Origin: Eledone cirrhosa
Taxonomy: Eukaryota
Reading direction: 5' to 3'
NCBI GenBank assembly: GCA_964016885.1
Contig: OZ024746.1
Coordinates: 87,916,001 to 87,980,000, forward strand
DNA length: 64,000 nucleotides
Shown here: in pieces, positions 1 to 64,000 of the stretch
Numbering within the stretch: position 1 is the stretch's first letter
How the letters are laid out: the number at the start of each line of letters is the position of its first letter
The notes under the pieces: model-generated
Told to the model about the DNA's origin: nothing
The model's database searches: none
Seen by the model: only the letters and a program-made list of their open reading frames with translations
Position numbers and translations under genes: made by a program

Positions 1-390
1 GGTATGCCTGACCGATTTAACTCACTCAATATGCAAATTAGGCTGCTCAGCCGTTAATTTTCATAAGGAAAGTATCTCCTTTCGAACGTTCAACTATCTG
101 GCAGATGGGTAAACGGTGCTGATGATAGCTAACAAGCTTGAAACTAGTACATCGTTCCTGTGTCAGTGTTGAACAAAAAGGTGACGTGGTTGCCTTAACA
201 CCGTATGGCATAAATTCAGGCTGTTCAGTTTGTTTACAAACGAACAAAGCGACGTTATAATAAGCGCCGCTAAACTGATACGTGCATATATGTATGTGTA
301 CCTGTATGCATATGTATATATATATATATGTGCATGCTACTGTACGTCTGTATACATATATGTATGCACGTATACATGCATACTTACATT
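1..390 (+). mobile_element. Retrozyme-like non-autonomous repeat, family A (cut by window start)
   Basis: Homologous to 9843-10122, 51055-51645 and 63089-63663 (shared AACTCACTC..ATATGCAAATTAGGCTGCTCAGCCGTTAAT and GTACGTCTGTATACATATATGTATG blocks). Contains a hammerhead at 114-154 and ends in (TA)n. Confidence 0.75.
114..154 (+). ncRNA. Minimal type I hammerhead ribozyme
   Basis: CGGTG-CTGATGA-T-AGCT-AACA-AGCT-T-GAAAC-TA-GTA-CATCG. Canonical CUGAUGA and GAAA cores, stem I CGGTG/CATCG, stem II AGCT/AGCT, palindromic stem III ACTAGT, GUA cleavage triplet. The base of stem II is a T.T mismatch. Confidence 0.8.
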
Positions 391-939
391 TAAGATATAT
401 ATATATATATATATATATGATGCAGTGAGGATGTAGGGCTGATCAAATTTGTGACATATTCATCAGATTCTTTATAAAATATATATTTCGATTTAAAGTA
501 TTCATATTTCGTTAAAACATATTTATCCATGTGATATATCAAAGGGAAATAACTCATAGTATAATTGTGTAATACGTGTAATTTATACGTTTGTGTCTCT
601 TTGGTCGGTTTTAAAAAAATATTGTATGGCCACATAATTTAATTGCGGTGGAGTATGTACAAGAAAGAACATGTATCGTGTTATGTGGTATGCAAGAAAT
701 TTTGAAGTCACATATTATAGACGTTGTAGTATATTATGTGGAGAGCAACATATATTTTTCATAAAAGGGATATCTACTTGACTAAAACCTTTTCGCCCCA
801 AATACATTATCACGAATATATATATATATAATATAAACAGATTAAATTCAAGCAAAGAATTGCAGCTTTCAGCTTATCGAGCCCTCCTCGGATATTAGTC
901 TTAACATTTCTGATTAGTTTATATATATACATATACATA

Positions 940-1043
<104 letters not shown>

Positions 1044-1281
1044 ATTTGAAGACTAAAATCCAAATAGGGCTCGATAAGGATAAATATATATCAATTATAT
1101 AAGAACCGTAGAGCAAATATTTATTAAAATAACAGATTGAAGTTTAAGCAAAGAATCTCTGCTTTCACCCTTAACGGGATATTCTGAAACTAACAAAGTC
1201 AATCTGTAAACGCAGAAGTGGATATGTCAAACAACGTTGCAACCTGTGGAAGACAGGAAGACGATACTTAGGTTCGTGGAA

Positions 1282-1540
1282 ACGTTCCCTGGCAAAGATC
1301 GGGAAAAAACGAATATAATACGTCATTGACGGTGAAAAACAATTACGCGCAAAGACAGAACCGCGTTTATGGTATAAAAGAAGTCGTAGACTAATGTTCT
1401 CTTAGGTGGTTCATAGAGACGTTCTCTGGCAATGAACGAAAAAAACGAAGATAATACGTCATATGTGGAGCGTGGAGAACAATTGCACGCAAAGACAAAA
1501 CCACGTAAATGGTATAGCAGAAGTCGTAGACTAAAATTCT
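1282..1540. repeat. Diverged tandem duplication, unit about 137 bp
   Basis: ACGTTC(C/T)CTGGCAA...GCAAAGACA...AGAAGTCGTAGACTAA occurs at about 1282-1400 and 1419-1540. Confidence 0.8.
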
Positions 1541-1770
1541 AACTAGGGAACCGAATGAATCTCCGCTTCAGAGTAAGAATAAAGTAAATAAAATACAATA
1601 CAGAGGTAATAGAAATTAAATAAATACATACACGCATGCAAATACGTACATACACAAGCATACGAGAAAACACTTGTCATAGGTATACAAAACCACGGAC
1701 TTCCAATGGAAAGTTCGGCCCTTCAGAAATCATTTTCCCTTACATAGGACATATAGTCCTACAGTCGGTG

Positions 1771-1904
1771 TTGAGTGGTGTTAAGACAATTAAATTGCAT
1801 TGGGTACAGAACTCAAACTTGATTTCGGGGATATATTTATATATCCCCGAAATCAAGTTTGAGTTCTGTACCCAATGTAATTTAATTGTCTTAACACCAC
1901 TCAA
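1771..1904. repeat. Near-perfect palindrome centred on a short TA tract
   Basis: Arms of about 66 bp (TTGAGTGGTGTTAAGAC...TTCGGGGATATAT / ATATATCCCCGAA...GTCTTAACACCACTCAA) with one visible mismatch. Confidence 0.95.
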
Positions 1905-2779
1905 AAAATTTGGAAATAATATCTGTTATGGCAATCATTAATGATCTATTTAAAACCATGGCGCTCATAAGCGTTACACCGTCGAACACAATGTATTATG
2001 TAATGTCTTGATTACTAACTTTACATTCAAAAGTGAAATTTAATATTTAGCTTATTCTGTGTTAGATAATAAAAATGTACGATGCGCTTAGTAGTTGTAG
2101 TGTCGATCAGGAAAAAGTATTATTTTGCGTATATAATAGAAAACCTTAATAGCAATAGTTGCTTGCTAAGATGTTGATCGAATTAGCTTGTATATGTTTT
2201 TTTTATTTAGATCGCGGTCTGTTCTAGTAAACCAGATCAACCACCGAAAACAATATGGCTTAGTCCATTTTATACACCACCTGGGGACCTAAGATACAAT
2301 TATCCAATATGTCCTTTTTTTACAACAATTTCACCTGATTTGCAATAGGTTTGCAGTAGTAAGTCATTCAATCATAGACTGGCATCCCCACTTGTTCGTA
2401 AATCTCCTTCATTTGACGATATAACATCGATTTCTATCTTAGGGATACTAATATGCTTCAGGAGAAGATATTCATCGCTACTTCACTTCTATTTAATTGA
2501 TAATCGGCAATTCTTGGCAACATTGAGACTCGTCAAGATTCGATCTGAAAGTAACGTATTACAAATAAATACTTGCAATGTGATTTGTACAAAACTCTTC
2601 TGCTTACGCCAATTCAATGCCTACGTAAAATAACATACATTAATTAATTTACCTCCTGTTCGTTATCTAATTTAAGAAAGTGTGTTGTAATACCAGCAGC
2701 TTTACAATCTTTGCACTGGAGTAAAAAAAAAAACTTCTTTTAAATAAAAATGATTTAACTCTAGCCGATCAATTACAAA

Positions 2780-3240
2780 AAATATTGACAACAGTTGGAG
2801 ATTGAATAAATGCTGAAAAATATAACCAGGAAAATATGGAAAACAGACAATAAATAAACATTGCCTGGCATGTGAAATTAACGCTAATTAATTGAAATAT
2901 TGGCTTAATGTAAAACCAGCAATAATAAAGCTACACTTGGAGAAAACGGAGCCTTTTGCTAGTTAGTATTACTGCAGCTGCCACTAGTCGACAAAAATAA
3001 TTTCACAAGGATTTGAAGACAAAATCACATAGCACTGCATGGTACAAATCGATTAATCAAATTAGTGAAATGTTTAGGTATGACGGATGTTCACACAGCG
3101 AGGGAATAAATTGTTATTTTAAAATGAAGCAGAGGCTGAAACCTGCCACAGCAGAAATGGGAGCTTAGTTATGGATATTTTCGAAATTCATGGCAAACTG
3201 ATGGTTTCTTCAGTTTCGGCACAGCACGTAGACCTCTTTA
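2780..3240 (+). pseudogene. Possible highly degraded pogo/Tigger transposase N-terminus
   Basis: Around 3184-3228 reads KFMAN*WFLQFRHS, resembling the FxASxGWFxxFxxRH CENP-B-type HTH motif. Many stops. Confidence 0.3.
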
Positions 3241-4004
3241 TATTTGAGTGTAACTGCGAATACTGTTCATACTATGTCAATACACCTATAATAGTGAGGA
3301 CGTGGATATTAGCTGCAATTATATTTTGATATAAACATTATATTATGGGCTCAGCATGTTGAAATATTGGTATGTTTTTACAGGGTATAGAAATCATACA
3401 TTCTACAGGGGGAATGAATAGAGAATGTTATTCAAATTTCATTTAATCGAACATCGGTATTAAATGTTGAGGAAAAGATATGACTACTCGTTGCGGCACT
3501 CAGATAAATAAAATGCTGGCAGTCTCTCATAACAGTTATATCGTTGTATTGTCTTATATCTGTGCCAGTTATTGCATGAGTATGCCTTCCCTTTAGGTTC
3601 TAAAACCAAACGAAGGCCACAGTCAATGAACAATTCCACCTAACGTTTATTCGAATGAAATAGTCGTATAGTTAATGTCTATGTGTTTTATTGATTCCGT
3701 TTCAAATTTCGATTCAAAATACCCATCATTTATTCAGCGATTTCATTCAGAGAAGGTAACACGTAAAATTATCAATTGCCATCTTACATCACACATAAAC
3801 CGAAGGCGACCGTCTTACTCTGCATTAAAATCATTTCCTGATTACATGAAAATGTAATACAAAAATACACAATCATGGTCATTATAAACATATCCATGGC
3901 CTTAGAATTTTAGGAATGTGAACCAAAATTCTTCTATATTTCTAAGGATAGAGCACGTAATCTAATTTTCTTACATGACACTCAAATGTTGTTGACATCC
4001 TATA

Positions 4005-4425
<421 letters not shown>

Positions 4426-5093
4426 AGATAACCTTGTGTGTATGTGTATGTGTGTGTATAGAGAGAAAGAGAGAGACCGTGAGAGAGAAAGCGAGAGGAG
4501 GAGAAGCCGATAATTATAACCTAAATTACTCGTTAATATCTAAATGCTTCTAGCAGTGCATTTGTCTTATAATTACGGTATGTAATATCAATAGATTTCC
4601 TAAAATTCACGTTGTTATTGTGTAACCGAAAAGTTAAAAACAAATTTTTCACTTGAAAAGTAAATATCAAATGACAATGTCATAGATAGAATGATACATC
4701 GAATTGAACTAAGTTGAGTTAAACAGAAAAACTTCTGACCAAATTATATGCTGTGTCTTTATCGTTTCTGCAATAGCACCTCCTCTACCGAGCTTTATAG
4801 ATTCATAACCCCTTCACTTACGCAGCCGTGACTCCCTCACCTCTCTTGCTTTTATCATAAATTATGTCTGCTGTTATTAGACTCGCATTAATAATTATGT
4901 CCATCCTACCCAAAACGTAAACTGTCCAAAATTCATTACCAATTCATGTTCTTCGAAAAGGTATGTACCTGCAACAATTTTAAATATATAGAATCATCAA
5001 TGCAGTTAATCCTACGGGTTTCAGGAGACCTGTGAGTGCCATCGTAAGTGATCCTTTTTCTATATCTATAAACTGTTAACAATTATAAATATT

Positions 5094-5340
5094 TTAACCC
5101 TTTAGCATTTACATTACTCTATATAAACTATTGTATGTTTGTGTTAAAGGCTTTATTTTCACATACTTCTCTTTATTCATACATAATTCTCACATAAAAT
5201 CAAATTTATGAGATTTTGATATTATTTATTCTGAGAACAATACGTTAACATCAGTACGAAAGCCCAATTACAGCCAGTTTGAACAGCAAGAGGTGAGATA
5301 ATTCTGGCTGGATATAACCTGTTTAAATGATAAAGAGTAA
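5094..5340. mobile_element. piggyBac-type MITE
   Basis: Left end TTAA-CCCTTTAGCATTTA, degenerate right end TAAATGATAAAGAG-TAA. Homologous throughout to 27814-28030. Confidence 0.75.
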
Positions 5341-6221
5341 AATTAAATGAATCTTCACGCAATGTGTTTGAAGAAATAATACTTAGTTTACGTATTCGCT
5401 GGATGTTGACGTGACTTCCAATGTGTTATAATATTAAACAATGCTTTAAACATTACCTCACAACTCAATTCGTGTACATTAATAGTTACAGAGAAGAGGG
5501 AGTGAACACATATGAATCGTGATTGTTTTTCAATTCGCACAAGATCTTAATTTCGTTGGTGTATTTTAGTCGACAAGTAATTTGTTGTTGCAGAAACTGA
5601 AATGAAAGCAGGTTAAATGAGTGTTAATAGGAATTAACAATACTGGAATATTGAAATAATTTACAGACTTGACAAATAAATATTCAGTTAAGGTTGCATT
5701 AGGCACACAATATCTCTCTCACCATCTCTCTCATCTTTATTTACGATCACATTCCTTTCATGAACTGTTTGTACTTTTAAATTATGCGAGTTCTTTACAA
5801 AACTGCTTCGAAGCAAAATACATATACATATATACATATTATATAAATGGCAATTTTCGTCTCTCTGTGTATCTGTGTATAACGAGTGGGCGCCTACACC
5901 AGTGATCCGATCCTGATGAATGTTTACACACATGTTACACTGATATTCAGAAACTGAAATGTCTAATTGGATTGCAGTAAACATCAATAATGGAAACCCT
6001 GGGGACATATTTACAATGGAGGAGAAAAGAGAAGACGTTTCAGTGAGAGAGGGGGAAGAGCAGATAATACTACTGTGTGTTAAACCCTCCCGCCCACTAC
6101 TTCCCTTCATCCTCCCACAACTCAGTCCTTCAAAACGAGGCAACTTATTAGAAATATACATGAATAAATTTCAAACAAAGCAGACGACAATGTAATTTTG
6201 GATGACGACTGAACAGATCAC

Positions 6222-6252
<31 letters not shown>

Positions 6253-7315
6253 CATATCCACTGACATGGCTTCTGGACACGTGCACACGCTTAGGTCACA
6301 TTCAGGTCAACTGCAGGAATAGGTGATAAGTTACAAAAAAGTGTGATGATCAATGACATGGAAGTTGGCTTACCATGAGATTAGTCCAAAGAATAAAACA
6401 CAAATCGTGTGTTAACGAATATTCGTAATCCCTGCATTTTAATTGTAACATGCCGTCTTTGAGAGGAAGATTAACACGAATTAAGAAGATGTATATTCTC
6501 CCCCATTATTGACATTTTGCAACAGTGAATGTTACAAGTCCCTCTTTAGGGCCAACACTTCTGATTGTTTATCCAACTTATTATGGTGTGTTTTCGTGGG
6601 GTATGTCTACTATATGGGGAAAACGTTATGGTTTTATTGGATTGATTCAGTCATTCGAAGGGCTTTACAAACGGTGATATAGAGTGTGCTTGAACAGTAC
6701 ATTAATATGTTCACTCTGTTGTAATTTCTTCAATAATTGCGATGATTTCCTCAATTGTCACTGCTTCCATCCCTCTCGCTCTTTCCATCTCACACTATTA
6801 TAAGTAAATGGGGCGCAAGTGCTGGTCACCTCATGGCTCCAGTGGACAGAAACTTCACTCCTCAAACCCCCAACCACTAGTTTTTCTTTGCTCATATTCC
6901 GACAACCCAAATTCCAAAGTGTATCTCATTCTAAAGTGGTAGTGTTGGTACTACAATATAATGTACAGTTCACACTGTAAAGCAGTAGTGTTTGGCAGTA
7001 AGTTTGCTATTCATATACATTAGTTTGTTGAATAAGTTCGATACACTTCGAGCTCTAAACTTCCCCGGCTTATTCACTCTGAATGAAGAAAGCTGGATGG
7101 AAGAAGGATTATAACTTACACAGCTATTGATACTTCCACACAAAAAATCGATCTCACATAAACACATCTAGCAAAGGTTGCTATTGAAAATCCAGTATGG
7201 GCACCGAGGATCAGCAAAATGTTCAGGTGTACTCTGTGAACTGCGAATAACCTCACCTTTCCGGCGTTTTATCTGATACACACACACACATCAACATAAA
7301 TACTCAATCACACAC

Positions 7316-7367
<52 letters not shown>

Positions 7368-7826
7368 ACATATATATATATATATATATGTGTATGTATA
7401 CAGCACACTCAATTGATACAGTACCATGAATATATACATTTATTTAATGATTGATAAAGCAGCAGATGTTAGTAACGGTTCGGACATCGTTCTCTCATCA
7501 GAGGACAGAAGGAGAACGAAAGGGATAATATAGAAAGCTAGACAGGTGTAAGAATAAAAGACATGGAAGAAATATGTTTATAGGCTAGCCACGTGCGTAT
7601 TTAATCAAACATTTAGAAGAGCGGGTCACGTGTGTGTAAGTATAATTGTGTATGTTATAACTAAAGCGATGAACATGTTCATAAATCTATTGTCATACAT
7701 ACATGCGTATATGCACGTGTAAAAAATTAAGACTATGTGTGTATGTATGATGCACTTCATTTCCACACACACACGCAAACACTCACATACTCACACCCAT
7801 ACACATATATACATAAACACACACAC

Positions 7827-7875
<49 letters not shown>

Positions 7876-7880
<5 letters not shown>

Positions 7881-8451
7881 TCAGAAGATGGTTAAAAGAG
7901 TTCCTTTTATTTTATTATGCGCATTTCAAAAACAAATATCAATAATATTTGTGTTTTCATCAGATAAAATAGGAAGACATGATATGAAGGTTAAAAATAA
8001 CTTGTGAATAGTGCAGTTTTAAATCAACATGTGGAAAGTAGTTTTAGATTGATGTGTGACATTGGGAAAAATAAATGAAATGTTGAGGGGGGAGGGATGA
8101 AAAAGAGGAGGAGATGATAGGAAAAAGTGGAGGGGGAGGAGTATAATGAGGAAGGATGAGATAGGAGGAGAGATGGGTGATAGAGAGAGAGATAGCTTTT
8201 ATAACTGAGAAAAATATATTGTTTTACATAGAGAGGTTGAAAAACCGTTGGAAGATAATGTATAAATAAATAAAAAGAATTTGAAAATTAACGAAGAGAT
8301 AAATAATGTAAAGTTAAGGTTTGTATATTGAAGGGTTTAATAATATGTGCGATGAAACGAAAATGTTAATATGTATTAAGAATAATATTTAAGGGTTTGA
8401 AATGCGCATAATAAAATACAAGGAACTCTTTTAACCATCTTTTGATCTTAT
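7876..8451. mobile_element. Fold-back element with about 55 bp inverted ends in TA context
   Basis: 7876-7930 is the reverse complement of 8396-8451. The right arm reads GAAAT-GCGC-ATA then overlapping AATAAA (hammerhead 3'-half-like plus polyA signal). Confidence 0.7.
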
Positions 8452-8541
8452 ATATTATGTATACTCCAGTCCTACAAACTGTAGAGTGCTTCTTATCCGA
8501 TATCTGCATTGCTTTATTGTACTACAATAAGACTCACCTCC

Positions 8542-8589
<48 letters not shown>

Positions 8590-8592
<3 letters not shown>

Positions 8593-9325
8593 TATAAAGT
8601 ATGTCCATAGAATCATTTGATAATATATATACACCATTTCCTCTCCCAATTAGCATAATTAACCAAATAAAAAATCAATTAGACCTCATTAAAAGACACC
8701 TATGAAGAAATAGTAGATACATAAACGACAGCAGTCTCTTCGCGGCCGACCTCCATAGAAATATTTCCCAACATTTCAACAGCACGTGGAAATCGACTAA
8801 ATATACCGTCAACCATACACAATTAGGTATACGATTAAAGTTAGAATAAATGCATACACACTTACCAGGATCATGTCTCTACTCTCGGGTTTCGTTCGCA
8901 TTTTGAGATATCCTATTAAGGATAAAATCTCAAGCTTCGAACTCGTGAGGAAACTAACTCATAGGACAAGTAATTTTCTAAAGTGATACCCGCCAGAAAC
9001 AAATTCAAAATGACTAAGAATTGTGAGGTGGCAGTGTTCAAGTTAGAAATAATGTGATTGGTTGCTTACGGCGAGTGGGCTGGTTGGTAGAAAGCGCAGC
9101 CCAATATTGCCCAAATTGCATCTCAACCTAATGGGAGATTATTTTAAATATAAAGATTTACATATACACAAACTAGACAAAGTCACAAATATATATGTTT
9201 TTTTGGTTTTGGCAACCATGTACGATCTGGCTCAATGATGAATTAATAAATTAAATAATCAGAACAATATACTATAAAGTATGTCCGTAGAACCATTTGA
9301 TAATATATATACACCATTTCCTCTG

Positions 9326-9330
<5 letters not shown>
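8590..9330. mobile_element. Non-coding element with about 60 bp terminal direct repeats between (TA)n tracts
   Basis: ACTATAAAGTATGTCC..ACACCATTTCCTCT(C/G)CCAAT at 8591-8650 and 9271-9330, with (TA)n on both sides. Confidence 0.75.
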
Positions 9331-9416
<86 letters not shown>

Positions 9417-9753
9417 GTATATAACGTCGTTTAATTTATTATAAAATGCTCGAATATATATGATTCCCATTGATACCATGCAGAAATATAATCTCATTTA
9501 ATTTACACGAGGCTAAATTATATTAATCCTGTTTCCTCTCTTTTCTTATTATTTCTTCATATTTCGTTTTCTGTTTTGTAGAATACATATTAAAATCATT
9601 CAAAGAAAAGTTACTAAAATAGAATGTAAAACACGTCAGCTCACATCAGCTCAAATGATGTTGCACTCGCCAATACTCTTTGTAACGTAGTTAGTATTGT
9701 TTCCCATATTATTTCATTAGCTTCACTGAGAATATACTTGGAATATATATGTC

Positions 9754-9842
<89 letters not shown>

Positions 9843-9845
<3 letters not shown>

Positions 9846-10122
9846 TATGTATACGTACATACATATATGTATACAGACGTACAGTAGTATGTTTATATAT
9901 ACATATATGCACACATACGTATGGGTTTACCGAACATTTATTATAAATGGTTGCTGAGCACCGTACGGCGTAATTCGGTCTGTTTGTTTACAAAGAAAGC
10001 GAACGTTATAATAAATGTTTGGTAAACCCATACGTACATATATATATGTGTGCATGTATGTATATATATATACATACAACTGTACGTATGTACACATATA
10101 TGTATGTACGTATACATACTTA
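9843..10122. mobile_element. Family A repeat, inverted (fold-back) pair of fragments
   Basis: 9843-9945 is the reverse complement of about 10007-10122, and both match the other family A copies. Confidence 0.8.
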
Positions 10123-10142
10123 TCTCTCTCTCTCTTTCTCTT

Positions 10143-10182
<40 letters not shown>

Positions 10183-10183
<1 letters not shown>

Positions 10184-10374
10184 CAGAGCAAACAGCACGG
10201 ACACTCTATCTCAAAATTATTTTTGAAAAGCATTTAGAAATGCGCAACCGGTAAAAACTTAAAAACTTTAAACCACAACTGAATACTAACCCATACAATC
10301 ACTAATACTCTTTTATTCCTAATTAAACCATTTTTCAACTGTGAACAATTTGTCAGCATTTTCTATTCCGTTTA

Positions 10375-10378
<4 letters not shown>
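10183..10378 (+). mobile_element. About 190 bp non-autonomous element, family B, in (TA)n
   Basis: Same ends (TCAGAGCAAAC...ACCAA) and interior as 33081-33264. Carries hammerhead-like TTTT-TGAAAA-GCATTT-AG-AAATGC-GCAAC-CG-GTA-AAAA. Confidence 0.8.
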
Positions 10379-10413
<35 letters not shown>

Positions 10414-10473
10414 GAAAAAGAGGGAGAGAAGAATACTGCATGTTTGCACATGGATTACATATAATAAAATTAG

Positions 10474-10515
<42 letters not shown>

Positions 10516-10518
<3 letters not shown>

Positions 10519-12307
10519 GTGAGTACAGTCGGCCGAGGACACCGGTGTGATACGTCAACAACTGAAGAGAGATTTCGAGGCATACCGGATCGAGAAGCTC
10601 CTGAAGGCCGCAGAGGAAAATAAGAGCCTCAAGAAATCCGATAGGGGCATGGCAATGTACAGATCGGAGGTGACGACCCTGAAGAACAGAGCTGGTGTAC
10701 CGGTCAGCGACAAGAGTGAGGTGGAACATGTTTGCGAGACTTTTACACGAAGCTCTTCAAGTTTGCCGGGAATGTGCAGCTGTTGCCGTCACTCCAACAG
10801 GAAGAAAATGTACCACCCATCCTTGTCAGTGAGGTCGAAAGAGCCGTCGGCTTCACGAAAAGCGGAAAGGCGACAGGGAAAAACGGCATAACATCGGAGG
10901 TGTTGAAGTCAGGCGGAGAACACCTCTGGAAAATCCTCGCCGAGCGATTCACACACTATCTGATCGAGGGAAGAATACCCTCGCAGTGGGAAGAGTCGAA
11001 TACCATCCTGATATACAAGAAGGGTGATAGAGAAGATCTGAAGAACTACCGACCCATATACCTGCTATCTCACGTGTACAAGCTGTTCATGAAGATAATC
11101 CTGAACAGGTTATCATGTCATCTGGACGAACAGCATCCGACAGAGCAAGCTGGCTTCCGGAAGAACTACAGCACGATGGAACACATATTTACTCTGACAC
11201 AACTGCTTGAGTGAGCGAAAGAGTACAATATGCCTCTTTGCGTCGTGTTCGTAGACGACGGGAAGGCCTTCGACAGCGTCGAAATCAACGCAGTGCTGAA
11301 CTCGCTGCAGAGGCAAGGAGTCGAGGCGCAATACGTTCAACTGCTCAAGGAGGTGAATTCCGGATGCACCACCGCCATAGCTCTGCTGTCATCACCCGTA
11401 CGAGTGCCGGTCGAGAAGGAAGGGAAGCAAGGAGATACGATCTGTCGCAAACTTTTCACCGCGTGTCTCGAGCAGATCATCAGAGCCCGTGACTGGCAAG
11501 GCGGTGTCAACATCAACGGCGAGATACTTACCTACCTCCGTTTCACTGATGACAGCGTACTCATCGCTAGAACCACGGATCAGCTTCTGACCATACTGAC
11601 GGAGCTCGACATCAAAAGCTCTGCAGTAGGCCTCAAGATGAACCGCATCTAAACGAATTTCATGCGGTCCGCCAACGTACCAACAGGTCGAATGGTGGTT
11701 GGCGGTGATGAAATAGAGGAGATGTAGGAATACGTCTACCTAGGACAAGAAGTGAACATGAACCGAGACATTGAGAGGAAGATCTCGCGGAGAGTAAGGG
11801 CATGAATGAAGGCGTTCAACGGCATAAGGGCTGTGCTCAATGGGAGTTTGGACAAGACCACCCGCGCCAACCTCTTCAATAGCACAGTTTTACCTACAAT
11901 GTTATATAGCAGTGAAATTTGGGCTGCAACGAAGAGAGAAGAGCAGAGGCTGGAGAGATCAATGCTAGGATTCTCGTTTAGAGAGCACATCAGGAGCGAA
12001 GTCATCAGACAGAAGTCCGGCGTAAGGGACGTCATCACGAAATATATGTGCAGCAAGTTCAGATGGGCTGGACACGTCGCCCGGTTCACCGATAATCGGT
12101 GGAGCCGCGCAGTTGCTGAGTGGTACCCGCGCGAGCGGAAACGACCACTCGGAAGGCCTCCACGAAGGTGGAGTTACGATTTTAGAAATATGATTGGGAC
12201 TACATGGAGGAGGAAAGCACGAACCAGAGAGGAATGGATGGCGTGCTGTGACAAGCGGCGCTGAATGGACGCCCGGCTGACTGGTCGGTAAAGGTGATCA
12301 AGGTGAT
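10516..12307 (+). mobile_element. 5'-truncated RTE-clade LINE, RT pseudogene
   Basis: Motifs YRPIYLLS, EQAGFR, DDGKAFDSV, KQGDTI, RFTDD, RWAGHVAR, RPLGRPPRRW. Frameshift near 10735 and stops near 11212, 11650, 11725 and 11803. 3' tandem tail AAGGTGATC-AAGGTGAT; TA at both junctions. Confidence 0.95.
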
Positions 12308-13179
12308 ATATTATTTAATGTAGAAATGGCTTCTGAACGACTAGAACTGTTTCAATCGACGGAAATCATTAGGAAAGCTCTTCGAATGCAAGAGTTCTAG
12401 TCCTGTAGAATCGTGTTTTGTATTAGTTATTATATATACCCTTCTGGGTATTGAGTACATTACTTACTGTTGTTTCCCCCGATTGTCAACCAATAAGGAG
12501 ATATTTCGCGTGCACGCCCCATAATTCATCATGATCCTAGATACTACTCCAATATACTAAACGGTTTCGTCTAGATTACCACAAACCTCACTTGTAATAT
12601 GCGGCGTATGCAGTGATATGATTACCGACACCACCGATATATATAGCACTCTACACTAGTCAGCCAAATTACCTATTCAAACAAACGATTGCATATTGTG
12701 ACTGCAACAGACATATCGTTTTTCAAAATATCGAGAATTACTCCACTACCTTGTACCTACATCACACACCTAGTAAACCGCAGAAAACCCTATATCTCAA
12801 TCCTAAAACTATTTCAATTTGACCCATATTAAACGACACAATCCATCACAACTTTTCCTCTAGTGTATAACATCACAACGCATTTAACATATAGCACATG
12901 AAACTGAACACAGCCACAGATATCACAAACATTAAATTAGATGTACTACTGCTTCACATTACATTTCACTAACGCGAGACACTTGTTTATAACATTTGAA
13001 AAAATGTTAATACTACTCATATTTACGGTTATGGATTTATTAAACAGATGTGTTAAGATACCAGTTTGACCAGAACGCACCAGAGTACTCAATAGTTAGG
13101 GTAGAAGAGTGGGTAATAGGAAAAGAGTCAGGATCCCGACGCGTTATGGTCCAACTGGTATCTTACCACATCCTCTTTG

Positions 13180-13243
<64 letters not shown>

Positions 13244-14019
13244 TTGTGTGTGTGTGCGCGCGCGCGAGTGTATGGGTGCATGCGTGTGTGTATGTGTGTG
13301 TGCGTGTGTGTGTGTCTATGTGTGTGACGTAAATGTTTCCAACGCTGCTGCGAAGCCCCTCCATGTGTAGTTGATACGTATATGCATAACCCTGCTCACG
13401 GGGCGGCTCTACATGCATATTCCCCGTCCTATTCACTCACCTAATATAGTAAATTCTACATCAGAAATCAACAGGAACCATATGCAGACTACGATGCACC
13501 AAGCGACTACATGTGTCCCTCTGTTGTTGTTGGACGAAACTACAATAATCTGATCGACAACGCAATACAGCTTATGAAAGACTTCAACTATCTCTAAGTG
13601 GTCATGTCGTCCTCCTACCCTTCAGCCCAACGAAATAGAATAGATAGACTCGCATGCAGCCTCCAGATCATCAAACGCAGATTTTAAGAGTTACCACTAC
13701 CAATGCATGGATAATGAAACATATATGCGGTTAGAGTGTGAAGATGCTAGTAAGAAGGCGAGTAAATACATGTGTGTAAGAAATAATGTGGAGTTGTACT
13801 TCAGTCAAACGCATCAAAGGGGAAGAAGAAATATACACATTCTTTAGGGTGAGTTGGAATAATGCGATGTATGTAGTGGGAGAGCTCCTCACCGAGAGAC
13901 ATGTAATGAGGTAAGTGAGGTAGTCAGATTGGGTGATAGTTAAGTGACAGAATAATTATCTTTCCACGATGTCCTCATAGGGTCTACTTAAATGACAATA
14001 ATATTATAGAAACTGCTGG

Positions 14020-15835
14020 TGACTGTAATGGACGTGTTGCGAAGTATCATAAGGGATTCCCTGTCATACAAGGAAGCTACTGTTAATGGAAAAACAAAAG
14101 AGAATGGGAATAGGCTTCTGAAGTTCTGTGAAGCTCTCGACATAATGGCGTGTTACAAAATCTTCAAGAAACCAGCTAACAACCTGATTACTTAACAAAG
14201 AGCAGAGCATACAAGCCAAATATACTTCATACTCGCCAGTTAAAGGGACAGGCAAATGTTTGTAAAAGCCAAAGAGATTTGGGGAAGAATATACCTACCA
14301 ATAAAGACTAGTTTTCATTCACCACAGAATAAATGCTAAACCAACAATGATACAAAATCAGTCTGGGAAAGGACGACATGTAAGCTACGTGAACCTGCAG
14401 TAAGTTAAACATACAGAGACATCCTATTTGATGCCTTTGATAGTTTGGAAGAGATCGAGATATATAACAGAGGAAAACTAGGGATTCCAATGGGACAACC
14501 TGCTAAAAGCCACATACCACACCTACGGCTGGTGTAAGACGGAAAATGTCGTGATGATGAAAGAGCTACAAAAATCAAAAGCACAAGCCTGTAGGCGGAG
14601 TCAGGAAGAAATATCAAATATCTGGACGAGAGGCCAGGCGCAATGTATAGGTAGCGGGTAGAGCAGAAATTTGCTTATGTTTTGTGTCATGAAGATCAGA
14701 AGCATGAAATATTTCGGATTGAGAGACAGTGTGGTAAAGAAAATCATAATGAGCTGGGGGACAATTGCGTTCCAAAAGATAATAGAACACTTGCACTGCC
14801 TGATGCCGAAAATAGGATGCATATAAGTCTAACGATGAGAGACTGTGGAAGGAAATGAATATATGGGACTGCAAAGGCCTACCCCATTTGATTAACCAGA
14901 GAGGGATCAAATATAAAATTTGACAACAATGTGATAGAAAAAATAATAAATGTAGCTGAAGCAGTATCTGGTTTATTTATTGATATGCTAAAATCATCTA
15001 GCATGGTAGGATATGCGATAGTCAGACACATAGATAATCAATACGTAAGAGAAAGAATCATACCGAATGACTGCCGAAGCAGTGTCATTGTAAACTACTA
15101 CAAGGAGAAAGGAGGTCAAGTAGAGAGAAGTAACTACAGAGGTGTCAATTTGATGCACCATGTTATGAAAGCGTTTACAGTAGAATTAATTAGAGAGAGA
15201 CAATCAAGTTAGATGAAACGAATTTTGGATTGATGTAGTCTTTATAGAGATACACTTGTATGAGAGATACCTAGCTAAGAGTAAGCCATACTCTCTGGCT
15301 TTTGTAGATATGGAGAAAGCATTTGACATGGTCCTACGCTCTGTAATTTGGTGGGGACTTAACAAGCTAGGTGTATATGAATCGCTTCTGAATGTCGTAG
15401 ACACCATGTATAAAAGAGTAGACAATAGGCTGTGAGTTGGAAGCAAGTACAGTGATCAATTTCGTGTGCAGGTGGGCGCCAAAGCGGTCAGTCCACAGTC
15501 CACACCTGTTTATCATTGTTCTTCAGGAGAAAACTACATAGTTTAAAACTCTCATTGTCTCATATATGCAGATAACCAAGAACTTATAACATATTACATA
15601 GGATATCTGGATATAGACTTCCAATCATGGCACAAAAACCTAGATTTCAAATGTCTAAAACTGAAGTTGTGAAAGAGAAAAGTGTTTATAAGTAAGAAAG
15701 AGGACATGAAGTTGACACCACCACAGAAATTTCCGTGAGTAATATGTCAGAAGAAGTCGGGCAAACATTCTACATGGTGCGGAGAATGTCAGTTTTGGAT
15801 GCACAAGAGATGTAGTGCAATTGGAAGCAGATTAC
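14020..15835 (+). mobile_element. Old degraded RTE-clade LINE
   Basis: Fragments IPNDCRSSVIVNYYKEKG..NYRGVNL, AFVDMEKAFDMV and IYADN, plus a Cys cluster C..C.FWMHKRCS near 15775-15815. Confidence 0.8.
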
Positions 15836-15849
15836 GAGAGAGAGAGAGA

Positions 15850-15930
<81 letters not shown>

Positions 15931-16487
15931 ATATATATATATAGAGAGAGAAAGAGAGGGGGGTAGTTGAAGGGAGATTATTATCTTATAATTTCTTATG
16001 AACATTGATAAGAATTGTATGATCGAAATTTACACATTTGGAAATCAGTCTATAAATATATGCATAGTGAACAATTACATGTCAAATTATTCACAAAGTA
16101 TATCTACGTATATTATGTGAATATAGAATTAGAAGAAGGCATTTAACTAACACGTATATGGAAGCAATTGTTTTACATGAATATTAGCCAACATGTCTAT
16201 AATTACGTACATTATTTAATAAACCAGACAATGCTATCCAAAGGAACATGGTACCATGATGGACATTATAGCTGCTGCTTCATACATTATTAGTAATCAT
16301 GTTGAATTAGTCTTACTTAACCTCATTGTTCATCCAGCGGTAGCATTATTATTTGCTATTCGTAGACATTCTCTATATTAATACAGCTCTACATGTGTAC
16401 ATGTGTATATCCTCGAGTGCCCACGCGTGTGCGTATGTATGTGTGGGGTCTGATCTATTGTATTGTATTATATTATGTTATAGTAAT

Positions 16488-16840
16488 GGGCGGTAGATTG
16501 GCAGTGTCGGTAGAGCGTCATACTCTTGCAGCATAGAGTGCTGTCCCTTTACGCCCTGAGTTCAAATCCCACCGAGATAAATTTTGCCTTTCATCCTCAC
16601 GGGGTCGGTAAAATAAAGCACTAGTAACGCACTGGGGTAATTGCTGGCCTTGTGGCAAACGAAGAAACAAAGTATCGGTAGAGGTTTGGACGCCATGCTT
16701 TCTAGTATAGTTACGTCCCTTTACAGTCTGAGTTCAAATCCCGCCGAGGTTAACTTTGCCTTTCATCCTTACGTGGTCGATAAAATAAAGTACCAGTAAT
16801 GTACTGGCTAATTGATGGCCTTGTGCCTAAAGTAGAAACA
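16488..16840 (+). mobile_element. Head-to-tail dimer of tRNA-derived SINE, family S1
   Basis: Two units (16488-16670, 16671-16840), each with B box GAGTTCAAATCC, TTTGCCTTTCATCCT..GGTCG.TAAAATAAAG and a GGCCTTGTG..AGAAACA end. Flanked by GTTATAGTAAT / GTTATATTAAT. Confidence 0.9.
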
Positions 16841-17046
16841 GTTATATTAATAATATTATCTATAATGAATCTTGTTGCAGATCATATTTTTACTCAGGGG
16901 CGGACATTCAGCTGCTGACGATCTAAACTAAATTTTCAGACCTTCCTCTAAACAAATTTGGGTAGAAAAATATAGAATTATTATCTACGATTGTTTTTTT
17001 TATAATAATAATGGCAATGATAAAGAAAACTATATATATATATATA

Positions 17047-17813
17047 AGTTAAGTGAGTTGGAATTTGTCAGGAGTATCGCTAAAAAGCTTTCTCCGATAA
17101 TGTATTTATTTATTTACTCTTGCTGCAACAGATTTGGAATTCACGGTAACAGGTTAGACTTTCCTTGTTTATTTGTTTTATATATAAATATTGTTTTATA
17201 TATAAATATTGTTTATTTGTTTTATATATAAATATCTCATTCTGTTATTTTGCCCGAGAAAATATATGCGTGTCATCAAACGTTGTACACACATAGATAT
17301 TTTTTCAAGTTCCAATTGAATTCTAGCACGTGGCCCAAATGCCTTTTAGAGTTCATTGTCATGCGGATGTATTGTTTTTTTGGCGGTAATTTACTTCCTC
17401 ATTTTTGAATCAGTTTGAGGATTTCTTTAGAACTGCTGAACTCAGGCACTGATGATGATTATCGCTAAATACTGATGTTGGTTAGATTATCAATATTAGT
17501 ATTATTGAACACCCCCTGATGAATTATAGGAGCCCACTTGAATATATGTCTATTGATGGTATAAAAACTCCTACATAAATTGGTATAATTTCACCCAAGT
17601 TGTAGGAATCCTATAATGAAACGAGACGTCCGCCTGGGAAGAGATATATTCGATATGTCTCATATGAAATAATACAGCCAATTCTCCACGCGATACATTT
17701 AGTTAGCACCCTGAGCGCTTAATTAGGAATATACTCACTTATTTCCTAATGTTTGTTGAGTGAGTTGGAATTTGGCCGGAGTATCGCTATAAAGCTTTCT
17801 CCGATAATGTATT

Positions 17814-17818
<5 letters not shown>
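17047..17818. mobile_element. Non-coding element with about 65 bp terminal direct repeats between (TA)n tracts
   Basis: AGTGAGTTGGAATTTG..GGAGTATCGCTA.AAAGCTTTCTCCGATAATGTATTTAT at about 17052-17109 and 17759-17816. Confidence 0.75.
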
Positions 17819-17853
<35 letters not shown>

Positions 17854-18044
17854 AAATAAAAAAATACAAACATTTTTCATGCATTTAATTGCTGACGATC
17901 GTTTCTTCCAGACAAATGTCTGGTTTCATCAGAGCATGCACAGTGTTAACACAATTAATTACATTCCTAGTTATTAGGACATTCATTAAGATACATTATT
18001 ATTAACAGTATCAGTGACATCATAATGAAAAACAAAAGTAATAA

Positions 18045-18380
18045 AATGATATTACATTGAAAAGATAGCAGAATGTGGGAAGCTGTTATAAAGACGGTAT
18101 TACTAAAAGTTTGTATATCAAGCATATTACACAGAAAATTGATAATAGTATGCATTAAGATAATACATATGCAAAATGATAGGAAGCATATACATGATAT
18201 TACAGTAAAAAGATAGCAAATTAAGGAAAGGTGTTATAAGAAAAGTATAAGTAAAAGTGAAAATATCAGGTATATTAGACACAAAATCTCAATCATAACA
18301 TGCAGTAAGGTAACACAGAAAGCGAATATATCAAGCAAATTATACACAGAATGTTAATAAAAGCATGCATTATGCTAGAT
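18045..18380. repeat. Degenerate tandem repeat, unit about 150 bp
   Basis: GATATTACA..AAAAGATAGCA..TGTTATAA..TAAAAGT..ATATCA recurs twice, with a partial third copy. Confidence 0.6.
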
Positions 18381-19227
18381 CAAATACATAATGATAGCAT
18401 AGATACAAATGTTATGTAAAGATTATGTGGCGAATACGTTTCATTCAAAGATGTTTATATTGGAGTTAATGATAAAATGTGTATGCTGGGCGTAATCTGA
18501 ATAGTTTATGTAAGAAATGTTAATATATATAGTTGTGGCATGTATATGCAATATAGCATAGATTGGTAAAGTTTAAATAAGTATATAAAGCAAACATTTA
18601 TCCGACGGTTTCTGTTGCCACATCAATATTGGGGTTTGAAAAATATTATATTATACATTCCTCAATGTAGCCATTCTAATTACAGTTGATGTCAAAACAA
18701 TCGCTTTTACCAAATCTAATGAGAGGGGTGGTTTTAAGGAGTTGATAAAGGTCGGATTTTGAAATAAGAAATAGATTATTAAAAGGGAGTTAATAACATA
18801 TGGGATGTAATTAAGGAAATATTGAAATATTTCAATGGATTTATATCCTTATGTTATTTAAATCATTATATAATTAATCCATCTATTAATTAATATATTA
18901 ATTAATTACTATATTCATTAATTAATATATTTATTTATTATTATTATTTATTATTTAAATTTATCTATTTATTAATTTAATATTATTTAATTCTTTTTCA
19001 AATTATATAAAGAGTGTTAAATTATTAATTCAGAAGGGTATTTATTCAGTAGTTGATAATATTAAAAAAAATTGTCTCTCTCATTTAAAAAAAAAAATTG
19101 TTCTGACGAATCAAATAAGGGAGAAAAAAGAAAAACAGACCCTAAAATATATTTTCCGTGCTATTTCCAACTTCAACTTTTCTCTATATGCACTGTTTTT
19201 GTATAGAAACTTACTTAATTTTCCTAA

Positions 19228-19640
19228 TATATATAATAAGAAAATGCGAAGTAGTTTCGGGTGTTAAAGTCTTTATCGATAAGGCTGTGATACATATTTC
19301 AATGATGATTGTGGCCACGTGATTCCGGCTAACCAGTGCTGTGATAAGATCAGAGAGATTCTTACATAATTATATTACGTTCTCTAGGCAATCCAAATTA
19401 AAAGGACAAGGGAACTGACACAAATGATGTTCTAGAAGCCTTCGCCCGTTCCCTTGTGAGCCCTAATTCCCCTCCACCGGTCGTTTTAATTTGGATTGCC
19501 TCGAGAAAGTTACCTTATTAGGTAAGAAGCTCTCTGATGCGATCAGGACATTGGTTAGGAAGAAATCATGTGCCCACTGTCGTCATTGAAATATCTATCA
19601 CAATCTGAAACTACTTCAAATTTCCTTATTCTAAATATAC
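19228..19640. repeat. Diverged long fold-back (inverted arms of about 180 bp)
   Basis: GAAGTAGTTTC..GTGATACATATTTCAATGA..ATCAGAGAG..AGGCAATCCAAATTAAAA is mirrored by TTTTAATTTGGATTGCCT..CTCTCTGAT..TCATTGAAATATCTATCAC..GAAACTACTTC. Confidence 0.85.
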
Positions 19641-19924
19641 TCCGTCATACTATGGGGAAAATGTACGTAGATTGCTTGAATTGAATTGCATCAATGTTCA
19701 CCGCCCCCCCCCCCCCCCCCCACACACACACACGCACACACATGCGCGCGCGCACACAAACACACACATATATATATATTAATGTATGTGTGTAAGTGTG
19801 CATACATTTACGTATGAACAGTGCTATTGCTAGAAATATAATTCTCATCTTATTTTTAATATTCGACAAAGCCAGCCGCAAAGCTGATGCAATGCTGAGG
19901 CACCGCCAGCGATGCTAAACTTTC

Positions 19925-20500
19925 CATAGTCAGCTGCGCCTGGTTGGCCATTGATGCAAAAGGGAGTTTGTTGCTACTTCTCTTACTTGCTCTACACCTC
20001 CTGCTGTGGGCTCATCAGGGTTCTTGGTCAGCTGAATACCGAGATCTCTCTTGAAAACATCTATATTCAAAACAAGCCGATCTCTCAGATGTTTTGGCAG
20101 CTTTATGAAAACCTGGGGGTCCCTTGAACCACAAGCTATTGCAGTATGTTGCATATTCTGGAGGCAACGGATGGAAATTTGGCATTTCACAATTGTATCC
20201 TGTTCGTGGTTTGGTCCAGCGTTATATGCTGACTTTTAGTACTAAGCCTTCCAGGATCCTCCATATATATCTCACTTACGATCTCTCCTGTCAACGCTCT
20301 ATGGAGTAAGAGGTTAGATCTTCAGCTTCTCCCACTAGCTCATCCCTTTTATTAAGGCAATCCTGTGGGTTGAGCACAGCTGAGAGCAATAGTCGAGGCG
20401 GCTGAGGACGAAAGTCCTCCAGAGGTCAAACATGGTTTCAGGATCTGTTGTTCTGAAAGTCTCCAGAATCCATCCCGCCAATCGCCTGCACATTGCGACA
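19925..20500 (-). mobile_element. Degraded 3' fragment of a CR1-group LINE ORF2
   Basis: GWILETFRTTDPETM..LSRLDYCSQL and LPKHLRD..DVFKRDL..PDEP..NSLL; related to 50361-50920. Confidence 0.85.
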
Positions 20501-23500
20501 ATTAGGAAGTGTGCATACATCTCTGTATACATCTCCAGGTATTCTTTACAGCATTGTACCGGCTAGAATAAAAGTATCACTCTTATACTATACATATCTA
20601 TGCACTACCCCACCTCCACTATTTTTTTATCAACCCACTCATTATAAAAATCATACAAACGCATATAATCCTTCCCAACCTCTCTTACAATGAATCTACA
20701 TTCATAGATACGTCTAGGTCCAAAGTGTATGTGTAAATAAGAAGCAAGATATCAGTAAAAATATATGTAAAACATATCAACTAGTGAAATGGTATACATT
20801 AGATAATTTCAAATAATTAACCAATATATTTCTCTTAGCATAGCGAAAATATCCTATTATCAATTACAAAGCATTTCCTTCTTCACCCTAATTACCATAT
20901 AATTGTAACAACCTGTAAAATAGCGTCATGGTACAACCGTTTATTTTGTACAAATTGTGATTAATGAGAAACAATATAAAACTTAACGTTTCTTCCTTAA
21001 ATCAGGAAGCACCCAACTACATTAAAATAATCTAGTGCTGTAACACAAAGTAAGTATACAGTGCATTAATCTTATAAAGGAGACAGTTTCTAAATTATAT
21101 CTCAGTTTGCGAAATCATTTTAGGGTACCATCAATAAGTTGCATCCTTTCGCAAGCATATTAAAATTGATATATCTAATTCTCTATGATGTTTCACACGA
21201 GAGTCCAAAATAATATACCAACTAGAGATTAATTTGTTTTATCAGATTTTTATTCATCTAACGTGGTTGCTCCTATGTGTCTTTCGTTACACGATGCTAT
21301 GAAATATTTTTCAAATTCTCACTTCTTAACTCGTATACGAAAGTGATTTAGAAAAAGACATACTCACATCTCTCTGTATACATAAACCATATACAAATTT
21401 CATATATTTAGGAGATCAAATAGATGATTAAAATCCACTATAATTTTTACCCCCGTCAAATGACGTCATTTCGAATTGAAATGTTTAATATACTTAACAC
21501 TTTATCCTATAAGATGACCACATGTGAAGCTACTGGTGCTGTTCAACTGAACAATCTTTTTGTATAAGTATACATTGTGCGTTTCATACTAAATTAAAGC
21601 CTTTTAGATTTTAGATCGATACTCCGTTGACGATCCCCTTTTCTCCTTTCTTGTCCTTTGTATATTCATATCCCACATCGTATCTCATCTCTCACTTTTA
21701 CTTTATCTCTTTCTCATTCTTTATTTACGAAATGTTATATTAATACCTCCTCATTAAGATTTATTATCACGCGATATAAAAATTATATTAATCGCAAATC
21801 CAAAATATTACAGCTTCCATAAATAGTTATATGGTTCAATGTTTAATTTTTGTTTCTTCGTATATATTTTCTTCGTATTTATTTTCCTGGTCGTTTGTAA
21901 ATTAACACAAAGACACCTCAGTGTTAAACCTCAGTCCAGTGTCCTCATTAACAATAACAAAATAGATATGCAATATATTCAGACATGCCATGTCTTAATT
22001 TCAGTGAATTTTGCTTCCTCACATGAGAAAAAATATATCACGTTAAGAATGAAGCTTTGGAAATATGGCAGAGAATTGAAACATTGACAACATTGAAAGG
22101 GTTTGCGATATGAGAAAACGAAAGTTAAAAGCACAAAATAAATGAATTAAGCAACTGTCCAACAAAATATATATGTAGATGAACACCAATAACAGCAGCA
22201 ATAATATATCAAACAAGCAAAGCCAAACATACTAAGACGTACAAAACATATAACTGTACCAAGAGAAGCAGAAAAAAAACAACGGCTACAATTACTAAAA
22301 TAACAACTGCAGATATAACAGCAAAGCTCCCGACAAAGCCAACGCCATCATCAATGGGAATGTCAGCAATTACATCTTCATAATTTCCTTGCTGCTTGGA
22401 AGAGCAATACTTACTTAATGGAGTTCTTCGATATGTATTAAAGAAAGTTGGAAAACAATCTATTTCCCAAACTTCAAATAAGCAGATTGTTGATAAAGCC
22501 AATATAAAAGTCCATGAACAAATCTTATGGAAAATTATTCAGCTAAAGATGCTTCAGAGAAACGTCAGTCATACCCTGTGTAAATAGTGCGACAGATAGT
22601 TAATATTTGTCAACGATTCGCATGTAAAGTTGCTGGTGCGGAAGAAGCGACAATTGCAGAATTAATACCGATTATTGAATCTAGATGTGCCAGCAAGCAA
22701 AATCAAACATTTCTAGTTCACTTTGCGTATGTCTTAATACGAAGCCCATGCATGTTCGTCATATGCAAGTTGAGTGTAACGAACCTGTTGTTTCAGAAAG
22801 CTTTATATATGCAGGAAACCTAGGTTTATTCACATATTTAGAGCGCTTTCCTTGGAGCGACATGATGATTAGTACATTTAGACGAGATGTCTCTATTCGT
22901 TTAACGTGTATCGCATACATTTAAGAACAGATATATGGGGACGTCAACAAACAAGAGATGGTCATTCAAATTATAATGTGGCTCCAACCCCTGTTATTTA
23001 GTTCAGCCGTTAACTCGTGTATCTTGTTTTCAGTGAATTACTTCCGCAATACCTAGCGTTTAATACATTGAAAACGCATTCAAATTAATATATTGAATGA
23101 CCCGCTCTTGTTTGGCGAAGTCCCCATGGATTTGTTCATAAAGGTGTAGGATACAAGTTAAACAATTAGAGACATCTCACCTAAATGGACTTATCATCAT
23201 GGCGCTCCAAGGAAATCTCTCTGAATGTGTGAATAAAGCTAGACTTCCTGCAAACAGAGAGTAAGCACTATAATCCCTCATATATAAAGCTTTCTGAAAT
23301 AGGCTCGTTACATTCAAACGATCATTGTTTTAGCCTGTTCTTATGCTTCATTCTTATCACATTCCTGAACGTGACTACTCAAGGAAAATGCTCAAATTAG
23401 CTCGCAAGAAAAGAATTTCAGAGAAAGAAAAAAAAAAAAACATAAAGAGACATCGAATATGCAGATGTTTCAATTAAGGAAATAGAAAAAGTGACATTAA

Positions 23501-24574
23501 ATATATAATCGTTCAGAACATGCTGATAGGTTCGACAAACAAGAGCACCAATAAACGCGCAGTATATTTGGCTTGTGAAAACGCAAACATATTCATAAAT
23601 ATTCAGCGAAAAACAATTTCAATATAATAAACACTTTTCTGAATGCCAATGATAACAGCATTTCACACAGTTCATACTTCCTTAAATGAAAGTAATTCAT
23701 GTAAACATTCAATTCCATCTCTTGCAGCGTAGCTTTAAAAAGACGCGCATGTGATATCGACCATTACATAATTAAATAAACTACATGGCATGATCATTGT
23801 GCGGTAGCAAATACGTCATCCTGTTTAAAACAAACATCTGACAACCCCAATGTAAATATATATATATATATTTGATATATCTCCCTTACCACATTTCCTT
23901 CGTTATATATATATATATACATAAGTGTGTGTGTGAGTAAAAAATGAACACTAACAGGTAGACATCATAAAAAGTTCATTTATTCTGTGTGCTTACAAAT
24001 GTTTCCACGGTGGATAGGTTGTGATATCAGTACAGGTGGGTTAGGTAATACCTGTCTCCCATTTAGTGGTTGGGAGGCCGATATTACGTTATGCGCATCT
24101 GTTATTAAAATAATTTGTTTTGGAGTGTTGTTTAATTGCTTTAAGTTAGTTGTTTTATGTATGCTTCAATGTTTGGTGCAGTGGAGTATGATAGTTTAAT
24201 AGATTTAGAGTTCAGAATGTTACTGTATTTATGGGAACTAGGGAAATGCTTGTTGATTAACTTAAAGAATGAAAGAGATATATAAGTATGTAAGTGAGAA
24301 ATGAAATTTCGTTTCATTTTTTTCCGTTTAATGAAATAGATAGTTTTGTACTAATCGAAGCATTAAAATGGGATTATACCAGATATACATTCTATAACGT
24401 GATTTATTTGGTGATGATTTTCTATTATTAGTATGTCTAGGTGGTAATGCGTCTGTGTGCTTATATTTCAGTACGCCGGTTACGTATTCCTTGATTTTGT
24501 GTAGAGCTATGTGTGTTATGGAGATTCTTATCAATGTATTCTATTGTATCCCAGTGGTCGGCATTCCTTAATGC

Positions 24575-24626
<52 letters not shown>

Positions 24627-24636
24627 TATATGTATG

Positions 24637-24765
<129 letters not shown>

Positions 24766-25138
24766 GTGTGTGTTTGTATGTGTATCTGTATATGTGTGTG
24801 TATGTGTGTGTAGGTATGTGTGCGTCTCTGACTGTGTGTGTATGAAATTTTCTAAAAGATTTCAATGAATAAAAGTGTTTAAGTGTTTGAAAGAAACATT
24901 GATGCGATTAAATCAAATTTCAAATTTGTTGAGTGAATAAGAGGAAAACATTAGAAAATAATGCTTCATATACAAGAAGAAAATTCCAAGACAAAAGCAT
25001 GGAACAGGAAAATAAAATATCCGAAGGCAAAGAAAGCAATGTACGAAAAAGTCAATGACAAAAAGTTTGAGAAAGTGTATGTTTTTACCAGCAAAGGGAA
25101 GTGAAATCATACGATATATATATATATATATATATATC

Positions 25139-25205
<67 letters not shown>

Positions 25206-25561
25206 TGGTGTGCGTGAGCGTGTGTGATAATGTGTGAGTGTGTAAATTTGTGCAGGTTTGCGAATGTTGTGCCTGTGTGTATTCTTATGCTTGCTGTTGA
25301 AAGATTTTTTGCTGATTAAACAAAGAAATGAATTTTGCAAAACATTCAGAAAATACTTTTCTTTGATGATATTTTGGGGAAAAAATATGCTTACAGAAAT
25401 ATACTAACAAATTGTCTAAACGATATACAAACATACATAGACACACACGCAAACAAACGCCCATACACTCACACACATAAACTCACAAACACGCGCACAC
25501 ACACACATATATATTATATTTACATATATGTATATGTGTGTGTATTTATATACATACACAC

Positions 25562-25616
<55 letters not shown>

Positions 25617-25625
25617 CATACACAC

Positions 25626-25716
<91 letters not shown>

Positions 25717-25860
25717 CATATGCTGTTTTAATGTTAAAAAGTATATTTATGAAAGTAAAATCGAATCAATGAATAGAAGAATAAATAAAATAAATACGAA
25801 CATATTTGTGGATGATTGATTGAAAACTTGAAATACGCTTTTCTTTCTATACACCTACAA

Positions 25861-25893
<33 letters not shown>

Positions 25894-25899
25894 TGTATG

Positions 25900-25949
<50 letters not shown>

Positions 25950-26638
25950 GTCATTTAATCTATTACCTGTTCCAGTTATCCGGTAATAATATATTTTTAT
26001 ACACACATATATATATACATGTATATATAATTACATACAAATATATACAAATATACGTATATATAATTACATACCAATATACGTATATACTCCCGATACA
26101 GATAAACACACACAGAGACACACACACTCACATACGCATGCATATATCCGGAATTTATTTTCAGTTCGGCTTTCCTTTGTTTTTCAAAGCTTTTCAAAAA
26201 CTGAACAGATGTCACTTCCGTCTAAAGACGACATATTCAAAACTGCGACTGTGTTTGAGCATGCAATGCTTGGATGTATGAGCATATATATATATATGCT
26301 TACATACATAAACATCTTTATAAACACACTATGTGATTTTTTCTCATTTTTTCGGACTCGCATATTATTTTCCCTCTCTCTCTCCCTCTCTCTCTCACAA
26401 GCACACACATACAATTGTGATTGTGTATGTGTCTGTGTGTTTGTGTATTTGCTAATATATGTTATTATATTACAACCTACGATCATGTGATAAAGAGTTT
26501 TATAATTGTTTTGCGATTTGCTTTCGGAATACAGCGTTGATATACTTTGATATCCTCCTTCTTATTCCTCTCTATTACATTTTTTTACAATACATTATAC
26601 ACCTTCTAATCAGTGGTATGCTAACAGCTATCTATAGC

Positions 26639-27060
<422 letters not shown>

Positions 27061-27813
27061 TAGAGCCTATCACCCTTCCTCCTCTCTCTCTTCCATTGCC
27101 TCATAGCCTTCTCATTTATGGTATTTATAATTCTTTTTCATACTTTCCTATTCAGTCTCATCTGCCCTTCTTTACTCCTTTCTCTTCTGTTCATTGGTTG
27201 ATTTCGTTTGTACTCCGTATTTTCTTTCTTCTCTTTCTATCATATTTCCATCAATATTTGTAATGTTATTTATACAACTGTGAATTGATTTATTGTCTAT
27301 AATTCTATTAAATTCTAGCTGTCTCTCCATCTCTGCGTGTCTATAGGGTTGCATGTTTCTGACTGTATATCTTTCTTTTAACTATCTATTTACCAATACA
27401 CCACCCTACCTCCCTGAATCCCTACCAATCTAACTCCCATCCTCCTACCTCACTTCCTGCTTATTTATCTCTCTATCCATCGTCATATCTATCTATCTAT
27501 TTATCTATATATCTATCTATGAATGTATATTTACAAGTCTATCTTCGGACGAGTAAAAGAACAACAGAACATGAATCTCAATGGAATTACAAAAATAGAT
27601 GTAGAGATACAAGAAAATGTTATCGTAAGTTAGTGGATATGTTTTATTCCAATTAATGAAAATATAGAAGGAAACATAGGAAGGAGGCAAAGGAGAATTG
27701 ACAATTCAAGCTGCTTTGCACAGAGAGTCGTAAAGTAGGAATATTTTTGCTATAAATGTCGTCATTTTGAGGAATAATATGCTAGTCTATGTGTGTGTGT
27801 TTAAAAGTCTGTC

Positions 27814-28030
27814 TTAACCCTTTAGTATTTACAATACTTCCTATCTACTGTTATATTTTCATTGTAAAGGATTTAACTCACATAATATCGAATCTATGAG
27901 ATTTTGATGTTATTCATTTTAAGAATAATATCTTAGCGTTATTATGATTGGAAAAATACTGCCAGTTTGAACAAAAAAATGAGAAAAATATGACCGGCGG
28001 ATAAGGCTGGTTCAAATGCTAAGGGGTTAA
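27814..28030. mobile_element. piggyBac-type MITE with TTAA target duplication
   Basis: TTAA-CCCTTTAGTATTT ... AAATGCTAAGGGG-TTAA. Paralog of 5094-5340. Confidence 0.85.
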
Positions 28031-28032
28031 AA

Positions 28033-28240
28033 CCAGAAGGAGCGTTTGCCCGGTGCTCATCTCGGTTTCGTGGTGGGAAGCAACCGACAGTACAAGACGT
28101 ACACTTGGTCACAGTCCTTCGCAGGGTTAAACTCTCAGCTATTGCTGGTACTCATTTTAAGCTGAATATACTGGGGTGTCAAGAAATGAATTGTTTTGCT
28201 AGTAAGTCCAACAATCTTACCACTAGACTACGCGTCTCCA
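28033..28240 (-). mobile_element. SINE family S2, internally deleted copy
   Basis: Reverse complement matches 4135-4425 (CAGCTATTGCTGGTACTCATTTT; CCACTAGACTACGCG head). Confidence 0.8.
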
Positions 28241-28636
28241 TATTGGCTCACCACCCTACGATGTTTTGGGATAGTTGGCTTAGGATTACCCCGGCCTCGT
28301 TGAACAAAAGTAAGAAGAATGTGTGTATGTGTATTCAAATTTAAACTTTTCTTCAGGCATTAGTCTGTTGATGAAATGAGATACTACATTCAAGGGTTTT
28401 AATTGGTCGTACTGACTCCAGTAATTGTTATCTTAAAATTTCTCATTTTTCGACCTCTGTTTATAGAAATATTTATTTGCCAGACACACGCACGCAAACA
28501 ATTACGAAGACACATACTCACATAGAGACACTTACGCACATACATGCACACACAGACATACTCACACATACGAACGCATATAGCGAGTACGATATCCGAT
28601 ACATTCTTTTCGCCTCGGCAAACTAGTTTTCTTATT

Positions 28637-28850
28637 GGATTGGCAGTAACGGTAGAGAATCGGAGACCATGCTTTGCAACATAGAGTTGCGACCCTTTAT
28701 GGTCTGATTTCAAATCCCGCCAAGGTTACATTTGCCTTTCATCCTTACGGGGTCGATAAAATAATGTACTATTAACGTACTGGGGTCTATTTAATCGACC
28801 CCCCCCCCCCCCTAAAAAAAAATCACTGGCCTTATGCCTATACTAGAAAT
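28637..28850 (+). mobile_element. SINE family S1, long subtype
   Basis: GATTGGCAG..TTCAAATCCCGCC..GCCTTTCATCCTTACGGGGTCGATAAAATAA..TTAATCGAC-polyC-polyA..GGCCTTATGCC..AGAAA. Confidence 0.9.
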
Positions 28851-29724
28851 CATATTTTTTTAATTTCCAGGAGAACATTTAGATTTACTGTTTCGAATAA
28901 TATTTCTTCTTACTTTTTTCATTTTGTGGTTTCAGATATTAAAATGCAGCCAGGCAGTGACACCGCCTAGCCATGGCTGCGCCTATCGTTATCATTTCTA
29001 TACACATACACATGTGTGGAGAAGGAAAAAGGGAGAAATGTTTTGAGGAGATGTGTGATAATATCTACACGAGGAAGATAAAAGAGAAAGAGGGAAAACT
29101 ATAATGAAGGGGCGATAGATTGAGAACACCTTTATTTGAGTATTGATTAAAGGGGGAAGTAGTAAATTTATGAGGCAAGACAAAATAGAAGGCCATTTAC
29201 TTAGAAGATATTATCGACGTAGTAAATTAACATATATATAAAAACATTTGATATGCCGAAAACTGCAGATAGTGGTGTTGATGGTGGTGGTGGAAATCGA
29301 ATACTGCAGTTATTGTACTTAAATTTAACCACATTTTTTTTTATCGTATATTTTAAATGTCATTTTTTAAAACTCATGCATCTTAATAACATTAACTATC
29401 ATTTGCCATACTGAATATTTTACAAACAAGTAGGTTTTCAGTGAGATTAACTAATTCAAGGACAATAAATAAAGCACAGTGTGAAATATTTAATAAGATA
29501 GGGATTTACAATGTTTATTCATGCAGAATTTATGGGGAATTCTCTCGGGTAGGAAATTAACTGAAGTTTTTGTTAGAGTAGTTTATATGAATAAGCAACT
29601 GAAACCAATAGGAAAAAACTATCACTAGAAGCATTATATATAATGGATTATCAAATTAATGCTATGAAATAAAATAATGATAATTAATGGTTTAATAATT
29701 CAAATGATACGATCATGAAATAAT

Positions 29725-29945
29725 GGTTTCTTATATAGGCACAAGGCCAGTAATTTTTTTTTAAGTTTTTTTTTTTGGGGGGGGGGGGAGTTGATTAAAT
29801 CTACCCCAGTGCGTGACTGGTACTTTATTTTATCGACTCCGTTAGGTTGAAAGGCAAAGTTAACCTCGGTGGGATTTGAACTCAGATCATAAAGGGCCGT
29901 AACTCTATGTTGCAAAGCTCTACCGATACTGCCACTCCACCACCC
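29725..29945 (-). mobile_element. SINE family S1, long subtype
   Basis: Full S1 match. About 15 bp TSD ACGATCATGAAATAA (29709) / ACGATAATGAAATAA (29948). Confidence 0.9.
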
Positions 29946-30244
29946 AAACGATAATGAAATAAAAAATGTTCTTCAAGGTAATTATTGTGTTTTATATGCC
30001 AACGCCCGTGGTTTTACCGTGAGGCCTTCGGGTAAAGTGCATTAGGCTTAGAAATCATGCAAACTATTATATACGCCATTTGCAGTCGAGTTTAACTTCG
30101 TAGTATGTACTCGGTTTTGGTTGGGAACACATACATTCAGAAGAAGGCATGGGCACCATCTAGTCCATTCCTTTATTGTTCATATGGAACATCCAGGATG
30201 TAACCACCAGAAGTAAGAGAATTGACACATTTTGATAGACCGTG

Positions 30245-30350
30245 GGCTGATACTTCTTTGATAGACTGTGAAAGGATCAAAGGCAATGTGTAAATCGGTG
30301 GGATTTGAACTCAGATCGCAAAGAACTGGACAACATAGCCAAAGCTCTAA
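30245..30350 (-). mobile_element. Degraded SINE S1 fragment
   Basis: AAGGATCAAAGGCAA..CGGTGGGATTTGAACTCAGATC matches the S1 core. Confidence 0.7.
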
Positions 30351-32203
30351 TGCATTATAGAAATCCATCGTCTAGAAATCATGAGCAGTTCACTATTTGT
30401 GTTTTCTCCATTCACAAAAGCAGACATAATTTATTTCAATATATTTTCATTTCAAGCTCTTGTGAAGTTGTTTCTAATTCATATTTGGTCTTACATAAAA
30501 CTCATGAGCTTATTGGAATTAGTATTTGAGAAATGTCAGCATAGATCTTTACCTCAAGTTCATATCACCAAAAAGGTGACTGGTAGAATACTACATGTTA
30601 TTCATTTCGGTACTAGATTTTGCAGAGAAGACGCTAGATATGACAAAACATCGAAGCAAACATTATTTGCGTTATGTTCTAGTTTCACACAGGACCTCAC
30701 CCCCAACTCTCGTCCAGAAAACTTACACTCAAGGACGTGTCGATAGGAACTGAAGGTGTACATTTTTCATTATGCATTGTCGGGTAAATTCTACAGATGT
30801 TTTGCGCCATCATGCATTGCAAACTAATATTACCTGCATCATAATGCATTAGACTATTTTCAATATATACAGCGTTCTTTTCTCATTTACTATATATGGA
30901 TATTGTTACTACACATACACACACACATACACACACACACACACATACACACAGACACGTATATATAGATATACATGTACATATATATATATATGGATAC
31001 ACACACACATATATATATATGTATATGTATATGTGTATGTATATATATATACACATACATATATACATATGTAGGTGTGATTGTAAGTATATATGTATAT
31101 ATGTATGTATAAGTGTGTGTGCCTGGCTGGTTGGGATTTTATTATGTGATGTTGTGTATGCATGTCATCACATGAATATTTACGCATATAGCGGTTTATC
31201 ATATTGACAGTGTGTCTAAACATACATAATCTCCTCACGTACATTTGTATAACCCTCATCATTTTGCTTTATTCAAATAATAGTTACAATTATTACATAT
31301 ATCAGTGAAACTATGGATGTTTTCCAAAACCTAATTGCCCAATAGTACGACCGCTTTTCAATTTGACCAATAGTCATTACTTTTTCTTGTATATTTGCCA
31401 AAATTCTGGAGGCTACAATACAATATAAATAAATGTAGCTTTATTAAAAATATATGTTGAATTACATTGTGTATTATAGTTGGAAAGTTTATCGGTCATT
31501 TTAGTTATTGTTTTGTTTCATTTCCTTTTATCCTACTTAGATTTTATAGAATTGGAAAGTTGTGAAGATAAGTTACATATTTATTGCCATTTAATGTTCC
31601 ATTTCAATTGCTTGAGGTTAAATTTGAATTTGTTGAACTCTATAAAAAGTGTAAAGCAATCCAAAACTCACAGATAAAAACAAATAGTGTTAAGGATGAA
31701 AGTTTGTCTGAATGTAATGTATTATATTTATGATGATAAATGTGTCCGTGTTGGAATGGTGTTTATTGCTTTGTTTGGGATGTATCTGTCTCACAATCAC
31801 TGAGTAATTTATAGTTTATTTCATCTCTATTTGCATGTTTTGTATTTATGGTCATATAGAAACTTGTAATACTGTGTTTGTAACATAATCTACCAGAATA
31901 ACCATCTTTATGCGCACCAAATGCCTGACCGCCTCTGCACATTTTTCCCTGCAACTACGCTGTGGAATATTCAGTATCGTTATTTTATACTAATTATGTG
32001 GCGAATTAATAAATATAACTGATGACGGATAGAAATCCAGAAACAGCTACCTGGCATTCTTACGGTTACTGAGGAAGTTGTAAGTTGATCAGGGCTTTAA
32101 AAACATCGTAGACGGATTCTCGTATGTACATTATACATGCACATATCATATATAATTTCATTTACACCTCCTATGAGAAAACGCGTAATATATGTGAAAC
32201 CTC

Positions 32204-32264
<61 letters not shown>

Positions 32265-32470
32265 GGTGTGGGATGCTTTGCTTAAAGCGTCCGTAAGCGG
32301 TAGGCCGTTTGAGCACTCGATGCTATTACAGAGCAGAGTATTGTATCACATAAGAAACGGAGAATCAGTGGTGCGACGAATAACATTTATTAGACATATT
32401 ACAATCGTTTCTCTGGCGATCCGCTCGAGGGACGATCAATGCAATGATCGAACCTGACTCTCAAATCGTA

Positions 32471-32540
<70 letters not shown>

Positions 32541-32971
32541 TAGATAGATAGATATTTAGTTATGTAATAAACAACATAAGATAATTATTTCATTTACCAG
32601 TGCTTTCTAGAAGACATATGTTGCATCTGTCTTCAGTCGTCAGAAGGAATAAAAAACATGGTCTTTTTATAAAGTATGGATTTGAAAATAAAATTTAGGA
32701 AATATGAAAATGAGGCTGAAAAAAACCGGCGAAAAGGGAATAGGGGAACAAAAAAATAATAATAATATATAAATATATATATGAATAAAAAAAAAAATAT
32801 CCAGAACGTTAACATACACACACTAAACTACGCGGCGGATATACTAGAAAGTATATACAAAGAAATATGGGCAGGAACATAAATACATACACATACATTC
32901 ACACTGATATATAGACTCAAATTTGGGAACGTGAAAGCAAGCAGAAATAACTAAATAAAAAAATAACTAAG

Positions 32972-33057
<86 letters not shown>

Positions 33058-33080
33058 TTATATATATATATATATATATA

Positions 33081-33264
33081 TCAGAGCAAACATCATGGAC
33101 GCTGTATCTCAAAATTATTTTTGAAAAGCATTAGAAATGCGCAAACGGTAAAACTTAAAACCAAATCTTAATACTAACCAATACTATTACTAATTATCAC
33201 TTATTCCTAATTAAACTATTTTTCACTGTGAACAATTTGTCAACATTTTCTATTCCGCTAACCA
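33081..33264 (+). mobile_element. Family B element, second copy, in (TA)n
   Basis: End-to-end homologous to 10183-10378. Confidence 0.8.
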
Positions 33265-33273
33265 ATATATATA

Positions 33274-33364
<91 letters not shown>

Positions 33365-33399
33365 GGAAAGTTATATTTAAATTGTTGGGTTACAACTAG

Positions 33400-34560
33400 T
33401 AAATATTTATAACTGTACTATATACTATACTACGAGCTGTCTCACCTATGTACAATATATTATTATCTCTACATTGTCCTTCAGTACATATTATGCTATA
33501 TACTACGTTTCTAGTTTTACAGTTAATGTGGGGGGCTTAGTTTACAGATTATACATGTCATAGCTACACAGGGAGGTCTTTGAAAATGGTATGTATTGCT
33601 AATAAGTGTTTTTATTGAGGTACCTGTTCTTTCTATTATCTTAATGTTGAGTTTATCTTTATCTAGGGCCCTTCTAAATTTGTAAGCTAATTAACCGCTA
33701 GGGGTTGTATCGATGAACATTACACTCTGGTATGTATTGCTATCATACCAGGAATTTATTCTATTAACCTTTTTTATAGTTCTTTCTATTATATTCCAAA
33801 ATTTGCTCCTATACAAGGGGCAGGTCCCATTTGTATCATTATTTACCATTTTTTCCCATTTGTTTCTGGCTCCTCTATATACTCTGATGTTATCTCTCTG
33901 ATTGTAACCAGAGAACTGCATATGGTGGATGAAGTGTTGTATGTGTCTCTCTAGTTCTTTGGGGTTGCACATGCGGGACACGTTTCTCATCACCCGTACC
34001 AGATGCGCAATGAGTATAGTGATTTTGGTATGGTCCAAAACAGCTGAGTTTCGGTGGAACAGATATTTGGAAGTCATGGGTTTGGCATAATGCGAATGGA
34101 GGATTTGTTTTTTGTTATTAATGGTATATAACCAGAGCTCTCTGTCTAGTACAGGGAATCGATGGTTGGGGTTTTTGCTTTGGTAGTCTTTAGTAACTCT
34201 AATACTCTGGTGGATGGAGTTAGCTATTTGCTGGATGCTTTCCATGGTGTTTTTCTCTCATATCTGACTGTTCTCTAGTGGGGGTGTTTTTACTACGATG
34301 TTTATATCATCAACGTAGCGGGAGTACATTATCAGGGTTAAGAGGTTGCTGTTGTTCTTTAAGTTTAAGTTTAAGTCTATTGTCTCACCATACCATGAAT
34401 AGGTTAGCTATGTCACCTGAAATGCTAACACCAATGGCTGCTCACTCCTCTTGGGCATATGTTTTTCCATTAAATTTAAACATATTTTCCTTAAGTGTTA
34501 ATTTTATACTCGCCCCCACCGCATGTGCAATCATTGTTTTTAGTACATCCTGGTTTTCGG
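33400..34560 (-). mobile_element. Penelope-like element, RT plus GIY-YIG pseudogene
   Basis: Minus strand reads FNGKTYAQEE*AAIGVSISGDIANL, YSRYVDDINIV and HYAKP, then C..TCIIC..NCKTRNVVYSIIC..LYIGETARS. Confidence 0.9.
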
Positions 34561-34565
34561 GGGTC

Positions 34566-34990
34566 CGTAAAGGTAAATTAGAGAACATAGAAATACAAAT
34601 AGAATCTACACACAGAAAAGACGCAATGTTTAGACCAATCACAGAGGCAATAAACATAAATGACCTCCAACCAAAATTAAATAGAAAACATGAATGGAAC
34701 AGCAACATCGTAACTTACAATTAAGGACAAAATGAAAACACACACACACATAGAACAAACATCCAACCAGTAACATGTAAATAAACAAATAAATAAACAA
34801 ATATAAACACACACAGACACCCGGATGAAATACATGCGCAAACTAAGCACACAACACACACAAAAAACAAGATGGCGTAGGACAGAAAAAAGGAGAGGCA
34901 GAAAAACAAAGAAAAGAATCCCCAGTCACTGAAGAGATCACAGAATGTGTGACGAAAGAACTTTGACAATATATGAACAATCGTCTGGTT
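34566..34990 (+). mobile_element. Inverted Penelope 3' end (GIY-YIG C-terminus plus pLTR-like tail)
   Basis: HRKDAMFRPITEAININDLQPKLNRKHEW matches the Penelope endonuclease C-terminus. It abuts the minus-strand RT and is followed by a hammerhead. Confidence 0.75.
34925..34967 (+). ncRNA. Minimal hammerhead ribozyme in Penelope tail
   Basis: GTCA-CTGAAGA-GA-TCACA-GAATG-TGTGA-C-GAAAG-AA-CTT-TGAC. Stem I GTCA/TGAC, stem II TCACA/TGTGA, 2 bp stem III. Confidence 0.65.
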
Positions 34991-35317
34991 GTGGAACCAA
35001 CCAACCGGAAATTTATAAATTCATAAATTTATGAATTTAATTTATAATAAATTGAAGTGAAAGCTTCTGGTGCGTGTGTTTCTTATTGGCAACATGACCC
35101 TCCCAAAGTATAATAATATATATATATATATATGAACAATACGTGAGCTGACGGCCGATCTCCTGCCGTTTCAACAGCTAGATCCAACCTAGTTTAAACC
35201 GCAGGTGCTCAGCCGTCGGGGTCCCGAATTGTTCATATTACCCGCTCTACTACCCCAGGTATCATATTCTCTGGTGAGTAATGATCTCACTGCTTTCTAC
35301 CGACTCCATTCTGATAC

Positions 35318-35380
<63 letters not shown>

Positions 35381-36321
35381 CGTGTGTTAGCGCGTGTGTG
35401 TGTGTATGTATGTATTATGTGTATGTGCGTGTGTGTGTGTCTATGTGTATGTGATAGTGTGTAAGTATTTAATATTTTACTCAAGAGCAATAAGACATAC
35501 TACATAGCCATAATGAATAAATATATACATATTTAGGAGGAGCGTGTCTGTGTGTGTATGTTCGTGTGTCTGTGTGTTTGTGTGTGTGTGTGTAAATGTA
35601 CGTGTGTTGTGTTTGTGTGTATATGTGTCTGTGTATTTGTGCGTGCGAATCCATATATGTGTGTGTGCGCATGTGCATGAATATATCATTTTCCAAAGCA
35701 TTCTGTTCGCAACTGCGATTTATATGTATAGTATGATCATTAATTCACAGTATGTATCAGCCATTTCACATTTGAGAGTAGAATTTTATTCACCGATAAA
35801 AAAGTCCCTCCACTTTGACACACTTCTCGCTATATTGGCGGATATTCAAAATAATTTTTACAGCAATATTATTCCCTTTATTAATAGGAAATCTTCCATA
35901 TCTATAATGGTGCAATATTGAGCCAATTCTGTTTTATTGATAACAGCAATAATTCAGTGTATTGTTGTAGAGACTACAGACGCAGGAAATTCTAGGCAAG
36001 TCGATGACTGGGGTTTAATTTCTGTTATGCAATTAATTCTTTTTTTGAAAATATGGACTTCAGAACTTAATTAATTTTGTCAGAATAATATCAACATCTC
36101 ATTATGTTGATTTAAAGCTATTCAATTATATGGAGACCGTAGAGAACAGTGTGGTTGCCGATAATTTTATATAGCTTATGCGTATATATTCTCTGAATGG
36201 ATTCACCTGGACGCTATATGCACATACGATCTGAGGAATAAAACTGAGAGTACTGGGGGCTTATGATATATAACTCAATATATAATCTTGATGGAAATAG
36301 GGTAGCCTCCGTTTCACAATA

Positions 36322-36525
36322 TACAGTTGTCCCCGGGTATTCGCGGGGGTTACATTACAAGAATAGTGGAAAACTATGAATACTGGACATATTTCATAAA
36401 ATGTCACTTAACTTCAACATATACCGTAAATTATTAAAAAAAAATAGAGAGATCGTCTTATGCAAAGTAGCGTCCAATAGGCCGGCAAATACGATATATT
36501 ACTGGTGGTAATTTAGCGTTAAAAA

Positions 36526-36591
<66 letters not shown>

Positions 36592-36745
36592 CCACGAAAA
36601 ATGCCGTAAAAATCACGGAAGATAATTACGATTCCGTGAATATGCGGTGGGTTCTACGAACAACTGTTATTTCGGTTCTAAGTAAAATTCACCGAATAAC
36701 CGGGACCACGAATGTCGGAACCGTGAATACTGTGGTTACACTCTA
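36322..36745. mobile_element. Tigger/pogo-type MITE interrupted by (TA)n
   Basis: TA-CAGTTGTCCCCGGGTATTCGCGG left end, CCGTGAATACTGTGGTTACACTC-TA right end, and internal CC(G/A)(T/C)GAAT subterminal repeats. Confidence 0.65.
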
Positions 36746-36990
36746 TTTAATATTCTTACTTTCTAATTTTATTGCACCTCTGATTAAGGATATCATTAAA
36801 AACGTACCGTGTTCAGTATATTTTCTCTGGAAAATTAGCATAATGTTTACCTATTATCTCAGTGTTTTACGATTGTTTCGGAGGATTGATCCTATAGACA
36901 TATTCACTGATTTATAGCAGTTATATAACTGTATACTAACGGACATCATATATAGCTTCGACCAAAATATCATTATATATATATACATAC

Positions 36991-37115
<125 letters not shown>

Positions 37116-37117
37116 AC

Positions 37118-37149
<32 letters not shown>

Positions 37150-37154
<5 letters not shown>

Positions 37155-37330
37155 TTACAATAATCAAAGTTCAGTTTAAATCATTTATTTGCTTACAATT
37201 GTTTCCTCCAAACCGAGGTTTGGATTTCTTCGGAGCAACTATTTAGTGATCTATAACATACTTGACCATACTTGGAAACAATTGTAAGCAAATATATGAT
37301 TTAAACTGAACTTTGATTATTGTAATCTCT
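37150..37330. mobile_element. Fold-back element with about 57 bp inverted ends and a hammerhead
   Basis: 37150-37206 is the reverse complement of 37274-37330. Each arm carries GGAAACAATTGTAAGCAAAT. Confidence 0.85.
37189..37238 (-). ncRNA. Minimal type I hammerhead ribozyme, variant core
   Basis: TTGCT-CCGAAGA-AA-TCCAAACC-TC-GGTTTGGA-G-GAAAC-AATT-GTA-AGCAA. 5 bp stem I, 8 bp stem II, palindromic ACAATTGT, GUA site, then AATAAA. The U4C change and unpaired stem II base suggest decay. Confidence 0.7.
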
Positions 37331-37614
37331 ATATAACTGCTCTGTAAAACAACCGATGTTATTACATTGAGCTATTTATCTTACTGGTAATAAGATAGTA
37401 ATTAATGACTATCTTTCACTATTTGGGGTTTGTATGAAAAAAATATAACCATAAAAGGTTTTATTACATACATAACCATAAATAGTATCCTTAATACGAT
37501 ATATATATATCTATATCTAGGGGGTGTAACTTGGAGTTACTGCAGGTTCAACCGGGTGAGCACTCGATGTATAGGTTCACTTCTGTGTTGAGGTGTTGAG
37601 CTATACAGAGTGTA

Positions 37615-37928
37615 ATATATTGAAATGATAACAAGGACGATTGTTTACTCCTTCATTACATTTATTGGTAGGTGACTCGCGTTTCGCCACTGATCAGCTC
37701 AAAGCTCGACCTCTATCGAACTTACCCGACTATATAATCGGCAGCTCGACGGGCCCTTTAAAATAAAATGCATTTTCTTATAGAATTTTAAAGGGTCCGT
37801 CGAGCAGCGGATTATAGAGTCGGGTAAGATCGATACAGATCGAACCTTGAGCTGATCAGTGGCGAAACGCGCGTCACCTACCAATAAATGTAATGAAGGA
37901 GTAACCAATCGTCCTTGTTATCCTTTCA

Positions 37929-37935
<7 letters not shown>
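37615..37935. mobile_element. About 320 bp palindromic fold-back element in TA context
   Basis: Arms of about 150 bp are mutually complementary. The right arm has GCGAAAC-GCGC-GTC-ACCTACC-AATAAA (hammerhead 3' half plus polyA signal). Confidence 0.85.
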
Positions 37936-37962
<27 letters not shown>

Positions 37963-38716
37963 ACGTAGTTGTGTAATAATTGGGGAGAATAACACAATGC
38001 GGGATACTGATTGAAACGAATTAGAAGAACAAAGATGTTCTAGTTTGCAAAAGAATAGGAATTATTCAAGACACCTACACATACACCATCGCATTTCTGT
38101 ATATTCTCCTCAGATATGGTTTGATATTAAGTAAATAGTGGCTGTGTACTTTAAATTTCTGAGCTATGCTGTTTGATTAAATTTATCTTATCTTACCTCT
38201 AAATCTGAGATCGAAGTCATTAGCTGGTTAAAATCATTTTTAATCAGCTATTTCGACTATGTATATATTTCAGTTTAGTTATAAAGACTATTTGAATATA
38301 TGCATCTTTTAATTTCGCAATACAATGGTTGCATCTGCCACGATATGTTGACCTATGTGGCATCCAAGAAATCTTTGTAATATATATCTTGCGTTCTAAG
38401 TGACAAATTGTAAACTTCATAACCTTTTAATCAACGTTCTTTAAGATAGGCTATTTTCTGTTTACATTCAATGCATCTCTGCATGTTATAGGCTGTCAGC
38501 TTGATGCAATGAAGTGCCACACATATCTAGTTGTTAATGTCAAGAATGAATCCACCGAGCATATACAAACAGCGGTTTTATCTCGGCTCTCATATTTTCC
38601 TTCGAGAGTGATTGCTCTTTGAAAAGAAAGGTTAAGACGTTCAACGTTGAATTATGAATCTACTGCGAATCTGTCGTAATCAGTAATCAGTTATTGTTGA
38701 TATTGACATATATATG

Positions 38717-38775
<59 letters not shown>

Positions 38776-41259
38776 AGAAGACTATATATATAAAAAGAAG
38801 AATATATATATATATATATATTCCTATAATGAGAAGTGTGAGATGAAAAGAGACAGGAGACGAAGGAAACTTTTCACTTTTCAATATCCTCAAGCAAGAG
38901 GAAGATAGGAAAATGAAATGCAGTATATTTTATGAAAGTTTGCAAAATGCACAGTGACGATTCTTATCACTGTTTTTTTCTTAAACTAAAAATAGAGATT
39001 GTTGATGTAGCATAATGGACTTGTTTCTTGTTTCTTGCCTTCTTTTGATTGATATCTGCACGCATAACCCTTAACATATATTTCTAATGATTTTCTTATA
39101 GATGTCTGCGTATTCCACTCAAAATATCTTAGCGTAACATTACTTTACTCAAAAATACGTTATTTAGAAATTTGCGTGAATAAAATTACTGTATTAAAGA
39201 AATATGTTATCTAGAGATTTGAATATCTAATGCGCTTAATATAGTCAATATAAACAGTTCGTACAGTAGTATCGTTGCACTAGTATATTCCTGGTGTAAG
39301 TGTCTGACAAAATATCATTTCCTTTACAGATAAACCAATATAAAATCGCACTTCAATTCTCAGTTATTGTCGTTTCATATGAAGTAGACGTTACACTCTT
39401 TTGATGATTGCGGGAAGCTAATGAACTTCAAAACATCCAATCGTTCATATAAATATATTGGAATATTTGCATGTCGGTATATCTACGTAACGCTGACATA
39501 GGGTCACACACAATCCATTTTCTCAAGGTTTGCAGTTGTTACAGTAAGGCCACCAATGAAGATTATTTTGTTTGTTGTTAAGAATTGTTCCGAGCAAATA
39601 TTATAAGGTATATCATAAGGTATACACCAATTTATAATTTGGCTGTTTTAACCCGTAACTGGCAATATCCAAGATAGCGAGAGATTGTTTCTCTAGTGTA
39701 CTCTTCGTATTACGTCCTCAGTTATCTGACTGAGAATCCAAATCTGTTCCAGTTATTCTGAAAAGCTTCGATAGAGATTATTATATATATATATTGAGAG
39801 TTACGTATGAGATCAACCTTCTGGCCATCGACTAATGGGTAAGTAGCTTTACTCCATTGACAAGGAAGGTAATAGGGTACTAAAATGTAAATGCATGGTG
39901 ATATCAGACATATAATATCGTATAATTGCAATACATTCCTATAAAATATTTTAAAATATTTTAAAATAATGATTCATTTCTTTGAATTTGTCCTGGTAAA
40001 ATTCGGCTTGCATCACAATATTTGAGAGGTTATCTTATTTCACTATACCGAAGATATTATGTTCAGTATTTATTGTGTTGTGTGTCTGGTCATTTGCACA
40101 ATACACCTCCCAATTCTTTCCATATATTATCTCTGTTTAATATAATATTAAATTAATTCCGTTCTCTTATATTAGATGATCTAGTATCTATTTAATTCTA
40201 ATTTTAACATTCACATTTATTTCATCCCTGCGTTCTTTTCTCTTTAACCATAATAACTTAATGTTCACATATATTCACATTTTACACTATCCACACACGC
40301 TTCATATCATATATTTGTACACCAATTATTTTCCTGTTTACTCAAAACTTGTGATACTTTCTCATAAACAACCATGCATACATACACAATTACATATATA
40401 AATCCATACATATATGCATACATACATACATACACATACATACTCATATTCATACATACGTAACAAGATGATGATATCTGCAAATCGATTGCAAGTAATG
40501 CCATCGCTTAATATTTAAGCATGAGCATCAATGATGAGGCTTTTTAGTCCTGCTAGGAAATTGCCTAGGGCAGTAACATCTCTCCACAAAAAAACATACA
40601 TACATACCTACATATATACTGGGATATGTTAGTAACTGCCTCCGTACACATATTGAGAAGCTGAGCTTCACAAAAGTAGAAAGAACCCAACTAGTTAGGA
40701 AATTACAAGTATAATCCATTATTGGAATTGCAAAAATATGTAAAATATTCCAAACATTTTGCATCTAATAGCTGCACATGTACAGACACAAAGCGTATGC
40801 ACTTGCACACATACAACTCTAGACATACGCATCCACACATACAATATCATATATACGTGCACACACAAGCATGCAGAAATGCATACATATCTACCTAGTT
40901 GAAGTGTAAATTCCAAAGAGTGAGTCTTGTAACTATGTTAGAAACCGACTATCTCTCTCTCAATTAGCAAATATTTGTGAAATTATAGAACTATAAGAAC
41001 ATACATACATATACAGACAGAAAGTATGTATACCTATATTGATTGAAAGAGTATAGAATCGAATGAACCTTCATCAGTTTCGTAAGTGAGATTTCAAATT
41101 TTACGACACGAAATATCAGAGACGCTCGTGAAAGGATCGGGCGAATGGTAGAGTCGGGTTCAGCCACGAGTACGGTTTAGGTGACTCTCAAATAAACATA
41201 CACTTGATAACGATACAACACAAAGTTGGCACGATGAATTACGGGTCCGTTCTACCTAG

Positions 41260-41380
41260 CGGGCTTCCGATATTTTCCGTCTACCTCAATTCACTCATCA
41301 GGCTTTGAACTACTTGATGCATTGTCAAATGAAACATGCCAAATATGCAAAGCAGCAGTATCGAACAGAAGATCTAATAA
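41260..41380 (-). mobile_element. Possible degraded SINE (CORE-like)
   Basis: TTCCGTCTACC..AATTCACTCA..AGGCTTTG..GAAACATGCCAA..GTATCGAAC resembles the antisense of a cephalopod CORE-type SINE, recalled from memory only. Confidence 0.35.
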
Positions 41381-44300
41381 TTCTACCGTGTTGTGATACA
41401 GAATGAGCGGCAGCAGCTGTGTGCTAAGAGAGTAACAATTCTAAGATAATAAGTTTGAAAATTTACTTAGGCGGTTAATTGTCTTGGTTTGCATAGTTTA
41501 TGTATGAAGTCGCTGTGGCGAAACATACCACAATTAAATATAATATGAAGTGCAAAGCTAGAAGCGTGCATATTTTGAAGTAGCTGTAAAATATTTGAAT
41601 AGTAGGGTTTGAATAGAACTTGGAAAAATCTGTTAAAAAATGCTCAAAAATAAATGAACATGTACTTAATACGGTCAATACGAATGAAAGCACTTGGAAT
41701 TGGATATTTCGCGTAAATTTGGTTAAATATTGTCAAATGTATCAGCTGGAATTCAGCAAAGTAATTGAGGTCGCCTGAACTCATTTAAATGGCTGGGAAG
41801 CGCGTTACGTTGAAGGCAATAGATAAGCTTGACACTTTTTGCAATTATTCTTCTAGAATAGGTAGGCACATCTGGCTTTATTATTTATTCGGTCATTCGC
41901 AATCTCTTTCATTTGTCTTCGGGATATACTAATGTCAAGTTCCTCGCGATTCAACGTTAATGTTTCAGGAAAAACCCGTACACACAGATAAATATATATA
42001 TATATGTGTGTGTGTGCCGGTATGGCTTGATTGGGGTGGAAATATGTTAGGTATATCTGCCCCTAAAAATTACCATAATAACATATTGTTTACAACTAGT
42101 AGAATTCCCAACGAAATCAATGCGAGGCATTAAAAACACTATATGAAGGATTCGTTAGGTTTATACAAATAACAGAAACACATACACATGCGTGGTAAGG
42201 CGAGCATACATTCGTACATACATGCATCTTTGCACGCAAATTCACACGCTAACACATATACACTATCTGTCTCTCTCTCACTCTCAGAACTGTATACCGT
42301 GTGATTCGTAGTATAGGACGCGCTTTTTTTTTCAAAAATATGACACTCAAAATCACTGTGTTAGGTTTGGAGTAATTACAGACGATAAAAATTGTATAAT
42401 TAATAAGTTGGAAATATTTAGCCTTTTGTTTAAATTTTCGAAGTGATAAGAATGATAGTAACGTTAATAGTATTAATTACCCATAATTTTTTTTCTTGCT
42501 GGATATTCATGTTAAATTTAGAGTGCCTCCAATATTGCAGTGTCCGAAAAATACGGAATGCTTCAATTTGTATACAAACATGTGTGTTTGTGTGTAGTTT
42601 TTCGTTTCAACCATGGCCACACAATTATTAATTATCAAACATTAATGATTGAACCGAGGTAAAATTTCATGTGTTACATTTTTACTTCACACTCCCCGTT
42701 TCTAGATGTTGACGTAAGTTTAAAAATGAAAAGAATAAAATAACAACAGAAAACAGAATTAAAGAACAACAATCAAGGAAAAACACGAACTCCACAGCGC
42801 ACAGATGGTAAGTAAATATTTTCTTGCGTGAACAAGCAGATATAGATATGTAACTACCATCAGAGAGACCAGAATTTCTGACACACGCGCAATAACACCC
42901 ACATTTAAAGACAAGCAGTAGTGTGAAAGTGTTGTTTAGGAAAAGCCTTGATCTCGACGTAAAGAAGATCTTCCTGAACCCGGAAGTTGGGACTACGTGG
43001 GAGTAGCTGATAGTAGCTGAGTTGCAATAGAATCGAGTGCCTGATCAGCCAGTTCAAACTGGATGACAGGTACTCACTAGATTTCCAAAATACTCTTGTT
43101 TGGACCAGTAAAAAACAGAGAGCGACATATAATTCGTATCTAGATGGGTTTTTCGTCACATAAACTGATAAGGATAGTATAGGTTAACCATATTTCTGAA
43201 CGGTTGCCTATTAAGATCACAAATTTGTGATCTGTATGATCGATCTAGATAGAATATGTTTAGTTAGATCAGTTTATTGAAAACTTAAAACTTCGTCCTG
43301 GTGATTAAAAAGGTGGTTGGAGGCTCTGAAGAGAGAGGTTAGATACATATAAATAGCTTTTAGTAAATATATAGCGAAAGAAAAATATAGAAAGCAAAGT
43401 GAACTGCTAGCTAAATGAGAGAAGGCTATTAGAATGTGCATTGATATGCTAGAGGCTGGAATAACATTTCTTCAATAAGAAACGCGAAGCTTACATTTCC
43501 GGGCTCAGGTTTAAGAAACGAGGGAACGATAGCTTTTCAATGGATGCTAGTGTTGAGGCCTAGTTTCGTAACATATTCACGATACACTCTTTGACGGATC
43601 TAGATGAAGGTTTCCGCCAGTAGTTTGTTCGAGTTTGACGGAGTGGGCTCGGAGACCTACTTGGACGGTCTCTTGCCTACTTAGCCAGCCGATGGAGGGT
43701 GCTGTGAAAGGGGGATAACTTCAGCCGAAATTTAGGATGCTCTGTTTGTCTTCACGAGGCGCAAGACACCGAGTTGGGGAGTGTGCTCTCCGAGTTATAC
43801 GTATACCAGATATGTTGTCCAATTTCCATTGTTACACCGAATAATTCATTCAACATTTATTACTTCTCATAGATAAATTAACCAGGATCACAGTGAGCTG
43901 GTTAGTCTTTCAACTTCCGTCGCCTTTAGGGGTTAAACCGAGGTCTAAATATTAGTTTAAAAAAATAAATTTGCGGATTAGTTATACACGTTTGTTGAAA
44001 GGAATTACTACCCCTCCACCGAATGTAAGGGTAAATCATTCACAGCAGCAACCTATACCAGAATCAACAACGAAGCAGAGGAAATGTACGCAATGAATTT
44101 TCCGCTGATAAAAATGTCAACACTACCATCGCTATCACAGGTGCTACAACATAATATAATGACAACAACAGCAACAATACTAGCGAGACATCTTCTTCCT
44201 CCACTACAAGTAACACCAACAACTCAAACGACAACAACACCCCAACCACCAGCAGAGCATCAACATAATATATCAGAGGCAAATAACAAAAATAGCAGTA

Positions 44301-44510
44301 ACACTGACAACTACATAAATGGCCAAAAACAACACTGCATAAACAAAAATAATAACATCAACTACACAAACAACATGATCATTAACAACATCAACTATAA
44401 CAACACGAATAAAATATTCACAGGTCCGGCTGCTATAGCATTCCCATTGTTCAATTTGGCCATTTTGAAAAGCAGTTATAATATTCATGCGGGACATTAT
44501 TTCTATTTTT

Positions 44511-44702
44511 AGAAGGATGATGTATTGGAAATATGGGTAGAGCGTCAGACACCATGTTTTACCACATAGAGTTATAGCCCTTTACGTCCTGAGTTCAAAT
44601 CTCGCCACCGTTAGCTTTGTCTTTCATCCTCACGGGGTCGATAAAATAAAGCACAAGTAATACACTGGAGTAATTGCTGGCTTTGTTCCAAAAGTAGAAA
44701 CA
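44511..44702 (+). mobile_element. SINE family S1
   Basis: S1 body; flanked by ATTATTTCTA at about 44496 and 44703. Confidence 0.88.
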
Positions 44703-46953
44703 ATTATTTCTACTGTTACGTCGGTATGATTCGCTGGCTGCGCTGCTTAGGATAGGCATGTTTCTTATTCTAAAATATTCGTATTAAAAATGCTCCAAAT
44801 ATGTTGTTCTTTTTCTTATTCTTGTTTATGATGTTGTTTCTCCTGCTATATAAAAAGCTTTTGTCTGAATTACTGTTATTTTTGTGTTTTGTTTCTGTAA
44901 GATTTTTTGCTTCTCTAGTAGAGTAGGTAACAAAGTTCGTGTTCGTGTTGATAATTGTTTTTGTTTTCTTCCCTTAGCTTTGATGTTCTTAAGATTGCAT
45001 TACTTTTTTAGTTTGCTGAAAGTACACTTCATAATTTCCTCGTGCAATGTTGTTATTGTTGTTGTTGTTCTTGTTGTTGCTGCTTTCATTTATTTTTTTT
45101 ACTATGGCTGTTCTGCCAGGCGGAAAAGAATTCGTTTTCTGTCATCATATGTTTTAAACAAATTTAGGGCGTATTGGAAACTAGATACACATCTATTCCA
45201 TACTAACCAGTTTAACAAGTAACTGTTTTTTTTTAATACTAGAAAAGAATATTACATATTTTAAAAAGATACGTTGAATAACAATGTATTTTTGCTTGTA
45301 ATATGAGTATAACAAAAAGCAAAATTAAAATCTAATAAAGAAGACATAATCCACGGTCACCCCCTCGCGTGGGCAAGTGCATTCTCTATGTTTCCTCCTC
45401 CAGTTAACAAGCTGATACTCTGAGAGGGCCTTTCACATAGTCCATGCCCGCCACTCTCCACCACCTTTGAACAAACTGGTTGTAAGTTTAACTTTTAACC
45501 CTGATTATCCTATTCAATTGAAACTTGAGAAGGAAAAAGACCATCAAAGACAACAAAAACACAAAATCTTCAACAACAAAAACAACTAGAGGCTTTAAAT
45601 AATAATACTTATAATTATATAGAAAATGAAACAACGCTCGATTTTAATGAAATATATGATTTGCTAATTGTGCCAAAATTTGTTTTCAGAGGAAGCCAAA
45701 TTTTCTCTGATTAGATGCCAAGAGAGACTAGGAAATAGGATTATATTAATAATTAGTCTAACCCGCTTAAATAGAAATTATTCGCTACTGCTATGCCTTG
45801 GATGGTTTGTTAAGTACATTAATGGCAACTCCTTTCAAAGTAATTCCCCACGATAATTTCCCATCAATTAAAAAGCAATTTTACTGTAGCACTAATACTG
45901 TGTTTAAGCATAAGAGAGTTGTATATTAAAATATATATAATAGCTTTATATACAATAAAACGATATGTGGTCTCGCTGTCGAAGAAACTATTATTTTACT
46001 TAACGAGACGAAATTATAAAAAAAAAAATACCCAAACGAAATAAATGTGTCTCTATATTGCTCTGTGAATATATCACCGACTTGTGAGTATGTTTTTGAG
46101 AATGTCAGACAGTGTATTTTCAGGTTTTGTTAATCTGTTACCATTGACACACTCAAAAATGCACTGTCATGACATTGACTATAGCCTCTATAAAATCTTG
46201 CGTGACAACCACGTCATTTGAATATATAGCTAGCTTGGCGATAGCACTAAAACAGGGTTCAACACATACTCATGGTGTATGAGAAAACATTTATAAATAT
46301 ATACAATACAGTTATATAAATATCCATATAAGCCTCGCTGTCAAAGAAAAAAATCTTGTTTCGAAAGGAAAGGAAACGAATATATATTATTTTTCGCTAT
46401 TTTCCTGTGGGACTGTACCACTGAGTTGCATGAATTTTACGAGTGTGGGGCAGCATCATTTCAAGATTTGTTAATCTTTAACAGTTAGACTCAGTGAAAA
46501 TGTGTTGGTAAAAAATAGACTAATGTATTTTGAATTATCCGTGCATAATTAGTTAAACTCGCATTATATGCAAATGACCATGTTCAGCCGATGTTTCTGT
46601 GTGTAACATGAGATGATCATCTCCACCAAATCATCATCACGAAAAGTCTATATAGACTATAGTATATTTCAGGCCAGTACGTTTTGAGTGAGTGTCTATG
46701 GTACAAGTTTAACAAGTCTTAAAACAGAGCAGACTAAAATATTCAAAACATGGCAACTAAATCATGTTCACAGAGGAAAATAGAGAAAAAAGTATTTTTT
46801 CAATATTTGTTTTGTTTGGTTCCGAAATAATATTTGTCTATAGGGAAAAAAGACGAAATCGAAAATGCAACTGTAGTCTTTTTTTTTTTAAATATATATT
46901 TAATTGGTTCCTTTACCGGTTTCGCACTTCTTCTGCTTTTCGCATCCAGCACC

Positions 46954-47024
<71 letters not shown>

Positions 47025-47028
<4 letters not shown>

Positions 47029-47666
47029 AGCTATCGCCGTATTTTGACTAAAGAAATTAAATAAATTATTTAGCCTGATAGTGGGGTTAAGAACCGTCGG
47101 AAAAATGCGAAAAAATGAGTATTGACGTACATGGTAGTCAAACCCACATCTTCGGTTAATCGGACCACTGTGCTACAATTTACACATCACCCATTTTTTT
47201 TCCATTCAAATTAGAAGCTATAAGCTTAGCGACTGTAATGTCAAGTAAGAATATTTTCGAAACAGCGAGTGCGTTTGAAATTATTAGAAATGTAAATTAT
47301 CGCCGTATTTTGACTAAAGAAATTAAATAAATTATTTAGCATGATAGTGGGGAAAAGAACCCTCGGAGAAATGTAAAACAGATGAGTATTTATGTACATG
47401 GGAGTCGAACCCACATCTTTGGTTATCCCGACCACTGTGCTACCATTTACACCAACACACTAGCCGTCTTATTCCATTCAAATTAGAAGCTATAAAATTA
47501 GCGACTGCAATGTCAAGTAAGAATATTTTCGAAACAGCGAGTGGGTTTGAAATTATTAGAAATGTAAGCTATCGCCATATTTTGACTAAATAAATTAAAG
47601 TAATTATTTAGCCTGAAAGGGGGGTTAAGAACCCTCGGTGTCGCTAAGTTTATAGCTTCTAATTTG
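47025..47666. mobile_element. Partial tandem array (about 270 bp unit, 2.3 copies) with a tRNA-like module and an inverted terminal piece
   Basis: Units start at 47025, 47291 and 47563. Minus-strand tRNA-like TGGTGTAAATGGTAGCAC..GTGGGTTCGACTCCCAT at 47391-47460 and about 47123-47190. 47640-47666 is an inverted copy of CAAATTAGAAGCTATAA..TTAGCGAC. Confidence 0.85.
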
Positions 47667-48466
47667 CTTCCAGCAGAGCCTACATGACGTCGTCGTCAGT
47701 TGTTTCACTTGTTTTCAAGAGAGAATCCACCATGGCGAACTATTTGAAAAAAGAAGTCGGCACTTTGCATTAATTAATAATTTTTAATCAATATGTATTT
47801 ATATGAAGAAATATCATTACTGTTTTACAACTCCCGTGATAATTTATTGTAAGAACATATTGAAAAAATTACATTTATAACACATACATTCGATATATAC
47901 ATACATTCGTTATGCATATATCGATTTTGAAAGCCGGTAGTAAGATGATGATATTTTTTGCATAGTTGTATGTTAATGTAATTATAATTGTGCTTGCTGA
48001 GAGAAAAATTACCATATACATTTGAAGGTACGTGTCGAATGTTTTTAGTGTATATCACTGCGTAGAAAATATTTTAAAGTGTAATGACATCGTGAATATA
48101 TTCAGTTGGTGAAGACTATATGTCTGATTCCTCATTATATACTACGGCAAGTATAATCTCAACAACATCGTTAATTTCCTTGTGAAGAATTGGTTATTAA
48201 GAAGTTATGTATTTTCATTTCCTATAGATAATAAAGTAACAACCAACAATAGAGTTATTACTTAATATAAATAGTTTCAGAAGATCCTGTATAGGGGTAA
48301 AGCAGAAATTATTGGCTTAAATTTTAATCTGAACTAATAATAAATATTTGCTCTATGGGTTTAAATATATATTGGAAAATGTGTAAAATCCTTGGTACAT
48401 TTAGGTATATTTAAAAAAAGGAAAATACTGACTCCACTTGTAGTTCTAAACAATTTAATTTAATTG

Positions 48467-48517
<51 letters not shown>

Positions 48518-48527
48518 GTGTGTGTGA

Positions 48528-48559
<32 letters not shown>

Positions 48560-49094
48560 CAGTGATTATTGAACACTCTTCGGATTTTTTTTTTTTTCAT
48601 TTATTATCTATATATGAAATAAAGTTAAGCGCATCTAATAGTCGTGGATATTCTAATCACAATAATAGCAATACATATTGAAGCCGATATTCACGAAAAA
48701 CAAGAAACTCTAAGCAATTCAAGTCAAGACATACGAAGCACAAAAAACAATGAAATACATCAATCTCGTGAAATGGTACGATGTGCATTTTCCATGTGAG
48801 TGGAGTCCCAGAGAATTGTAACAATATTGGCACGATTTTTCTACAGTTATGGAAAGCAAAGGAATGAATTAAATATAAAGATTGCAGAACCGATTTTGAA
48901 TGCGTCAGCTTCAGCAATCTGTTATCGGAAATAGTCAACCATCCTATCATCTATTACCTATTAGCGTCTACACATAAATACGGACATGAAACTTTGGTAA
49001 TCAGCAAATATATACGGTCGCGAATATTAGTGTCCCAAATGCATACATGTATACACCCACTCCCGCACACACCCACACACACGCATACTCAGTA

Positions 49095-49148
<54 letters not shown>

Positions 49149-49250
49149 GTATTTTATGTGTTACATGTAAAGGTTTATATGTTGCTGCCTCATGTAGCCT
49201 TGCTTCGAAATCTTGTGCAACGCCTCACGTTTACGTGTACGTATAATGAC

Positions 49251-49306
49251 TGTTTCTACTTTTGGCACAAGGTCAGCAATTATATCAGTGTATTACTGGT
49301 GCTTTA
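49251..49306 (-). mobile_element. Severely 5'-truncated SINE S1 with perfect 16 bp TSD
   Basis: GTTTCTACTTTTGGCACAAGG..TTACTGGTGCTTTA between TACGTGTACGTATAAT at 49232-49247 and 49307-49322. Confidence 0.9.
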
Positions 49307-50270
49307 TACGTGTACGTATAATAATGATAATTTATATATATATATATATATATATATAGCCATTTCAATCTAGACTATAATAAAGTAAGGAGTGCGGGAA
49401 GGCGTACGGTTTATCTCTTTTAATCCAATTAGCAACATAAGTTGCATTATTTTGAATAAATAATGAATTAAAATTATCTACTAAATTTCGTAGCTGTTGA
49501 TTAGATATATTTTATTGTTTAAAATTTAGCGATCGCTTAAATAAACATTCATATATTTCCGGCACTAATTATCACCTAATGCAGTTTATATATAATATCG
49601 TCTTTTATTAAAGCATCATGGAATACGTTACTGATTACATAAGAGAATGTTACATAAGAGAGTGTAACGCAGTCTTCGTTCAATTTCTGTGTAGATTGAA
49701 AATTACAATTTTATTTGATGTATATCTACATGCTTATATATTTGTATTTTATTAAATAATGTTGCAAATGTGAGTTAAAATATGAACACATAATATATAC
49801 AGGGTATATAAATAAATACACAGTAGAATAAAATAACATTTTTGTTCAATATATATATAAATAACATGATAAATGCTTAGATAAAAAAAATTGCTCGCGA
49901 TTCTTTGAGAAGGATATATTCATTTAATGGTACAATATTTAAAAAAAATGTAAAGGAAGGGTTGAGCAACCGAGCCCCCATCAGAGGAAAGGACAGCAGC
50001 GGCGAGGAGTACTAGACAATCTCTCTAATGATTTCTAGGCAACCCAGCACACTCGCAGTGTTTACTCGGGTGATGGCGAGACTAATATCAATATTCACAC
50101 TACACATGCTAGCAGAAAACCGCCCGAGTCTGGTTTTTCTGCTACTATATATAAATCTTCTACACAACTAGAATTATTTCATTCACAGGAAATCACCAGG
50201 AAAACCCTGTTGGTTTCTTTCGAATTGTTGTTTACAATCTACAAATGTATTGTGTATCTTACTTACTCTG

Positions 50271-50360
<90 letters not shown>

Positions 50361-50362
<2 letters not shown>

Positions 50363-50917
50363 CAAAGTATCATGAAACTTGAAGCTCCTCAAAGGGCAAT
50401 CACGAAAAAGATAGATGGCATGTCAGACCTTGACTACTGGGGTCGATTGGAAAACCTGAAACTTTACTCACTCCAACGTCGCCGTGAGCGTTATATTATC
50501 TGCATGATGTGGAAAATGTTCCATCATCACTGCCCAAATGATGTTGGCATCGCCTTCAAGATACACCCAAGGCTTGGGCCCCGTGCTATCCGTCCCATTC
50601 AAAAATCTAAATCGCAACTCATAACAACAATACGGCACAATTATTTCACCTCAATCGGCCCTGCTCTCTTCAACATCACACCAGGACACGTCAAAACAGA
50701 AACTGACCACACAAAATTCAAGAAGTCTTTGGACAAATTCCTCCAAGTAATCCCGGACAAACCACCCACACCCGGATATGTCTCCGCAAACAGTAATTCT
50801 CTTCTCGAATGGGCCATGGTGCCCAAATTCTGAATTGAAAGACTTCGCCAGGTGGTGCTATTAAGTTAGACATGGCCTGGGCCAATACTGGCCAAAACAT
50901 TTCAAAGTTATTCAAAG

Positions 50918-50920
<3 letters not shown>
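50361..50920 (+). mobile_element. 5'-truncated CR1-group LINE 3' end inserted in (TA)n
   Basis: Open 153 aa ORF2 C-terminus (LEAPQRAITKKI..YWGRL..LYSLQRRRERY..FKKSLDKFL..IPDKP) with tail (TTCAAAGTTA)x2 at 50901-50920. Confidence 0.92.
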
Positions 50921-51009
<89 letters not shown>

Positions 51010-51054
51010 ATATCAGAGTAAGTAAGATAAACAATACATGTGTAGATTGTATAC

Positions 51055-51645
51055 ATATTCGGGCTGTTTGTTTGTTTACAAACAAACAAACCGAGTATTA
51101 TAATAAATGTTCGGTAAACCGATACGTGCATATATATATATATGTGCGCATATATGTATAAATATACATACTATTGTACGTCTGTATACATATATGTTTG
51201 TACGTATTTCGTTTCATTCTATTCCATTTATCGTTTTCGGTGCGCCCGGCTGACTCAACTCACTCGATATGCAAATTAGGCTGCTCAGCCGTTAATATTC
51301 TTAAGAAAAGTATATTATTTCAGACGTTCAACCATCTGGCAGGAAGGTATACGATGCTGACAATATGTAATAAGCTTTAAACTAGTACATCATTCCTGTT
51401 TCAGTGTTGAACAAAAATTGACGTGGTTGCAAACAAACAAACAGAGCATTATAATAAATGTTCGGTAAACCAATACGTGCATATATATATGTGTGTATGT
51501 ATGTATACATATATATTTATATATACATACTACTGTACGTCTGTATGCATATATGTATGTACGTGTACATACATGCATACTTACATTTAATTTAGTGCCG
51601 TACTAAGAGTGATAAATGGAATTTTGTTTCATTCTATTCCATTTA
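51055..51645 (+). mobile_element. Family A retrozyme-like repeat, about 1.4 tandem units
   Basis: Internal direct repeats (TTCGGTAAACC at about 51110 and 51461; GTTTCATTCTATTCCATTTA at about 51211 and 51626). Decayed hammerhead CGATG-CTGACAA..TAAAC-TA-GTA-CATCA at about 51352-51392. Confidence 0.85.
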
Positions 51646-51660
51646 TATATATAGATATTT

Positions 51661-51836
51661 AATTAGTATATCTACCAACATATTTATACAGAAGTATACT
51701 TATGCTAGCAAGATATAGATTTTGTCTTATTAACTTTCTGACTCAATGCATTGAACCACAACGTTACTAAGACAAAACCTATATCTTGCTAGCATAAGTA
51801 TACTTCTGTATAAATATGTTGGTAGATATACTAATT
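51661..51836. repeat. Inverted repeat, arms about 73 bp, spacer about 29 bp
   Basis: AATTAGTATATCTACCAAC..TTTTGTCTTA is mirrored by TAAGACAAAA..GTTGGTAGATATACTAATT. Confidence 0.92.
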
Positions 51837-52119
51837 CTTTATAATTATCTCCAAATTATTTGTCGAGCACAAATTTGCCTGAATTACTACTATGATTCAT
51901 AGTAATATTTTGGCTACTGTTTTTTTAACACCCCACTCCTCACTGATTAACGTCGATGTCACGTGATTGATTCTTTTGAATTTGCCACTGACCGGAAGGG
52001 TAGTGAAATTTTCAGTGTCTTGAAATTTTGTCCGCGCTTGCTTTTTTTTTCCATTGACTGAATTATTTTTGTGTCCGCCTATCGCCAGGGATCTTAGCCG
52101 AGAAATGTATATGTATATG

Positions 52120-52201
<82 letters not shown>

Positions 52202-53089
52202 CAACTTAACAAAGGGATAGTAGGGAGTTATCTGGCACATGTGTGATATTGGAATATTGGCAACAAGTACAAAACTACTTGGCTATCGGCCCCCGATGAT
52301 AAGTAACATTAATTATACCCTTAATGATTGAAATGGTGGTTCATGTGATGTCACAATGTCTGACTAAATAGACAGGCACTCACCCTGGTGTATTTATTTG
52401 CAAAGAGAAGAAAAACGAATGCACAAATGTATATAGAATTAACTGTACGATATTAAGTCTAGATCTCTGACAATAAGGCACACATATTACATGCGGCCCA
52501 GAAGGGAAGTTATGTTTGGTTTCAACCGTCACAACATAATGATCTGGAACACAGTATGACGAAAGATCGCGAAAATTCTCACGCAATATGAAAAAAGAAT
52601 GTTTCGATGAAATTAGCAAATTAAAAAAGAAGGGAGCCACGTATATCACGGATCATAACACCCGTTTCCCAACATTTATTCAAGTGATCAATCTATTTTA
52701 ATGAAATTTTCTCTATCTAGATGCATGAGTGTCAATCTTTCACCATGTTATAATTGCTTGAGATCGAACTCCGAACTATTTGCTCGGTAAATAGGTGAAA
52801 TACAGATAACTTGCTATGATCTATATTCACAACAAGGCGTCAATTCTGCAATATATTTAAAAAAACCAAAAAAAAAACCTATGTAATTTGTACATGAATA
52901 ATTGCCCGGATTATGAATCTAAATTGAAAATTAAAAATGAAACATTGACGAGGAAATAGAAGCACGTCATACTGATTAGAGTGTCTATATCCTAATCTGT
53001 TCTGAATCTGAAGTCACCTTACAGAAATATCAGGCCAGATAAGAAAGTAGGAGACTAGAATATATATTCACATTTCAAAAATATCAAAG

Positions 53090-53425
53090 TTCTCAGTATA
53101 ACCATTATAATCGATACTGTCAACATCACGACCATAACCATCAAGATTATCATCACTGTGATTATCATCACCGTTGTCATCATCATTAATGTGATCAACA
53201 TCATTAACAACATTGTGACCATTCTCGTCATTATTATCATCGCTGTCGTTACTCTCATCACAATGAACATGATCATTAGTATTATCAATATATTTATCTC
53301 TGTCTTCATCGTCGACAACACCACCACCACCACCACCATCACCTCCACTGCTGCCACTGCAAGCACGACCGCTTTCAGCAACAAGAAGCAACAACATATA
53401 CATCTACAATCACATCACCATCATG
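53090..53425. repeat. Degenerate (CAT/CAC/CAA)n trinucleotide region
   Basis: Period-3 low complexity. Similar tracts at about 22190-22380 and 44040-44410. Confidence 0.85.
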
Positions 53426-54197
53426 GTAGGTTATTTATAATGCACACCCATTCACAAAATGTCAGGCCATACGAAGACAGGGACACATACACACACGCAG
53501 TGTCACATACAGGCACACAGGCACACATACAGGCACACTGGGACACATACATATACACAGGGACGCATACAAACACATAGGGACAAATACACGCACACAT
53601 AAAAACAACTCAATTTATGCTTAACAAAAACGAACTTTAAACTATGTGCACAGTTCTTTGTTATATTTTTTTTGCCTGTTTCTTGTATTTCAGTTTATTT
53701 ATTTTTATTATTGTTTTTTATATTTAATTATTTATTTTTTGCTTCATTTAATATTTTTTGTACCAACATTTTGGGAAAAAAATGAATTCCTTTTAATAGA
53801 ATCTTTACACTTCCAGTAGTAAATTAAATTATGTCCAATTCATTTATTTCTTTGTTAAATAAATCAAAAACGAGCCAACAACATTTTGGTCTTGTTTTTA
53901 CTGGCAGAGTTCTTTATTTTTGTTTTAGTTTAATCTCTCGCTTGTTTTCATATATTGTGAAAATATAGTTAGAAGATGGACAAAAGCACCATTCTATGAA
54001 TATTTTCAGATTTTAACGTGTTAAGAATCTCTTTGTTTGAGGAAAATATCCAAAGCCTCACTCTCTAAATATATAATTCCATTAGTATGTTCCTCACTCA
54101 AAATATTCCTGTTTTACTCTTCATCTATAAACTTGATGGTAATGAAACCAGTCTCAACACAGGCAGTAATCATTAACAAGTACAAGAACAACATTGG

Positions 54198-54258
<61 letters not shown>

Positions 54259-54322
54259 GCTGCTGCTACTGCTGCTGCTGCTGCTAATACTACTACTACT
54301 GCTGCTCCTGACGATGCTGCTG

Positions 54323-54382
<60 letters not shown>

Positions 54383-54472
54383 ATACTACTACTTCTACTA
54401 CTACTACTACCACTACTACTGCTACTACTACTACCACTACCACTACCACTACTACTAATAATACTAATAATA
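54198..54472. repeat. Compound (ACT)n/(GCT)n microsatellite at a SINE tail
   Basis: Long ACT run with GCT, ACC and AAT variants, contiguous with the 3' end of SINE 54474-54650. Confidence 0.97.
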
Positions 54473-54473
54473 A

Positions 54474-54649
54474 GTGTTTCTATTTTTAGGCACAAGGCCA
54501 GCAATTAACCAGTACATTACTGGTACTTTATTTTATCGACCCCGTAAGCATGAAAGGCAAGGTTAAACCCGGCGGCATCTAAACTCAGATCATAAAGGGA
54601 CGTAACTCTATGCTTCAAAGCATGGTGTCCGACTCTCTACCGATACTGC

Positions 54650-54650
<1 letters not shown>
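54474..54650 (-). mobile_element. SINE family S1
   Basis: S1 match. 3' end GGCCTTGTGCCTAAAAATAGAAACACTTATTATT; the 5' end abuts (AAT)n. Confidence 0.9.
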
Positions 54651-54685
<35 letters not shown>

Positions 54686-54914
54686 TTTTCTTTATTAACC
54701 ACAAGGGTTTACATAAAGTAGACATTAAGGACAGTACAGGACAATAAAGGACGGTACAAATGGGCATTTCTGCGTGTAAAAAAACAGAGGTTGAAATAAA
54801 ATTCCCCAATAGGGGGGAGACTTCCGAGGGACATTTGTGGAGAAAGCCCATTAAAAGACCACAGTGGCCCTGACCACCAGGGCAAGTGCCCTCTCCCAGT
54901 TTTCCACCTTTAAT

Positions 54915-57900
54915 TTACAGACACATACTCAGAGAAGGCCCATTCATTCGGGCCATACTTGCTTCTCTCACCCATCTTTCAACAAAATGCTGGGAAGAGA
55001 GCACTTCCCTCTCTACCCTGATTTTCCTTTTCAAATGAAATTTGAAAAAGTTAATCAGGGCATCACCGAAGAGGTAAGTGCTCGTCTTCAGCCCTTTCAA
55101 ACGTGTCCACCATACTATCTCTTTCGCCATGGCCACCAGACAGATAAAAACTGCCTGCCCTTCCCGGCTAAAGGAAGGGGGCGGGGCAATCCTCACGATG
55201 GACTCAGCTCATAGCTGGATCCGTCCTACACGTGACGGCAGGTGTTCGACAGAAACCCACAAGTCAGCAATGCTCGGACACAGGACGAGTGCGTGCAGGA
55301 CGGTTTCGTCGCCCTGCGCGCATCTCGGACATGCCCGGCTGACGGCACCTCCATGCCTGTAGAGTTTATCCCGAACTGGCAAAGCTCCTCGGTAGCACTG
55401 CCAGGCCAGGGATTTCTGGAAGTTGTCCATAGGCCCCGGCCCGAAAGTCCTTCCGAAGAGATTGGCTAGTTGATTTTCGTCGACGCCTAGAGTTTCTCCA
55501 AGTACGTCGTCGCTCTTCCCCTCCACTAATCCCCTATAGAACGCCAAGGTGGAGTTTCCACCGATCACATTGCCCGATTGGTCGAGGGCTGTGAGCGCCT
55601 GAAGACATTCCAGTCTCCAAGCGCTCCCTCTCGGTCTTCGCCTGACCCAGGACTGCAGCTCCGTCAAGGAGACGAGCTGGGGAAAAACGTGTCTTGCAAA
55701 CGGCGACCACACCTGATCACCGTCGAGGAAGAGGTGGAGATGTCGTATCCTGAGTGCGTGTCTGCGCATCATCAGCCACGGCATGCCCAGCCCTCCACGT
55801 AGCGGGTGTTGACAGCAGATGGACCGCCTGACCATCGGAGCGCGTCCCTTCCACAAGAAGCGAAAGAGCAAACGCTCCAGCGCAGTCAGGCGGGGCTTAG
55901 GACAAGGTACGACGGTCAGGCGGTAGTAGATGACGGATGCGATGTACGCATTCGCCACCTCCGCTCGACCTTTCAGGGATAGCTTCCTCTCGGCCCATTT
56001 CTGGGTGAGAGAAGCCACCCTGCTCGTCACCTCGTCCCAGTTTTTGTCCGTCTGGAGGTCTGGACCGAACAAGACCCCTAGCAATTTAACCGGTCCGTCC
56101 GTCCAGCGCCCGACGACGCTGTTGGACGGCATGGACCTGCCTCTCCAGGTGCCGAGCTGCAGGCCCACTGACTTTTCCTGGTTGATCATTGCTCCTGTCA
56201 CCGCTTCGTATTCTCTTAGTGTAGTGCCGATCACCTCGATGTGTTTGGCGTTCGACACCACTACGGTGACATCGTCGGCATATGCTGACACGGATCTTCC
56301 GCATCCTAGTTCGCGCGGGACCCCCCTCAACGTCTCCAGTTTGTGCAGTAATGGCTCGAGAGTCAATACGTACAATAGGGACGAGAGGGGACATCCTTGG
56401 CGGACCGAGCGCATGATGTTGAACGGTTCCGAAAGGTGACCGTTCACTCTCACTACAGAGCAGATGTCGCTGTGCATGGCAGCGATCCCGCCTCTGAAGA
56501 CGGGCCCAAAGCCAGCCGCCCTCAGGACTCCCGCTAGGTAACGATGGTCGACCCTATCGAAGGCTTTCGACTGATCTAAATTGATCAAAGACCCATCCGT
56601 GCCAGGTTCCTTAGCTACCCTCTCTACGATGTATCGCATGAGGTGGAGGTTGTCGTGGATGGATCTGTCGGGAATGGCGCATGTATGTGCCTCTCCCAAC
56701 AGACCACCAACGACAAGCGCCAACCTCTTTGCTAGCACCTTGGCCAAAATCTTGAACTCTGTGTTTAGCAGAGTTATGGGCCGGAAATTATCTATGTTAT
56801 CCCCCTTGTTCGGATCCTTTCTCAGCAGCGCCACCGCTCCTCGGCTCACACAGCTGGGAATTCTCCCGTTCTGTTGCCAGTTGCAGTAGACGTCCGCCAA
56901 GAGGCCTCCGAACAAGTTTGGCATTTGTACGTAAAGTTCATAGGGCAGAGCATCCAAACCAGGCGATTTACCCCTTGTGCAACTAATCATTGCATCCCGT
57001 ACTTCAGCGGTTGTTATCGGCTTTTCGCAACACTCCGCCTCAGTGGCCGAAATCCGCGGCAGTCCGTCGTGGTAGACACTAAAGTCCATCCCTCGACCCG
57101 GCCCGCCACTGCCCCCGAACAGTTGAGCGAAGTGTCGCTGAAAAGCTTCACACGTTTGCCCGGGATCGAGTAGCATGCGCCCGTCGTGGTCCACCAAAGA
57201 CCGGATCGTGTCTTTGTTGCCACGACGCGCCTCCGCCACTCGGGCCCATTGAACGGCTTTCGTCCCCTCGTTTCTGAGAGCACGCACCCTAGCTCTGACA
57301 ACGCAGCCTTCGTGCTTTGCATTGAAGAATTGGTCAAGGGCCAATTTCGCCGCAAGTACGTCGGTCACGATGCCTTTGCTAAGCGCCTCATCTAATTTTC
57401 TAACTAATTCTCCCTCTGCTCTATTTTTCTCTATTGCTAAAGTCTTACTAAACCTAATGGACTCTATTCTAATTGCTCTTTTCAGAGCAAACCACCACTT
57501 GTTGTTGACGATGGCCCCCGTCAACGCCCGCTTAACTAGTTCGCTAATCCGGTCTCTGTAGGCCTTGCGCGCTGGTAAGGACGCGTTTAGCTTCCAGTAG
57601 CCGGGTCCTCGTCTATGAAGCCTATCTAAGTCAAGCACACAGATCACGAATTTGTGGTCCGTGTAGCTGACTATCTTGAATTGTGGACAGCCTATGCTAG
57701 ACCTATCTATTTCCCTACAAAATACTCTATCTAGATATGATCTGGATGACCCTATGCGATTTGTCCAAGTCCACATTGGTACATTCGGGAAATCCATTCG
57801 GTACCTGTCAGACAGTTCAAAACGTCTGAGCAGGTTGGTGAGACTCTTGCACCCCCCTTCCCTATCCACTAATCCCACACAATCCCAGCGTGCATCTAAG

Positions 57901-58222
57901 ATCCCGTTCCAGTCGCCCACTAACACTAAAGAGCGGGACGTTCCAAGAAAGGTCTCCAGACGCCGGAAGAAATCAGGCCGCCCTGATCCAAACCTCTCCG
58001 AAAAAGCACAGCAACTCCTCCCTCCGATCCCGGACGGCTGGGAGATGCGTACACATCGTAGCCGCCGAAGATCGGTGCGAAAGCCTGTGCTTCGGAGATT
58101 CTGGTCTCGCTGATGGCCACTACATCTATGTTTAGTGACCTGAGGTCGTTGAGCAGGTGGCCCTGCTTCCATGACGACCCCAAGCCACGCGCATTTATGC
58201 TGCCTATTCTGAGTGAGGTCAT
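54915..58222 (-). pseudogene. Tx1 ORF2: APE endonuclease, reverse transcriptase, C-terminal zinc knuckle (disabled)
   Basis: Starts MTSLRIGSINARGL..ISETR..GGVAVL. A deletion/frameshift near 57990 removes the VYAP region. Then GDWN, LDRVF, TDH, GYWKLN, FRPITLLN, LDQSKAFDRV, VRQGCPLS, YADD, CPRC..ETVLHALVLC. Premature TGA at 55209-55211; frame continues to 54915. Confidence 0.93.
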
Positions 58223-58256
58223 GTTGAAAAGGAGTGGAAAAGATGGGAAAGACCAC

Positions 58257-60206
58257 TTACCTTACTTCTCGTAGGGGAAGGACGGCTTTTCCATCCTTTT
58301 CACTGCTTGTGGCCTCCTCAGGAAGGATGTCCTTATAAATCCTCCTGGAGAGTGCTTGTCGGAAGTCTCCGATGTCTGTGGGGAATTTTTGTTTTAGTGT
58401 CATGTACGTTTTCTGTGTGATGCGAGTGATTTGTATGTGTGGAGGTGGTGTGAATTTTGGGGTTGTTGTGTAGTCTTTTTCTGTGATGCTGGTGTTGTGT
58501 TGGATGTAGTGTAATAATTGCTTGTTGTTCAAATTTAATGCTGTGTAGTGTGTATCGTTTTGGTTGTTTTGTTTTGTTTGCGTTTGTTGTGGGTTTGTTT
58601 CTGTTTCGCATTTTGGTGACTTTTGTGGTGTAGGTGATGGTGGTGTTGGAGTTAATGATGGTGATGGTGTTGGTGTTTGGGTTGATGGGGTTGGTGATGC
58701 TGTGTGGATGGTGGCATATCTGTCCTAACTTTTTTGTTTCTTAGTTTATTTGTTTCCCTCTGTATTTTGTTTTTGGAGGGGGAAGGAAGATAATTTTTTC
58801 TTTTTTGGTTTCTTTTTTTTTTCCGGATATCGTTTCCCACTCCTCGTCGTCACAATCTGTCTCCAGTTGTGATAGGCCGGGGAGTGGAAAATCCTCCACA
58901 GCCGTTAGTTTTGGTTGTGGTGTGGTGGATGGTGTAGGCGCTGGTGCTAGTTCTGAAGCGTTGGGTGGTGGTGGTGTTGGTTTTGCTACTGTTGCTGGGG
59001 TTGTTGCTGTTATAGTTGCTTCTGTTGTTGCTGCTACAGTTGTTGCTGCCATCTCTGCTACTGGTGGTGTTGATGGTTGTGTCACTGGGGTGGGTAGGAG
59101 AGGTGGCCTCAACCTTTTAGCCTGAGAGCAGAAAGCCCTTAGGTGGGTTCCTTCACCACAAACGACACACCTAGGTCTTCTGCCCTCGACAATTACCGTG
59201 AGGTGGCTGCCGTCAGTGAGGTCTATTACCTCTGGGATCTCCTCAATGCTTTTTTGGTCCGCTTGGATCAGGAGCTCCATCCCAGATCCGGACCAGTTTT
59301 CCTGCTTTTCTTTTGCTACTGCTATTATTTTCGTGTTGGCTTCGATGCCGGCGAGGACAGCCGCTATTAGCCAGGGAATTTCGATGGCCGGTGGAACGTG
59401 GGTCACCCTGATCTTTACGAGTCTCTGGCCACAATAGCTTGGGACGAGTGTGAGGTCGTCACTTTTTAATGGGGCCATGGAGTGTTCTCTAGCCTCCTCT
59501 GGTGTTTCAAAGAACACATCCACGGTTCCATACTTTTGCCCACGTCTGATGTGGGTTTTTCTTGCCCGCACATTTCCCAAAGCTTTTTGGATTTGGGACT
59601 CGGATGCCCGTTCCACTCGGCGCGATTTTACATTTATTGTTCTATACGACACAGTGCACAGGCGCCGATGCTCCATTTTATTAGGTGGGAGGTGAGGCTG
59701 ACCCTGTACACATCTTTCTTTACCATTTGTTTGGCATTTTCTAAATCTTCTTGAGTTACCGTGAACGCTTCGAATTGTTTTGCTACGATGGCGAAACTGA
59801 GGGTCGGTTTTATAATGTCATTGTTGTTGTTGTTGCTATCGTTATTTGTGTTAATCTTAATTTTTGTTTCAGTTTTGGTGGTGGTGACGTCATTCGTCTT
59901 TGGTGCGGAAGAGTCCATTTCGACATCACGAGTTAATTTATTTTTTTCTTCTTTTGTTTCTGTTGTCGCGGTGGTGGTGGGGGTGGTGGTTGTCGCGGTG
60001 GTGGTGGTGGTGGAGGCTTTAACATCTGCAGTCATTGGTAATGGCGGGAAATGAATGTCTGCCTGAGACAAATTTAAAATATTGCTACTGCTTATATTTT
60101 TTTTTGTGTTGGCAAACGTAGTAACATTTAGAATGGTGGTGTCGGTGTGAGGTGTTATCTTGTGAGGAAGGCTTTCAGCTGCTTCGTGCAGAGGGGAATT
60201 AGCCAT
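58257..60206 (-). pseudogene. Tx1 ORF1 (gag-like: RRM-like region, CCHC knuckle, low-complexity tails), frameshifted
   Basis: ATG at 60206, frameshift in an A-run near 59677, CVVCGEGTHLRAFC (CX2CX4HX4C), further shifts at about 58500-58800, stop about 35 bp before the ORF2 ATG. Confidence 0.85.
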
Positions 60207-60415
60207 TTTTCTTCAAAGAAATTTTTGGATAATAATAAAAGTTAAAATTTTGGGCACAAGGCCCCAATCTTTTTGGGTGTCCTTTTCGGAAAACAATGTA
60301 TGTGTGCTTATAAACAGTTTACAATAACATTTTCCATAAATGGCAATTTTTAAACAAACAGAAATAACAAACCTTTGCGGAGCTCACGATAATACGATTT
60401 CCTACGTAGGTCGCC

Positions 60416-60469
<54 letters not shown>

Positions 60470-60874
60470 TGATATGTATGTTCCAATAGACAAGAATGTA
60501 TCTATAAAAACATTTGAAAAATTGAGCAAGTATAAGGACCTGGAGATAGAAATTGGAAAAATGTGGAAATTGAGAACTAAAACAATACCAGTGGTTGTAG
60601 GCGCTCTGGGAATGATACCTAAGGGGTTTAACGACTACTTATCGCAAATCCAAGGAAACCCGCGTATAGGAGAAATACAAAAGATAGTACTAATGGGAAC
60701 TGCCCATATACTAAGGAAGATCCTGTCAATAAAAGTACATCACAAGTCTAAACACTAAGGATGCATGTGTGAATATGTGTGTTCTTTCTTGAACATGGCG
60801 GACCTTGTTGTCTCTTGAGGTCACTGGTTGTGACTTGGTGATAACTCGTATAAACATAAAGCAAGATAAATGCA
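60470..60874 (+). mobile_element. 5'-truncated R4/Dong-clade element (restriction-like endonuclease C-terminus) in (TAA)n
   Basis: IIDMYVPIDKN..EKLSKYKDLEIEIGKMW..IPVVVGALG..IQKIVLMGTAHILRK, a short 3' UTR, and (TAA)n on both sides. Confidence 0.9.
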
Positions 60875-60904
60875 AATAATAATAATAATAATAATAAAAA
60901 TAAT

Positions 60905-60954
<50 letters not shown>

Positions 60955-61599
60955 TAATAATAATAATAATAATAATAAAAGAATTACCAATAATTCATCA
61001 GTTATCAGTGTGCCAAAATAAAGACATTACGAAAGCTTTCATCTCTTTCACATTTACTTTTTTCTGTATTCATTTTACCTCTAAATCTTATCTCTGTTAC
61101 AATTAATAAATGTATCTGTCTATATATCTGTCTATCTCATACGTCTTGCAAAACCGTGACAAAAGGATTATTCCCATTATCTAATTATTATTCGACGAGA
61201 CACACACATGTACATACAGCTGTATCCAACTGAATATATAGACACCAACAACATACAGGCTACATAGATTGTGATAAAGAATATAACTTCATTAGTCCAC
61301 AAGTCTGTCTAATGAATTCGTTATGAGAATTAGGGTGAAGACTTTCAGAATTAATTTTTCTTCAGTCATTTAACGTTCTGTTGAATTTTTTTCTAATCTG
61401 ATTGCATTACATTAATTATATACTTATTTAGTCAAATAGGATATTATGTGATGAATTATCTCGTATGTCGAACAGGGTAGTAGTTTTCTCATAGTAATTT
61501 ACTAATACTCCGATCGCAATGATTTTGAAATAAGAATCAGTTTAGAGAAACCAGCTGAAGCAGTATTATGATTTCTTCCTTCCTTCATCATCGTCATCC

Positions 61600-62030
61600 T
61601 ACGACGCTTCTGTAGACAGTCGGAAATCTCTTGACAACCACCTTTCCACACTATTCGGCCCTGCATTGCTGTCCCCAGATCCCTTATGTCAACCCTGTTT
61701 CCCGAGCTGTGGTGTTTGGCAAATTCATTGTTCGTGACTAGACACATACAGAGGGTTGCCTCAGAAGAAGAGATGAAACAATTTCGTTGTCGGTTCGAAT
61801 ACAATAACCAGGAAAATGTAGTCTTTTTTGCTTGATATATCGGAATCAAATATTGGAATCATATCTCGGTAGATGGTTTCAAGTGTTGCCTGTAATCTCC
61901 AGCTTATGTTTTTGATTCTTCTGAGCAGATTTGTATATGATCCATCCATTCGTCTTTCAGGACGAAAAGATAAGGTCCATGTTTCTGATCCAAATAGTAG
62001 TACTGGTTCAATCCATGTTCAAAAAACATA
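61600..62030 (-). mobile_element. Degraded RTEX-like LINE 3' fragment
   Basis: IEPVLLFGSETWTL..MDGSYTNLLRRIKNISW..TLETIY. Confidence 0.75.
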
Positions 62031-62540
62031 GGGGATCAATCACTGGCTAACATTACGCATTTTCCTATTAATTGTGGTACAATCGGAAATGTTGTTCGTA
62101 ACACACTGAAACACACACATACACATGCAGACGCACGCGCATACACACGTAGACCCACGTTAACAGACACGCACACACACACAGACGCACACATATATAC
62201 ACACACATATCTATCTATATATATATATGTATGTAATACAATAACAGAGATAGCTTTAAGCTAGACTCTGACTGCTAACCATCTCACTCAACAAACATTA
62301 GGTTATATGTTAGTATAAACCTAATTTAAGTGTTTGGGGTGCTAACTATATGTATTATGTGGAAAGCCAGTTGTATTATTTTATGAGATATAATTAAAGT
62401 TAAAATATATCTCTATATATATGTATATAAATATATATGTGTATATAAATATATATGTATATATACACACAAACACACATACGCACTCACACACGCTCGC
62501 ACACACATATGCCCCCACACAAACACATAAATATATATAA

Positions 62541-62718
62541 TTGTTCCTACTTTTGGCACAAGGCCAGCAATTACTCAGTGCATTACTGGTACTTTATTTT
62601 ATCGACCCCGTAAGGAGGAAAGGCAAAGTTAACCGCGGCGGAATTTGAAATCAGAATGGCAAGGGCCGTCACTCTATGCGTCAAAGCATGGCGTCCGACC
62701 CTCTACCGATACTGCCAA
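62541..62718 (-). mobile_element. SINE family S1
   Basis: S1 match; 3' end GGCCTTGTGCCAAAAGTAGGAACAATTAT. Confidence 0.9.
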
Positions 62719-63027
62719 ATGTAATATATATATATGTATATATATACATATATTCAACAAAACATCCGTCGGATGGAACAACGAAAGAGTGCCCTGTCTA
62801 AATCCATGTGCTTCTCACACTTAATATGTATTCTGCCATCTTAGCTATCAAGACATAGGTGTGGCAGCGACTCAAGTATGTACATGAATGTGTAGAATGT
62901 ATGTAGATGTGGAACGTCGACATGTAATTAATTTGTTTTTTTTTACGCCAGATGAATGTCACCTACGCGTTGCCAATTTCCCTAAGCATTAAAACCTTAT
63001 AAAACACAATATATATTACATACATAT

Positions 63028-63088
<61 letters not shown>

Positions 63089-63092
<4 letters not shown>

Positions 63093-63663
63093 ATACGTAC
63101 ATACATATATGTATACAGACGTGCACACATATATACATACATGCACACATATATAGATGTACGTATGGATTTACCGAACAATTATTATAATGCCTGTTGT
63201 GTTTTTGAAGCAAACATCCCGAATTAAGGCGTACAGTGTTTAGCAACCATCGTTGCTCTTTTGTTCAACACTGACAAAGGAACGATGTACTATTTCAACC
63301 TTCCTGCAAGATGATTGAATGTCTGAAAGTATATACTTCCCTTATGCATATTAACGGCTAAGCAGCCTAATGTGCATATCGAGTGAGTTAATCTGCCGGG
63401 CGCACCGATAACGATAAACGGATAAAATGAAACGAAATTTCCTTTCTCACTCTTAGTACGGCTGTTACTTACATATAAGTATGTATACGTACATACATAT
63501 ATGTATACAGACGTACAGCAGTGTGTATACATATACATACATGCACACACATATATATATATATATATATATGTACGTATGGATTTACCGAACATTTATT
63601 ATAATGTTCGGTGTGTTTGTAAACAAACATCCCGAATTAAGCCGGACAGTGTTTATCAACCAT
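63089..63663 (-). mobile_element. Family A retrozyme-like repeat, about 1.4 tandem units
   Basis: TTACCGAACA repeated about 414 bp apart. Only the hammerhead 3' half remains (GAAAT-A-GTA-CATCG at about 63283-63296). Confidence 0.85.
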
Positions 63664-63699
63664 CAAAAGCATAAGACAACCGAAATCAACTGAAAACAT

Positions 63700-64000
63700 T
63701 ACTCACCAATGCCAAATTACCTACCACAAACCCACAACCAACTGTCAAAAAATGTGGTCGCTTAATGGTGGAACCTGCACTCATCTCATTGAAGACAACA
63801 TGGATACATTTAAATCAGGACCAAATTTTGCTGTAAAAAAATCACTTCAATTGCTCATCAAAAAATCTAGTTTATGCCATTAAACGTAAAGGATGCAATG
63901 AATATTATATAGGATAAACTAAACTCGCACTCAGAAATAGAATGACAGTTCATCGCCAACAATTACGAGATCCAACCACGAGACATATACTACTAAGCAC
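63700..64000 (+). mobile_element. Penelope-like GIY-YIG endonuclease remnant (runs off window)
   Basis: HFNCSSKNLVYAIKRKGCNEYYIG*TKLALRNRMTVHRQQLRDP, preceded by KCGR..GTCTHL. Confidence 0.85.

Follow-up and report, generated by a model that had tools for sequence, protein, structure and literature searches.

TTAT at the insertion points of the S1 SINE in Eledone cirrhosa and a candidate L1-group LINE partner lying in ATT arrays

The window analyzed here, a whole stretch of 64,000 nucleotides from Eledone cirrhosa, is animal DNA of 35% GC that is rich in microsatellites and retroelements. Among these is a repeat of about 180–220 bp, designated S1, that is short, non-coding, interspersed and multi-copy, with eight tail-bearing copies and one fragment near position 30323 in 64 kb and pairwise identities of 0.69–0.91. 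The tail-bearing copies lie at 16488 (A), 16669 (B), 28637 (C) and 44506 (F) on the forward strand and at 29947 (D), 49306 (G), 54651 (H) and 62720 (I) on the reverse strand, and they represent seven insertion events, A and B forming a head-to-tail dimer. Scored with at most one mismatch against what we take to be the Pol III consensus, an A box is present in five of the eight copies, a B box in five, and both in four, and judged by these boxes in its head S1 is a predicted non-autonomous tRNA-type SINE; ARAGORN and Rfam called no tRNA or RNA family on any S1 copy in the window. S1 resembles the octopus tRNA-derived CORE-SINEs OR1 and OR2, reportedly those of Ohshima and Okada in 1994, in being an abundant tRNA-type SINE, and it may be identical with them and carry a CORE domain. 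A search with short motifs through all but one file each of the supplements of PMC4758252 and PMC4824008 found no match to the S1 body, and an exact 23-nt pattern of the S1 tail had 0 matches in metagenome contigs. Copies C (28786–28815) and D (29800–29755) carry before the tail an insert of 30–45 nt made of a C run and an A run, which the other copies do not have, and the two subfamilies so defined have one common terminus. Within the dimer, at 16660–16675, the tail of A meets the truncated head of B through a common AGT with no target-site duplication (TSD) in between, possibly the result of a template switch.

On the reverse strand at 54685..60415 there is a near full-length, broken copy (5731 bp) of an L1-group (Tx1-like) non-LTR retrotransposon. 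Its ORF1 (approximately 60212–58741, reverse strand) has a CCHC knuckle and is frameshifted, and its ORF2 (58222–54918, reverse strand) holds APE, RT and zf-RVT domains, with about 38 APE residues absent at a frameshift and a stop at 55209–55211. Pfam matches of ORF2 were RVT_1 (4.6e-26), zf-RVT (4.9e-07) and Exo_endo_phos (0.0017, below cut-off in a partly deleted domain), and the best solved-structure match was human L1 ORF2p at 1e-41 vs 5e-19 for R2; the LINE is placed in the L1 group because of these domains and this best solved relative. In a tree of 100 RT pieces, which holds no named Tx1 reference, it groups with the unnamed proteins P0001–P0006, for the first of which the Atlas gave no clade, apart from named plant L1-like proteins, and “Tx1-like” is accordingly used as a label and not as a clade membership read from the tree. 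The 5′ end is placed by one line of support only, family read depth that reaches the last bin, and Rfam gave nothing credible there (four weak matches far below gathering score). Inside the 5′ UTR, about 20–50 nt ahead of ORF1, a GGGC-CTTGT-GCCC motif followed by a TTAT run (60262–60232, reverse strand) has no Rfam match; it could derive from a captured SINE end or belong to the 5′ UTR of the family. Two decayed relatives at 43040–43457 (forward) and 45531–45371 (reverse), of 65–68% DNA identity, showed no tail and no clear or ATT junction.

An (ATT)11 array (54652..54684, reverse strand) stands immediately behind the 3′ end of the LINE and an (ATT)18 array (60416..60469, reverse strand) immediately ahead of its 5′ end. 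The earlier note had the element followed by ATTATT, and ATT does follow, but this understated the arrays on its two sides. S1 copy H lies directly behind the downstream (ATT)11 array, and abutting the upstream array is an R2-group (RLE-type) 3′ fragment in opposite orientation (60470..60874, forward strand), probably of Dong/R4 affinity, followed by (AAT)n to 60976. The interval 54475–60976 can thus be described as one AAT/ATT microsatellite locus holding three retroelements, S1 copy H and the L1-group LINE on the reverse strand and the R2-group fragment on the forward strand, and the upstream (ATT)18 may stem from the neighboring RLE element. Elsewhere in the window there are a broken RT element at 10523–12306 (forward), which ends in a doubled AAGGTGA unit and which we take to be RTE, and a LINE 3′ piece at 50363–50920 (forward), which ends in a doubled TTCAAAGTTA unit and is presumably CR1-like. 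Three tandem units of about 270 bp occupy 46931–47638, one of them containing a tRNA-Ser(GGA)-like gene (47389–47462, reverse strand) barely above the Rfam cut-off, and a MITE-like foldback element at 37615–37934 has 150-bp arms, 92% complementary and 20 nt apart. One fragment in the window gave a 68% match to an O. bimaculoides protein, which together with the repeat landscape suggests an octopus.

Four S1 duplications had been cited in the earlier note, and all four were found where it had put them. Copy G (49248..49306, reverse strand) is a 59-bp, 5′-truncated SINE tail with a 16-bp TSD, the 3′ copy at 49232..49247 and the 5′ copy, with a short ATT run before it, at 49307..49322 (both reverse strand; 49232/49307, 16/16 matching); an alternative reading with one extra ATT on the left gives an 18-bp TSD that starts TCATTAT. 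Copy D (29709..29962, reverse strand), a long form with the C/A-rich insert, has a 15-bp TSD with one mismatch (29709–29723 and 29948–29962; 29709/29948, 14/15), copy F (44496..44712, forward strand) has a perfect 10-bp TSD (44496–44505 and 44703–44712; 44496/44703, 10/10), and the dimer (A 16488–16668, B approximately 16669–16840) sits inside one 11-bp duplication with one mismatch (16477..16851, forward strand; 16477/16841, 10/11). The note had thus drawn on four of seven events. Of the three left uncited, copy H (54475..54651, reverse strand), in the (ATT)n array behind the LINE, fits the proposed pattern, and two do not, namely copy I (62530..62732, reverse strand), with a TATATATATT duplication in a TA-rich tract, and copy C (28637..28852, forward strand), another long form. 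One unbiased TSD finder was run on all seven events, with 1500 random AT-rich (at least 70%) left flanks as the control for each, and the observed score was reached by 1 of these flanks for G, 0 for D, 1 for F, 42 for the dimer, 6 for H, 17 for I and 335 for C; rates were similar with 3000 flanks drawn without AT matching. The TSDs of D, F, G and H are solid, those of the dimer and I less so, being weak, and for C no TSD is credible. The duplication around the dimer is borderline, being outscored by 1 of 42 cross-paired flanks. S1 has features of target-primed reverse transcription, namely TSDs, strong for D, F, G and H and weak for the dimer and I, and the 5′ truncation of G.

On the element strand the tail-free 5′ TSD copies start with GTTAT in the dimer, TTATT in D (preceded by T), ATTAT in F, ATTAT in G and TATAT in I, and that of H is inside the ATT array, so that a TTAT core is present in five of the seven events. 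The starts had been described earlier as (A/G)TTAT. TTAT is common to the cited copies, but the leading purine was over-fitted, since it is absent from the tail-free copy of D, which has T at 29962, and the A reported before the D duplication is similarly present on the tail side and absent from the tail-free side; the purine before TTAT mostly belongs to the S1 end. TTAT occurs at offset 0 or 1 with a frequency of 0.020 in the window and 0.069 in sequence of at least 80% AT; since the letters that open the right flank are tail-like, a simple binomial test would mislead. When chance TSD calls were made with the real tail-like right flanks they started with TTAT in 32 of 78 cases for G, 59 of 121 for D, 51 of 132 for F and 45 of 218 for the dimer, and because chance calls so often start this way a TTAT start alone is weak evidence. 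An explanation could be that there is no real target preference, AT-rich TSD calls beside a TTAT-like tail being biased to TTAT and the fitting copies having been picked, and in its favor are the chance rates of 21–49% for the four cited flanks and the citing of four of seven events, one of them borderline. Against it are the scores of D, F and G, reached by 0–1 of 1500 AT-matched flanks, and the result obtained when, as a control for circularity, the register of each TSD was fixed from its distal part only: TTAT stood before the distal part in all four cited left TSD copies. Two of these, G (11/11) and D (10/11), have long anchors, and the probability that both would be so preceded by chance is about 0.035 × 0.035 = 0.001 on a background of at least 80% AT. 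We regard an artefact as very improbable. Compared with an AT-matched background, as the earlier note had proposed, TTAT is enriched at the TSD starts (register-anchored, about 0.001 for G and D), and the excess at S1 insertion points is real, in a small sample.

What the excess does not provide is support independent of the tail match, for which it had been offered. TTAT is found exactly 3 nt after the terminal GAAAC in five of the eight S1 copies, and because at this fixed distance it is the element end too, the same TTAT serves in these copies as S1 end and TSD start. During target-primed reverse transcription, pairing is possible between the RNA end and the nicked target strand; any LINE machinery copying such an RNA end would favor TTAT sites, and the present data do not tell a nicking preference from tail pairing as the source of TTAT. 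In its strong form the earlier note held that an RTTAT target is due solely to a sequence-specific endonuclease, irrespective of the tail, and this is consistent with the position of the LINE in ATT arrays at three junctions and with the statement that target choice in the Tx1 clade is mainly set by the endonuclease (PMC4494074, in part). It is nonetheless improbable in that R is not conserved in the tail-free copies, the motif overlaps the element's own end, and most S1 targets are a single TTAT with no array. The length of the TSDs and their polarity are partly independent of the tail. Lengths of about 10–16 bp, as earlier claimed, are borne out and fit L1-group machinery (PMC4245944, in part), the peaks given there after Ichiyanagi and Okada being 13–15 bp for L1, 10–12 bp for RTE and 3–5 bp for L2/CR1; the S1 lengths fit L1 or RTE, and they make L2/CR1 disfavored but not RTE.

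As for polarity, the element strand reads ATT for S1 as it does for the LINE. The proposal that they have a common target class is upheld by TTAT in five of seven S1 events and by the LINE in ATT arrays on the same strand, but not by C and I, which do not fit. Polarity also bears on the possibility that a TAA-repeat-associated R2-group element of Dong/R4 type drives S1. There is an RLE-type fragment in the same array, TAA repeats precede Dong in Bombyx (PMC3774820, in part), and of the LINEs in O. vulgaris Dong-R4 has the most recent insertions (PMC13282606, in part). Such a driver is disfavored because S1 and the LINE read ATT and the RLE fragment AAT; the repeat is (AAT)n on the strand of the fragment, ATAA occurs in none of the six S1 TSD starts examined, and the 3′ end of the fragment is without the CTTGT/GAAAC motif, all of which leaves this explanation scarcely likely.

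The terminus of the LINE (54685..54712, reverse strand) resembles that of S1. It consists of an AACC-CTTGT-GGTT hairpin, AATAAA and GAAAAC followed by ATT repeats, and S1 ends in (T)GGC-CTTGT-GCC, an A-rich stretch and GAAAC followed by A-N-TTAT, so that over a co-terminal match of about 22 nt the CTTGT loop is identical and the stems differ but pair in both. The end-anchored match of eight S1 ends to the 22-nt LINE end, a region chosen by eye, was reached by 6–55 of 20000 random 21-mers. A CTTGT hairpin plus GAAA occurs four times in the window (three S1 ends and the LINE end) vs 0.2 on average across 60 Markov controls, for a pattern that was set after seeing the ends and in S1 copies that are not independent of one another. 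Folding of the LINE end gives a z of −2.95 and a hairpin pairing probability of about 0.9; the S1 hairpin is of 3–4 bp and dominates the ensemble in two of eight copies, and none of six S1 ends folded beat its shuffles (z −1.05 to +1.06). Stringent LINE–SINE pairs have been reported with a kept loop and differing stems (PMC4176376, PMC4824008, both in part). In free local alignment of the eight S1 copies the LINE end scored higher than those of the RTE, CR1-like and RLE elements of the window in four cases, with one tie and three losses. A match of about 22 nt that wins only four of eight free alignments would also be expected if a different ATT-tailed LINE, either RTE or an L1-group family from outside the window, moves S1, with TTAT arising from tail-target pairing at loose AT-rich nicks and the ATT sites of S1 and the LINE being parallel. 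TTAT at a fixed +3 after GAAAC in five of eight copies is consistent with this, as are the RTE TSD peak of 10–12 bp (PMC4245944, in part), which suits F, I and the dimer, and the presence in O. vulgaris of 80 L1-Tx1 families and recently active RTE, CR1 and Dong-R4 (PMC13282606, in part). On the other hand the window's RTE and CR1-like pieces have different terminal repeats, the CTTGT hairpin and GAAAC are co-terminal in S1 and the window LINE, and TSDs of 15 and 16 bp fit L1 better. A different LINE as the driver is therefore somewhat unlikely, although we take it seriously.

Public reads give a further view of the LINE family. Reads of four of 16 public runs were mapped on 54677–60421, runs with small word shares having been set aside and reads matching human DNA removed beforehand, a step that may lose long ATT runs. 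Three of the four runs contain the family in abundance; depth falls toward the 5′ end but still reaches the last bin in two (X6 and X14). In run X14 two internal points, 55372 (123 reads) and 55864 (114 reads), are joined through ATT-type letters to the 3′ end of the family; the two junctions are among the best 12 of 594 rows and come from one RAD run and two loci, and there is no CATG or AATT cut site at either point. They are 5′-truncated copies that start, on the element strand, in the ATT run behind another copy, and no other observation here speaks as clearly for ATT being a target as well as a tail. With the window junction this makes three LINE junctions in ATT runs (one window, two reads), a count without a denominator; the criterion for target preference in Tx1 elements has been more than 20% of flanks (PMC4494074, in part). 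Among the best 24 of 11306 rows there were no loose ends at either LINE terminus. Some other signals were discarded. Position 57331, which shows a large loose end (agreement 0.35), is an AATT site, and the reads that start at 57174/57177 do so at a CATG site; we take both to be library artefacts. A poly(A) loose end at 54798 is not a tail but an internal poly(T) on the element strand. Relatives found by protein comparison at the best 80 of 183 metagenome loci were mostly 22–32% identical, there were none in viral contigs, and the CTTGT/AATAAA end was found in 0 of those best 80. A young L1-group family of seven loci in public contigs (L057, L059–L064) is 99.4–100% identical, with a sharp 5′ end and variable, AAT/ATT-rich 3′ ends; it is uninformative here, since its 5′ flanks are unrelated and ATT-free and it lies far off in the tree.

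The observed TSDs, TTAT excess, arrays, polarity and terminal likeness point to the LINE family or a close sister as the mobilizer of S1, by nicking at ATT-rich sites, pairing of an AUU-like RNA end, and borrowing of this machinery by S1, a reading that we consider probable with modest confidence. Against it are the small number of S1 events (only seven, with C and I unfit) and the overlap with RTE in TSD length. In such a partnership ORF2p would bind a short 3′ signal common to both RNAs, consisting of the CUUGU-loop hairpin, an A-rich GAAAC and AUU-like repeats, which are present in the sequences of both. The APE domain would then nick ATT-rich DNA in its bottom strand to create a primer that would end in ATAA(T)-3′, a UUAU RNA end would pair with this primer, and reverse transcription would start. 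We infer such pairing because TTAT is at a fixed distance after GAAAC, and pairing would in turn have the TSD begin at or next to TTAT and overlap the tail. A second nick 10–16 nt downstream would generate a TSD of the lengths observed. The target preference may be relaxed for S1, for which one TTAT would be enough, and it looks tighter for the LINE because that element lands in (ATT)n runs, at the three junctions seen. A wider reading, tentative and considerably less secure than the partnership itself, is that a major octopus tRNA-SINE family rides a Tx1 lineage that is stringent, targets (ATT)n and recognizes a minimal CUUGU hairpin, that insertions lay down the ATT repeats that are targeted next, and that the LINE, the SINE and the opposite Dong-like element together extend AAT/ATT microsatellites. 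If true, a CUUGU-hairpin, (ATT)n-targeting Tx1 lineage would name an engine of SINE expansion in octopus, where SINEs make up approximately 11.6% of the O. vulgaris assembly (PMC13282606, in part), and the partnership would offer a compact RNA signal for experiment.

The annotation of O. vulgaris lists recently active L1-Tx1, RTE, CR1 and Dong-R4 elements, with 80 L1-Tx1 families, and the term “target site” does not occur in the available part of that paper (PMC13282606). Available excerpts of PMC8967140, PMC4758252, PMC5804259, PMC5786205, PMC3747384 and PMC4640811 name no partner LINE for octopus SINEs, and those of PMC4176376, PMC4824008 and PMC3747384 name CR1, L2 or RTE, not L1/Tx1, as partners of mollusc SINEs; “Tx1” as it occurs in PMC4176376 (in part) is the name of a mutant and not the clade. 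We found in the literature no octopus SINE–Tx1 pair and no (ATT)n-targeting Tx1, either of which Repbase or older papers (Kojima and Fujiwara 2004, Ichiyanagi and Okada 2008, Ohshima and Okada 1994) may record. If S1 had an L1/Tx1-group partner that targets (ATT)n, the known catalogue would grow by one target class and one SINE pair. Since the logic by which a shared target implies a partner is already established, as is the mechanism, this would be useful but not surprising to a specialist.

Several known systems resemble parts of what is described here. The common 3′ hairpin with a kept loop and a differing stem is like that of ZfL2/UnaL2 (PMC4176376), of bivalve CORE and V SINEs with CR1 and L2 (PMC4824008) and of an L1 lineage in maize and sorghum (PMC3747384; all three in part), but unlike stringent pairs S1 and the LINE have in common only about 22 nt with a stem of 3–4 bp. 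Dong, of the R4 clade (PMC3774820, in part), is associated with the same trinucleotide repeat class, but it has an RLE endonuclease and the opposite strand polarity and is here a neighbor and not a likely partner. Among Tx1 elements that target microsatellites, Kibi uses (TC)n, Koshi (TTC)n and a crocodilian group (TTCC)n/(TTTC)n (PMC4494074, in part), and like Kibi and Koshi the window LINE is an APE-type L1-group element inside a simple repeat; unlike theirs its repeat is (ATT)n, absent from the targets named in the available part of that paper, the likeness drawn here being one of target type. The closest precedent for the argument is crocodilian SINEU, assigned to Tx1-Mar by common target preference (Kojima 2015, PMC4494074, in part). 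In that system, as here, the target is what connects a SINE to a Tx1 family, there are tandem SINEs, and some SINE families show a weaker preference (PMC4494074, in part), although SINEU-3 tandems sandwich a TSD and the S1 dimer has none inside. The target of SINEU and Tx1-Mar is a Mariner transposon and the SINEU heads are of U1/U2 type (same source, in part), whereas S1 has TTAT/(ATT)n as its target, a tRNA-type head with A and B boxes, and a 3′ end in common with the LINE as added evidence.

What the first reader, a model, noticed from the sequence alone, without database searches (positions are those of the whole stretch)
54474..54710. SINE S1 shares its 3' terminus with the Tx1 LINE: candidate LINE/SINE partnership
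Seen: the Tx1 3' end (element strand) is CCTTGTG-GTTAATAA-AGAAAAC-ATTATT. S1 copies end CCTTGTG-CCTAAAAAT-AGAAAC-ACTTATT (54474), CCTTGTG-CCTATATA-AGAAAC-CATTATT (29725) and CCTTGTG-GCAAACGA-AGAAAC (16650). Established: SINEs often carry the 3' tail of the LINE whose RT mobilises them. Most described partners are L2, CR1 or RTE, and I know few Tx1-partnered SINEs. Inference: the dominant SINE here is driven by this Tx1 family or a relative. I cannot check whether this pair is already in Repbase/Dfam.
Basis: partly seen in the sequence, partly recalled or inferred. Interest (0 to 1): 0.85.

Follow-up and report, generated by a model that had tools for sequence, protein, structure and literature searches.

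The report
Octopod SINE carries Tx1 LINE terminus
A short repeat with an estimated 400,000 copies in this octopus-like genome ends in the same short signature, lands on the same ATTAT site and leaves a similar-sized duplication as a group of Tx1-like LINE retrotransposons, so it is likely copied by their enzyme, a familiar kind of parasitism with a rarely reported partner.

Summary
SINE S1 and the LINE both end CCTTGTG-N8-AGAAA-NN|ATTAT in the same ungapped register. In 790 kb of unbiased genome the exact motif occurs 84 times: 79 in S1, 5 at Tx1-like LINE ends, none elsewhere. It is the conserved end of a whole radiation of Tx1-like families with otherwise unrelated 3' UTRs. The 7-mer is the loop and closing pair of a small C[CUUGU]G hairpin whose stem covaries between S1 and the LINEs. 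These LINEs split into (TCTA)n- and (ATT)n-targeting lineages. S1 uses only ATTAT, with duplications of 12-25 bp, like the ATT group. Best reading: ATT-targeting Tx1 ORF2 mobilises S1 (tail as signal 0.72; Tx1 as driver about 0.85). The exact family cannot be named. Against: only 14-16 of 22 bases match, single S1 copies do not fold the hairpin as their best structure, and a young CR1-like tail has a comparable internal match. Seven literature searches found one Tx1-driven SINE (SINEU, inferred from targets) and no octopus pair; Repbase/Dfam were not checked.

The parts
54685..60415 (-). Full-length Tx1-like (L1/Tx1 group) LINE, family 'A', 5.7 kb, flanked on both sides by (ATT)n
   Evidence: the same 5' end sits after (ATT)n in 4 other loci
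54918..58222 (-). ORF2 (AP endonuclease, RT, zf-RVT). In this copy it is broken by a ~36-codon deletion with frame change near 57988 and a TGA at 55209-55211; 96-97% identical to an intact copy
   Evidence: intact copy L242: Pfam PF03372, PF00078, PF13966; best PDB hit human L1 ORF2p E 4e-51
58257..60212 (-). ORF1 region, split over three frames in this copy, no Pfam match
54804..54815 (-). CCCCTATTGGGG hairpin in the LINE 3' UTR, kept across Tx1-like families, absent from S1
   Evidence: (3031 genome-wide matches of hairpin plus terminus, 0 for the reversed control)
54697..54709 (-). LINE terminal hairpin AACC[CTTGT]GGTT
   Evidence: (54 of 54 copies pair at all four positions)
54685..54696 (-). 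LINE terminus AATAAAGAAAAC, containing an AATAAA hexamer that S1 lacks
54650..54684 (-). (ATT)n array between the LINE 3' end and the S1 copy
54475..54649 (-). SINE S1, short form, missing ~14 nt at the 5' end: A/B-box-like head, body, 3' terminus
54488..54500 (-). S1 terminal hairpin TGGC[CTTGT]GCC(T/A)
   Evidence: not the minimum-energy fold of single copies
60416..60469 (-). (ATT)n array at the LINE 5' end
60470..60876 (+). 3' fragment of a Dong/R4-like LINE in the same microsatellite, opposite orientation, followed by (TAA)n
62538..62715 (-). S1 copy (short form)
16501..16844 (+). Two S1 copies head to tail
29726..29918 (-). S1 copy (long form, with C-rich spacer before the terminus)
44532..44706 (+). 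S1 copy with a 12-bp target duplication starting ATTAT
49251..49307 (-). 5'-truncated S1 (tail only)

Best explanation
S1 is a high-copy short retroposon that ends in the same CCTTGTG-N8-AGAAA terminus and inserts at the same ATTAT target, with a similar-sized duplication, as the ATT-targeting Tx1-like LINEs of this genome, and it is likely copied in trans by their ORF2 protein, which would recognise the shared terminal C[CUUGU]G hairpin. Shown: shared terminus and register, covarying stem, shared target and orientation, overlapping duplication lengths and ages, many intact LINE copies. Inferred: S1 is transcribed by Pol III from its A/B-box-like head. ORF2 binds the hairpin plus the AGAAA end. 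The endonuclease nicks next to ATTAT and the RNA's 3' AUU bases pair with the nicked strand to prime reverse transcription. The second nick lies 12-21 bp away. S1 dropped the LINE's AATAAA and upstream CCCCTATTGGGG hairpin, which a Pol III transcript would not need (inference). Each insertion duplicates its ATTAT site, which would explain tandem S1 and S1-LINE clusters such as the one in this window.
For: Motif confined to S1 and Tx1-like ends: 84 of 84 hits in 790 kb. All 10 Tx1-like ORF2 C-termini found in that sample end in the motif or a variant of it, although the families are only 48-96% alike in protein. All 7 Tx1-like ends scored match S1 when anchored at the 3' end (p 0.0005-0.016); 6 of 7 non-Tx1 ends do not, and RTE3 reaches p=0.043 for short S1 only. 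Stem: S1 has G-C where every Tx1 family has C-G; pair 3 is A-U in family A and G-C in others and in S1. 81% of cells pair against 63.5+/-4.6% in shuffles (0/500) and 21-60% for slid controls; RNAalifold finds the same 3 pairs unprompted. Target: ATTAT follows 74 of 100 S1 ends; TCTA-type 0 and AAT-type 0. TCTA-targeting Tx1 families form one clade (100/99) and ATT-targeting ones lie outside it. TSD: 25 of 58 S1 copies have >=11 bp (12-25) against 81 of 3000 mismatched controls. ATT-type Tx1 insertions with readable junctions give 12, 14, 15, 17, 18, 19 bp and one array-inflated 45 bp, all starting AT(T/C); TCTA-type give 17-21 bp. Ages overlap: short S1 median 6% from consensus (2-26%), long S1 12%, family A 1-12%, family E 3-14%. 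Tx1-like is the largest LINE group by ORF2 coverage in the sample, 29.5 kb of 790 kb.
Against: The match is short (14-16 of 22 bases) against 35-61 bp at 72-95% for bivalve pairs (PMC11481361, passage). By local alignment the short S1 tail scores only 16 (p=0.054) against the window's family but 20 (p=0.017) against a CR1-like tail. The hairpin has 3-4 pairs and is not in the minimum-energy fold of either S1 copy folded (2 of 2). The S1 flip is one evolutionary event, and two pairs forming by chance has odds near 1 in 16 (my arithmetic). Three of nine Tx1 rows break pair 3; these rows came from a pattern that fixed that base. Tx1 ends are followed by a median of 6 ATT units but S1 by 2. Only 8 of 135 ATT-type Tx1 ends gave a readable duplication, two of them the same duplicated locus. 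TSDs of CR1-like, RTE and Dong could not be measured. The LINE panel is incomplete: 7 non-Tx1 ends. The family A age profile comes from similarity-selected loci.
Confidence: 0.72

Rival explanations
1. Tx1 ORF2 mobilises S1, but the shared terminus is a relic or convergence, and recruitment depends only on the 3' AUU bases pairing with the target (relaxed recognition).
For: Hairpin weak and absent from single-copy S1 folds. S1 lacks the upstream hairpin that Tx1 families keep. SINEU was tied to Tx1-Mar by target alone, with no LINE sharing the SINEU-1 3' end (PMC4494074, passages).
Against: Loop and three stem pairs are kept in both S1 forms (34 of 35 loops and 32-33 of 35 per pair in the short form; 8-10 of 11 in the long form). 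They are also kept across Tx1 families whose remaining 3' UTRs do not align.
Confidence: 0.13
2. A CR1-like LINE is the driver; its tail holds TGGCCTGGGCCAA, close to the S1 TGGCCTTGTGCCAA.
For: Local score 20, p=0.017 against short S1, above family A's 16. The family is young and abundant (150 hits at 99-100%). CR1 and RTE are the commonest partners (PMC3747384, passage).
Against: The match lies roughly 20-35 nt before the CR1-like end and is not significant when anchored (11 of 26, p=0.30) or for the older long S1 (p=0.29). The element ends in TTCAAAGTTA repeats and sits in (AT)n-type arrays. Its copies are almost identical, whereas S1 copies are 2-26% diverged.
Confidence: 0.06
3. A Dong/R4 element, or a LINE not sampled here, drives S1, and the Tx1 likeness is chance plus shared use of ATT/TAA microsatellites.
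For: Dong/R4 elements share the same arrays: 15 of 59 family-A ends abut one. The panel of LINE ends is incomplete.
Against: Dong ends are followed by (TAA)n, the opposite orientation to S1; 0 of 100 S1 ends show it. Three Dong ends do not match S1 (anchored p 0.11-0.95).
Confidence: 0.09

Closest known systems
SINEU and Tx1-Mar of crocodilians (Kojima 2015, PMC4494074; passages and section 15 read)
   Same: A SINE assigned to Tx1-clade machinery by shared target preference and overlapping ages.
   Different: SINEU has U1/U2 heads and targets a Mariner element, and no LINE sharing the SINEU-1 3' end was found. S1 has a tRNA-type head, targets ATTAT, and shares the LINE's 3' terminus.
Stringent SINE/LINE pairs with a shared 3' stem-loop: maize ZmSINE2/3 with LINE1-1_ZM, Chlamydomonas SINEX-3_CR with L1-1_CR, eel L2 pair (Ohshima 2013, PMC3747384; passages and part of Table 1 read)
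   Same: LINE 3' end conserved while the rest diverges; hairpin with conserved loop and variable, compensated stem shared with the SINE.
   Different: The shared part there is ~50-80 nt with stable hairpins; here it is ~25 nt with 3-4 pairs. The partner here is an animal Tx1-like microsatellite-targeting LINE. 'Tx1' and 'octopus' do not occur in that review's table.
Microsatellite-targeting Tx1 families Kibi (TC)n, Koshi (TTC)n and crocodilian (TTCC)n/(TTTC)n families (as described in PMC4494074 section 15; Kojima and Fujiwara 2004 not read)
   Same: APE-type L1/Tx1-group LINE flanked by a microsatellite, with the target tracking the protein lineage.
   Different: Targets here are (ATT)n and (TCTA)n. 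Relationship to Kibi/Koshi was not tested.
Octopus OK/OR1/OR2 tRNA-derived SINEs (Ohshima and Okada 1994, not read; named in PMC4824008 and PMC4758252 as CORE-SINEs)
   Same: Octopod host, tRNA-type head, very high copy number. I recall S1-like sequences among them; this is a lead only.
   Different: No sequence comparison was possible. No partner LINE is named for them in the passages read.
Bivalve HCD SINE/LINE partnerships (Martelossi 2024, PMC11481361; passages read)
   Same: Mollusc tRNA SINEs with LINE-derived tails.
   Different: Partners there are CR1, CR1-Zenon, L2 and Nimb; 'Tx1' does not occur in the text.

Membership tests
SINE/LINE pair with shared 3' tail | SINE 3' end similar to LINE 3' end at consensus level, at the terminus | tested here: met
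   short (14-16 of 22 bases) but terminal and in register
SINE/LINE pair with shared 3' tail | Shared stem-loop with compensatory changes | tested here: inconclusive
   Pairing pattern supported; not the best fold of single S1 copies
SINE/LINE pair with shared 3' tail | Same target site, orientation and TSD length | tested here: met
   ATTAT 74 of 100; TSD 12-25 versus 12-19 bp; few readable LINE junctions
SINE/LINE pair with shared 3' tail | Overlapping activity periods | tested here: met
   LINE copies not an unbiased sample
SINE/LINE pair with shared 3' tail | No other LINE clade matches better | tested here: inconclusive
   True for 3'-anchored match in a panel of 7 non-Tx1 ends; a CR1-like tail has an internal match; panel incomplete
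SINE/LINE pair with shared 3' tail | Trans-mobilisation depends on the tail | not testable with these tools
   needs a cell assay
L1/Tx1 group LINE | ORF1 plus ORF2 with AP endonuclease, RT and C-terminal zinc knuckle, L1-like RT | tested here: met
Tx1 clade (as against L1) | Target-sequence specificity and no poly(A) tail | tested here: met
Tx1 clade (as against L1) | RT groups with named Tx1 references (Tx1L, Kibi, Koshi, Keno) | not testable with these tools
   No named Tx1 reference was returned; turtle and fish relatives at 30-42% are unnamed
tRNA-derived SINE (SINE2) | Short, non-coding, interspersed, TSD-flanked, high copy | tested here: met
tRNA-derived SINE (SINE2) | tRNA-related head with A and B boxes | tested here: inconclusive
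   A-box-like TGGCAGTATCGG and B-box-like GTTCAAATCC in the consensus by eye; Rfam gave no tRNA match on the one copy scanned
MetaSINE | Meta domain directly after the head | tested here: not met
   By-eye comparison with the bivalve Meta sequences in the PMC4824008 supplement; the cuttlefish MetaSINE sequence is in a figure that I could not see
CORE-SINE (octopus OR1/OR2) | CORE domain | tested here: inconclusive
   At most a weak by-eye likeness to BivaCORE-SINE2; OR1/OR2 sequences not available

The most novel reading that the evidence does not exclude
Octopod Tx1 LINEs are stringent elements that recognise a minimal CUUGU hairpin, the smallest LINE recognition signal in the pairs I read about. 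A tRNA SINE captured just this ~25-nt signal and used it to reach hundreds of thousands of copies. That would make Tx1, not RTE or CR1, the engine of a large part of the octopus SINE expansion, and would be the first Tx1/SINE pair with a shared 3' terminus.
Probability: 0.45. Interest if true: 0.65.

Novelty: new variant of a known kind. Interest (0 to 1): 0.5.

Why it matters
SINEs are a major share of octopus repeats (11.6% of the O. vulgaris assembly, PMC13282606; described as octopus-specific expansions in PMC8967140), and the passages read name no partner LINE. This names a candidate engine for one family of about 3.8e5 copies (~2% of this genome, extrapolated from 101 tails in 790 kb). 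It also gives the first sequence evidence I could find that animal Tx1 elements use stringent 3' recognition. Intact ORF2 copies and a 13-nt hairpin with natural compensatory variants make this directly testable. The general arrangement is textbook, so the surprise is moderate.

Tried and rejected
Meta-domain assignment of S1 (my first recollection): rejected on comparison with published bivalve Meta sequences. A SINE with a longer Tx1-derived tail: two genome-wide patterns returned only Tx1 ends (20 of 20 loci are LINE-type UTR ends) or S1 point variants and S1-Tx1 neighbours (210 matches, first 100 listed). A Tx1 family with exactly the S1 stem: patterns gave 24 and 47 scattered matches, mostly mutated copies of known families or S1 variants. 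Tx1 targeting the S1 head: rejected, since the LINE has (ATT)n on both sides and only 11 of 59 family-A ends abut S1; others abut Dong (15), Tx1 5' ends (9) or other DNA (24). Metagenome scan: 12 hits, none with Tx1 ORF2 or S1, treated as chance. Rfam on an S1 copy: only microsatellite-driven miRNA matches. PDB search with the broken endonuclease frame of the window: weak. No RNA holder listed. Contigs of four runs cover both elements but say nothing on ends or expression. A k-mer census to test 'dominant SINE' was swamped by other high-copy words and left the question open. TSDs of CR1-like, RTE and Dong elements were unreadable.

Full report
Setting. The window is G000:C6:87916001-87980000 of a 3.0-Gb animal genome. 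The closest named protein relative of the LINE's RT region is from the octopod Argonauta hians at 72%, so the host is taken to be an octopod.

The observation. The four quoted ends are present. On the minus strand a 5.7-kb LINE runs from 60415 to 54685 with (ATT)n on both sides. Its 3' array leads directly into an S1 copy (54649-54475). A Dong/R4-like fragment lies beyond the 5' array in the opposite orientation. The locus is a nest of insertions in one microsatellite.

The LINE. The family is young and abundant: 150 scored hits at 96-100% protein identity, many with 1152-codon frames; 8 of 8 such loci fetched held the full frame. The intact ORF2 has endonuclease, RT and zf-RVT domains, and its best solved relative is human L1 ORF2p (E 4e-51, against 6e-20 for R2). 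It has no poly(A) tail and is tied to a microsatellite, which fits the Tx1 clade as described in PMC4494074 (section 15). No named Tx1 reference was available for a tree. The window's own ORF2 is broken by a deletion with frame change near 57988 and a stop at 55209.

The terminus is a clade feature. The 3' end is fixed in 30 of 30 DNA-hit loci and 29 of 30 protein-hit loci. A pattern joining an upstream CCCCTATTGGGG hairpin to the terminus has 3031 matches genome-wide and 0 for the reversed control. Of the first 30, 27 carry Tx1-like ORF2 at 49-76% identity, and most end in (TCTA)n-type repeats. In an unbiased sample of 79 stretches of 10 kb, all 10 Tx1-like ORF2 C-termini end in the motif or a variant. 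A tree of 36 dereplicated genome rows (those with at least 230 of 359 residues) and 7 database proteins puts the TCTA-type families in one clade (100/99). The ATT-type families lie in at least two other lineages; two long decayed rows join each other and are unreliable.

The SINE. S1 has a short (~190 nt) and an older long (~220 nt) form with the same terminus. There are 101 tails in 790 kb, about 3.8e5 in the genome by extrapolation. Divergence from consensus has a median of 6.3% (49 short copies) and 12.4% (9 long copies). The head has A- and B-box-like motifs by eye; Rfam gave no tRNA match on one copy. The body is not the Meta domain (by eye, supplement of PMC4824008). ATTAT follows 74 of 100 ends, and neither the TCTA type nor the reverse AAT type occurs (0 of 100 each). 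25 of 58 head-to-tail copies have a duplication of 12-25 bp starting at that ATT, against 81 of 3000 mismatched pairs (an earlier, looser count on a partly selected set gave 40 of 79 against 43 of 600).

Is the match more than chance? The exact motif CCTTGTG-N8-AGAAA occurs 84 times in the unbiased sample: 79 in S1 (one re-assigned by eye), 5 at Tx1-like ends, 0 elsewhere; shuffles give 0. Against single representative ends, all 7 Tx1-like families match both S1 forms when anchored at the 3' end (14-18 of 26, p 0.0005-0.016). Three Dong ends, two RTE ends and the CR1-like end do not; one RTE end reaches p=0.043 for the short form only. One result runs against the reading: in local alignment the CR1-like tail scores 20 (p=0.017) against short S1, above the window family's 16 (p=0.054). 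That match is internal, is absent for the long form, and belongs to a near-identical young family that ends in its own repeat within (AT)n.

A hairpin. The shared 7-mer is C[CTTGT]G. The flanking bases that differ between SINE and LINE are complementary within each element: AACC/GGTT in family A, GGCC/GGCC in family E, GCC/GGC in the TCTA group, and TGGC/GCC(A/T) in S1. On 12 representative ends MAFFT keeps the loop in register. 81% of cells pair, against 63.5% in shuffles (0/500) and 21-60% in slid controls, and RNAalifold predicts the inner three pairs. Limits: the rows are related, the three S1 rows are one event, and four Tx1 rows came from a pattern that fixed one stem base. The hairpin appears in the best fold of both LINE tails folded but in neither of two S1 tails.

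Insertion signature. ATT-type Tx1 insertions with readable junctions have duplications of 12, 14, 15, 17, 18, 19 and an array-inflated 45 bp, beginning at the ATT (8 of 135 ends readable, two being one duplicated locus). TCTA-type insertions give 17-21 bp. This overlaps S1. A difference remains: Tx1 ends carry a median of 6 ATT units and S1 ends 2. Dong/R4 elements share the arrays (15 of 59 family-A ends abut one) but end in (TAA)n, the other orientation.

Mechanism. The most likely model is stringent trans-mobilisation. A Pol III transcript of S1 presents the hairpin and the AGAAA end to ORF2 of an ATT-targeting Tx1 family, which nicks at ATTAT and primes on it. The shared sequence, stem pattern, target, duplication and age overlap are shown. 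Transcription, binding, nicking and priming are inferred from established LINE biology (PMC3747384, passages). Which ATT-type family is responsible cannot be said. Family E's end aligns with S1 if one base pair is removed from the stem (by eye), and family A is the most abundant ATT-type family in the sample (5 of 7 ends).

What is known. Seven searches found one SINE assigned to Tx1: crocodilian SINEU, by target preference, with no LINE sharing the SINEU-1 3' end (PMC4494074, passages). 'Octopus' and 'squid' do not occur in the review listing 58 pairs, and 'Tx1' occurs there only outside the table (PMC3747384). Bivalve partners are CR1, CR1-Zenon, L2 and Nimb (PMC11481361, passages). 'Tx1' is absent from PMC5786205 (passages). 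PMC4758252 mentions only the crocodilian case (passages). A 2026 O. vulgaris annotation lists L1-Tx1 and SINE families without the word 'partner' (PMC13282606, first third and passages); its supplements were not opened and might bear on this. PMC8967140 was read in passages. PMC4824008 was read in passages, section 10 and supplement parts 1 and 4 plus a search. Ohshima and Okada 1994, Repbase, Dfam and SINEBase could not be consulted, so prior description cannot be excluded.

Verdict. New variant of a known kind; interest 0.5.

Noticed in passing
L150-L179; G000 genome-wide: A sister clade of Tx1-like LINEs with the same terminus targets (TCTA)n instead of (ATT)n: a target switch within one radiation.
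   Followed up: partly
L260:5059-8547 (+); L246; window 60470-60876 (+): At least three Dong/R4-like families; two sit back to back with Tx1 in the same ATT/TAA arrays, in opposite orientation.
   Followed up: partly
window 50363-50921 (+); L195-L209: Very young CR1-like LINE (150 hits at 99-100%) ending in TTCAAAGTTA repeats inside (AT)n arrays, with a strongly folded 3' UTR (z -3.9).
   Followed up: partly
L210:1585-1612, L229:1580-1609: Tx1 insertions of only ~25-28 nt, just the terminal hairpin and AATAAAGAAA, with clean 17-18 bp duplications.
   Followed up: partly
L244, L259, L261, L016: Head-to-tail chains of different Tx1-like families separated only by (ATT)n.
   Followed up: partly
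window 60255-60261 (-): An S1-tail-like stretch (GGCCTTGTGCCCAAAA) in the 5' UTR of the LINE itself.
   Followed up: no
window 10720-12306 (+) and 33691-34257 (-): Decayed RTE LINE ending GGTCAAGGTGAT before (AT)n, and a Penelope-like fragment.
   Followed up: partly
L062:6082-6230, L087:2850-3080, L094:4625-4800: Older SINEs sharing the S1 head and body but with a different, longer tail (TCTGGAAGAAATC...), suggesting tail exchange.
   Followed up: no
L087, L063, L064, L079, L317, L332, L348: An abundant RTE-like family with a long structured 3' UTR that may be the partner of another octopod SINE.
   Followed up: no
L241:189-330 (-): A metagenome contig has a CCCC/GGGG hairpin ~120 nt before a Tx1-like terminus and an A-rich run, but no RT upstream; probably chance.
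   Followed up: partly

Follow-up and report, generated by a model that had tools for sequence, protein, structure and literature searches.

A decayed, near full-length LINE lies within an AAT tract in the 64-kb window (the whole stretch of DNA that was analysed), and it likely arrived there by target-primed insertion that prefers, and does not require, AAT repeats. To explain this preference we favour, with a probability of roughly one half, hairpin-guided reverse transcription combined with an ATT tail, through which AAT sites would be favoured. What is new here is that the element ends in a hairpin followed by (ATT)n, in register with the 3′ end of a tRNA-type SINE, and that related elements carry this hairpin as well. 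The features are listed in Table 1.

Table 1. Features of the element and of the surrounding triplet tract (positions within the window).
Feature	Position	Strand	Basis
Imperfect (TAC)n array, continuous with the ATT tail of the SINE	54198..54466	.	
tRNA-type SINE, co-oriented with the LINE, 5′-truncated at (ATT)11	54476..54651	-	nhmmer, alignment
3′ (ATT)11, as read on the LINE strand; may be tail or target repeat or serve as both	54652..54684	-	
Two-ORF APE-type non-LTR retrotransposon body, inactive	54685..60415	-	ORF map, Pfam, tblastn of relatives
3′-terminal predicted hairpin AACC-CTTGT-GGTT, AATAAA directly after	54691..54709	-	
ORF2: APE endonuclease, RT, C-terminal CCHC-type finger	54915..58222	-	Pfam, tblastn
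Premature in-frame stop in ORF2, 97 codons ahead of the true end	55209..55211	-	
CPRC of the C-terminal finger in ORF2	55320-55331	-	
RT YADD motif in ORF2	56271-56282	-	
Endonuclease break: frameshift and 38-39 codons gone, including conserved YAPN	57977..57983	-	alignment with intact relatives
ORF1, frameshifted at least twice (near 59695; again within about 58830-58725)	58257..60206	-	tblastn frames
Second hairpin GGGC-CTTGT-GCCC and short ATT run	60229..60264	-	22 nt before ORF1 start
5′ (ATT)18, as read on the LINE strand; doubles as the 5′ flank of the RLE fragment, which runs the other way	60416..60469	-	
RLE LINE 3′ end, 5′-truncated	60470..60874	+	
(AAT)n tract following the RLE fragment at its 3′ end	60875..60976	+	

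Anatomy and decay of the element

The body of the element, 5,731 bp on the minus strand between (AAT)11 and (AAT)18, shows Pfam matches to RVT_1, Exo_endo_phos and zf-RVT, and its nearest named matches are octopod. It is near full length, since the starts of both ORFs are present (ATG at 60206 for ORF1 and at 58222 for ORF2). The sequence-only reading had called it a full-length Tx1 element with few visible lesions; the near full length is borne out, but the ORFs are broken, with a frameshift and lost codons in the APE domain, a stop in ORF2 and at least two frameshifts in ORF1. Two intact ORFs, the mark of an active autonomous copy, are thus absent, and a very recent insertion was rejected.

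ORF2 and P0001 are identical at 702 of the 910 residues aligned. Alignments with P0001 and other relatives continue past the premature stop in an unchanged frame, and of 188 near-invariant columns 14 deviate in the copy, P0001 keeping the shared residue at 11 of them. The endonuclease gap is seen against all six intact relatives compared, and the YAPN motif of an intact relative aligns to the human L1 endonuclease. A site-specific endonuclease, as had been proposed, is therefore not reconstructable from this copy, in which the YAPN segment is missing; the two closest proteins, P0001 and P0002, begin downstream of the endonuclease domain. The C-terminal endonuclease half alone, used as a query, did not recover L1 endonuclease structures.

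The core of ORF1 (59086-59685) contains two RRM-like domains and a CCHC knuckle, whose spacing, read from the translation, is C-x2-C-x4-H-x4-C. Its predicted model has a pLDDT of 90.8, and the best 10 Foldseek matches are tandem-RRM or other RNA-binding structures. A full scan was needed to find relatives, giving 352 at E≤0.001, whereas a word-indexed search returned 0 of 7,999 candidates.

No poly(A) is found at the 3′ end, as the sequence-only reading had noted; reading along the LINE strand, AATAAA comes 6 nt ahead of the 3′ (ATT)n. With blastn, the element has no second copy in the window, and its 3′ 716 nt have no match in a plasmid collection. An old plus-strand relative was found by tblastn within the window at about 42800-43800 (65% identity over 214 nt); it is too decayed for its flanks to be read.

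Clade assignment

The element probably belongs to the Tx1 group. Its ORF2 has the layout of the L1 group, namely an N-terminal APE domain, RT and a C-terminal zinc finger, and its closest solved chains are L1 ORF2p (145 bits vs 71 for R2). With phmmer, ORF2 scores 355 bits against L038, 280 against L042, 252 against L040, 209 against the vertebrate-L1-like P0046 and 145 against human L1. L038 is inserted in a U1 gene, and L040 and L042, more distant relatives, in 5S genes. The Tx1 label of the sequence-only reading is therefore supported by the ORF anatomy and by RNA-gene-inserted elements that are closer than mammalian L1, these being proxies and not named Tx1 families. P0043, P0046 and P0053 were ruled out as human L1 protein because they reach at most 634 bits against human L1.

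ORF1 is of the RRM and CCHC type, with no Pfam match to Transposase_22, an arrangement consistent with Tx1 according to the available part of PMC5203782 and not unique to it. A careful 27-row tree, which has no named Tx1 rows and gives no firm deep nodes, places the element with L038 in a 12-row group with a support of only 80/93; a 71-row tree is a quick version, from which six short rows and P0059 were left out.

The AAT tract and its other retroelements

The sequence-only reading had both termini abutting pure (AAT)n, and indeed (AAT)11 and (AAT)18 adjoin the body directly. Deleting the body in silico leaves a single in-phase AAT array, and this one copy thus has the target repeat in phase on both flanks. 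At the primer-strand junction AAT is followed by the element, which counts for tail priming.

Only 92 of 58,269 empty-site positions (0.16%) have an AAT-class repeat of at least 12 nt on both sides, about 2.5% of positions lie equally deep when arrays of any di- or trinucleotide are counted, and of 3,118 T/AA steps 72 (2.3%) fall inside AAT arrays, all these figures referring to one window and one insertion. The AAT site is therefore more than would be expected of a random site.

Retroelements flank the LINE on both sides within the same triplet tract, a context that the sequence-only reading had overlooked. The SINE ends in a CTTGT hairpin, then ATT, then (AGT)n; its box A/B-like motifs were read by eye and were not recovered by ARAGORN or Rfam. 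On the other side lies a fragment of a restriction-like-endonuclease (RLE) LINE, putatively R4/Dong-like, a label that draws on its TAA flanks. It was matched by 226 of 294 candidates. All 16 matches longer than 1,100 aa align to it by their last 86-88 residues (58-69% identity), and the four that were scanned all have RT and no APE domain. Full-length matches show a CCHC finger and an RPD...D...K motif. This is the R4/Dong architecture: a single ORF, RT, CCHC finger, C-terminal RLE and no APE. An ESM Atlas search with the fragment returned only clusters without names.

Because the R4/Dong-like fragment and the tRNA-type SINE share the tract, the AAT array probably predates the insertion; the earlier proposal of insertion into a pre-existing array is in this way supported by the neighbours, at this single site only. 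An origin of the 5′ array by slippage of the LINE was rejected, since tails form at the 3′ end.

A chance landing in an AAT array, by a Tx1/L1-group element that merely prefers AT and has no specific target, is quite unlikely; on that reading the genome is rich in microsatellites and the case was singled out as striking. The window does hold 145 tandem-repeat rows, 2.3% of its T/AA steps lie within AAT arrays, and an RTE-like fragment at 10516 likewise adjoins a (TA)n run. Moreover, 421 recent insertions of L1-Tx1 elements, from 13 families, are listed for Octopus vulgaris (PMC13282606, Table 1), so that a few chance cases would be expected if the host is similar. Chance leaves unexplained, however, the missing poly(A), the SINE-like end of hairpin and ATT, and the presence of three retroelements in one triplet tract.

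The 3′ hairpin and the SINE

The LINE end, a CTTGT-loop hairpin followed by (ATT)n, is in register with the SINE 3′ end from loop to tail, a motif first spotted by eye. In a profile of eight SINE 3′ ends, the last 24 nt of the LINE rank third of 124,288 non-SINE positions with 10.1 bits, but an unrelated site reaches 10.2 bits, which counts against the SINE link. A SINE tail common to the RLE neighbour or the RTE-like fragment was rejected; neither 3′ end scored in the profile. Among the 122 CTTGT words of the window, three have a Watson-Crick stem of at least 4, and all belong to the LINE or to a SINE copy.

The stem letters of the hairpin differ between LINE and SINE and yet pair, giving a covariation of 0.21 against 0.073 for shuffles (0 of 500 as high), although the events are few, the sequences are related, and controls slid by +1 and +3 reach 0.18 and 0.16. 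In the hairpin alignment 80% of the cells are paired, with two-sided changes in 3 of 5 pairs.

In plain local alignment the LINE 3′ UTR shows no significant match to the SINEs, as 28 to 220 of 300 shuffles score equally high, and neither do alignments of the UTR with relatives rise above shuffles (10 to 157 of 200 as high); for long SINE tails against the 3′ blocks of relatives, 3 to 142 of 300 shuffles are as high. A pattern search with the 3′ motif gave 12 matches vs 7.5 expected (7 of 100 shuffles as high), the predicted fold of the LINE 3′ UTR does not surpass that of shuffles (z -0.44), and SINE 60-mers fold differently from the CTTGT hairpin.

Nine SINE matches were found in the window with nhmmer. 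The ninth (30247-30324) has neither end and is excluded from all SINE counts, S49 has no head and is excluded from the 5′ flank count, and S44 is included in the 3′-end profile and absent from alignment A3. Within 60 nt upstream, (ATT)3 or more occurs in one of the seven headed copies, the one touching the LINE, and none of the other six has a 5′ array. The copies are only 72-86% alike, so old arrays flanking them may have decayed.

Strict (AAT)n specificity through the APE domain, comparable to the (TC)n specificity of Kibi and the (TTC)n specificity of Koshi, would make both flanks target DNA and leave the element no tail of its own. It would account for an insertion so deep in an AAT array, in a tract that is probably pre-existing and holds an R4/Dong-like element, a kind reported on TAA (PMC3812793, in part). 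Target specificity is also common in the Tx1 clade, as the available part of PMC4494074 describes, and the more distant relatives sit in 5S and U1 genes. Against it, there is a single copy, (AAT)4 or more occurs in 0 of 45 related loci, and SINE copies bear the same 3′ signature outside arrays. The T192-S202 specificity loop has 9 residues, as in L1, compared with 11 in L009, Tx1L and TRAS1 (PMC1950540, in part), a weak argument because loop length does not predict the target. We regard strict specificity as rather unlikely. The indirect evidence leans towards an ATT tail with an AAT preference, because the SINE that the 3′ end resembles lies outside arrays in its other copies, and the hairpin at the LINE end suggests that the lineage may copy a common SINE of the same genome.

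The sister lineage and the 5′ boundary

A lineage of 38 loci (L001-L037, L045), 42-45% identical to the element in ORF2, forms its sister clade (support 100/98). Like the element, it carries the CTTGT hairpin motif, in 38/38 loci, and 7 of 8 loci checked have the same TAAGGTAAG past the ORF1 stop. Across 10 loci in which the distance was measured, the hairpin is placed 18-22 nt ahead of AATAAA, and the array start of L023 and the 5′-truncated L013 and L015 put it at the 3′ end of the unit. Unlike the element, the sister lineage is intact and has no ATT tail or microsatellite at its joins, and this absence of an ATT tail counts against tail priming. It forms head-to-tail arrays with a period of about 6.4-6.8 kb, joined just past the hairpin and AATAAA. 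For the L009 spacer Rfam gave 11 matches, none of them credible and all far under the gathering score.

The 5′ boundary of the LINE is ambiguous, at 60415 or about 60228, a point likewise overlooked in the sequence-only reading. The second hairpin is the top match to the SINE-end profile among the 124,288 non-SINE positions, and its score against SINE copies S54 and S62 is reached by 0 of 300 shuffles. Rfam has no match in 60150-60950, which includes this hairpin. The stretch 60228-60415 is either 5′ UTR or a separate short kin element, the latter because the second hairpin resembles a SINE or LINE 3′ end.

If it were separate, the LINE junction would follow the ATT tail of this kin element, as in a small head-to-tail array targeted at kin ends. 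In favour, three co-oriented units each end in a CTTGT hairpin and ATT, and the sister lineage forms head-to-tail arrays. Yet the 5′ UTR would be left at only 22 nt, the 188-nt stretch has no match to the SINE body or an Rfam family, and the relatives' arrays could be tandem amplification. We consider this explanation improbable; it overlaps with hairpin-guided, ATT-tailed priming.

Proposed mechanism

Starting from the observed anatomy, lesions, flanks and common motif, we infer the steps of RNA recognition, nick and priming and the partnership with the SINE. The ORF2 protein would recognise its RNA by a small CUUGU-loop hairpin at the 3′ end. Its APE domain would nick the (AAT)n-reading strand, plausibly at a T/AA step, and the freed AAT end would pair with the (AUU)n tail of the RNA and prime cDNA synthesis. 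Such pairing would favour insertion into AAT arrays of some length and into the ATT tails that kin elements carry, slippage during priming could lengthen the repeat, and short ATT-rich sites might also serve as targets. The tRNA-type SINE, which has this hairpin and tail in common with the element, is likely copied by the same machinery or by a sister family's. Sharing of a 3′ stem-loop between SINEs and LINEs, together with repeat tails and slippage, is already established (PMC3747384).

A wider reading is more tentative. An invertebrate Tx1 lineage with a CUUGU hairpin might have given rise to an octopod branch that gained the (AUU)n tail and AAT targeting, and this branch might be the autonomous partner of a major octopod tRNA-SINE family and so a main source of the AAT arrays in octopus genomes. 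As part of the same tentative reading, it and the RLE-type Dong would have converged on one microsatellite while using different nucleases and opposite strands.

Comparison with known systems

AAT specificity would add one target to the list, because microsatellite-targeting Tx1 and TAA-targeting Dong elements are already known. More is at stake in the link to the SINE. In O. vulgaris 11.6% of the genome consists of SINEs (PMC13282606), and a Tx1 element with stringent recognition of a 3′ hairpin would be a candidate partner and explain the ATT tails. If true, the link would offer a natural test of nicking against tail-primer pairing in target choice. A search of the open literature, with Repbase, Dfam and subscription papers outside its scope, found no AAT-targeting Tx1 family or Tx1 partner for an octopus SINE.

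Kibi, Koshi and the crocodilian microsatellite Tx1 families are, like the element, two-ORF APE LINEs within microsatellites; in fish and crocodilians, many copies show them to target (TC)n, (TTC)n, (TTCC)n and (TTTC)n (PMC4494074). The element differs in its repeat, (AAT)n, in its host, probably an octopod, and in being one copy; the same source sets the threshold for a target-specific family at >20% of copies with the same target flank. Dong elements are reported in TAA microsatellites, including in snail (PMC3812793, in part), and Dong-R4 is abundant in O. vulgaris (PMC13282606). The available part of PMC4640811 states that R4-clade elements encode a restriction-like endonuclease, in conflict with that of PMC3812793, which places Dong among APE types. 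The element differs from Dong in being of APE type and in its orientation, opposite to the adjoining RLE fragment.

Tx1-mobilised SINEU families are linked to their partners by common targets and 5′ heads (PMC4494074, in part). The stringent pairs UnaL2 and LINE1-1_ZM belong to the L2 clade and plant L1, not Tx1, and the available part of PMC3747384 names no Tx1 pair; compared with these pairs, the stretch common to our element and the SINE is only about 24 nt. According to the same part, the short-repeat tail of UnaL2 is used in slippage, and eel UnaL2 and maize LINE1-1_ZM/ZmSINE2 have a LINE-SINE 3′ stem-loop with a conserved loop and a variable stem, as here.

Placement within the AAT array

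The focal LINE is genuine and Tx1-like but no longer functional, and it lies within an AAT tract. Both of its termini touch pure AAT arrays and its 3' end lacks poly(A), as the sequence-only reading had described; its own strand closes with AATAAA, six bases and (ATT)11. The GC content of the LINE is 0.47-0.57 versus about 0.33 in the background, and excision in silico leaves a single AAT array with its phase kept. Within the window, AAT-class repeat of at least 12 nt on both sides is found at 92 of 58,269 empty-site positions, an equal depth inside any di- or trinucleotide array at about 2.5% of them, and 72 of the 3,118 T/AA steps lie inside AAT arrays. Random insertion at such a place is improbable, though this is a single event, and we consider the chance explanation unlikely.

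Features of the focal LINE, its flanks and other repeats (window positions)
Feature	Position	Strand	Remarks
Focal LINE body	54685-60415	minus	
ORF1	ATG 60206, stop 58257-58259	minus	352 relatives
ORF2	ATG 58222, stop 54915-54917	minus	APE, RT and zf-RVT domains
Pure (AAT)11	54652-54684		left flank of focal LINE
Pure (AAT)18	60416-60469		right flank of focal LINE
tRNA-type SINE		minus	left of (AAT)11; continues into ATT, then (AGT)n
RLE-type LINE, last 405 bp		plus	right of (AAT)18; then (AAT)n up to 60976
Two head-to-tail SINE copies	16490-16860		second 5'-truncated, attached straight to 3' end of first
Tx1-like ORF2 remnant	42790-43800	plus	aged, badly broken; related family
5'-truncated LINE with RT, presumably RTE-like	10516-12306	plus	5' end touches (TA)19
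272-bp tandem repeat, 2.3 copies	47024-47638		overlaps weak tRNA-Ser call, 47389-47462

Three retroelements thus share one triplet tract: the focal LINE, the RLE fragment and a SINE, a family with nine matches in the window. The truncation point of the RLE fragment has AAT-like bases in common with the array, and the AAT tract probably pre-dated the arrival of the Tx1 element, because PMC3812793, in its available text, reports TAA as a target of Dong elements. Elsewhere in the window, the head-to-tail SINE pair may echo a pattern of insertion at kin ends.

Coding capacity, lesions and age

Among 8,000 scored candidates, 61 matched ORF2; the best were the relative ORF2 protein P0001 (77%) and one from Argonauta hians (68%), and an ORF2 fragment is also present inside a gene model of Octopus bimaculoides (71% over 7% of the query). 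Together with the repeat landscape, these matches suggest an octopod host. The core of ORF1 is predicted to fold into two RRM-like domains (pLDDT 90.8), with a CCHC knuckle downstream. In gene models P0059, P0193 and P0274, host domains (neprilysin, astacin, LDL-receptor repeats) are fused to focal-lineage ORF2 or ORF1 pieces, probably as mis-annotated exons. The splice-donor-like TAAGGTAAGT (58250-58262, minus strand) lies at the ORF1 stop and is kept in 7 of the 8 loci checked in the sister lineage (L001-L037 and L045) at a protein identity of 42%; this conservation may bear on ORF2 expression.

The copy had been described as carrying few lesions, which is contradicted by a frameshift near 57980 in the APE domain with 38-39 codons missing (YAPN among them), a premature ORF2 stop at 55209-55211, and at least two ORF1 frame changes, one of them beside an A run and possibly an assembly error. 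The suggestion of a reconstructable endonuclease fails for this copy, which is dead. The ORF2 remnant in the table keeps about 12 codons of the endonuclease segment absent here.

Of 188 near-invariant columns, 11 are altered in the focal ORF2 but not in P0001; if each codon offers about 2.3 replacement sites, the drift comes to about 2.5-3%. This exceeds the 2% limit within which PMC13282606 (available text) counts elements as "recently active", and at the rate given in that paper it would amount to roughly 7-8 million years, a rough upper estimate because some column changes may be family differences.

A possible 3' signature common to the LINE and the SINE

The lead with most promise is a putative hairpin at the 3' ends of both elements. 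In eight SINE copies the 3' end consists of a word resembling GGC-CTTGT-GCC, some 12 nt whose last bases are AGAAAC or close to it, and a brief ATT-like stretch, and the focal LINE ends in the same register with AACC-CTTGT-GGTT, AATAAAGAAAAC and (ATT)11. Many octopod SINEs probably close with long ATT tails. All 38 sister-lineage loci contain GGC-CT(T/C/A)GT-GCC, 18-22 nt upstream of AATAAA in the loci measured, and this putative hairpin word is the 3' end of the unit, judging by truncated copies and one array start. Over 16 sequences, pairing was 80% and covariation higher than in 500 of 500 shuffles, with two slid controls nearly as high. Against a shared hairpin, the focal 3' UTR did not align with the SINEs above shuffles, the folding energy of the LINE 3' end was unremarkable, and a 3' motif search did not exceed chance. 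The 3' hairpin is a good lead as a predicted structure.

Of 124,288 positions scored with a SINE-end profile, the best (17.4 bits) is a second site within the 5' region of the LINE; an unrelated site (10.2 bits) comes next, followed in third place by the LINE terminus (10.1 bits). The top-ranked site could be read as a targeted kin 3' end, the 5' boundary of the LINE then lying elsewhere; this seems very improbable.

Our best reading, with a probability of about 0.5 and inferred at every step, is a hairpin-guided TPRT in which the (AAT)n strand would be nicked and the AAT primer would pair with the (AUU)n tail. AAT arrays and kin tails would be preferred, without strict dependence.

Target preference

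Tests of specificity cover relative loci, SINE copies and the endonuclease loop, the focal family being represented here by one copy. None of the 45 related loci has at least four AAT units, and among seven SINE copies with a head, all old, only that adjoining the LINE has at least three ATT units upstream. The loop implicated in target choice (PMC1950540, available text) has 9 residues in the focal LINE and L1 versus 11 in Tx1L, TRAS1 and the sister-lineage locus L009, and its length may be taken as weak evidence on specificity. An endonuclease strictly specific for AAT, which would suit the two pure flanks, is doubtful beside these counts. Some AAT preference is nevertheless quite likely, because hairpin-guided TPRT and strict specificity both imply enrichment in AAT repeats.

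Clade and relatives

The nearest solved structure to the focal ORF2 is L1 ORF2p (145 bits), and a vertebrate-L1-like protein scores 209 bits, versus 355, 280 and 252 for the more distant relative loci L038, L042 and L040. In a careful tree, the focal ORF2 groups with P0001 and P0002 (100/99), and next with L001, L009 and P0005 (100/98), deeper nodes being weak. The LINE probably belongs to the Tx1 clade, by comparison with U1- and 5S-joined relatives rather than named families.

The contig scan gave 45 relative loci, every one from a record that bears a bacterial genome label, although the DNA is evidently eukaryotic LINE; the 38 sister-lineage loci come from one record set labelled Arenicella genome, apparently eukaryotic contigs that were sorted into a bacterial bin. 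These loci form head-to-tail arrays (contigs CAXXMW01...) in which two-ORF LINEs, for the most part intact and from several families, recur with a period of about 6.4-6.8 kb. Truncated (5') copies attach just past the AATAAA of the preceding unit, and the single observed array start (L023) lies in unique DNA. From its arrangement, the lineage looks like a self-targeting, array-forming Tx1 type.

The 3' poly(A) of L040 and L042 joins 5S rRNA sequence (L040:2726-2844; L042:4422-4534), an arrangement that we take to resemble Mutsu; Mutsu inserts in 5S genes and Dewa in tRNA spacers. L038, an intact two-ORF relative (28% identity), is flanked by U1 snRNA sequences (L038:3036-3199, 9961-10137): its short 3' A run joins the 3' part of a U1 gene, and a full U1 copy stands directly 5' of the element, with about 190 bp duplicated. 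Between this copy and ORF1 (L038:3305-3365), two short stretches read MSGRG and MARTKQ, presumably resembling histone gene starts. The supplement of PMC13282606, as far as available, holds 80 L1-Tx1 and 51 Dong-R4 families, and a term search of it returned no mention of targets. In the available text of PMC4494074, targets are given for Kibi, Koshi and Keno, and its supplements and Figure 3 list more Tx1 targets, which may bear on the novelty of an AAT target. L038 itself looks like a U1-inserted or U1-headed Tx1-like element, and U1-headed Tx1 families are described in section 16 of that paper.
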